A DNA stretch of 64,000 bases from Hormiphora californensis. Lineage: Eukaryota > Animalia > Ctenophora. Both the position numbers and the translations under genes were made by a program. Below the pieces are notes generated by a model. That model was not told the origin of the DNA, ran no database searches, and saw nothing but the letters and a program-made list of their open reading frames with translations. The stretch spans positions 1,860,001 through 1,924,000 of the forward strand of contig CM035350.1 in the NCBI GenBank assembly GCA_020137815.1, read 5' to 3'. Positions 1 to 64,000 of this stretch are shown one piece after another; positions within the stretch are counted from its first letter, which is position 1; each line of letters starts with the position of its first letter.

Positions 1-1
1 T

Positions 2-1318
2 GTGGGAAGTGTTGCTGCGATTCAGAAACTCCACATTCAGACTGTGCCCATGGGGGAGACACCAAAGAAGATCGCTCACCAGGAGAGCACCAGCACATAT
101 GGGATAATAACACTACGAAGTAACACCGTCACTGCCCCCAGCGTGTGTACCCTGTGTCCCAATGTCTCTGATAGTGTGGACGGGAACGGTGTTGAAGCAG
201 CCTCATCTTCAGCTGTCACCCCAGGAGCCAAGGTGAGCAAGAAGGAGGCAGCAGCTACCTCAACTGAGGTTCACAGTCTCGTTGTAATGGACAAGAAGAC
301 GTATGAAGTGTTACATGTACACAGGTTCCCACCTACTGAGTGGGCTCTCTCTATCTACAGTTATACTCACGGGAACACTGAGTACTTTGTAGTTGGGACA
401 GGGTACCTGAATGAAGATGAGAGTGAGCCTAAAGTGGGTAGATTACTGGTGTTCAGGTGGGATGGTACCTACCTGAGACAGGTAGCAGGGACTGAGGTAA
501 TGGGCGCTGTCAACTGTGTTACTGAGGTGTGTGGTAAGATCCTGGCGGGGGTGAACAACAAGGTCACTGTGTTTGAGTTTAAAGAGGACGAGGGGTTGAA
601 GGTGGAGTGCAAGTATCACAACACCCTCATGGCTCTGTATCTGAGGGCCAGGGGTCGGTTTATCCTGGTGGGGGATCTCCTCCGCTCCATGGCGTTATTA
701 GTGTATCGTCAGCTAGAGGGCAGGTTAGAGGATATAGCAAAGGACTACCGGGCTAATTGGATGACCCAGGTCGAGATACTGGATGACGAGACGTTCCTAG
801 GGGCGGAGCATTGTCACAATCTGTTTGTGTGTGTGAAGGTTGTGGAGGAGGGAGACAGGAAACTCCTCCCCTTTGTAGGGTTGTTCCATCTGGGGGAGAA
901 TGTCAATGTATTTAGAGAGGGCTCCCTGGTCCTCCAGAACCCATCAGGTGCCCCCTCCCTTGTACACAAAACTGTCCTGTATGGCAGTGCTAACGGTGCA
1001 ATAGGTATTATCGGTTGTATCGAGAAGGACCTGTTTGATCTGCTTCACCAACTCCAGGAATCCCTAGCTGCCATCGTCACCAGTATCGGATGTATCCCTC
1101 ACAGTAAGTGGAGGGAGTTCCAGAATGACCGGCAAAAATCACCTGCCAGGGGATTTATTGATGGAGATCTGATTGAGAAATTCTTGGACTTGCCCCGGTC
1201 AGAGATGAGCAAGATTTGTACCGAGGTGTACTATGATTTTGATGGAACTGGTATGAAGAGACAAGGCACTGTTGATGATATGATCAAGTTAATTGAAGAC
1301 TTAGCTAGAATACATTGA
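2..1318 (+). CDS. DDB1: DNA damage-binding protein 1, C-terminal part (third beta-propeller/CPSF_A region plus C-terminal helical domain); 5'-truncated by the window edge
   Basis: Motifs IQKLHIQTVPMGETPKKIAHQE, EPKVGRLLVF, FILVGDLLRS, NWMTQVEILDDETFLGAE, FHLGENVNVFREGSLV, GFIDGDLIEKFLDL and the terminal IEDLARIH match DDB1. No intron in this stretch. Confidence 0.97.
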   Translation: MGSVAAIQKLHIQTVPMGETPKKIAHQESTSTYGIITLRSNTVTAPSVCTLCPNVSDSVDGNGVEAASSSAVTPGAKVSKKEAAATSTEVHSLVVMDKKTYEVLHVHRFPPTEWALSIYSYTHGNTEYFVVGTGYLNEDESEPKVGRLLVFRWDGTYLRQVAGTEVMGAVNCVTEVCGKILAGVNNKVTVFEFKEDEGLKVECKYHNTLMALYLRARGRFILVGDLLRSMALLVYRQLEGRLEDIAKDYRANWMTQVEILDDETFLGAEHCHNLFVCVKVVEEGDRKLLPFVGLFHLGENVNVFREGSLVLQNPSGAPSLVHKTVLYGSANGAIGIIGCIEKDLFDLLHQLQESLAAIVTSIGCIPHSKWREFQNDRQKSPARGFIDGDLIEKFLDLPRSEMSKICTEVYYDFDGTGMKRQGTVDDMIKLIEDLARIH

Positions 1319-1697
1319 GGAGAGAGTGAGAGTTGGTATATTTATAGTTCAGTTTACTGTTTTAGAGTATGAAAGTGAGGAAGAGTTAGAGGGTGACTGA
1401 GGAGAAACTGAGAGATATTGATGAGTGGACTGAGGAGAAAGTGATGAGCGGAAAAAAGGGGTGGTATATTTTTTACTCGTCATATCCAGTGAATTAATAA
1501 TTTATTTCTTGTTACAAACACACACCGTAATTTACAGCCTTTTTATTATCTTCTGTCGTGTCCTGATGTTCCCCCTCTCATATCTCCCCCCCATCTCCCC
1601 CTAATCAAAGAAATACCGTCCCCCTTTCTTCCCTATCTCACTAATATAATACCCATCATTTCTCCAATCTCCCTCTCTCTCAGCATCGTGACACATC

Positions 1698-3804
1698 ATG
1701 ACAAGCAAGGCCACTTCAAAAAAGATAACTCTACGAGTACCGGAGAGCAGTACACCCACCATAGTCTGCACCACAAGCGCAGTGGATCGGAACAAGAATT
1801 TCCAGGATAAAACTAAGATAACTTGCTACCAGAACACTTCAGATCCTGACAACCCCAGATTAGCGGGACAGAGAATGCTGCTGATGGATTGTGATGGGAT
1901 TCAAAGCGTTGGGAAATCTTGGGAGTCAAAGGTATAGTTAATGAGATGTTATAAATGTCGGTTAGGGTTATCTAAACACACCATTTTAACTTCATACCAA
2001 CACCCTTCTACTGCTGGCTAAACACCCTCCTCTACTAAACACCCTCCTCTACTAACACCCTCCTCTACTAAACACCCTCCTCTACTAAACACCCTCCTCT
2101 ACTAAACACCCTCCTCTACTAAACACCCTCCTCTACTAAACACCCTCCTCTACTAAACACCCTCCTCTACTAAACACCCTCCCCCCTCTGCTAGGTGTTT
2201 GGTACGCAGTACATGGTGGGTGTTCTAGATAAAGCATCAGGAGAGATGGAGCTCCGACCTGCCAGCATGGTTAATATGAAACCCTACGTAGCGGGCTGGA
2301 AGGACGGCACTGAGAAGAATGAGATAGAACTTGGGTTCGCTGAGAAACATAAGAAGTTAATGATGACGTTCGGAGATAACCGTATTCAACGGACCATTCG
2401 AGGTATAATTAGTTGTGTGCGGGGGCATGTTATGTGGATAAGTTGTGTTGGGGGGTTATTGTTAGTGCAGTTGTACCGTCATCAAAAAGGGAGGGGGACT
2501 CTACTTATTATGCAGAATATGGTGTACAATGCGAGAGCATGTAAATGTGTATAACAACCTCAATTCCCCCAGATCATGTATTAAGCCCTCCCTCCCCTCT
2601 CCCTAGGTAAGGACAGGATCAAGGACATGGAGAGTAGCACGTTGGGTGAGGCTATGCAGGAGGCAGTAGAGTCAGTAGAAGAGTCCGCACTAACCAAAGA
2701 GACAGAACTATCTCACAGCACCCTTCTACCTCCCATCAACCTGGAGGCAACGGTTAGTTATATCGGGGGTCAGAAGTCCTCTCTTCTAATTCTCACTTGT
2801 TCCCCTTACCAGAGGGGACGTCCTGTCCATTTGGTGAAATTTTAATCAATAATTATAAAAACATTAGATTGGTTACCATGGTAACGCTCTCCACTTCTCC
2901 AGGAGCTAGCCGATGTGTTTTGTATCACAGACTTTATCACAGAGGGTGAGATGTCAGCTCTCCTTCCCTTTACAGAGGTCCTCCGGGAGTGCACCCAGAC
3001 TCATGTTGATGAGTGGAGGATACAGAAAAAGTAAGTCTTTCATACCGGGGCCCTTTGGTGGTCGAGCTACCCTTTGAGAATCGTAAAATCTGTGCTTTAG
3101 TATCTGACCCGAGGTACCTTCTTGGTTTATTGGTTACCCAACCCCCTCGGCCCTCCTTCAGGTACCCAGAGTTCGTGTTATCCCGTTTACCTGTTATTAT
3201 AGAGGATGAGGAGATGGCCAGGTTAAAACTTGCCCAGCTTCTCTACATCAGTTACATGGTTACCCTGGTAACCATGAAACAGGGACGACTCCGATTCAAA
3301 CGGGAAGGTTTCCCCAATACTCCCGCAGTGGTATGTGAAAGGGTGGTGAACATGGTGCCGGGTTGGGTGGTGTTATGTTTCCTGCCATGTACAGCTGAGT
3401 CTTGAAGACCAGTTTCACAGATCAGTATCTTGATTAGCATCAACCTACTTCATCTCCTTTATAACCCCCAGGTGATTGATACCCTCTACCGAAAGTACTC
3501 CTCTCAAGGCCAGGACGAGAACGGCAAGGTCCGTACCTCCATATCAGATCAACAGAGAGCCAAGCTAGTGAACCACATCGCCGCTCTATCCCTCATTATT
3601 GACAATTACAGAGTGCCCTATGAGGAGTTATGTAGGGACACAGCCATTAAACCAAGGCTGCTAGCTGATACATTCAGACAGATGGGGTGTAATTGTAAGA
3701 AGTTGAAGAAACAAGATGGGAGTGTGCGGGCAGTAGCCAGCCTCTCCCTGCCAGTCAAGTTACCTCCTCTTGTGATACGAAAGGGTGGGAAGAAACGGGA
3801 TTAG
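1698..3804 (+). CDS. POLR1E: RNA polymerase I subunit RPA49/PAF53, multi-exon (about 6 exons)
   Basis: Exon peptides YMVGVLDKASGEMELRPASMVNMKP, LMMTFGDNRIQR, LLPPINLEAT-ELADVFCITDFI, KLVNHIAALSLIIDNY, TFRQMGC and ASLSLPVKLP resemble PAF53/A49. GT-AG boundaries link the ORF pieces at 1698, 2195, 2607, 2903, 3162 and 3472. Confidence 0.85.
2017..2181 (+). repeat. 17-bp minisatellite (ACTAAACACCCTCCTCT, about 9 copies) in RPA49 intron 1
   Basis: Tandem units are directly visible and end just upstream of the 3' splice site near 2194. Confidence 0.9.
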
Positions 3805-4227
3805 TAGTGTATTAAAACAACACTTGATTGCTAACGCTTTCACAAACTATTCGACATGGACAGTGTATTGTTTTATCTGAGTCTACGTGTGTGTGTATTG
3901 TCTGTTTGTTAGGGATTATTTGGGTGGGTAATTTATTGCTTTTATCTAATAACATTTGATGTGTCTTCTCTCCCTGCCCTAATCTCTCCCTGCCTTTTGC
4001 CTGTTCATATTACACGAAAACCGAAAACCCAGACATATTAAATGCAGTAGCGACTCCCCCGCTTGATAAACTCCGCCCATGTAAGAACCTCATACAGTAG
4101 TACCCCCGATTACTAAACTCTATAATAGTAGTAACCTGAAATGAAAGATCAACACAAATCACAGTTAGCATTATTGTATTGGTCCCCTTTCCGAATCAAG
4201 TTACTAAAATACCATTGTTTGTAGAGT

Positions 4228-4758
4228 ATGATTGGTGACAAGGTCTCCACCCTCCCAACGACCCTCCCTAAGAAGACCACCCACCCTGTAGCCCGGGAGC
4301 ATGCCGATGCCTTGGTGGACGCCACCCTATCCAACCAGGACTCAGACAGTCTCCATGACAACTACACCCCGGGTATCCTCTCCATGATAGAGTCCATGGA
4401 CAGGCCCGTCCTGGTACATCTCCGGGATAAACGCACTGTTATTGGGGTTCTATCCTCCATTGATAGCTATGGAAACCTCCTCTTGTCTAACACCGTAGAA
4501 AGGGTCTATGCGATGGGGTTCCATGCTGATATACCGCGGGGTCTGTACCTGGTTAGGGGGGAGAATGTGGCCCTGGCAGGTGAGATGGGGGATATGTGTT
4601 ATGAAGATGCAAAGCCACTTGATCAGATCCTCCACTGGCAGGAGATGGAGAGGTTAGCGAGGGATGAGAGGAAGAGGAGGGTCAGACAGCTCAGTGCTGA
4701 GGCGATCTTTATTACTCCTGACGAGCATACTGCACTTGAGGATGATTTCTATCAATAG
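4228..4758 (+). CDS. LSM1: U6 snRNA-associated Sm-like protein LSm1 (mRNA decapping), intronless
   Basis: YTPGILSMIESMDRPVLVHLRDKRTVIGVLSSIDSYGNLLLSNTVERVY and DIPRGLYLVRGENVALAGE give the LSm1 Sm1/Sm2 signature. Confidence 0.93.
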   Translation: MIGDKVSTLPTTLPKKTTHPVAREHADALVDATLSNQDSDSLHDNYTPGILSMIESMDRPVLVHLRDKRTVIGVLSSIDSYGNLLLSNTVERVYAMGFHADIPRGLYLVRGENVALAGEMGDMCYEDAKPLDQILHWQEMERLARDERKRRVRQLSAEAIFITPDEHTALEDDFYQ

Positions 4759-4975
4759 AATAGGAGGAGAACTTGGGGATGATTTCCATACTTAAATAGA
4801 TGGGGGAGGAGGATGATTTCTATCAATAGAATAGGGGGAGGACTTGAGGATGATTTCTATCAATAGAAGGGGGGAGGACCTGAGGATGATTTCTATCAAT
4901 AGAATAGGGGAGGACTTGAGGATGATTTCTATCAATAGACCCCCAGGAGGGAGGACTTGAGGATGATTTCTATAG
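4735..4975 (+). repeat. About 36-38-bp tandem repeat (about 7 copies) reiterating the last codons and stop of LSm1
   Basis: The unit CTTGAGGATGATTTCTATCAATAG-AATAGGGGAGGA is repeated through the 3' UTR; one copy is degenerate. Confidence 0.85.
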
Positions 4976-5355
4976 ATCGTGCCAGGCGGGAATTTTTATA
5001 AACTAAACCTATTTAACTTTAACTTGTGTTTAATTTAAAATGAATTCCAATTCATCAATTAAATATTTTAACACTTTTAATGAACTTTTTGCGAGGATTT
5101 ATAATTTTTCATATAATGTACCTTTTTCAATTATTTTTGTATTGGACAGTAAAGCCCTTATTATTGTGTACATCTCTACCTAGTCATAATAACATCACAT
5201 ACCCCCTTCCTTATCTCTCGCCCCACGCCCATCTGCCACCTTTTCGTTCTTACGTCACACTAATTAACATAACGTTTGATGAAGTAACATCTTTGTGACA
5301 TGTATCCCTCCCCTCCTAACACTAACATCTCACACTAGTTATGGTATGACATGTT

Positions 5356-6738
5356 ATGGTAGCACCGGGCCCAATGGCTGCAGGGGGTAAAATTGAGAAC
5401 GACCTTCAGTACTTTGTTCCCCTCGGATCCAGTGTAGCATGTGTCGATCCTTATGGTAAGGGGGGGGGGGGAGTGTGGATACATCTGTTAATGTTGATTA
5501 AGTTTATGTTAGCTTATAACAAATATTTTAATACCAATCAAACAAGATATTTTGTGTCGGTAAAAACATTCCTATGTATACTATGTTCACTATCCAGGAA
5601 ACAAGTTCGAGGGGGAGCTCGTTGCTATGGATGAGCCCTCGGGTATGATAATTATCAAATCAACGGGTACAGACAATATGGAAGACTTGACTGTATTAAA
5701 CAGAGAACTTCTTAGCGACTTTGAAGTGAAAACACCTGCCCCTAAGAACTCAAGTGGTAAGAAACTGTGTTTAGTTGTTCTAACCCTTCTTTACCAGCGG
5801 TGAGAGAGGGTTGGGGAAGTGTTAAGTGTCTTTGTAGGAATTTAGTTTCACATGCAATGAAAATCTTTCGTTCTCCCAAAGTTTAGCAACATTTGTATTC
5901 CCCTCTCGGAGGTTCATTCTGTCGAAGTAGGGAAAGTATAAATTCACCCATCGCCCTATCTTTCTCTATCTCTCCCTTTCTATTCTTATCTCCCACCAGG
6001 ATCGTTCATGCCAGAGCGAGTAGTGGATGAAAGTTTGGTACGAAAAGCGATATTGAAGAAAGAGGAGGCCGTGTCAAGGATGGCCCCTAAAGATGTCACT
6101 GCCGCGGGACGGGAGCTCTTCAAAGTGATCAACAAGACGTAAGTGAACGATACATTCTTGAAGTTGTGGCAAATGTTCAACATCAGTGCAGTTGTTATGT
6201 AGAACTGGAAGCCCACGATCAGCTCCCCGCCGCGGCCGCGGGTCTTCCCGCCTTCCAATTGCGTCGGTTGTGTGAAAAGTACACGCAAGGAGCACCACCA
6301 TGCGGCGCGCGCCTCCACACTCACACTGCTGCAAAAACCCACCAACTCGCTGTTTGCAGAGAAGTTCTCCAGAATCATGTTATTGTTATCACTCATTATC
6401 ACTTCCCTCCCAGGTACTCCAATCTGGACTGGCAGGGTAAGGTTATCAGAGGTCTGGATGGAGATTTTGAGGTCCACCCTCCCTATAAGGAGGACAATGT
6501 TATGGGGAAGACTGAGGACGCTGTGGCTAGGATCCGTAAAGTGGTGAGCATGCTAAGTAGTCACAGAATAGGAGGCTGACGTAAACGCTTCTTGTTTTGG
6601 GGATATGTTATTGATTTTATTTTCACACACCTAGATGTTGGAACGTTTCTGAATTTTAACACCTTCCCCTCCACCCTCCAGGTCAAGAAGTTTCACGTGG
6701 ATCTCGCCAAGAAGAGTGAGATAGAGGTGGCAAGTTAA
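5356..6738 (+). CDS. LSM12: LSm12 homologue (LSm fold plus C-terminal anticodon-binding-like domain), multi-exon
   Basis: Spliced peptides FVPLGSSVACVDPYG, KQVRGELVAMDEPSGMIIIK, KDVTAAGRELFKVINKT, LDWQGKVI..EVHPPYKEDNV..AVARIRKV|VKKFH match LSM12. Stop TAA at 6736-6738. Confidence 0.85.
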
Positions 6739-8017
6739 CAACACACCAGATAGATCTATGCGATATATTTCCCTCCCATCCTCCTACCTTTTCTCTTCCC
6801 AATTTTTAGACAGCCTGGGCCACATATATTTTTTATTTTCCCGAGTTCCCCCACCCCCAGTTTCCCGTTTTTCTGACCATCCCTGTTCCCTACTGCGTTG
6901 TGAAATGTTTAATATCAATTGCTGGATCTGTTATTTACCCCCCTTGAAAGAGAGATTGAGAGGGAATATCAAATGTACTGTTGTAATAATGGACTACCTT
7001 TCTTTCCCAAACACTCCCCCAAAATTATCCGATTTGTCGTTATTTTCATTTTGAAAACTCTCCTCTTTCTCCAAACACTGGGAGAGATAGAGAGATAGAG
7101 ACACATACTCTGTCCCCGGGGAGAAGCCACAAATTTCCTGCAGCAGTCTCTCAGCTCTATAACTTCTGGACTAGGGTTAATTGCATATTCAACTTAGAAT
7201 GAGAGGCTGTGTAGTATGTGAGAGAGGCAACCCATTTATTGTTTTTCACTCTTTTCAAGTCGCTAAATTTACCCTGTTTCTCACAAGTTCTTAGAAATAC
7301 TTTGTAGCATTTTGAAGGTCCATGACATGTTGTTTTGCACGAACTGTGTCCCACCTTTTCACATAGAGCTGTCCGATATGACACCTTGATGCAACTAAGT
7401 CATTGGCCATATTGCGGTTGTAGAACAATGGAGTAATGCTATAGTTTCATCACTTTTAATTTGGGCCCCAAGTTGCAATTATACACCACTATTAGCACCT
7501 ATCCTTTGATCAATGTCATTCATAATTTAAATTTGAACAGTCCACTAATATTCCGTTTATTTTAGTAGCATATCACCCCTTCATGTACCAATCTAACCAA
7601 GTCACACGTTGTTGAATATGTATTGCGGTGAAAGTTGGCAGCAAAATTATTGTATTTTTGTCCCATATAATTTCTAATAGAGGCAGAAAGGAGAAGTAGA
7701 GAGATAGATAATGAGGGGCAGAGAGACGTTATGTTTTACTGAGAAGAGAGAAAGGGAAATTCATAATTCCCCCAATTTGAATTTATAGTCAGTTGCCCGC
7801 GGTACCAGTACCATACTTCTCTTCAAGTTTCGGGGGCCAATTATCTGTCTCTAAGTCTCTTTTGGCAAAGGCCTCTCCGGCCTCTCTCAGTATTTGTTAA
7901 TGAATTACTATTCACGCTTTATGCACGCTAACTCAAAACTGGAATATTTGCTTTAATTTAAATTGGTCTCATCTAAAGTTTGCCCTAGCGGCTAGTGCCG
8001 TCTGGCTTGCTCTCCCC

Positions 8018-10079
8018 ATGTTTGACAGAGTATGTGTTGTTTTGGGAACTATTCTGGTACTCAGAACGGTCGGCAGTGCAAGGTAACTGGAGATAGGGCA
8101 ACAGTCTGCATCTTATCGCAGTACAGCCACCTTGTTGTGTCACTTGTGTTTCAGTTTGGCACTGTGACGGAGTCCAGCTCAGTAGGGATCTGCTGGCATA
8201 ACGCGCGCGGCTCACTTTCTTGTGACATTTCGCGCGATCATCCTTACTATCACGTCACCGCCCCCTACGTCTTTTGTACAGAGTCCTAGGGAACGAGGTT
8301 GGTCCGACTGTGTGTGAGGACACTCTAAACCCTCTCATATGCTGGTACTTTGCAAGGAACTATAGAGGCTGTGAATCAGACTCCTTCTACTATTACTATC
8401 TCCAACCTAACTGCAGGAGAACGTGCAAAATATGCGTCATAAGTGATATCTGTAAGTGAACATTGGAGTGGGGGACTTCTATGGGAAGTTACTCCAATTC
8501 CAAACCATAGCAAATAGTGAAAAGCATTCGGAGGGGGGAAGCATTCACAGGCCCATATTTGGGAGGCATGAAGGAGGTGTATCCAAAACTACCCTGTTAT
8601 GTGTCAACCTCTGTTAAGTGTCAAGTGGTATGAGGAATAATTATACATAATTCATTATGTTTTATGATGATTATTAGGAAAGTCAGCATACTATATTTCA
8701 ATTAAAATTTCTTTCCTTTCTCTATTTTTACCAATTCTTTCACTTCCTGGTTAAAAAATAGAGAAGATCAATCCATTGTTTGTAATATTGCCAAAATCAA
8801 CCCAATATATCCATCTGAGAGGTAAACTTTTCCACACAGTTCAATCCATGTCTTGTCATCTTTACCAACTGAGCACAGCGTGATTGATTACATGCATGAT
8901 TACACTTTCTAGAGTGCCCGCCTCTAAATTCTGGTTGTATAGAAAGTGTAACTATACTCCGGGGCCCACTGTGTGATCGAGTAATGAGCATTGAGACCTA
9001 TGTCAAGCTGCATCGTTTGCATAGATGCAGCTGTTGTAACCAATCGTCTCAACACACTAACTAACACACTATCTCAGTCTGTCACTAACTAACACATAAC
9101 CTTATTCTCAGTCTGCCAAGAGACTCTAAGGTATCCTGGGAGTAACAACACTCTAACTAACTGTGCAGGATTCGCCAAACATTGTGAAGAAGATAGTGAG
9201 GTAGGTGGTAATATTAGTCATTATTTCCCTAGCTCTATAAGAGCCATCTAACTCCCACCTTTCTATGAGTCTTCTGTTGAATGTTGAGTCCACTGATATG
9301 TGAACTGTGAAGCTTACTATTTAAGCCTTTAATTGTGGTTTTTATTGGCCACCGTACTAATTATACCCGCTACATCAATCTATTCTCAGACATATAACCC
9401 TGCCCTAAATTTACTGTTCACATCTAGTTATAGTTTTTAGGTATTACTTAGTTTTCTAAACCCGTCTCATTTTGTGACATGTGCATACCACTACCAAATT
9501 GCACGTGACGGAGACTGAGACACACGTGGCATGCTGAGAACTGCGTTAATTAGTGGTCGAATAATTAATTAAGCGCATATCCCTGGAATATTCTTTTTAT
9601 CCAGACTTCCCATATATGTATGTGGAGATTAGCCTCGCAACCTACCCAAATCGTAACGGTGCGTGTATTGAGTAAAGAAAGCTGGCTGTCCCCACTAACT
9701 AACCCTCTCTCAGTGAGAGTCTCACTGTCTCATTATATTGTCCAACCTCCTGACCCCTCTTGTCGTTGTCATACTACATACATGACTTTAACGACCTAAC
9801 GTGGCGCACGCTACTTCTCACCGGGCCTGTTTCCGAGACGACAGTCTCTTGTGAGACAATCTTGTCGTGTCTTCCACCCCTTACTGACCCCAACAATCCC
9901 CTCCTTCTCAGATAGGTGTACGAATAAGATGGGAGTGCCCTGTGGCATGTGGAATCTGCCATAAACCAGGAGTACCCAGACCAGATAGATCCCAACTATC
10001 ATCCTCCCCTTCTTCAACCACCAGGCCGATAACAGCGTCTCTACTGGTGGTGGTGGTGATGGGGGTTGTCTTTCTGTGA
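8018..10079 (+). CDS. Secreted or GPI-anchored protein with two ShKT domains; exons 8018-8082, 8282-8451, 9112-9200, 9912-10079
   Basis: Phase-compatible GT-AG splicing gives signal peptide MFDRVCVVLGTILVLRTVGSA, ShKT-1 CEDTLNPLICWYFARNYRGCESDSFYYYYLQPNCRRTCKIC, ShKT-2 CQETLRYPGSNNTLTNCAGFAKHCEEDSEIGVRIRWECPVACGIC, a Ser/Thr-rich spacer and a hydrophobic C-terminus LLVVVVMGVVFL*. Confidence 0.85.
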
Positions 10080-11317
10080 CAATTTGTAGGAGATGAGATT
10101 TGAGAAGATAGATTAGGTGCCAATTAGGTGTCAATAACCATGGTAACGTGGAAGTTAATAGAGTCTTGATATGTGTTCATACATGGATAATAATCATTAA
10201 AAGAGAGAATCATTTTTATTATGGACTGTTGAAGCAAGAAACAGAGTAGACAATGATGTTTTTAATAAGACGATGTAATTGTTTATGCACAGTTTAGTTT
10301 GTACTTTTAGTAGCGTGAGTGAGGCCACACCTTGAATTTTAGTGGCATGGTAACGCACGTTGCACCACTAGTTACCCAATTCCTACCGTATATTTTATTG
10401 TTCTCTCACGTGGACCAGGGGCAACTCTCACTCTCTCCCTCTCTCTATCTCCCTTTCTCTCACCCTCTCATACAAACTCTCTCTCTCTCACCCTCTCACA
10501 CAAACTCTCTCTCATACAAACTCTCTCACCATCTCACAGAAACCCTCTCACCCTCTCTCTCACATATATATGGTATAGGGCTTCAACCATCCAAGCCACT
10601 TCCATTTGTACATATACTGCATCTCTTGCAGGTTGTTACATGCAGGCTTTTTATGGCGAGCTATATCATTGTTTTTAACCCTATATCTAGACGGAGAGAG
10701 AGGGAGAGAGAGGATGACATAAAGCGAGAGAGGTTAGAGGAAGAGAATCTAAATCGGGCAAAAGACAATACCGCTCTGATGTTCCAACTTCCAATAGGGT
10801 CACTCTAGTTCACGGTATGTTTCTAAAAACAATACCAAACCAGAGAGAGTTTCCCATGTCCAGTTTCCCTTTAGTGCAGTAAGAGAAAAGGAAAGTGATA
10901 TATTTTGTGAAATTAATGCCATTTTTGTAATTTTTAGCGAACTGAGCTGTGTCTGTATTTGCTGTCTGTCCCCTGTTATTATTTGGGTCAGGACAATTAA
11001 AACTGGCGTGGCTGGAAAAAGGGTGGCAGTCTCCGCCGCTGTCTCTTTCTTTCTCCATACTGATTGTGTGCGGGCAGGGCCTATTATAAAAATAGGTGAC
11101 ACACAATAGTGCTGTCTGCATCCCCACACTTGTTCTAGTTACTGCACTGCAGAGCCAAAATCGTCTCCATCTCCATCTCCATCTAATGGAGCTATTATGC
11201 TGATGCCTGGGGTGATTATGCTAATATTGATGAGCTGAGAAACATAGGGTGGTGGGTTTGAGAGAAGTTGCTTCCTCCTTTTAACTTGCTGCAGCTTCTT
11301 AGTACTGGTCGTAATAA

Positions 11318-11318
11318 A

Positions 11319-11373
<55 letters not shown>

Positions 11374-11512
11374 AAGGAGTAGAGATGAGAGAGAGAGAGC
11401 GAGTAGAGAGAGAGATACGGATTCGGAGATGAGCTAGATATCTCTCGTTCTCTCTCTCTCGCTCACTCTCTACTCTCTCGCTCTCATCTCTCTTCGCTCT
11501 CTCTCTCTCTTC
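11318..11512. repeat. (GA)n tract followed by a degenerate (CT)n tract
   Basis: Visible dinucleotide tracts; the degenerate half looks like low-quality sequence. Confidence 0.7.
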
Positions 11513-12050
11513 GCATCCTCGAGGTCTCGCGCGATAGAGCCCCCGCCTCGTCTTGTAGCAGCACTAAGACGACGCTCCACTAAGCACCGATCAAGGCCGG
11601 GAGTTCACTAACTAAATTACATCCTCAACCTCTGTTGAGTCTCCAGTTGCCTATCGATTTTGAGAGTGTGACCACATGTGGAGAGAGTGGAGAGAGAGGA
11701 AGTACTTGTTCTTATTGCTGTATTGGTGATTATTAATAACAGAGAAAGGGAGAGAGAGAGATCTCTATCAGACCATTACCGCCTCATTTCCAGTAGTAGT
11801 TTCAAGATATTTCAGACCACTGCTGCTGCTTTTGTATGTACTTTCTGAAAACTTTAAAATTGGCAATTTGTTTTTCTCTTCCTTGTTCTGTGTACCGCCG
11901 CCTTGTACTGTTGGGTGTAGTAACACCACCGCCGCCATACAGTTTAGATGAACCGTAGCCCGTTCCGGAAGCTGGTTAGGTTATAGTTTTCTCTCCCCCT
12001 CCTTATACCCAACCCCCTCCCTAACGCATTTTCCTATTGACCAGCGTGTA

Positions 12051-13460
12051 ATGTTCTTGCTTCCCCTTCTCCTCCTCCTCCTCTCCCCCTCCCTGGCTCG
12101 GGGTTGTGAGGAGTGGGCTAGTACAGAGTGTCTCCCTGAGGAGCGGCTCAACTGCACCACATCTGTCCGGTGTCCCTGTCTCGAGAGGCATGACCCAGAG
12201 AAGGGAGCTCTTCCTGAGTCATCCAGTGCGGAGTTATTATACCAGGGTGGTGTCCTTCTACAGTAGGGAGAGACACTTGTTACTGAGTCTGTACATTAGA
12301 CGTGATGCAACTGCTGCTGATGTTAAATGTGTTGGTAAGTTGTACTTTAGTGCAGGACACAAGCAAATCAGTGGTTAGTGTGTGCCGTGTGGCTATTAGG
12401 TGCTCCACCGATATCTTGATATCTTACTCGGTAGCTTATTTCTGGGTATATTTATCACTATTCCTTTTGATTGGATCGAATGGGGAATCAAATTCTATTG
12501 GTATGGATAAGACATTGCTCATCTATATCAATGATGTAATGTCATATTGATTAATTTATAATTACTGTCATGACTTTATCAAGGTTAAATTGGTTGTTCA
12601 CTCTGCTGCAACTGGTGACCCTTCTAATTAATTGACGGGCTGGTGACATAATTGGTTCTGTAATCAAAATTGCCAAATAGCTCCCGAACTCCGGCACTAT
12701 TTCGGTTAAACATATTTATGCTTTCTGGTCCTACTCTCCCATTCTATTACCTTATCTAACCCTCTCTCATGACGCATCTATCTGAATATTACATTACCCT
12801 CTCTCTCCAGGTGAGGAACGTAACGACGTTACAGAGCAGACATTTGATGGTCTGGGGGATCGAGACTCAAAGGAATGGCGGATCTGGCTGACAGATGACA
12901 CAATCCAGATCCACGACAGGATCCAGGGGAAGGCCCTGACGTGGAATGTCCACAAATTGGGCTGCTACAACATCCTCAAACGGGTGGAGTTTGTGGAGTT
13001 TACCCATCTGAGAGATGCCCAGGTGTGTGTCCCAGAATGGGTGCCCACGGAAGCACCACCCCTGATTGAGATAGTTGAGGAGGAGGTTGCCATGGTAACC
13101 ACGGAGGCGTATCTATGGAGCGGTGGAACAGGTGATGATAGGGTACCCTACCTACCAGATGACGAACAGGACCAACAAGATATACGGGATATCCATCTAG
13201 TGACTAACATTCTCATTATTACTGGTGTGGGGTCCATGGTCATTCTCATCTGTATTCTGGGTCTGTGTAAACAGTGCAGGAAATGTTTCATCAGGGTCTG
13301 CTGTATTGATAAGTGTTGCAGGACGAGCTACAATGTGAGTGCAATGGAGAGTAGGTTGGATAGGTCGTTATACAATGTGGAGTCCCTAGCAACGACATCA
13401 CCTATCTCCATGGCAACGGATTCAGATAGAAGTTCCACACTCATTCAGATGATCAAGTGA
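12051..13460 (+). CDS. Uncharacterised type-I membrane protein (signal peptide, Cys-containing ectodomain, TM helix, Cys-rich juxtamembrane tail); apparent 1-nt frameshift near 12200
   Basis: Signal MFLLPLLLLLLSPSLARG. Exon 1 continues in the 12106 frame to a GT near 12336 and splices to 12811, giving GEERNDV..KEWRIWLTDDTIQIH..GCYNILKRVEF. TM ILIITGVGSMVILICILGLC is followed by CKQCRKCFIRVCCIDKCC. Confidence 0.7.
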
Positions 13461-14292
13461 GGTGGGAAGGACTGATCTTAGAAACACTCTGTTTTTATAT
13501 CTGATTAGATCGTGGTGAGCCCTGTTCTCTTGTTCCGAGTAGTAGAGAGACAGTCAAACTCATGAAGAATAGTGTTCAAGATGAGGACAGATACAATAAG
13601 GAGTTCAGTTGAAGAGAAAAAGAGTGAAAGCCACCGAGAAAAGTTGAAAAGAGGAGGAAACCATCATCACTCTGTTTTGAAGGTCCTGTGGACAAACTTT
13701 TGTATTTTGGCAACTCCTGCTGGTTTGAGCCGAGAGAAAGACAGATAACACGCTTAGCTAACCAGTGTTAATAAAACTGAAAATTTGCGAATTACAGAGT
13801 GGTTATCTTCTTCCTGTTTATAAAAAAAACACGAACATACAATAATATCTTCTTGTTTTTGTTTTCCATTCCGCTTGTTTACAGATTATACAGAGACATG
13901 TGTTTATTCTTTTACACAATCTTCAAAAATACCCGATACTGTTCTACAAAATATACTACTCTGCTAAATTTCTGGTGCTCTGTGATATTGGCCACCCGTA
14001 CAGCGCCGCCCAAAACGTTGTCAACAACGTCCAAGACGCACAAAAAAGCATTCAATGTCAGCAGACTGCGTTTTTCGTGGACAATGCTTTGGGCGACGCT
14101 TTATACTGTATACTACACGGACGGCCAATATGAAGGAGCACCACTGTATACCTTGAAAAATTCATTTCTCATTGGCAAACCCTTTAAAACGCAACAAACC
14201 AGCATAAAACACGCAAAAAAAACAAATATATCCCTCAATTCAGCACACTCATTGTTGAGTTCATCGAGAGAGGGGGGAGAGAATTATCTAAG

Positions 14293-16890
14293 TTATCCAG
14301 CCCTAGTCGAGATTTCATCCCCAAAACTTGACTTTGAACCTGACGACAGCAGGCTGGCTCGCTCTTCCTCGTTTTGTACTGCGGGAGGGGGAGGTTAGAT
14401 AAGGGGGCACATTGGTAACTAGATTAGAGAGAGAACAGCACACAGTAAAGGGAAGAGAAAGACACACTTGCTTCAATACAAATGCAGCGTTAGCTTTAAA
14501 AGTTGGGCAGTATCACAAGATGTAGAGATGCGTGTGCCAGGATATCTGTGATCTTGCAGATAGGTGTTTTACAGAAAGGTGTAGCAATAATTGACACATG
14601 CAAAATGAGTGTAGCAATACAATTGACACATGCACAACACGATGGTGGCTTACAAAGGGGCGCATGATCATTACACTCTGCATCACTACTCTGGATGGCA
14701 GGGTTTTTAGGAACACCCTTTACATCTTCAATCGGGTCCTCTGGGCCAACTGGGAGAGAAATGTATGTGTGTTCATGGGTGTATTTTGTAGCAGTGTTCT
14801 TGTTTGTCAGTCAGATTAGTTGTCCTCTCCTCTGGGGGTCCTAATTAAAACTTCAGATTCACCTAATGTATCAACAAGTAATTCGGCCAAACTCTTTGAA
14901 CTGTTAGTACTGCTTCCACACCCCCCGCGAAAGAACGGTTCCACAAAGGCTGCTAAATCAGTTCCCAAAAGGTGGCTAAATGTCTTTGTTTCGAGTTCGT
15001 CACCGTTGAGATATTATGTCAGTACACACAACATTTTAATGTCAGTACACACAAACAATGGATGATGAGATGTGACCCGATGACAGAGGTGTTACCATCA
15101 TGACACCAGCTGTAATACCAGGCCAGGTCAAGTTTCCCAACAAATAGCTGAGTTCAGGTTTCACTTACACTGGGAGTTCTTGTATTTCATGTAAACGTGA
15201 AGGGAGATCCCACTGAGACACACAACTAATCCCACAACGTTAATTGAACTGAGCTTGTCACCTCCAACGGTGGATGCTAGAACCAGGATAGCAATCTCCT
15301 GGAGGAAGAGGAACAGGTTAAAATATACCGTGAGATTATTGAGTAATTTAGTCCTGTTTATTGAATAACCGACTGATATGATTCAGCCTTACTAAGTCCT
15401 ATTTAATAATACTGTTACTTGATAGACTAGCACACAACAACCTACACCCAACAAGACAGAAAATGTAGAACTCTTAACTAGAAATGCAGCTGTGTATGAG
15501 ACAATATTTTACTCCTCTTAGTTTTCTCTCGGACGAGTACATTATAATACACCAGTTCAGTGCTGCAGTATTTACCTTGACAATCCCACAGATGGAGATG
15601 GTGATGGAGGAGGTACTAGAGAGAAGGAGGTACTCAGAGAATGTTAACATCAGGGCCAGGAATGCACCTGCTACCACAACGAATAGAACCCACAAACTCT
15701 GGTGTTTATCGGCCATTATAAAGTCAGTGGATAACACCATCTCACTGCCTGACAGGGGGAGAAGTTGGGTTTGTGATGTGGATTGAAACATAACGAGAAG
15801 CGTCAAGAGGGGCTTGAAGTTTGAGATTGAACTGAGTTATCTGTTATGGGAGCAAAGTGTTTACCTTCCATTCCCAGTGCCAGGGGAAGGATGGATATCG
15901 CCATAACTGGTTCCACATGGTACACAAACTCAAGGGTGTTGGACAGACCCAGACTATCTCTCTGGAGTAGAATCTGAGAGAGCACCCAGCGTAGACCACT
16001 GATAGCTGATGCTGTCATGACGAGGATAAAACCAAACAGGTTGAAGGATGTTGATTGGTAGGTAAAGAGGAAGAGTCCAATTGCTATCAGTATCACCACC
16101 ACTATCGATAACAGTTTCTGGAAGGGGTTAGGAGATAAAATCATTGTGAACTTATCGAGGGGTTACTTGCCTTTGGGGGCTTTGAACGGACTGTAATCAG
16201 ACCAAAACGTGACGTGGTTGGAGGTGAATCAACCACAAAAACATGAAATGGTACTCACAGGTTTCTCTAGTTTGAAGATAATAGCCGCTACCAATATAAA
16301 GATGATGACTGAACTTTTACACATGGTATACATTGAGACTGTAATGTACATGAAACTCCAGTTACTCAGGGCGATATCCAGGGAGGCAGTCAGAGCTGGG
16401 AAGTGGGTGTTTGGTTATTATTGTAACTCCCCTAACTTCAATATTGTAACATTAATATATGATGTTTAACCTAAAATACATTCTTCCAAATCTGGGGCAC
16501 TCTCCCTGACTATACCTGCAGGGCATACTCGTTTAAAGAAGAGGGGCCAGGTTACTGAATCACGCTCCGAGGTGGGCTTGGTGTAGCTCCGGTAAAACCA
16601 GATCACATGACTCACTATTGTCATGTGAAAGAAGGACACCGTCAGGGGAAAGGAGAAATTCTGGAAAATAGAGAAGGGGTTAATAGTGGTTATACATCAA
16701 GCTATGGGAGGATAGAAGAATGTATAAAATATATTTGTCTCTACAGGGAAAATATAGCCCAGTTCCAAAACTGTTGCAGTGGTTCGACACTTACGGAAAA
16801 GCACCATTTGTTGAAAAATGTTATCGAAATGGACCATGTATAGTAGAAGAGAATCTGGGCAAGAATCTTAAGCATGTATCCCCAATCCAT
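14293..16890 (-). CDS. SLC35C2: Solute carrier family 35 member C2 (nucleotide-sugar/TPT-family transporter), about 8 exons
   Basis: Minus-strand exons read [117 protein letters not shown] and GISLHVYMK. The tail exons splice in phase to a stop at 14293-14295. Confidence 0.92.
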
Positions 16891-17091
16891 AGTTCAATAT
16901 TCGTCAAGAGAGGGTGTTTGTCACCTTTCCATGCTTGAAATCATTTTGCTACTGTCCTAATACGAGCATAATTAGGTAAAGAATAGAACTTGGTAACAAT
17001 TGAAAATAAACTCAACTCTGTATGGTAAAAACATATCTGGTCAAATAGTATAAAATAAAATGGTGGCTAAAATTATTGAGTGGTTTTCATA

Positions 17092-17592
17092 TCAGTTAAT
17101 CAGCTGCCCTGAATCAGCAATCTTAACAGTTTTTGACACTTTCCCCGATGATGTTCCACATCCCTCCATCTCTTTGAGGAAATCTAACCCCTCGATGACC
17201 CTACCAAACACGACATGTTTATTGTCCAGCCACGATGTTGTAGCCGTGGTGACAAAGAATTGGGATCCGTTGGTGTTTGGACCAGAGTTAGCCATGCTTA
17301 ATTGACCCATTCCCGTGTGTTTCAAAGTAAAGTTTTCGTCCTCAAACTTTTCACCGTAGATTGATTTTCCTCCAGTGCCATCACCACTTGTGAAGTCACC
17401 TCCCTGACACATAAACGCAGGTATAATACGGTGGAAGTAGGATCCTTTGTACCCGAATCCTTTCTCACCGGTGCACAGAGCCCGAAAGTTTTCCGCCGTT
17501 TTCGGGACCACATCGGCATATAACTCCATCAAGAGCCGACCGAGAGGCTGGTCGTCTAGCTCAATATCAAAATACACGAATGAACTTGGCAT
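17092..17592 (-). CDS. PPIA: Cyclophilin A-type peptidyl-prolyl cis-trans isomerase, intronless
   Basis: [40 protein letters not shown] and [26 protein letters not shown]. Confidence 0.97.
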
Positions 17593-19785
17593 CCTAGGAA
17601 ATAAGAGTAGATAAACAGTTCCAAGGTGAAAAAACCTCGTTTGTCTTAAAAATAAAAATTCCGGCTAAAAAAGTTCAAAATTTCACTTTCAAAATTTCAC
17701 TTTTTAAATCAAATGCGCGCGGCTTGATAATTGTTATGCGCTGCAGGTCCCCGCCGCGCGCTATTTCGATTTCGAGTCCACTCCAAAATGAAACTTCACA
17801 CCCGCGCAAAAAAGTTTTAAAACAAGTGTTGAAAAGCGCTGCCTTATCCCGCAACGTTTGCCAAAAACAAGTATTGTGTTTTCTGAACGAGTACGGAGCA
17901 CTTATGATCGGAACGCGAACGGCAAACGACCCTAACCTTTCAACTAGCTTTAAGAGTTAATATCGATGCCAAACGATGCAGCAACCTTGACGAAATAGCT
18001 CGTATGCAGCCAGACAGCTGGGTTCTCGAATTATCGTCCATTCTATTTGTCGTCCATTCGAGTTTCTGGCCGTAACCTTACCCTCTAGCTAATATTTTCT
18101 GAATTGCGTACACATTGGTTAACAAATTTTCGAGATCTTGCGTACCATATTCTAGAATTCCCCTATTCTACCGTACAGAGGGCGTGTGTTTTTAGATTTG
18201 GCAGTCCCACTGCCCACTTTTCCGTCATTCTTGAAAAATTTGTATGTCTTTAGATCAGGTTAGTTTGTGGATTAACTGTTTAGTTCGTGAACAAACTGTT
18301 TAGTTTGAGGACTAACTCGAACTCTAAGTATCACTTCATCCAAAGTTCAAATTTATCCACTTGCCTGGTGACTGGTATCGGGCCCGATTTATTGGGATGC
18401 TCGGGGAAAGGTTTTTGGCCGGTAAATCGGGGTGCCCAGTATATCGGGGTCCGACCACCTTCGGGAAGACTAAAATACTTAAATATGGCTCATCGCTCTA
18501 AATGATTCGGCACAGTATGTATAAGTTGAAAGTCCCTAGAGTCTGTCTTGCCAACGTCGATCCTCTTTTCGCGAGTTTCGGATTAGACCATAACAAAGTC
18601 TGTCACGGTCAACCGCACACCAATAGTGTTCTTGACTAGTCACTGTAGCTTTCACCAACTTGACACAACTTGAATAAGGAATTCCGATGTGTTGTTAGTA
18701 CGGAGCCATTTGTTTATCATTTTTAGGCAGTCTACCCACCGGCCACCATCTAGCAATGCTCAAGAAAATAACCAGATCTGATATTGAAATTTGTAGTACC
18801 AAAAAGTCTCTCTTATGCCTGTTAATAAATTCATAAATTCAGTTGAGTATTCTATATCTTCCTTATTTTCAGATCTCAGCCGATCTCCTGATTGTACCAT
18901 TATCCTAAGTTGTCTTCCTTTCCATCCTCCCATTAATAGGATATTAATCGGTGCTTTATTATGGAAGGTTTATTAATATAGTTAGCTCGTTAGGCTGGTG
19001 GGCTGGAGATCATTACGACCATGTCGTGTCTAATAGAAGCGGCATTGTTTAAACGGAGCTGCCCTCATTAAGTGATGCAGCTGAATCATTATATAACTAG
19101 TGATGCACGCCCGGCCTAACAGCCCACCTCGCTCTCATCTCCCCTCTCCCTCTCTAACCACAACTAACGTCAATAATATGCTAACAAACATCAAATAATC
19201 GGTGCGTACGTGAGCAGAGAGAGAGAGAGAGAGAGAGAGAGAGCAATATCATATACATATAGGTTCTCCCCTCTAACGGCCTTTATTCATATTTGATTTG
19301 GAAGGCAGACATTGCAGTACCCATAACGCGTGGTGTATCCGCTGGAATGTCAAACTGCAATTGTCAAATGAACGTCTCAATATAACAATGTTCAGTTGCA
19401 TTTCCTCTGATCTTGCCCCCCCCTCCATCTGGTAGAAATATACGAATTATCTCGTGTGGTAGCTGCACTTGTGGTTATTGTCTAATGAATTAAACAAACT
19501 TAGTAGACGATACAATTAACAAAATATGACTTCATTTCAATTTGACATTGTCGTATGTTATGACTTTAAATCTTTAATTGAATAATCATTTACTCATAAT
19601 TATGGTGTATCTTAATTCTTAAGAAAAATTAATGATATTTTAGTTCAAATTAAATATTTTAAGGTCAGTACTTATATTCTTCAAGCCTTTGTCCTCCAAC
19701 TAAATACACGTGATCCCAAGAAGGTCCCTCTCCCTCTCCACACACTGTACTTTGTTTTCAACTCCTCTCTTATTCAGAATCCAAT

Positions 19786-22049
19786 ATGGCCGCTGCTCAA
19801 CTCGCCCGACTCACCCAGATCCAAAAAGAAACGCTAGCCCGGATTTTCAGACAATTTGATGCCAACAACAATGGATTTATTACTGTTAAGGAGTTCCAGA
19901 ATGCCAGCCGGCGGTTTAATCCTTCCATTTCGTCTTCTGAAGCTGCCAGGATGGCCCATGAGGTGTGAGGAATAGCATTTTATGTGTTTTGAAGCATTTT
20001 GTGAAGCACTTTACCAATAATTGAACACTTATAATAAGAGGGCCCGTAGCATTCTAGATGAATTTGTGACGATGCAATGACTTTCACTCCTTAGATATCC
20101 AACTCGAGAGTGAGAGAAGTCAGGCGGAGAATGTGGAGAGATAGAGAAGTGAGGCCGGTGAGGCAGACAGAGAGAGGCAGACAGAGACAGAGAGAGTGAG
20201 AGAGAGCAAATGAAAGATAAAGAGTATATTGCAGCGTATAAAGCGACAAGTTGGCCGCAAAAACGTCATATGGAATCATTTATTTAAAGAGAATCTCTCT
20301 TTACTTTTCTTCCCTGCTTCCTGGTATGTTTAGAGTCTTGTTTTTCTTCTCTTTAAATTTATAAACGGATATATATTTCATGTACTGTTGATCTGTTCAA
20401 AGCGTGACTAACTGGCCAGGCTTTATATCTGCTGTCTTACTTGATGATCATGAAAACGCTCTAATGGTCAACCAGTCTTCTATAAACGTCATGTAGTTTA
20501 GGTATTGGTATTGAGAGATTTTAGGTTGAGAGAGAACATATTGTTCTACATGCTCTACAACGGGCACGCCTTTAACTACCTATTCTAATTTGTATTCCCT
20601 TCCCTTTCTCTTCTTCTTGCGGAGCACTATAATACTTTGCTTTCATGCTCTCCTGCGTTCATTTCCCTATTGCAGCTGATATTTACTATTATAGCACAAC
20701 TCAGTTTTATTTCTCTCTCCCCCCTCACTCTAACAGCTGCGTGTGTGTTTTTGTAGCTACAGTACCATGTGTTCCTACATGCCAGCCCATGTGCGAGCGA
20801 GCCTGGAGCAGGCGTTCAGAAGGCTCGACCGAAACGGGGACGGCACCATCACGATCCGGGAGTTCAGGATGGCCTGTGCTCAGGTTAACCCCAGTATAAG
20901 CGAGAAGGAGATCAAGAAACTTGTCATAGATGTAAGATATCTTTAGTTTAGCAGCCTGCTGTTGTGCTGAAAACAGCTGATTTGTGTCACCAATCTATTT
21001 TATCTTATTTGTGCCATATCGTCAGCTCTCTCTCCCTCACATCTATAATATATCCCCATTCTCAGATGGATATCGATGGTAACGGTATGATCGATTTGGA
21101 GGAGTTCTGTTTGTGTATGGCCCGGCACATGAATAGGAATGCTAAGAAATCACCCCAACCCCCTCAAGGAGCTGCTACCAGGAGTCAGACCACATCGGGC
21201 CGTAATGGGGGCAGTAAGAAACTATCCAGTAAGCAGCTGAGAGATGCATTCAATTACTTTGATAAGGTTAGTTTAATATGGTCTCATCAACTCTCATTCA
21301 CTCTCATATCATACGTTACCCTGTCATACACAATGCACATCACATGACCTCAATACTTTCATTTTCTCTGTGGAGTATGTCTTATCCACTGATTTCCCAG
21401 ACGTTAATTGCAAAGTTTGGTTAAGAGCCGCAGAATTCTCCCCAATTTTCAAACCATGGTCATGTGACTAATATATGCCGAATCTCTTAAAGAACGCAGC
21501 TGTTTGGTTGGAATTAAGATAGAAAAAGAGAGTATAGAAAGAGAAAACGTTATATTTATCAGAATCAGTTTAAAGTATGAAAATAACCAAGGTGAAATCA
21601 TATGACTTTGGTTTAACATGACTTCATAGTAACTAGCAGTGGTTTCTAGCACGTTGTCTGTGATTTTAAAGCAGCCCAGCTTGGCGTGTTATAGTCACCT
21701 GCTGCTGTAGTCGTGATCGGGGTGTGGTCAGTTAGTGTTTGGTGTGGGTGTAACGACCTGAGTACCATTAAAACAGGGCGTGGCCAGAGAGTGAGAGAGA
21801 GATAGGGAGAGATAGGGGAGGGGAGAGAGAGAGAGAATGTCTGTCTGTCTGTGCTATTAGAAAGGTCTGGAGATGCGGAGGGAAGGTGAGAAAGGTGTGG
21901 TTTTTACTGACCACGTAGCGAGCAGTTATTATACCTTCGGAGCACAGATTTTCATTTTTTCAAACTCATATTCCTTCTTCGTATCTCTTTATAGAATTAT
22001 CTTTCTCTCTCACTTCCTCTATCTCTCTCTCTCTATCTCTCTCTCTCTC

Positions 22050-22082
<33 letters not shown>

Positions 22083-22980
22083 GAGGAGGATAACGAGTAA
22101 AGTGGTGAGCATGCGTCACAAACGAGACGAGAGTCACCGAAGTGATCAATTCCAAGAAGAGAGGAATGGAACAAGATGGTTGTTTCATGGATTAGATAGA
22201 GAGAAACATGGTTTGTTTAGTAAAAACTAACATTTTGTTAGAGTGGAGGTATGACGGTGGTAGATTAGGATCTCCTTTGCAGTAGGTGGTCACGCGGTAA
22301 TACGTGACGTATGTTGTTGTGACGTACCTACAATTAAACTATGAGTTAGACGGATCATCTAGAGTCCGTGTCTCTCATATGTGTGTCTCCTACATAGACT
22401 CCTATACTATAGTATAATGGGCAATTTGCCCAGTTTAGATCCTTTCCTCCATCTCTCTTTTCAATGTTTCATCTTCATATTCATATGTATGTCCTTTGGA
22501 ATCAACGGTTAAACTTCTACAAAAGCGTAGTTAGCCAGAACCTAACATTTTAAGTGGTACGGGATACCTAAATACTAACGATAGATCAGAAGTCAGCCAT
22601 TAACCTGCATGCTAATAATAACTTTGCTTCTTCAGCTTCTCCGTAACAAATCCAGGTTCACAGTCACAACCAAAAACATGTGTTTTTAATCAATCAAAAG
22701 CCCACTTTTTCAATCCAATCTCCTACTTTTTCAATCCAATCTCCTCTCAATTACATTCCCTACTCCTCGTTTACCCCCTCTCCTCCTTCCTAACTCTCTC
22801 CTTCTCCTCCAGGACAGAAGCGGTTCAATCAGCCAAACGGAGCTCCGCCAAGTGATGCAGAGTCTCAACGTTAAATGTACAGAGCCAGAGTTCAAAGCAT
22901 TGGTAGAGAGCATTGATAATGACGGAGATGGAAATATCGATTTTGAGGAATTCTGCAACCTAATTAATTCAATGTTTTGA
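19786..22980 (+). CDS. Calmodulin-like four-EF-hand protein with two alternative first coding exons (19786-19962 or 20767-20931) joined to shared exons 21066-21266 and 22813-22980
   Basis: EF loops DANNNGFITVKE or DRNGDGTITIRE (EF1 alternatives), DIDGNGMIDLEE, DKDRSGSISQTE and DNDGDGNIDFEE. All junctions are phase 0 with GT-AG. A long polar linker separates the two lobes. Confidence 0.85.
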
Positions 22981-23756
22981 ACAGCTTGTGCCATTATAAA
23001 CTGCATATTGTTCCCCGCGTGTCGAGTCACAGAGGACCCCGGATATAAGAAACTATAAGAGCCGCTGAAAGAGACTCACAGTAATCAGAGAGTGAGAGAA
23101 ACTGTTATTGAAATTCTATGTAAATAATGATTATTTATTGTATTTCACTTTGCTTTATTTGTTGAAACTGTACTGTGATAGTTGATGTGTATTTAATTAA
23201 GAAAATATTGTGTTAATTTATGCTGAAATGAAAGAAAAACTGAACCAATGAAATTTCACAATGTTTAGTTTCACGTGTAGTTTGCTAGAATTAGCTGTGT
23301 TTGTTCAGAGTCCTACTTTGCATCTCTAGTTATGCTCATATTCATGGAACGTGATTATGAGCGTGTAATGGGCTCGTTAACTGCCATGGACATTTGGAAT
23401 TGTACTGTATAGAAGTGAGAGGAAGAGAGAATGAGAGAGAACGAGAGAGTGAGAGAGTGAGTGTGTGAGAGAGAGAGAGAGAGAGTAAGAGAGTGAGTGA
23501 GAAAAAGAAAGTGTCGACTGACGTCAAGTTACTATAGCAACCGACGCTGCATCTGCTGAATGTGTATTTCTTGTCCCCAAAGAAATTAGTGACTCGAATT
23601 ATTGGTTTCCACAAATTTCAGAGTTTCAATCTGTGTTAAAACTAAAACATGTGCAACCCCAGGAAACTACTTATACCCCTTCGCAGACCCCCCCCCCCCC
23701 CACACACACACACACCTTTTACATAATGTTACTAATCATCCATCCCAGCAGCTCCT

Positions 23757-26700
23757 ATGGAACTACTACCCCATCTGATAATTTTGGGTATAATCGGGTT
23801 TGTGGTCTGGCTGTCCTCCTGTTTCCCTGCCTGGTCCTTCTTTTCCTGGCATCCTGTCCTAATGACAACTGGGGTAAGTGATAATGACAACTGGGGTGAG
23901 TGATAATGACAATTGGGGTGAGTGATAATGATAATTGGGGTGAGTGATAATTGGGATTTGGGGTGAGTGATAATGACAATTGGGGTGAGTGATAATGACA
24001 ATTGGGGTGAGTGATAATGACAATTGGGGTGAGTTATAATGAAAATTGGGGTGAGTTATACAAGGGGAAATTATTGGAAAGAGGTAAGTGATAAAAAGAT
24101 CATCTCGCTCCATGAAGATCTCAGAGCTACTACGTGAGTTTGTTTAATGAACACACGACGTGTCAACTTAAAATAACATTCTATCCGCGTATACTGTATG
24201 GCGACCGAGTTATAATATGACATGTGTGGACTGTGGGAGAAGGATGTTACGGTTTGGGGGAACAGAATTGTAGTGCATATTGTTTGTATACCACCTATCG
24301 GTACAGAATGTCTCAATCACTACAATTCTGAGAGAGGGAAGTATTTGTAGGGAGAGGATTGGAGGATAATGGATTTGGGAGGATCAACACGTGGAGGACA
24401 GTACTATTGAGGGATGGTTTATACACGTGCCATAGAGAGTGAGAGAGAGGGAGAGAGAGAGAGATAGATGGGGAAGGATAAGGGGCCGGGGCAATGATAG
24501 CTATCCCTAAGTCATTAAGTTTGTATGACAATAAAAAGACAACTAGTCGTCCTTATCCTGTGTACGAGCCCTCCACCCCCCCCCCCCCATTCTCTCTCCC
24601 GCTGTACTGTACTCTCTCGTGCTACTTTTCCCGGTAAGAGAGGGTGCACCATACTCAACAGTCGTACCCTGGTCTGCACAATGAGGGATATGATTTTAAG
24701 TTTTAACAAAACCCCCCGACCCCTAAAAGACTCCCCCTCTCTCGCAGTATGTTGGTATGTTCTGTGAATCTATCCTACTTTTCCATCCCCGCTTCTCTCC
24801 TACTGCAGTTCATGCTACTCGAGTTCGCACCCACCAGATCCTTCAGGTAAGAAGAATTCAGTTTCTTTTCAGATTGCTATGTTTTCAAAATCTTGTTTTT
24901 GTGTTAGATTCACAGTCCCATTTTCCTTCTTCTTTTTTTCTCTTTTCTATCTCGCTGGGTTTTCATTAAATTGCAAGTTTAATAACATGCTATACTAGCC
25001 TAGAGCGTGTGACGAAAGCAAAACCTGTTTTTCTCCAGCTAACAAGTCCTCTCTCTCTCTCCCTCATAAAAACCGCGAAACAGATTTAATAAGCAGGGTT
25101 ATATAAGTTGGTTATTAAATTCTACCACAGAGTAACTTAATAAAACCAGCTTTCCAAAATGTCAAATTAGTAAAATATATAACTTGTCTTCCTTTACTAA
25201 TGTAGAGGGGGAAGACAGCAATACTTTCATATGGTGATCACCACGTCACTATGACGTCATATGGTTTATTACCAATTACTAGATACCATCCTATCTTCTT
25301 CTCTTTTCTCTCTCTCTCTCTTTCTTTCTCTTTCTTATTACTATCTCTCTTGCTTCCAAACTAACAGCTGTGCAAATATTCATTCCCTTTCAGATTGTCG
25401 GACTGATGATGGGTTGTGGTGGTGGCTGGGTGATTTGGACTGCCAAGGAGCGGGCTGGGAAAGATCACATTACAACCTGGCATGCCCTGATTGGTCTCAT
25501 TACACTCTGTCTGTCTGTCATTAACGCTGCCAACGGTGCTCCTCTCATATATCCTCAGGTGCCGTACACTAGATGTGTTGAATAGTCTGTCCAGTAGAGA
25601 GAGATAGTCGAGGGGGAGATAGAGACGTGCCAGACATCACTTACAATCTGTTTCCGGTCAGCATTACCACAATAAAATGTGACATACAAGCACGATCTAT
25701 CTATCTATCTCCCTCTATCTATTTATCTCTGTCTCTCTATCTCTGTCTCCCTATCTCGATGAGGCCCTGTCCAAACACAACTGCTATTGTTGTGCGTGGA
25801 TTATCTAATTTGTGGAGGGGTTCTCCAAATTATAGTATTTGTGGTCATGATCTATTATTGGCTAATGGAGTATGTGACAGGAGCAGAAGTAGTAGGAACA
25901 TAGACAGACCTAATAATTGCGAGGGAGAGAGGGAAAGATAGAGAGGGGGAGAGATAGAGGGATATAGAAAGATAGAGATGGAATTTACAGGGAAGTCTAG
26001 ACTTTGTAGCGAATGTTGCACAAAGATTATGAACCATTGAGAGAGGGAAGGTAGGAGATCGATAGAAATCGCCCAGAATTTACTAAGTGGCGTAGGAGGC
26101 TGCACGATCGAAATTCGAATAGAGAGATCAGAGAATAGACTGATACAGGCGTGTAATGAACGCCGATAATTTTCACGAATCACCATATGATTAACCCTCT
26201 AAAATACGATTCACAAGTTCACATATTTACTGTCTTAGTCCTAGGTCTCCGTGTTATCCGAACGACTCCTCTCTTCTCACAAGCCTATCTAACTCCCCAC
26301 ATATCTTCTCAGTTAAGGAAGCTTCCTCTTATGAGTGTTCCTTTGGCGGCCCTGAAGAAACGACACGCTAAACTCGGCCTCCTTACCATTACATGTGCAC
26401 TTCTAACGATAGGTAAAGTGTTCCTACTCTCGATCAGTGGGAGAGTCCCTCTGTCTCGGTCACACATTTGGAGCAGTAGTTGAGAGTGCAACGGTGGAGC
26501 GCGCGAGGACAACATTGTTGAGTTGTGCGCGCAGGCCGACATGTGCTTTCCGGAAGCGTGGCGATTTCAATTTAAACCGGTTTCACGACGACCTCAACAA
26601 ATCCTTTTCTTGTTCCAGGACTTGGATTCTACAGTTCGTGGTACGAGAAGAAAGAGCTGAATATTCTGTTTCAAAACATCAGTTTCGGTGGGACTATGTT

Positions 26701-26773
26701 CCTGGTGGGAATCCTTGCTGCCCAGATTTACGAACGGAGACTTGCTGAACCTTCTCCGACTTCTAGTGACTGA
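23757..26773 (+). CDS. Cytochrome b561 domain-containing protein (CYB561D1/D2-like transmembrane reductase), 5 exons
   Basis: Spliced product MELLPHLIILGIIGFVVWL..FFSWHPVLMTTG|YVGMFCESILLF..RVRTHQILQ|..KERAGKDHITTWHALIGL..|KKRHAKLGLL..|GLGFYSSWY..* keeps the four haem-ligating His motifs. Confidence 0.9.
23860..24060 (+). repeat. 22-bp minisatellite (TAATGACAATTGGGGTGAGTGA, about 9 copies) built from the exon-1/intron-1 junction of the cytochrome b561 gene
   Basis: The first unit contains the real donor GGG|GTAAGT; later units carry GGG|GTGAGT. Confidence 0.9.
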
Positions 26774-26914
26774 TATATGATTAGAGCAAAACTGTAACTG
26801 GGAAGATTTATACATTGTGTATGGGCGTTGTGAGTGTGTTGTTGAAGCGTTGTTATGGGAAGTTGCACGTGCAGTTTCTCCACTCTAATATGACCTAGTT
26901 TATCTGATTTCCCC

Positions 26915-29900
26915 ATGGCTACCCCTGAAACAAATAGTGCTCGGGGTAGCTCTGCCTTCCCCTCAGAGCTCAATGTCGGCTCCCTCTTCCGGGATACCCC
27001 CTCAGACTTGCTGGAGACGTTAGATGAAAACTTGGCGGTCGTCCTCAGTCCCGCAGAGAGAGAGGTAGAGGAAGATGTGGTGCCTATCTACCCTGAAACT
27101 ATCAGCCTGAAAGATGTCAATGACTTCCATGGGATGATGGAGTGTCCCATCTTTACAACCTATATCAACACATTCCTCAACCTCCCCTTGTTTTCCAGGT
27201 CAGTGTGCTAGAACACTGTAACTCTGTACATAAATAACCAGCTCTTTGTCTAGCAATTTGTTCCTTTCTACCTTATCCAACTTCTTGCTCGACCCTTTCT
27301 CTAAAGGGTTAGAAAATAAAAAATAACTCCCTGCAGGCGTATGGTTTACAAAGGGAACGTGAAGCAGTTCTCCATGGAGCCACCACTAAAAAGGAGGCGG
27401 TTCCGGGTTGATCAGGGGATGGTTGTAGCATGGGTCCTTGTTTACCGGCTACCATACTTTATGAAGAGTCATCTTTACCTGGAGTATAGATTCGCTTTGG
27501 AACTTCTCACTGGTAAGAGATATAACATGTTTCGTGTGGTTTGGAGGGGGGTGACCTGCTAATACTCAACACACTCGGCTTCTAAACCAAATTGCGAGGA
27601 ACATATCTTTAGAATTGGAAGTTAGAGGGGATATGCATGTCCATCCCCTTTCTCTACGAGTTGAGAATTGCTGTCCATCTGTCTAGACAAATATGGTCAA
27701 TACTATTTGTCAAATAGAGGGTGGAGACCTTGTCGGGCAGGTCTTTGATCCACCCTACTATAGCTCTCTCAATCTTTGCTTATACATCCCCCTCCCCAAG
27801 GCCAATTTGATCTTCTATATGTCTAAGCCTACTTACTATAGGCACTAGCCTATTTACTAGCCTATTTGCTAGCAAGGCATACCAAACCACACTAAATTTA
27901 TCTCGAGCTTCTCTCCCTCTCTATAGACAAGGGAGTTTAACTGTTATCTCCCCCATCCAATGAAGATATGATATAAGGTCCACTCTTTCAGATCTATATG
28001 TGGATGGAAAGTCACTGCACATGTACCAGGAATTGAAGAGTTCTGTTGGGATCAATAGATTCAGGATCTTCCTGCAGTCACGTGACATGGCCAAGTTGGT
28101 ATCGTTCTGGATGGATAGTGAGAGGTTTCACCTTCTAACATCTACCAAGGAGATGAAGGAGAAGTTTACTGCCATTGAAATACTCTACCTCAAGGTATAG
28201 GAAGGGGGTAGTATTATAACCATCACCTAGGAGGGGGGTATGATGGCCTCCGGCCTAGTATTATTACCATCAGGAATTCAACCTCTTCCCCGCACTAATT
28301 AACCAACCCCCCCCCTCTTGCCCTTGGCCAACTAACCCTCATTCTCCCTTCTATCAGCCGGGTTCTAAGTTTGAGTTACCGGAGACTCTCCGAACTACCA
28401 TATTAGAGAAGCTGGAGGAGGACCACAGCACACTGGGTGAAGTCATGGTGCACGGGACACCCCTAGTAGACAGGATCAAACAGAAGGAGGTGGAGAAGAT
28501 ACGGAGTTTTAAACTGGTCGGGGGTCTCCTAAAGACTGCTCAACAGGAGGTAGGTTGGACCGAACTTTCTCCATTCAAATACTCACATAACATGTCAACA
28601 TGATGGATGAGAGGAACAGTAACATTCCATCCGCTATATCCCTATAACAGCAACCACATATAATTGCAGGTTATGACCTTTCTGAGGCAGTACTGGATCC
28701 CTCGTTACTTCATACGAAATGGCCTGCCCTACAGTGATGGCAAGAAAGAAACGGACCCTTTTGTTATCAAGGTAGATCCTAAATGAAGAACTTACTTAGA
28801 AGTTAGAAGCGTATCTAAAGAATTAACCCTGATAAAATATTAAACCTATCAGGTTTAGAAGCTTGTTAAACCTTCCCTAAATAACTCCCTCCCCCTTTTA
28901 TCTCAGTCCCATCTCATCTGGGGTCGTGAACACAGGATAGGGCCCAGTGAAGATCCAGCCCCTAAAGTGTGCTCATTTGGCGGCCAGGCCCCCCAGGACA
29001 TGGAGGGGTTAGATCCGGGTCTCTTGGAGCACATTCCTGAGGAGGGTGCTACAGTGGGTGACAGGACCTCTATCTGGAATAACAACCCCCATCTGATCGC
29101 ACCCAACAATACTCATGGGGCTGTGAAGAGGAAGGAGAAGAAAAGACTCAAGGTAACATTTGGATAGGTAGCTTCTCTTGTCAAACGATAATTTAGAGTT
29201 ACACGATATGTTGGGGGAATTTGGGATTAAAAACTTTTACCATTTACAGCTTTGCTGATCAAGAGCACCGGTCCACTTCAAATAAAACTAATAGGTGTCT
29301 GTTTTCAGAAGTTTACCCTGTTTGAACAAGCTCGAAAGAGGAGTCAGGCAGTACCACGACATGATTCTGAATACATGAGACAACTGTCTAACATCCGACA
29401 GAGCTTCCTTGTCTCCTCACCCCTGTGAGTTTATTTAGTGGACCCGTAATATCTAGTGTGTTATGTTTTACCCTAACGCGGTGTGAGAGGCTCGAGCAAG
29501 GCAACTATCTAGTGTGTTTCAAACTGATAGTATTTGTGTAGTTTCCGGGGGAAATAGAGAATAAAGTCTTTTAGGAAAACAATCAAAAGATGATCAAACA
29601 CAACATAAAAACACACCAAAGCCACACTAAATATCTAAAGAACCTGTTTTGCTATTTTGACAGCACACGAAATCACTATCACCATGGTAACAAGTGTTGT
29701 TACCATGACAACAAACTCCAACTGACTGTCTATACCATTACACCACTCAGCAGGGTTAACAAGTCCAGTCCAGGGTGGTAACTCCACCCCATCCCAATCC
29801 CTCAAACCCTCTACCTCTGGTCCTGGGTCATCACCAGTATTGGGTAGGTGTTTAGGGCACTGCTCAGACTGGCACCTCCACTCCCCATGATGTGATGATC

Positions 29901-32900
29901 GGTACGGTTTTAGGCAGATATCGGTCATGGTGCCCGGGATACAATCACTCTTCAACCAGACCTCACTATCAGCAACATCTTCATTCTCAGCTGCTTCTTC
30001 TCTCCTTTTGAGGTTTTATAAAGAGGTAGAACACCTCAGTAGTGGAGTTGTAACCCCCATCAAACTCCCCCTTTATACTCCCCCTGGCACCTCCTCCCCC
30101 TTCTGACACGGAGAATCGTATAGTCAGTAGGAGTCGGTTAGTAGTGTAGTCCCTCTCCAATAGCACTAGAAATGAGCCCAGGGTTGACTCCCCATGTATC
30201 ACTGCTATCTGATCCAAGTCCTCTCCAAATGAGATGGAAAGGTCCAGTCTGGGGAAGGTACTCCTCTCAACCCACACCTCTCCACCACCGTCCCAATCAG
30301 TTGTTATCACAGTGTTGCTAGGATCCTTACCATGGTAACCAACTCCTGCCAACTCAAACTCAATATCTTGTTCTCCACAGTTATTGACAGTTGCCCGTAT
30401 TAGAGAGTGTAGAAGGGCGGGGTTGTAGAGCCCTCCCTCACGGTACCATCCCATCTTTCTGGGGTCCCACTCGTGTAGAGCGTTAACTGGTACACCTCCC
30501 ACCACGGTAGTACCATCATCCTTAACTAGATACCACTGGTAAGGAGATATCGTCTGGGTATCAGTAGTTGAGAGGAGGGATACCTGGAAGCGACCGTCAA
30601 TCAGTACTGCGTTACTGAGATCTACCTCTAGGAGGGAGGAATGTACCACCTCTTTAGATGAGTTGTTCACAAACCTCTGTCTCAGCCGGCCCACCTTCCT
30701 TGGTACACCCAGCTCTATTGCAGTGAGGTTACCACCCCCTGATGATGTCATAGTGACGTCACAACAGAGTTGACTGGTTCCCATGGTAACGGAACATCCC
30801 TCCGTTCCATGCCCTGTTGAGAAGTACCTCACCATCTCCTGATTATCTTGTGGGACTGCTGAGTTGCAGTAGTCCCTTCCCCCGGGACAATCACACCAGC
30901 AGGTAGCCGTCACATGGGGTGTGGTGAAGGAGTACCTCCCAGTCACTGGGTATACCTCCCACACCCTCTCCAACTCAATTGTGTAGTGGAAGTGGACGAG
31001 AGTGGTGAGGTCTATACCAAGTCGTCTCTCCCCCAGCAGGACGGATAGCTTGTAGCAGAGGGGTTCTGTTAGACCGAGGGATGTGTGGTGTTCCGTGGCT
31101 GTACGACGAGGAGAGATAGGCGAGGAACAGATATCGTGTTGGTCACGTGATCCAGCTTGTTGGTCACGTGATCCAGTTTGTTGCTGGTGATGTGACCCAG
31201 CAGCTGCAGTGGAGTGAAGGAGGAGCAAGAAAGTTAGCATAGTGTAGAGATCAGTAGTGGATTAACAACACAAAGCATACACTGACAGCTGGCTATTGTT
31301 TACAGTCCAACACATGGGCAGAGATTTCAAAATATCTCATTCATATGTCTCTCTCCCTCCCCCCTCTCTCTCTCCCTCAGCTGCGTTTCAATATCTGTTT
31401 TTCCGCGATACTGAATACAATAGTCACTATTGTTTCTATATAACTCACTAACACTTTCCTACTCCCCCAGTTCTACTACTGCAGCAGCGCCACAGGAAGG
31501 TGGATCAGTAACACCCCGCAGGTTCACCCCTGGTAACCTACATCTGGAACCCCTTGGAACTAAATTCCCCTCAATCAGTGAGAAGAGCTCATCCGATGCT
31601 TCAATGAGTACCCTCCTCTCTGGGGAGTCCCTTCCCACCCTGATTATTGGCCCTGACCCATACCGGCTGCTGGGTAAAGTCAACAAAACCCTCCTGACTC
31701 CCATGAAACCTGAACAACTGAATACCAGGAAGTGGTTGCTAGGTGCAGTGGCGGCTAACTGTCTAGCTGGTAGACCCATTCAGGACTATCTGAACTACCA
31801 CTGCTCCACTAGTACAGGCGAGACTGCTGACAGTGTGGGTGTAGTGTTGAGAGCACTGGATTGTTGGGAGAGGATTGAGAGGATTAGAGCTACTGCCAGT
31901 GCATCCTATGGTGGGAGAAGGGCTGAGGAGATCACTAACGCTGGAGGGTGGGCAGGTCTGGACGCGCCCCGTCTCCTCCCCACCTACCACCACTACCTGG
32001 CATCCCTATCCGGGGATATCCTGGAGGTACACCTGGAGCCCTACAAAGAGACCAGGTTTATAGCCCGGGAGTATCTAGCAACTGAGGGTGCACTACAGAT
32101 GTGTGATGAGGTGCGGGGTGTGCTACAGGAGATGTTGAAGGGTGGTAATGTGGCTGATACCTGGCTGGCACTCCTCCAAGAACACTGTCTGGCACTCTGC
32201 CAAACTTGGGTTGTGAGGTACTTTGTGTGGCAGGATGATCGGTTAAAAGTGAATTGTGCACCTAGCAAGGAACAACGCCAATACCCCCTCTCTAGAGTCC
32301 ACTCCCGGTCCGCATCTTGTATCCATGGTAACGATGCATTTGATGACGTCATAGTAACGGACCTGACTACCCAATACTCCTTTGCACCCCGCTCTGAACA
32401 GGTGTGGTTGTCACTCTTTGCGTTGGAGGTTGCTAGTTACCGACCTGCGGAGGTGTACTATCCTCCAGTACCCACTACCACACATAGTATTGGAGTGAGC
32501 TGTAGGGAGGATGATCTTCATAATAGGGGGATTGTGGGGGAGAAACTGGATAAGAATCTGAGACCTAGGAGTGGGCTGATGACAGAGTCCCAGGCTAACC
32601 TTCCCCGTGTAAGTACCATCCTTAGTTCAATATCACTTCAAGGATCAATCACTGAACAGCAAAGAAAGTTCAGCAGAATTACAGTATTGTTTAATTAATT
32701 GTGTAATAGATTATTCTCCTCTCAGCTCCAAGATTGTCGAGCACAGCATGATGCTAAGAACAAACGGAAGAAGTTTGTCAAGAGATCTCTTATCAAGAGG
32801 ATTGAGAGCGCTAAAAGCAACATGTCCCAGGTAAAAACTTTTGTTTGTTTCTCGAAACCCTCTCATTAATGTGCCACATCTACCCAGTAGTCGAGCTTTA

Positions 32901-35729
32901 TCACCCCACTTTGTTGAGTAAGGGGTGGGAGAGGCTCCTCCTCCACCCTTTACTCAACAATGCAGATTCTAACACCCCGTCCCCTTTAGGTGAGCACGTC
33001 GGGCAGTGAGAGTAGTGTGATGACAGGTACAGTTTCCAAAAGGAAGAAGCTCCGTCCTTCCACCTTCAAGCAGCTGCTAGGGGAGTCCCACTACTTCAAC
33101 ATGTTCATGAAGTACCTCTCACTGAACATGGCGGATGAGACAGAGGCACCACTACTAACATTCTGGCATCAGGTATAATTAGTAGAACCCGGGAATTAAA
33201 TTGTTAGTTATTACTAAGCTGGACACATTTACGATTCGGTTCTTATGCATATGTGAATGTTTAGAAGAAAATCCAAATAATATCAGACGGCTGATTTTAA
33301 TGATCTTTTCTTCAGGTTGAGATAATGAAGTCCTATCAAACGCCCAAAGCTCGAAAAGAAAAGGCGACCTCTCTTCACAAGAAGTACCTGTTCCCAGGAC
33401 ACGGTCCAAAGAGGGAGTATCTGATGAATGTAGAGTGCCCTCAACTCATTGAGATAGCTGAGAAGAAGAATATCACGTGAGTTGAAGACGTCGCCCTTGA
33501 AAAACATTTTCCATGCCAATAATCAGTGTTTTACCATTTCAGAGAATCAAAATAGGGAATCTCGAACCATATATGAATATCCCCCGTACCTATTATAATG
33601 TCACCCTCTCTCTCTCTCTACCTCCACCCTCTCTCACCAGGCCAGCGATGATAGTGAACGCCCAGACCTATGTGTGTAAGATACTAGAGGAGAAATGGTG
33701 GACTCCCTACAAGACCTTTCTGGAGGATGACGCTAGTGCGAGGATAATAGAATCCTCATCCCTGGACGTTACTAATACTATTAGTTGTGGTCAGGATTAC
33801 CGGGCCAATCTGAGGTACCAGTGGGGTATATTCACCTTCGATCTGATCAACTTTCAACACGGACTACAGGACGCTGTTAGGTTAATATCAGGTTGCTATG
33901 GCTACCAACTGGCAGTGAGTGTTAAGAAATGCAGGGTTACCATGGTTACCACTCTAATTTTTCAGGTACACCCAGTTTAAACAGTATCTGAGGAAGACCT
34001 TTGTAAAGTTGTGTACCGGGAAGGGCAAGAAGAGTAAAGATGGACAGTTCTTTGTTGTCGTTAATGGAGTTGGAATCTTTGCTGATAGGTGAGTTAGTTA
34101 CAGCTGGAGATAGCCGATGATAGATGTTTTAAATTGATTTGGGGCCCTTTCAAAAAAGTAAACAGAACTCTCATCTCCCCACCCCTCTCTCTTCCTCTCA
34201 TCTCCCCAATCCCTCAGGTTAGATAACGATCTGGATTTCTTTATAGAGATCAGCAAGTGGATAAACCTCAAATCTGACATGGCTAATAACTCGGGTAGGA
34301 AGCTACACCGTGCAACAGAGGCCCTGCTGGTGTGTAAAGCCCAGGCCATCGTGTCCTGTTTCTTGAGATCAGCCGTGCCTCCTCGAGTTAGGGTGAACTT
34401 GCCAGGGAACATCATAGCAGAGATAGAGAAAAGGGTGGACGATAGTAAGAAGTAAGTTGTATTTAGAGTTGTTTAGAGACCTAAACTTACCTTCGTGGAC
34501 ACCATACGAAGGGACACAGGAGAGAATAGACGAGATAGCTTCAATGATGGCTGACCGAGACTTATGGCGAGAACTTACCTACCGTGTTCGAGAATACCAC
34601 TCGCCATAAGTCAAGTAGAGACACACATTTAATGAACATTGAGCAAATATATATCTCGTTATATTGAGACTGGAGTCCAGTATTTTCAACCCCTCCCTCC
34701 CACTGTATTCAACCCCTCCCCCTCTCTCTTTGCAGGTTCCACAGGGGTCTATTTTACAACGCAGCTCTCCACATGGTGACCATGCTCCTACCCTTCTGGA
34801 AGAAGTTCTGTTTCTTCCTGAGTGTGGGGGTCAGTGAGAAGGACAGGGCACTCATCCAAACTGTGAGTGGACAGGCCATCAGTAGTAGTAGCTTGGGGTG
34901 CATTGATGAGCGAATTGGGGATGAAAGACAGGAGAAATTAGGAGCAATCGCTGAGAAGAAGGTACGAATTTGAATCTTACCTTTCTTGCTTTTCATATAA
35001 GAAGTTACCATAATTACCATACTTATTGTAGCAGAGTTACCGCCTAGTTACTATGAAAGTAACAGCCTAGTTACCGCCTAGTTACCGCCTAATTACCATG
35101 GCTTCCCACCAGATCAATACAACTGAGAGCACCAGTGACGGTATCAAGGGTATACGGGGGAGGGTAGCAGCTCAGGATAAGATCCTCTCCAGACGAGATG
35201 CATTTCCCCTTACTCTCTCCGCCACCCTCCACACCGACCAGAACCTGCACTATCAGTTTAGTTTGTCATCCGGAATCTGCCATCTCAAGTTTGATAATGG
35301 AAACGAGATACCACAACCCTGCGAAGTCCTTCTTACACCCTTCACCGAAGAGGTAACATATTTAACAGCTTGCAAAGTTGCTATCTAGGAATTTCCAGTT
35401 TTACTTTGCCTTTTTATTCTGGGCTCACGCCCCCTCCCCTCAAATACTGCCCTTCCGTAGTTCAATCTGTGTAATCATGACAAGGTATATACAGCTAATC
35501 CCTCCTCCCCCTTCTACAGATTGAGTTCCTACTCTCCCCCCTGCCGGTAAGGCGAGATAGGTCCACCGTCGAAGTACCCCCATCCCACCACAACTCAGCT
35601 AAAAAATCACGATCTAAAGCCCTCAACAAGACCCATGATATACCGAACAGAGGGCGATGTGAGCCAAACAAGGCCCTTGTAGCACGACTAGCCCATGTAC
35701 AATCAAGAAATACCAGCCGACTCCGTTAA
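26915..35729 (+). CDS. RGS22: Regulator of G-protein signalling 22-like (RGS22/RGSL family, multiple RGS-like domains), many exons; intron 29425-31470 hosts a nested gene
   Basis: FTTYINTFLNLPLFS, WVLVYRLPYFMKSHLYLEYRFA, FRIFLQSRDMAKLVSFWMDSERF, AANCLAGRPIQDYL, FNMFMKYL..LTFWHQVE, LDNDLDFFIEISKW..IVSCFLRSAVPPRVRVNLP and LLPFWKKFC follow RGS22 in order. The phase-2 donor at 29425 matches the phase-2 acceptor at 31470. Confidence 0.82.
29635..31240 (-). CDS. EFF-1/AFF-1 (FF family, class II fusexin) cell-cell fusogen homologue; intronless, nested antisense in an RGS22 intron; one apparent frameshift near 30000-30015
   Basis: Signal peptide MLTFLLLLHSTAAAG. Motifs YPVTGRYSFTTPHVTATCWCDCPG, GC..SQLCCDV, LTAIELGVP, PVNALHEWDPRKMGWYR, RATVNNCGEQ, IHGESTL, DYTTNRLL, ICLKP and LVNPAEWCNGIDS plus a TM helix are collinear with C. 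elegans EFF-1 motifs (HPITQRYTFGIPEVHASCICECD, KLCCDV, RLGWYR, KAKVKNCKEQ, FLNPAHWIKGISS). ORFs 29987-31240 and 29635-29955 join by removing one base. Confidence 0.9.
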
Positions 35730-36312
35730 ATAGTTAATTAGTTAACTAAAATGTTATTGTTTACAATTGTTGTGTCGTTGTATTGTCTTCAAATCGTGAT
35801 GTTGGTAAAAACGTGGATCTGTAAGGAGAGAATGAGAGAGGGAGAGAGATCATTAGCATAGCATGATTAGGGAAAGGTTTGTAAAAATATGGGAGAGAGA
35901 GATGGCAAGGAGGACAGGGATTGAGATCGATATTGAGAGTGAGATCGAGGGAGAGAGATTTAGGGGAGAGATAGGGGAGCTGCACGGAAGGTTGACATGA
36001 CTCTATGTGGTTGGTATGTTTGTACATGTGTGTGCAGATCTATTGCGATCTATTGGTTGCTCAGTGTTGTGCATTAGCTATACTTCTACACCTGTTTCAG
36101 TGCTTCACTAGTTCTCTGTGTGTATCATGTGGTTCATAAAGTAGGTTCGATCCACTTCATGAGACCCTTTCCCCATTTCTGTAAAGCATATTGGTTGCAA
36201 CCTGCCATCTAGCGAGGGTATTAACTCGCTCAAACCCTCTTTCCTCAACATGGTTCATACTAACTGCTAAGCTGCCTATTTTACTCGCTAACATATACCC
36301 CTCCCCTGGCCA

Positions 36313-37891
36313 GGAGAGAGAACAAGAGGGTGGTATACGAGGGTTTATTGACTGGTATGGCTCTTCTAGTCTCCTACATTATTCTATCACACAGTACCTT
36401 CCTAGATACTGCTCACTCCTCCGTGGTAAGTCGGCTATATGTTCACCACTACAATGTGTCAACTATTTGCCACACAGAGACATGTAACCGTCTTAAAGAC
36501 CATAAAGGTAAAAGAAACTCAATTCGGATTGTCAAATGTTCACATTATCTCCCTATACAGATGGATCTGTATGAGACGCAGTACAGTGGAAACAGGAAAC
36601 AGTTTGTTATCCTGTACGGGGGACATCGAACAGGATCAAACTTTCTGGGTCAGATGTTTAATGAAAATCCAGCCATTTTGTATGTACACGAACCTCTGAG
36701 GGAGCTACTCAGATTACGGGAGTACGGTCATATACCAGGTTAGATCACATATCCCCCTCAATATCTCCCGATATCCCTCCCTCGTAGGTACACATCTGAC
36801 CCTTCAAACCTAAACAATACTGACTACAGTGACGGTCTCCGTAAACTCCCGTCTCCCCCTACCCCTTAGAGTCAGATGCCCGTTCCACACTAGACGAGTT
36901 ACAGTTAATGTGGTTGTCCCAGACTCTGGACAGTTGCCAAATGGGCACCCCACCAGAGGGGAGGGATCCCTTGTTGGAGAGGTGGGGCCAGTGTGGACTG
37001 CCAGCCGAGAATCTCCTCCGGTTTGGGAGTTCAGCCTGCCCCGGGGAGAGGCAAATAAACAGCTGGTCTCAACTCTGTATACTGAGGGATACTGTTGTAC
37101 TGAAGGTGATTGTGTAGATTTGACCCACTCATGGACTGGTATATCAGCTCTGCCCTGTTGTATGAAACAAATCTAACATCTGGGCACTTCAAACTATTTC
37201 TCTGATCTCATACTCTCTCCCATGCAGATTAGCCGGCTACTCCAGCTAGAGTCCCTGGAAGACCTCCACTCCACGATATCTGAAAATGATTTCAAGATTA
37301 TCCATCTGATACGTGATCCACGTGATGTGATCAGATCACGTTTCAAGTTCAAGCACTACCATTATAAGGATCGCTTCCCCATAACTCACGATACTAATCT
37401 TGAGAATAAGATCGGTCTGGCAGCGGAGGAGTGGTGTATGAGGGAGCTTGAAAATGTGGTATATGGGACAAGGACAGGTCCTGCCTGGTTTAGAGCCAGG
37501 TGAGACGTCGTGAGCCATTGGCACACAATCGTGCATTGTTCACTCTTCTGTTCCTAATAACTAAAATAATTTGAATTAACACATGCTCACAATTTGATAC
37601 TCTTTCAGTTATCGGCTGATGACGTTTTCCGACCTGGTATCTGATCCCGTTGCGGTTACTCGAGAATTGTATGAGTTTATAGGTCAGGAGGTTCCACCCT
37701 CGGTAATGTCATGGGCTCACTCCGCTACCACTACCAGGGTGGATCTGCTGCGTGGGACTGAGAACTATGAGCCTATGAGGTGGAATTCTAGCCACGAGAG
37801 GATTGTGGAGGAGGAGTGTAAACCTCTTATTATTAAAATGGGACTACAGTTTCATCAGCTTGATATCCAGTATTCTGAAAGTTATTATTGA
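36313..37891 (+). CDS. Golgi carbohydrate sulfotransferase (CHST1/GlcNAc-6-O-sulfotransferase-like); start exon not resolved
   Basis: N-terminal TM GLLTGMALLVSYIILS, 5'-PSB loop VILYGGHRTGSNFLGQMFNENPAILYVHEPL, 3'-PB motif KIIHLIRDPRDVIRSR, and YRLMTFSDLVSDPVAVTRELYEFIG..VEEECKPLIIKMG. Confidence 0.85.
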
Positions 37892-38140
37892 TGTTGTATT
37901 TTTTCCCTTGGTTGTCTCGAACTGAGTGTATGTCTTGTCCTTCCGGTTAACGATTTGAAATTTTGCAAAATTTTGCCCAAACTTTTGGCACGCGCAAAAC
38001 CTTTAGCGCGGCGCGTTATTTGAATTTGAAGTTCAAAATATCAAAAAAAGTAAACCGGGCCGGGTTTTTTTTTCGCGAAATCCCAAAAGATTTAAGTTTT
38101 CTTTCCTGACCAACATTCCGTCCCTTTTAGCGCCCTTATC

Positions 38141-39706
38141 ATGGCATCCACGGTGGTTATCCCCGACATTTCGACGGAATGGGCATCTCTAGAGAAGTTG
38201 GCATTGGTATCTGCTGTCATTAGGATTGGTGACGATAACTGGCCCGCGGTCAGCCGACTTGTTCGACCTTACATCACCTCAAACCAAAACGTCGAGCTGT
38301 TTAGTGCTAAGAACTGTGCTCTAAAGTACGACGTACTCCTTCAGCAGGTAGGTACTTTATCGACTCTACATTCCCTCTATTGAATATATCTTTTTCAGCT
38401 TGACAAGCGGAAGCGAAAGAAAGAGCCGTCTGGAGAACCGAAATCGAAGGCTGAACAGATTCTCAAGCTCGTTACAGGGGAACGGATAGCAGAGCTAAAG
38501 AGCAAAGTTTTGGAACTTCACGCCAACTACCACGCAGCTGCACGTTGAGCTTAATGAGGTGAACAGTGGGAAAGTATAACAATAATATAGAAATCGCCTG
38601 GGATGAAGTCCAAATAAGAAAACACTCACAAACATTCAGGCCCCTGGGAACTTTGGTGGCGGGACACTATCAACGAGCGCAAACAAAAGGAAGCCCCACC
38701 TATCAAAGAGGAAGTGCTGAATGAGGGATCAAATAAATCGGACATTAAACCACAGTTGAAAATAGATCCCAAGCCGACCCTGACAGCTCCCTCGGCTACA
38801 GTTCAGAACACTGGCCCTCCCTCAATGAGTCCTGTTAGCAGTTCCCCTGGTAGGGGTGGTCCCAGGACTTGTCGCCTCTCCTCGACAAGGCCCAGCACGT
38901 CCTTTACCAGGCGAAGATAAAGCTCCAAGAGCAGGATAAAAACAAAGTGAAGGCCATTAAACCGCAGAAAAAGAAAGCAGTGGTTCCCAAGATTAAAATC
39001 AAAGCACTTCAATCTGGAGATAATACTAAAGTTGGGAAAGGCGACAAGAAGGAGGGGAAAGATAACAGGACTGTTTTTCATTTTGACTACCAACCTCCAT
39101 CTGGGTCAGGAGCAAATGCCAACGCTCAAGTACAGTTCTCTCTACTCAGACAAGGGATATCCGACCGCTGCTGCTGCTGCTGCGGCTGCTGCAGCTGCCT
39201 ATAGCAGCAGGGGTTACACTTGAAGCGCGGAGTGAGCCTTCTTCCTCTCCCGCAGGGTCCTCTAGTCATATCCAGCCACACTATGTCACCCAGAGTTGAC
39301 CCTGAAATGTTGGACCTTGATTCACCCGCATTTAGGGCATGGAAGAAGAGCATTCTCCTGCTGTGGAAGACAGCCTCCCAACACAAATATGCCCACATCT
39401 TTATGCAACCTGTTACTGATGCCCTCGCTCCGGGGTACTCAGCAACTGTGCGTACGACCAATCGACTTGTCAACAATCAAACGGAAAATCGACAGTCACG
39501 AGATTCGAACCACGGCCCAGTTTCATAGGGACATGTTACTGATGTTTCACAATGCTCTGATGTATAACAATGCCTCCCACGCAGTGTTCAGTTACACTGT
39601 CAATATGATGTCTGATGTAGTTGAGGTGATACAAGCGTTTTATAGCACCCATAACCAGCCCTTGAAGGTGCAAAGGAGCAGGGCTTCTAGTATTGCTAGT
39701 CAGTGA
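38141..39706 (+). CDS. BRD8: Bromodomain-containing protein 8-like (NuA4/TIP60 subunit); several apparent frameshifts
   Basis: N-terminal WASLEKLALVSAVIRIGDDNWPAVSRLVRP..FSAKNCALKYDVLL. Bromodomain WKKSILLLWKTASQHKYAHIFMQPVTDALAPGY/RPIDLSTIKRKI..IRTTAQFHRDMLLMFHNALMYN is split across two frames near 39450. Confidence 0.88.
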
Positions 39707-39889
39707 AGTAGCAGGGCCTCCGGTAGTATTGCTAGTCAGTGAGAGAGGCTGATGTAGAGAAATTATGCAAGTTTACAAGTGTTAATAATTCATTAATCTG
39801 TTTTACTTCAAACTCTATTCAGTGTATATTTTCACTGTCTATAAAACTAATTAGTAGTTGTAATTAACCTCCAATTCTTTATCAGCATC

Positions 39890-51651
<11,762 letters not shown>

Positions 51652-52153
51652 TATTGAAGTGACATGTTTTGATAAGAGTGTTTGTAAGATACCCGGGTTA
51701 ATACTTAATATATGTTGTGAGATGCAACTATGACGCGAGACGGTGAGATACTAACACCTAAGTAGGGAATTTATGAGTAAATAGTGAAGAGTTTTCGTAA
51801 ATGCTATCAGATACCCCTGACCTCTGCAGTGGAGCAAGTTGAAGACATCAATAAGTTGAGAACATGAGAGAGAGGCTCGTGCCCTATATTGAGAGGAAGA
51901 GAAAGTTCCATTTAGCATTTCACACTGACACACAGCACTATCACACTGAACTGACACTGTACTGTACTAAAGACGTGAAAACTAAAACTCTCAGCTCTAA
52001 ACTTGAAATAGTAGCTCTCTTTTTATGTCACAAAACAACTTCAAAATATCTTACATCCTCCTCCACATGTTTTCTCTCCTAATTCTCAGTCCTTCTCCAC
52101 ACTTGTTCTCCTAATTCTCAGTCCTTCTCCACTATTAGCTCTACATGGTCCTC

Positions 52154-52885
52154 TCAATGTAGAATCTCGCTCTCCTCCTCTGCGCTATGCAGAATCTCTC
52201 CCTCTGCCTCTCGTTTGTGCAGTATAGCCCTCTTGTGAAGGATAGCTCTCTTGTGAAGGATCTCAGCACTCCTTTTCTTGTGGAGAATCTCTGCAGAATG
52301 CAATATCTCTCCCTCCTCCTCTGCCTCCACAGCAGCTCGCTTGTGCAGGATATCCATATTCTCCTCATTTCCGTGCAGTATCTCCTCTCCTAACTCCTCG
52401 TTGCTGTGGAGAATCTCACCCATCATCTCTTCCTTGTCTTGAAAAATGGTGTTTTGCGCCTGAAGGAAGGAGCGAGGTTCATTGTTTTAGAACTTCCTTG
52501 TCGTAGAGAGACGGGATGGGAGAGAGAGGGGGAGAGAGAGAGAGAGAAAGATAGAGAGATAGAGAGAAAGAAAGGGAGATAGTGCACCCTCATACAAGGT
52601 GCTACAATGTGCCTTCAGCAGCCACAAAGACAATACACGTGTCGACCCATGTATTGTCTTCGTTGCTACACAGTTGTTTGGTGCAGTTCTTATTGCTAAA
52701 GTTCAGTGTCACAAAATTAGGCCACCGTATTTTTAGTTTGGGGGGATCCAGGATTTTGAGCAATTTTTGACTAGAAAGACATTCTTGGGTGAGCCTCCGC
52801 AACATCTGATTCCGGTAGGGCTTGACTAGACAAGCTGATTTACCTGTGTCAGGGCGATAAGTAGTAGGATTATCACTGATCTCAT
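52154..52885 (-). CDS. Putative neuropeptide precursor, 115 aa, with ten ILH motifs; exons complement(52844-52885) and complement(52154-52459)
   Basis: A phase-0 GT-AG join gives MRSVIILLLIALTQ|AQNTIFQDKEEMMGEILHSNEELGEEILHGNEENMDILHKRAAVEAEEEGEILHSAEILHKKRSAEILHKRAILHKRAILHKREAEGEILHSAEEESEILH*. It has a signal peptide, acidic spacers, five dibasic sites and no Cys. Confidence 0.85.
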
Positions 52886-53383
52886 CGTGGTAGCTGGCTT
52901 GTTGAGTTAGGGGGTCTGGCAGGTAGTTGTGATTCTCAGAGGGAGAGGCAGCAAGGATAGTACTGGGTAAAGAAGTGAGGTGTGCAGTTCCTCCAGCTCT
53001 CTCCGGGTCAGAAAAACGGTCCACTTTGGGACACAATAGGAGATCACGTGACATGTCATGTGATCCTTCCTCCAAAAGACAAAGGATCCCCATTGCGATT
53101 TGTGCTTGGCGTAATGTGTCATTGAGCACGGAGCATCCCATAGATAGAGAGAGATGGAAAGAGGGATGGAGAGAGAGAGGGATGGAGAGAGAGTGGGAGA
53201 GAGAGGATAGTATGGAGAGAAAGATGTGGATAGAGAGTGAGTAGGCGTGATTCACAGCTTATACATACGATTGCTACAGGTAGAAAAATCCTCTGAACGC
53301 TCTCCCTTTCTTCCAAGCTCCTCTCTAAATCCTTGCACCCTTTTTGAATTCAAAACTACCGGCCTAAACTGTCTTACACGTGA

Positions 53384-53385
<2 letters not shown>

Positions 53386-53467
<82 letters not shown>
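53386..53467 (+). repeat. (CT)n microsatellite
   Basis: Directly visible. Confidence 0.95.
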
Positions 53468-53469
<2 letters not shown>

Positions 53470-54091
53470 CCTCTCTGTCTATCTCTTTATGTCCCTCTCT
53501 CTATCTCTCTCCTCTGAGCTTTCTGGTTCATTGTCACATTATCTTCCATTATGCAAAAAATTCGACCTGGTCGGTTGTATCTAACTAAGTTCAAACTCAA
53601 ATTATATGCAAGGGCTGTCTGGCGGCGCTAGATCTTGTGTTGAGCAACTAAAAATAGATCCCGTTTTGATTCAGTGCGCTCAGATTGGGTCGGCGCCGCC
53701 AGATAATGCGAGGGTGGGGCAGGGGTCCCGGTGGGATCGGGATAAGGAAATCAATACTTAAATAAATACTTGATTCTTAAGATTAGAACCAACATAGAAA
53801 TGGAAAGAAGCAGGACCAGTGAATCACTGGCAGTGATTTTGCATAACCTATTTGGAAACATAATTAATCCTAATACCACTGCCTGTACCTACTCGGTGGA
53901 CAGTGGTGACTTCATCTCTACTACCTATGGAGAGAAAGAGAGATAGATATTTGCTTCTTTCTCTTTGTTACTTCCCAGCCTAATTTATCACTACACTCAA
54001 ATTCGAGTTAGTTAATTAAACATGGTCTAGTATCTGAGAAAATTTCAATTGCGCTGAGAGAAAGGTGGAGAATGGAGAATGGAGAGATAGG

Positions 54092-54094
<3 letters not shown>

Positions 54095-54167
<73 letters not shown>
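54095..54167 (+). repeat. (GA)n microsatellite
   Basis: Directly visible. Confidence 0.95.
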
Positions 54168-54170
<3 letters not shown>

Positions 54171-55441
54171 TGCTTTCAGATTAACGCTAATGCCTACTCA
54201 ACGTTTCTTCGATTTGTTTCAGAACTGCTCCATTAGTATTGGTTAATATTTCGTAGCAGGACATCTCTAATAGACGGTTTTAAGTTCAAGTTGGTTGGAG
54301 TGGAGTTTGTAGTTTTTTGAATGGAAGGTTTTGAAATGTTAATATAAAGTAGTCGAGTCAATGTATTATAGAGGGGGTCCGGGAGATTAAGTTGCATGTA
54401 GAGAGTTAGAGTAGTAGCAATTGCTGAACGGAAAGAAAGGAGGAGAATTGTATAATATTTAATTGCAAAACCGGGGTGTGTTTCTAGGTTACACAATGTC
54501 CTAACAATAGCCTATATTAGGAGTTCATTTACATGTAACATCGATACACTTCTATTACGTATAAAACATCTCGACTGCTGCAGTCTGTATTGCGAATCTC
54601 AACCATTTGTAAAGTCCGTTTCAAGCGACTTGACCCGTAATTCTTGGAATTTGGCGCATTGCGCGTGTATTTACAAAGGGGAAATCCTGAATTTCCAGGA
54701 ATCTCAGGTCAAGTCGTTTGAAACGCACTTTAGTAGTATTCATGCACTCCTATCTCTTTCTCTCTGGTTTTCTTTTTCACGAGTTCTATTTCTCCTTTCA
54801 TTCTAATTTACTGTTTTTATGTCGCAATGCCTATACCACCCAGTACCCAGCCTATACTACCCAGCTCCGCCTATTTCTAGTTCTTCTCACGCTCTTGAAC
54901 TATTCCATATTTCATTAATTAGGGTAATTAATTACTTTTCTGTGTGTGCATCCGTGTGTATAGATTTAGTAACGAGAATACCAAAGTGTATATTGAGAGA
55001 GAGAGAGGGGAGAGAGGAGAGAGAGGTAATTAGTTAAGTGAAATTTATATTTTCCCGTTTTGGCAAAGTGCTTTTGTAACGATTTATTGAATTTTCCACA
55101 CCAAGATAATTGTTTAGAATGATTCCACATCGGCACGGCGGGTGGTGTTACTCATACTATTCTGTGATTCTACTTCTCATTTGTGAGTCTCCATACCCCA
55201 TTTGATTCTTAGTGCGCTCAGATGGGGTCGCGGCGCCAGACAGGGCAGGGCACTTTGCATTTGGTTCAGATTTTTTGAGATTTTCAAACTTTCTGTATAT
55301 TTTATTGTTGTTCCGGGGTGGATTTGTCAGGCTAATGCTCTGACCACAGTTCTCGCACCACAGGGGTGGATTGAGAACCTGAACCAAATGCAAAGCCTTA
55401 GACGAAGTACCGACCATTTTTAGTTCTCTCCCCCCATACAG

Positions 55442-58134
55442 GCGGAGTTTCAAGTTCCGAGAGCCCTGATAACGAGATGGCAACTGGGGATGAGAGACCA
55501 ATAACAGTGTGCAGATCGTGCATGAGACTGCTCAACATAAACTCCCCTGTTGTCCAAGAGTTCAATATTTCAGGGTAAGAATACTGAGAACCTCTCTGAA
55601 TTAAATTTCTTGGCAGCCCGTTTTATTGGTTCACTGGCTCAAAGTCAAGGTTCTATCTGACAGGTTCTACCTGTCAGGTAAAACCTTGAATTGAATCAGT
55701 AAACCAGTGAACACAATTCACAATACAATGTTGGGGTTTCTCATTTCTCAGTTAACCCTAAATAAGTTATTCTCCTCCCTTTCCAACTCTTTCCCTTAGA
55801 ATTCCTCTAAATAATGTATGCTGCACAGTACCGCAGGACGGGGGAATAATGTGTGAAGCGCATCTCCAATTATATCCACATGTACAATTTGCATAGGGCC
55901 ACACTGTATGTAAATCTGTACTGCCGCAAAGTGCAAAATCACGAACTGCAGAGTGTTTCAAACCGGTTTTCCTGGTTTGAAGTGGATTGGAAGGGAATGG
56001 GAACCCTGTTTCGGGGGAAAAGGATCCGGGGTTGATTCTGAAAATTGAGAAAGAGACCTCCCAACATTCTATCAGGATTTGTAGAAGTTCCATATGAGGT
56101 TCTAGTTCTATTAGAACCTCATATTTGAGACTACCCAAGAGTTCCAATCCTGGGTGTTCTCCATCTCAGTGTCAAAACCCCACGGATTTGCAAATGCAAA
56201 TCTAATTTCACTGCTTTTAGGAAAGATAATGCCCAGCCCAGTTTCAGAATCACACAATTTGTCTGAAATATAAACATTCTATTTGTACTGTTTCTCAACT
56301 CCCTAATCAGCGGTATCAGATGCATTGTGGGATTCAGGCCAGTCGATGGACTGCACACCTGCAGTAGTGCTGCTACATGGGGGTATGCATGTCTAGTAGG
56401 AAGGGGGTATACGTCATGTGTGTTTGGCCCCGGCACCTCTATATATGTTTGTGTACCTGCAGCTACATGGATGAATGGGGGGTATATTTATTTTTCAATA
56501 ACCCGGTTCGAGATGCTACATAGCGCGGGGTGAAGAATGGTCACGCCCCTTCCTACCTACACTAACAACACCTCCAGGGAGGTTCCTTCCCCTCTAACTC
56601 TGTACTAATACTTCTCCCTCTATACATGTATCTCCAGCCCCACCCATCTATCCCCACCCTTTCTCTATCCCTCTGGCCTCTATCCAGATCCCTCTATCCC
56701 CAGTATTTATCTCACTATCGCTGTCCACCCAGGATAGGTGCCGGAGGATTTGGTGAGAGGATGCCAGAGGAGGGACAGTGTTCCCTAGTTTCGTGTGGGT
56801 CACCTGACTTTGATAGTTGTTGGCAGGTATGTAAATGCTCCAACCAGACTCCAAATCATGTCTGTCAGAACCAAAATCATGAAATCAGAACCAAATACAC
56901 CCAGTTGATCACGTACACATCCAATTGATCACGTGACACGTGTAATCAGCTTGTTTCACCAGGTGATACTAGGGATGAGTGCAGCAACAACAGTTCATGT
57001 ACACATGTGTGGGAAGAAAGCTCTTAGCGATGAATACCTTTGTCAGCTTCTTAGACACGGGGCAAAGGACGTTGAAATACCCTGTACAGTCAACAGGTAC
57101 TAGGGACTGGGGTATAGACACGGGTATAGACTATAGGCACGGGGCTGGGGTATAGACACGGGGCTGGGGTTTAGACACGGGACTGGGGTTTAGACACGGG
57201 GCTGGGATACAGACACGGGGCTGGGGGACTGGGGTTTAGACACGGGACTGGGGTATAGACAATTAGACACGGGGCTGGGGTATAGACACGGGGCTGGGGA
57301 CCTGGGGTATAGACACGGGGCTGGTCTATAGACACGGGGCTGGGGTATAATAGCTTAGACTGGGGACTGGGGTATAGACAATTAGACACGGGGCTGGGGA
57401 GTGGGGACTGAGGTTTAGACACGGGACTGGGGTATAGGCACGGGACTGGGGTTTAGACACGGGGCTGGGGTATCCGGTATAGGCACGGGGCTGGGGTTTA
57501 GACACGGGGCTGGGGTATAGACACGGGGCTGGGGTAAAGACACGGGGCTGGGGTATAGACACGGGGCTGGGGTATAGACACGGGGCTGGGGTATAGACAC
57601 GGGGCTGGGGTTTAGACATGGGGCTGGGGTATAGACACGGGGCTGGGGTTTAGACACGGGGCTGGGGTATAGACATGGGGCTGGGGTATAGACACGGGGC
57701 TGGGATAAAGGCACGGGGCTGGGGTATAGACACGGGGCTGGGGTATAGACACGGGGCTGGGGTTTAGACACGGGGCTGGGGTAAAGACACGGGGCTGGGG
57801 TATAATAGCTTAGGCACGGGGCTGGGAATTAGCCAGCAGTCATCTCTACACGACAAGGCAGTACAATACAGGGTTTGAGAGGGGCTGGAAACACAACACA
57901 CAATTGACAACCACATGACGTCACACTAAAACTCCCCCTACACACAGGTGCATGTCAGGTGATTGTGAAGCCTCTGAATATGAGGGGAATGATGTGGAGC
58001 CCTCCGGAGTGGAACCATCCCGTGATTCCAGAGGGAATGGAGCCCTCCCTTCCAACCCCTCCATAATACTTCTTATAGTGACACTACTAATTAATAGGCT
58101 GGTTTTAAGATCAGAAATGCATATTTTGAGCTGA
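55442..58134 (+). CDS. Ly6/uPAR (three-finger)-like GPI-anchored protein; exons 55442-55574, 56733-56826, 56963-57096, 57948-58134; signal-peptide exon not located
   Basis: In-phase splicing gives TVCRSCMRLLNINSPVVQEFNISG|IGAGGFGERMPEEGQCSLVSCGSPDFDSCWQ|VILGMSAATTVHVHMCGKKALSDEYLCQLLRHGAKDVEIPCTVNR|CMSGDCEAS..RGNGALPSNPSIILLIVTLLINRLV. This has exactly 10 Cys with LU-like spacing and a hydrophobic C-terminal segment. Confidence 0.65.
57100..57826 (+). repeat. 19-bp G-rich minisatellite (GACACGGGGCTGGGGTATA, roughly 35 copies) in an intron of the Ly6-like gene
   Basis: Directly visible tandem array with variants. Confidence 0.95.
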
Positions 58135-59704
58135 TCAGATATATATATTTGACAATTGACACATCTTCAAGAACACGCTACAAATTGTTGCCTTTCCAGC
58201 ACTTGATTTCATATAATATATCCAGTCTGCAATGTTAACATGATGTTAAACACACATATAATATTTGAATACAGACTGTCAATTCTCGTCAGAAAAAACG
58301 TTAACTGTGTTGGACGAGAGTGGCTGCACGTGCATCATATATCAATCTAAGAATTGCACGTGCAAAACGAAAAGTTATTGCACGTGCACATTTTTACAGA
58401 GCTGTTTACAGCTAGTCAAGTGGTGTTTGTGTGTGTGCGATATATCGTTCTATATATACGTGTTGTGTAACGGATTAGGGGAGCAGTTATCACAATAATA
58501 TATTATACGGCACTTGGTATAAATAATAATTTAATACATTCTTAAAACATATTGTGTATAAGTAACACACACACATCAACATTATATCAAACTATGTAAG
58601 CCTATTTACTGCACACGACACCTTTTGAAATGGAATGAAAGATTTGAGGTTGAAGAAACGATAAATGAAATGTATCGGACTCAAATTATTATTGTTGTTG
58701 TTGTCGTGTGCAATAAATTGGATGGGATGGTTAAAAAGTGGCTATTTAAATAATCAAAAATGTTCTACCCTGACACTCTAGATACGTATCATTGACCTTT
58801 TAACTTTTTATGAGTTTAAAAATCTTTTTGACGCCAAAAACCCAAAATACCGACTACTCTCCTTACAAGCTATAACATACATAACTTTTTTAACAAATTA
58901 TTCAAGACATTTTGACTAAATATTCACCTATATATAACCATGACTAAATTGTAAAGTAAACCGTCTTCAAAAATTAAGATCAGATAAATAATCTAGCCCC
59001 GCTGTTTTCCGATAACACACTGCTGTAACAGTTATGTCAGTCGTCAGAGAACGGGCGATATCGCTGACAGAGCATTGACATTGATATCACCGGTTTTTAG
59101 CTACTATCTAGAAGTGTAGGTGTTTTAATCCAACATCGATAAATATAATATAGACGCGGAGCAAACAGCGAGGCAGATTTTATAAGTTCTGATCAGTAAA
59201 AAACACATTTTGCCCTAAATTCACATTTAACTTATACATTTCTCTCTCTCTCATCATGCATGCATTTTTTCGAAGAATACCACCAATGTCTTTTCCTCTT
59301 TTTACACCAGTCCATTCCCTTACTCCCAGTATGAATCAGTAGGTAATAAGTTAATCTCCCTCTTCGTCACACTGTGTCTCTCTAGCCAGCTGCAGTCACT
59401 TCTTTCTCTTTCTTCTTGACAAGGAATCGTCTCCAACAGCTCTGGATATGACAACTTTCTGTGTCAGTGGATTTCCTATAATGGCGCTGCCAGGTGTCCT
59501 CTCTCTATCACGGGATCAGGGCTAACTCTATGCGTGCATATTCGCCTGGAGAATAGGACAGTTAGGATTGGATGGAGAATTGGATTAATGAATCCTGGAA
59601 AAGCGAATTGCAAGGCAGAAGAAATACTGAAATTAAATATCGGAATTGTTTGAAACTAAATCATACCGATATTAGAAACTCACCACACAGAGGGGTATTA
59701 TGTG

Positions 59705-60779
59705 CTACGAACATCCACATTCGTTCACTATCATGTCGTCTAGGTTGTGAATCTCAATGTCGGTGGGCTGGCCCTAACAGAAGGAGAAGCGTATTATAGT
59801 AGAGTAGGGGGAGGAGTGATAATTGTAGAAGGGTAAAGTCGGATTTTTTGAAGTTATCACCCCCCTGGGTGGCGCGCAATGTTTTATTTGCGCGTCGGAA
59901 ACTTGTTTTGGCTCTCACGCCTTTGTTTCTTGACCGATTTCGTCGATCAAAAGTTTTACGGACTCACAAAATTATGCTCTTTCCAGTGATATGCGGTTTT
60001 ATGCCGTAAAGTGGGGGCTGTCACGCGCAAATACGACGCCGCGCGACAAAAGGGGGGTGACAGTTTCAAAAAATCCGACTTTATCCATTGGATACTATCC
60101 AAGGTACCCTCCCTACCCTCATATAGTTCAACTGATAGTTCAACCTGCACGTACCATTGAGTCAGTTTTCCCGGAGCTATACATGATGGAGAGGGAGGAG
60201 AGTAATGCAGGGGTACAACAGGGGCGAGGTGATGCCATGGGGTTGTTGTGATTTGCACGTGCTATCACAAACGTGTAGTATAGACTGCTCTTCTGTTCAG
60301 ATAGGTACATGAAGGGGCACTCCCCACTGCAGTAGTAGGCGTTGTATCCTTCTGGTGCTAGGATCCAATCCATACCTATATCAGCAAACCGCACATAGTA
60401 GGGATACCTGCAGGGGGAGGGAGAAAGGGTTACTAGGGGGAGGGCAAGAAGGGAGATACACCTGATGAGGTTTATATGGCTCTTGTGGTGGTACGAAGGG
60501 GACTACATGATTTGTATGGACCTCCATTACATGGGTGTGAAAAACAGTGTAAACCATTATTACCTGCAACATTTTTTCTGCTGTTTCGGGCTGACACAAT
60601 CGTACCCACTCCGCTTCTTCCTAGAGTGGTTCTCCTCGTATGTGTCAATTGATAGTAGTGGTCTGTTATCCTCGTTATTACCCATGAACACCTCATCAAA
60701 TGAGATGGAGGGGTCTCCCTGGAAACACCTTCCTATACACACCAGGATACCGTGGTTAGTGTCCGGCCACTGGTTCCAC
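59705..60779 (-). CDS. TGF-beta superfamily ligand with nine cysteines (TGF-beta/activin type); last three exons, 5' part not recoverable
   Basis: Prodomain end WNQWPDTNHGILV..RPLLSI and furin site RKKR. Mature domain SGYDCVSPKQQKKCCR|YPYYVRFADIGMDWILAPEGYNAYYCSGECP..PRPCCTPALLSSLSIMY..|..IHNLDDMIVNECGCS*. Confidence 0.95.
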
Positions 60780-62227
60780 CTGCAGGGTGAGAGAGTTGGG
60801 GGCTAGGCTAGGTTACTAACCGACCCAAATAAAAGAGGGGTTGTTAAAATCCTTCTAACCCATCCAACCCAACCCATATACTACTAGGTATATATGATGG
60901 CAGAGAGTCGCGTTTGAAGTGGAGCCTTTGTTAGCGGCTTGAAAAGAGGTGGCCTAATTGCACAAGTCACGGCTTTGTATAAATCTGTTAGTTAGTTATT
61001 TTTTGTAAGTTTAACCCCATTTATACGCATAATTTGCTTGAACACAACGCTACCTGCTAGGGGTCTTTAGAGAGTAGAGAGAGAGAAGAAGAGGAGAGAG
61101 ATAGAGAGAAGAAAGCAGATAGAGAAGAGAGAATATTGGGGGTATATTAAAATCGAGGTCCTATTCCCTTCACTTCCTCTCTCCCTCTTCTCCCTCTCTC
61201 TCTCTCTCTCGCCCTCTCTCTTCTCTCTTTCTTTCTTATAGTTTTGTTCTCTATTCCCCTCGCTTCTCAGTTTTTCCTTTTAAGAACAGCATACTTCCCC
61301 CATCCCTCATCCCTTCTTTTTTCAGAAAATTAATTTTTTATATCCTTAAGCAACACCCTACTTTACTTTACATAACCCCCTTAAACACACCCAAACCCCC
61401 ACCCAAAAAAATTTAACCCAAACCCCCAACCATCTCTTCCCTCCTTCCCCTTTTTTCCTTTTTAATCCCTTAAACCCCCAATCTTCTCCCTTCCTTAATA
61501 ATCAATCCCCATTCTCCTCTCCCTCCCCCTATTTTTCCCCCCCTCAGGGGATACCCAAACAAGCCAAGTCGACTTTTTCGTAACTTATCATCCTCCTTTG
61601 GCCTCCTCTTAACGTTGTCCTCTTCTTCCTCTTTCCCCTCCGGTCCTTTGCCCAACTCCTCCAAGCCCTTTCCCTTTTCCCCCGCCATCTTTTTGTTTAT
61701 ATATTAACTACCTTCTCTCCGGGCCCCTTTCCCATTCCTTTTTACTTAACTTCGGGAAACCCCTTCTCCCCCTTTTAATTTCTTGCTTCTAAAATCTCAA
61801 ATTTTCCCCCTCAAATGTAACCCCACAAGTAAAATCGACAACAAATTTTACCAACCTAAAGAGATGCCCCAATCAAAATGTTAATTTCTCCTTATCCCCC
61901 TTTTCCCCTTCCCCTTTGTTTTCCCGGGGCTCCTTCCTCCCTTCTCCTTTGGCCGCCTCCCCAAAACTTCTCTCCTCTTCTGTTCCCCTTTTCCCTCTTC
62001 CTTCCCCTTTTCCCGAGCAATTTGGGAGTGGGAAATTACTTTTAAAAAAAACCCCCCCAAAAAAAAAAAGTTAAAAAAAAGGGGTTTTTTTTTTTGGGGG
62101 GGGGTTTTTTTGGGTTTTTTTTTTTTGGGGTTTTTCCCCCCCTTTTTTCCCTTTTTTTTCCCCCCTTTTTGGGGGCTTTCCCGGGGGTTTCCCCTTTTTT
62201 TTTTCTTAAAAACCCCTTTTTTTTTTT

Positions 62228-62327
62228 NNNNNNNNNNNNNNNNNNNNNNNNNNNNNNNNNNNNNNNNNNNNNNNNNNNNNNNNNNNNNNNNNNNNNNNNN
62301 NNNNNNNNNNNNNNNNNNNNNNNNNNN
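62228..62327. other. Assembly gap (100 N) flanked by low-quality, homopolymer-rich sequence (about 61100-63400)
   Basis: N run; flanks are dominated by homopolymer runs typical of poor read ends. Confidence 0.97.
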
Positions 62328-63419
62328 TCAAAAAATTTGAAAAGTTAAGGGGTTTTTAAAGGAGAGGGAAAGAAAGAAAGAAAGGGTTTTTTGAGGAGTA
62401 GAGATATTTTTCAGCATTTTGGTTTTCCGCTAAAAATGCCATCCTACTAGAATTTTTTATTTGGGAAACCCCCTTTTAAATAGAAAAAAAGAAAAGAAAC
62501 AATGTGGGTTTACAACCATTCTGAATATAAGCGTGAGGTTTGAAAATGTCCCCAGAAGAAAGAAGGGAAAAGGGGAAGCCGCTTTTAAAAATTTTTAAAA
62601 AATTTGGTTTTTTTAAAAAACAAAAAAATTTTTTACCCTTTTTGATAAATATTATCCAGCAGGAATTTTTCCCAAAAATAACAAAGATATTCGGGATTGG
62701 GCTTTTACGGGAAAAAACCAAAAAATGCTCGAAATTAATTCGCCCTAAAAAACATTTTATCTTTTCTGTTGGTCCATCTCACTTTAAAAATTCGAATCTC
62801 CAGACAAATTTTTTTGGGGTCAATAAGGGCAAAATTCTTTTTCCCCTTAAAAAATAATTGCATTTAGGCATCAAAAAGTGAAAAAAAAATTTTTGGTTTT
62901 CAATGCGATAAAAAGGGGGTTTTTTTATTTAAAACCTTTAAAGCTTTGGATTAACACCAAATTTTTTGACTAAGTGGTTAATTCTCTTATCCAAAAAGTT
63001 TCAAATATAATCGATCAAGGATAAAAAATGGCTTTTCTTTCTCTCATTTCTTTTTTCCACTCTTTCTCCCTTTCCTCTCCCCCCCAGGAAAAAGAGGGTC
63101 AGGAAGAATCGAAAACAAAAAAAAGGGCCCCAGAGATAGACCCCCTTGGGGGTCCCCACTAGCTCTCTCTCTTGCTCTCCCTCTCCCCCCTTCTCTTCTC
63201 TCTCTCTCTCTCTCCCTCTCCTTTCCCTCTCTCCTCTGCGCTTGGATTTTGGTAAAAATGAACGACGAGGGAAACCTGTGTTATGTTCTGACAGGTGATT
63301 CTTTGGGGCCCTAACGAAATTGGAACTCTTCAAAAACCCTCTTATTTTTACTCTCTTTTTTTCCTTTTTTCAACAGAGATTTTTGAGAAACACGCAGAGT
63401 GATGGAGCAGAGACCAACA

Positions 63420-63525
63420 GAGAGGGAGAGAAAGATAGAGGGAGATAGAGGGAGATAGAGAAAGATAGAGGGAGATAGAGAAAGATAGAGGGAGATAGAG
63501 AAAGATAGAGGGAGATAGAGAAAGT
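63420..63525 (+). repeat. Purine-rich 10/20-bp tandem repeat (GGAGATAGAG/AAAGATAGAG)
   Basis: Directly visible. Confidence 0.85.
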
Positions 63526-64000
63526 TAGAGCTCAAGGTGGGCCTCCCGGAAGAGGCGATCACAGCTCGTGGGATTTGACATCTCTTGACAAACGAAGAAG
63601 ACCCTGTTTACAATGTAATCGGATTTACACTTTTAACAGGGAGCTAGTAGTAAGAGGACTAACTAACTAAGTGTATCATAGTAGTAAAATAATTTGACAC
63701 GTGACTATATAGAGCTCCCAACAACGCGGACGAATTGACATGGAATGCTGACCCATATTATCCTAGCTCACTCTAGCTCTCTCTCTCTCTCTCCCCCTTG
63801 TTGTCCCCTCTCTATCCCCCTCTCTATCCTCCCCTCTTTCCTCCCTCTCTCCTGATTCACCACGGTATACTAATTGAGATTGGAATTTGACGGACAGAGA
63901 GCTAACTATCTAGAGAGAGGAGGAGGAGGGTTAACTATAGGGAATTGTAGGGATTCTCACGTGCACACCACCAGCTTGGGAACTAGCTCGGGGTAAACCC

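What the first reader, a model, noticed from the sequence alone, without database searches (positions are those of the whole stretch)
29635..31240. Intronless EFF-1/AFF-1-type cell-cell fusogen hidden antisense in an RGS22 intron
Seen: a signal peptide, a Cys-patterned ectodomain (TCWCDCPG..C, GC..LCCDV, MGWYR, VNNCGEQ), the membrane-proximal LVNPAEWCNGIDS motif and a TM helix, all inside the 2.0-kb intron 29425-31470 on the opposite strand. Known: these motifs are collinear with nematode EFF-1/AFF-1, which are class II fusexins related in fold to HAP2/GCS1 and viral class II fusion proteins. FF genes are very patchily distributed outside nematodes (a few crustaceans, amphioxus, a ctenophore, Naegleria). 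Inference: the lack of introns among intron-rich neighbours, with no gag/pol/LTR nearby, suggests arrival by retroposition or horizontal/viral transfer and later domestication. If the host is a ctenophore, this is a candidate fusogen for its syncytial tissues (the fused subepithelial nerve net, multinucleate muscle) or for gamete or wound fusion.
Basis: partly seen in the sequence, partly recalled or inferred. Interest (0 to 1): 0.92.

Follow-up and report, generated by a model that had tools for sequence, protein, structure and literature searches.

The report
Comb jelly EFF-1-type cell fusion gene
A comb jelly gene lying on the opposite strand inside another gene's intron encodes a relative of the nematode cell-fusion protein EFF-1 and likely fuses cells, most plausibly muscle precursors; comb jelly relatives of EFF-1 were already reported, but this one belongs to a family of several comb jelly copies whose fusion activity is untested here.

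Summary
Confirmed. An intronless minus-strand EFF-1/AFF-1 (FF) gene (31240-29635) fills intron 29425-31470 of a conserved RGS-domain gene. Pfam EFF-AFF E 4e-31; the model of the intact Pleurobrachia bachei counterpart matches EFF-1 best (Z 21.6). The frame break near 30004-30006 is probably an assembly error: 6 of 6 DNA runs lack one base there. Alleles show purifying selection (35 of 50 changes synonymous, pN/pS 0.13). The host is a pleurobrachiid ctenophore. The headline is not new: reviews already list a ctenophore FF homologue, RefSeq names Bolinopsis 'aff-1-like' proteins, and nested genes are common in this family. Recent retroposition or viral transfer is not supported. Ctenophores carry several old, mostly single-exon FF paralogues, and no viral, LTR or target-site signature was found. 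Not found in the papers searched: the paralogue expansion, forms lacking domain III, and this gene's loss of a cysteine pair kept by almost all relatives. Best reading: a bilateral EFF-1-like somatic fusogen, most likely for muscle-progenitor fusion (0.55). Expression and fusion are not shown.

The parts
29635..31240 (-). EFF-1/AFF-1-family (FF) coding sequence, no intron, about 534 aa; one-base frame break in this assembly
   Evidence: intact 562-aa P. bachei counterpart aligns over both frames
31199..31240 (-). Probable signal peptide (about aa 1-14); inferred from hydropathy, no signal-peptide predictor was available
   Evidence: mean hydropathy 2.2 over aa 2-9; helix at N-terminus in model
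31137..31202 (-). Short 21-nt coding repeats after the signal peptide (S/R/D/Q-rich, low confidence in the model); copy number differs from P. bachei
30068..31075 (-). Pfam EFF-AFF match (aa 56-391): domains I, II and start of III of a class II fusexin ectodomain
   Evidence: fold (on the P. bachei protein)
30833..30847 (-). Site of a lost cysteine pair (aa 132 and 136) near the domain II tip
   Evidence: Cys in 44 of 45 and 47 of 48 other rows; only the two pleurobrachiid rows of 50 have no Cys in this stretch
30767..30793 (-). Putative cd loop (tip of domain II, aa 150-158): neutral, no aromatic and no acidic residue; aligns with the acidic EDD tip of EFF-1
   Evidence: loop assignment inferred from alignment and strand order
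30004..30006 (.). One surplus base in this assembly; probable assembly (merged-haplotype) error
   Evidence: 6 of 6 DNA runs lack one base here at full depth
29725..29763 (-). Membrane-proximal LVNPAEWCNGIDS motif shared with FF relatives
29659..29715 (-). Predicted transmembrane helix
   Evidence: 19-aa mean hydropathy 2.64; helix 534-561 in model
29638..29658 (-). Very short cytoplasmic tail (7 aa)
   Evidence: equally short in clade relatives
29430..29435 (-). AATAAA 200 nt past the stop, the only one on this strand of the intron; possible polyadenylation signal (weak)
29425..31470 (+). Host intron (2046 nt, GT-AG)
26894..35370 (+). Multi-exon host gene with RGS domain(s), conserved in P. 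bachei, Mnemiopsis leidyi and Bolinopsis microptera (limits approximate, from tblastn)

Best explanation
This is a conserved, intronless EFF-1/AFF-1-family gene of a pleurobrachiid comb jelly, nested antisense in an RGS-gene intron, whose product is predicted to be a class II membrane protein that likely fuses neighbouring cells, most plausibly muscle progenitors. Shown: family, reading frame in other individuals, purifying selection, nesting. Predicted: class II fold and type I topology. Inferred from EFF-1 (passages of PMC4050280): monomers on both membranes would pair in trans and trimerise, and domain III would fold back to zip the membranes into a pore. Action would be bilateral, because the domain II tip has no aromatic fusion loop. 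Inferred tissue: tentacle-root, parietal and mesogleal muscle, where progenitor fusion is described in Pleurobrachia pileus; the syncytial nerve net, gametes and wound fusion rank lower. It is one of several old ctenophore paralogues, not a recent arrival.
For: Pfam EFF-AFF E 4.3e-31. Model of the P. bachei counterpart from a 51-row alignment, mean pLDDT 78.7; its best matches are the three EFF-1 chains (Foldseek E 1.8e-24, next non-EFF-1 5.6e-13; Z 21.6, rmsd 4.8 over 387 residues, next 16.4). It keeps 12 of 14 conserved ectodomain cysteine columns, the membrane-proximal motif and the helix. 6 of 6 DNA runs, from 2 studies, lack the frame-breaking base, and the P. bachei protein is continuous. 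35 of 50 variant places shown are synonymous, pN/pS 0.13, p 6e-12, in both halves; other coding indels listed look frame-preserving in sum. It groups with Bolinopsis aff-1-like at 100/100. Progenitor fusion into multinucleate muscle is described in P. pileus (passages of PMC3502136).
Against: No expression data: no RNA holder was listed. No fusion assay, and nothing ties this paralogue to a tissue. It has lost a cysteine pair kept by nearly all relatives, sits on the longest branch of its clade (1.25), is 85% identical to the P. bachei protein while the host exon is 97%, and has a 7-aa tail, whereas the EFF-1A tail is needed for normal fusion rates in vivo (abstract of PMC4723337). The model was built from an FF alignment for the P. 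bachei protein, not the window's, so a match to EFF-1 is expected. The 50 variants are the best-supported rows the tool showed; 134 and 95 further rows were hidden. Other paralogues may be the working fusogens.
Confidence: 0.55

Rival explanations
1. A diverged FF paralogue that is kept but no longer fuses by itself: an adhesion molecule, a partner subunit or a regulator of another paralogue, or a protein that acts in membrane scission or shaping.
For: Lost cysteine pair at the domain II tip, long branch, almost no tail. The same clade holds forms lacking about 140 residues of domain III, so non-canonical members exist. AFF-1 has a scission role (search listing and start of abstract of PMC5931541).
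Against: All three domains, the membrane-proximal motif and the helix are kept and under purifying selection. The short tail is shared by the whole clade.
Confidence: 0.25
2. A working fusogen whose main job is neural (syncytial subepithelial nerve net), gametic or wound fusion rather than muscle, possibly acting from one membrane only.
For: Burkhardt et al. leave open whether net neurons fuse or stay joined after division, and name no candidate gene in the passages seen (PMC7617566). EFF-1 and AFF-1 fuse neurites in C. elegans (passages of PMC12407032). The tip loop is not acidic, and other ctenophore-side clades have more hydrophobic loops (mean hydropathy 0.65-1.0 against -0.67 for 17 nematode-clade rows).
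Against: The syncytial net was shown in Mnemiopsis only and may arise without fusion. No FF protein named as Mnemiopsis came up among the 22 clusters looked up, though many were unnamed. This protein's loop has no aromatic residue.
Confidence: 0.12
3. A pseudogene or null allele: the frame break is real and the window haplotype makes a truncated, unanchored ectodomain.
For: The window has a one-base break near 30004-30006. Only contigs, which drop rare variants, could be laid.
Against: 6 of 6 DNA runs lack the base at full depth, including four runs of a sample with pieces identical to the window. Both halves show synonymous excess.
Confidence: 0.04
4. A recent retrocopy or a viral or horizontal insertion into the RGS intron, later domesticated.
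For: No intron; nested; the family is patchy among animals. Viral capture as the origin of EFF-1-type fusogens is a published scenario (figure legend in PMC9259645). FF fragments on 6 metagenome contigs are split over several frames, so other FF genes probably have introns.
Against: Nearest relatives are ctenophore paralogues. The single-exon state appears family-wide. GC 0.51 and GC3 0.50 resemble the host exon (0.53, 0.53) and cyclophilin (0.47, 0.50). No LTR, terminal repeat or target-site duplication. 0 relatives in viral contigs; best viral folds are at 9-13% identity. A duplicate moving into this intron from another ctenophore FF gene is not excluded.
Confidence: 0.04

Closest known systems
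C. elegans EFF-1 / AFF-1 (FF family, Pfam PF14884; PDB 4OJC, 4OJD, 4OJE)
   Same: Profile hit, collinear cysteines, predicted three-domain class II fold, membrane-proximal motif, single C-terminal helix.
   Different: About 20% identity; one cysteine pair missing; neutral instead of acidic EDD tip; 7-aa tail; no introns; activity untested.
Bolinopsis microptera 'cell fusion protein aff-1-like' XP_063679431.1 (and paralogues XP_063692208.1, XP_063682153.1); P. bachei EukProt P003250, P002964
   Same: Same clade (100/100) as XP_063679431.1's cluster; P003250 is the direct counterpart, 85% identical.
   Different: About 30% identity to the Bolinopsis protein, which keeps the cysteine pair. These are automatic annotations; no function or expression was found in the papers searched.
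Viral class II fusion proteins (phlebovirus Gc, alphavirus E1, flavivirus E) and the hookworm Atlas element envelope (PDB 7A4A)
   Same: Same predicted fold (Z 11-16).
   Different: 6-13% identity, clearly below EFF-1; no aromatic fusion loop; no viral genes nearby.
HAP2/GCS1 gamete fusogens (PDB 5MF1, 6DBS)
   Same: Class II fold (Z about 12).
   Different: No HAP2-GCS1 Pfam hit; much lower structural score than EFF-1.

Membership tests
FF / EFF-AFF (PF14884) | Profile score above the curated cut-off | tested here: met
   108.5 bits against 25
FF / EFF-AFF (PF14884) | Class II three-domain ectodomain closest to EFF-1 | tested here: met
   Predicted model of the P. bachei counterpart; EFF-1 ranks 1-3
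FF / EFF-AFF (PF14884) | Type I topology: signal peptide, ectodomain, one C-terminal helix | tested here: met
   Hydropathy and model; signal peptide by hydropathy only
FF / EFF-AFF (PF14884) | Complete conserved ectodomain cysteine pattern | tested here: inconclusive
   12 of 14 columns kept; one pair lost that 44 of 45 and 47 of 48 other rows keep. A departure, not enough to exclude it from the family.
FF / EFF-AFF (PF14884) | Falls among FF proteins in a tree | tested here: met
   100/100 clade with Bolinopsis aff-1-like; all rows were FF proteins, no outgroup
FF / EFF-AFF (PF14884) | Post-fusion homotrimer | not tested
FF / EFF-AFF (PF14884) | Sufficient for bilateral cell-cell fusion | not testable with these tools
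   Needs a cell content-mixing assay
Viral class II envelope / endogenous viral element | Viral or retroelement context (gag, pol, LTR) or closer likeness to viral proteins | tested here: not met
   Flanks of 230 and 210 nt without terminal repeats; 0 viral-contig relatives; EFF-1 scores above all viral chains
Viral class II envelope / endogenous viral element | Aromatic, hydrophobic fusion loop at the domain II tip | tested here: not met
   Loop has no F, W or Y; mean hydropathy 0.33; loop assignment inferred
HAP2/GCS1 | HAP2-GCS1 profile hit | tested here: not met
   Only EFF-AFF returned at E up to 1
RGS22 (host gene name) | Orthology to RGS22 | not tested
   RGS domains seen; homologues carry PF00615 but no RGS22 name

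The most novel reading that the evidence does not exclude
Ctenophores run their syncytial tissues (fused muscle, and perhaps the syncytial nerve net and wound fusion) on an expanded, mostly single-exon FF family that includes domain-III-less partner or regulator forms beside full-length genes, and this gene is one of its working somatic fusogens. EFF-1-type fusion would then be a toolkit of the earliest-branching animals rather than a nematode speciality.
Probability: 0.3. Interest if true: 0.85.

Novelty: new member of a known kind. Interest (0 to 1): 0.5.

Why it matters
The fusogens of ctenophore multinucleate muscle and of the syncytial nerve net are not named in the passages read, and whether net neurons fuse at all is stated as open. 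An intact, selected, single-exon FF gene is easy to clone, map and knock down, so it makes that question testable. The paralogue set tells experimenters that one gene will not be enough. If active, it would extend FF-type somatic fusion to the sister group of other animals. The presence of an FF homologue in a ctenophore is itself already known, which caps the score.

Tried and rejected
No whole genome was held, so paralogues in this genome and the empty-site test could not be run. A single-sequence fold was uninformative (pLDDT 35). A word-based search with alignment A1 returned only P0003. No RNA holder was listed, and the one possible RNA run laid 0 records; neither is evidence on expression. 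Viral contigs: 0 relatives among 52 and 30 pattern matches. Metagenome contigs: 0 of 181, then 6 of 86 distant fragments. The 50-row mixture-model tree did not finish (quick tree only); a 40-row LG+G4 tree was used. It left out the window's truncated ORF1, 2 non-FF hits, rows under 280 aa and 10 further short, long-branched or redundant rows, and added P0076. A split between named ctenophore and named bilaterian rows has only 63/88 support, so I draw no conclusion on vertical versus horizontal origin. An intron explaining the break was considered and rejected: the P. bachei protein runs straight through and runs differ by one base. The original 2011 paper describing non-nematode FF proteins was not held, so I could not check whether its ctenophore sequence (recalled as Pleurobrachia pileus) is this gene; its supplement may settle that. 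Ten literature searches found no paper on ctenophore FF paralogues, expression or activity; most subscription journals are not covered.
Full report
1. Observation. The minus strand of 31240-29635 holds two frames that overlap near 30000: a 417-aa frame from an ATG at 31240 and a 125-aa frame ending at the stop at 29635. The first frame matches Pfam EFF-AFF at 108.5 bits, E 4.3e-31, and the only PDB sequence matches are four EFF-1A entries (best E 1.6e-7). The second frame carries the membrane-proximal motif, a hydrophobic helix (mean 2.64 over 19 aa) and a 7-aa tail. Together they span 534 codons plus one base.

2. The break. Contigs of six DNA runs from two studies were laid on the gene. All six lack one base at 30004 or 30006, at full depth. 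Four runs come from one sample that has pieces identical to the window and may be its source, so they are not independent; the other two come from a second study. The two placements suggest two alleles merged into one consensus (inference). The P. bachei counterpart (EukProt P003250, 562 aa) runs through without a break and aligns to both frames at 84-85%. Of the 50 distinct coding variant places that the tool displayed (134 and 95 further rows were hidden), 35 are synonymous and 38 fall on third positions; pN/pS is 0.13, p 6e-12 against neutrality. The gene is therefore kept by selection.

3. Setting. The intron runs from GT 29425 to AG 31470. A P. bachei model joins the flanking exons, and a 1549-aa Mnemiopsis protein maps to exons from 26894 to 35370 on both sides. 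Host exon identity of 97% to P. bachei places the window in the Pleurobrachia/Hormiphora family (inference). In Hormiphora, 2357 nested intronic genes were counted beside 14,265 annotated genes (passages of PMC8527503), so nesting is ordinary. The flanks (230 and 210 nt) show no terminal repeat or target-site duplication (longest shared word 8 nt). GC and GC3 resemble neighbours, and a cyclophilin in the window is also intronless.

4. Relatives. A search of 1.84 billion representatives gave 58 hits at E up to 0.001; 56 of 58 carry EFF-AFF. Of 22 clusters looked up, named members were P. bachei (2 paralogues), Bolinopsis microptera (3, two of them annotated 'cell fusion protein aff-1-like'), Trichuris, Owenia, Branchiostoma and Holothuria, plus one stray 51-aa fish fragment; 13 clusters had no informative name. 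In a 40-row tree the gene falls in a 100/100 clade with the Bolinopsis aff-1-like cluster, and the three Bolinopsis paralogues lie in three separate 100/100 clades. The two P. bachei paralogues are rejected as one clade (AU p 0.013). Deep branches are unresolved (63/88 for ctenophore against bilaterian rows). The unnamed ENA proteins appear to be called without splicing: one follows a RefSeq model for 431 residues and then runs off, and a separate call covers residues 514-633. Full-length ENA proteins, including an 820-aa one matching a RefSeq model end to end, are therefore inferred to be single frames. The intron-free state is then shared across ctenophore clades, with one paralogue interrupted. 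No relative was found in viral contigs.

5. Structure. A model of the P. bachei protein from 51 rows reached mean pLDDT 78.7. EFF-1 ranks first by Foldseek (E 1.8e-24; next protein 5.6e-13) and by VIA-align (Z 21.6, rmsd 4.8, 387 residues; the Atlas element envelope 16.4; HAP2 about 12). Viral library matches are at 9-13% identity. The Atlas feature search with the Bolinopsis-cluster protein also put EFF-AFF first (0.93). Two departures stand out. First, a cysteine pair at residues 132 and 136 is missing, though present in 44 of 45 and 47 of 48 other rows; only the two pleurobrachiid rows of 50 have none in that stretch. Second, the loop that aligns with the acidic EDD tip of EFF-1 is neutral and has no aromatic residue.

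6. Mechanism. Shown: family, open frame in other individuals, selection, nesting. Predicted: class II fold, type I topology. Inferred from EFF-1 (passages of PMC4050280; PMC9259645): surface monomers on two cells meet in trans and trimerise, and domain III folds back to draw the helices together and open a pore, with protein needed on both sides. The best-documented fusion event in this genus is the merging of tentacle-root progenitors into multinucleate muscle, seen by electron microscopy in P. pileus (passages of PMC3502136), so I commit to muscle fusion at 0.55. The nerve-net syncytium was shown in Mnemiopsis only, and its authors leave fusion versus incomplete division open (passages of PMC7617566). 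The main rival (0.25) is a non-fusing partner, regulator or adhesion form, given the lost cysteines, the long branch, the short tail (the EFF-1A tail matters in vivo; abstract of PMC4723337) and the domain-III-less paralogues in the same clade.

7. What is known. Two papers state that FF proteins occur in a ctenophore (passages of PMC4723337; PMC6504885). The original report was not held; that it concerned P. pileus is my recollection. Viral capture as the origin of EFF-1-type fusogens is a published scenario (PMC9259645). I saw passages, not whole texts, of PMC10730927, PMC9816575, PMC12407032, PMC7617566, PMC5350521, PMC8987731 and bioRxiv 10.64898/2026.08.30.748148; none of those passages links a ctenophore FF gene to a tissue. 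No supplements were read. Ten searches found nothing on paralogue number, domain-III-less forms or activity. The scan's own notes held no look-alike, and two notes on other class II proteins did not bear on the reading.

8. Verdict. A real, intact, selected member of a known family, in a phylum where the family was already recorded. The added value is the paralogue picture and a clonable single-exon candidate. Novelty: new member of a known kind; interest 0.5.

Noticed in passing
proteins P0011, P0013, P0014 (relatives, not in the window): Three FF proteins of 425-442 aa keep the N-terminal hydrophobic stretch, domains I-II, the membrane-proximal motif and the helix but lack about 140 residues of domain III. 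They form a 100/100 clade beside the Bolinopsis aff-1-like cluster. Members of the P0013 and P0004 clusters lie on contigs of the same lengths (11,412 and 345,002), suggesting neighbouring genes; possible regulators or partners.
   Followed up: partly
proteins P0015, P0016, P0022, P0026, P0046 and kin: Other ctenophore-side FF clades have hydrophobic, often aromatic loops at the presumed domain II tip, more like viral fusion loops than the EFF-1 tip; candidates for one-sided fusion. P0022 and P0026 are unnamed, so their taxon is unknown.
   Followed up: partly
proteins P0005 and P0085: Bolinopsis aff-1-like and the Bolinopsis counterpart of the host RGS gene both lie on a record of 26,206,493 bases, probably the same chromosome; nesting there could not be checked.
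   Followed up: partly
proteins P0019, P0020, P0021: FF proteins named from a sea cucumber (Holothuria leucospilota), an annelid (Owenia fusiformis) and amphioxus: the family is wider than usually listed.
   Followed up: partly
L001-L006: Metagenome contigs with FF fragments spread over several frames, probably intron-containing FF genes of unidentified eukaryotes.
   Followed up: partly
window 17092-17592 (-): Intronless cyclophilin gene, 166 aa.
   Followed up: partly
window 60143-60502 (-): Exon with a TGF-beta-family ligand domain (Pfam E 2.6e-20).
   Followed up: no
window 43271-43726 (+) and 45539-45994 (-), with arrays at 43858-45407: Near-identical inverted blocks around a long tandem array; a large inverted repeat or an assembly artefact.
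   Followed up: no
window 31137-31202: The coding 21-nt repeat contains a short palindromic core that also occurs on unrelated contigs (loose ends).
   Followed up: no
window 3406-4758 and 39266-39706: Housekeeping neighbours: RNA polymerase I A49-like exon, an LSM-domain gene in one frame, and a bromodomain exon.
   Followed up: no
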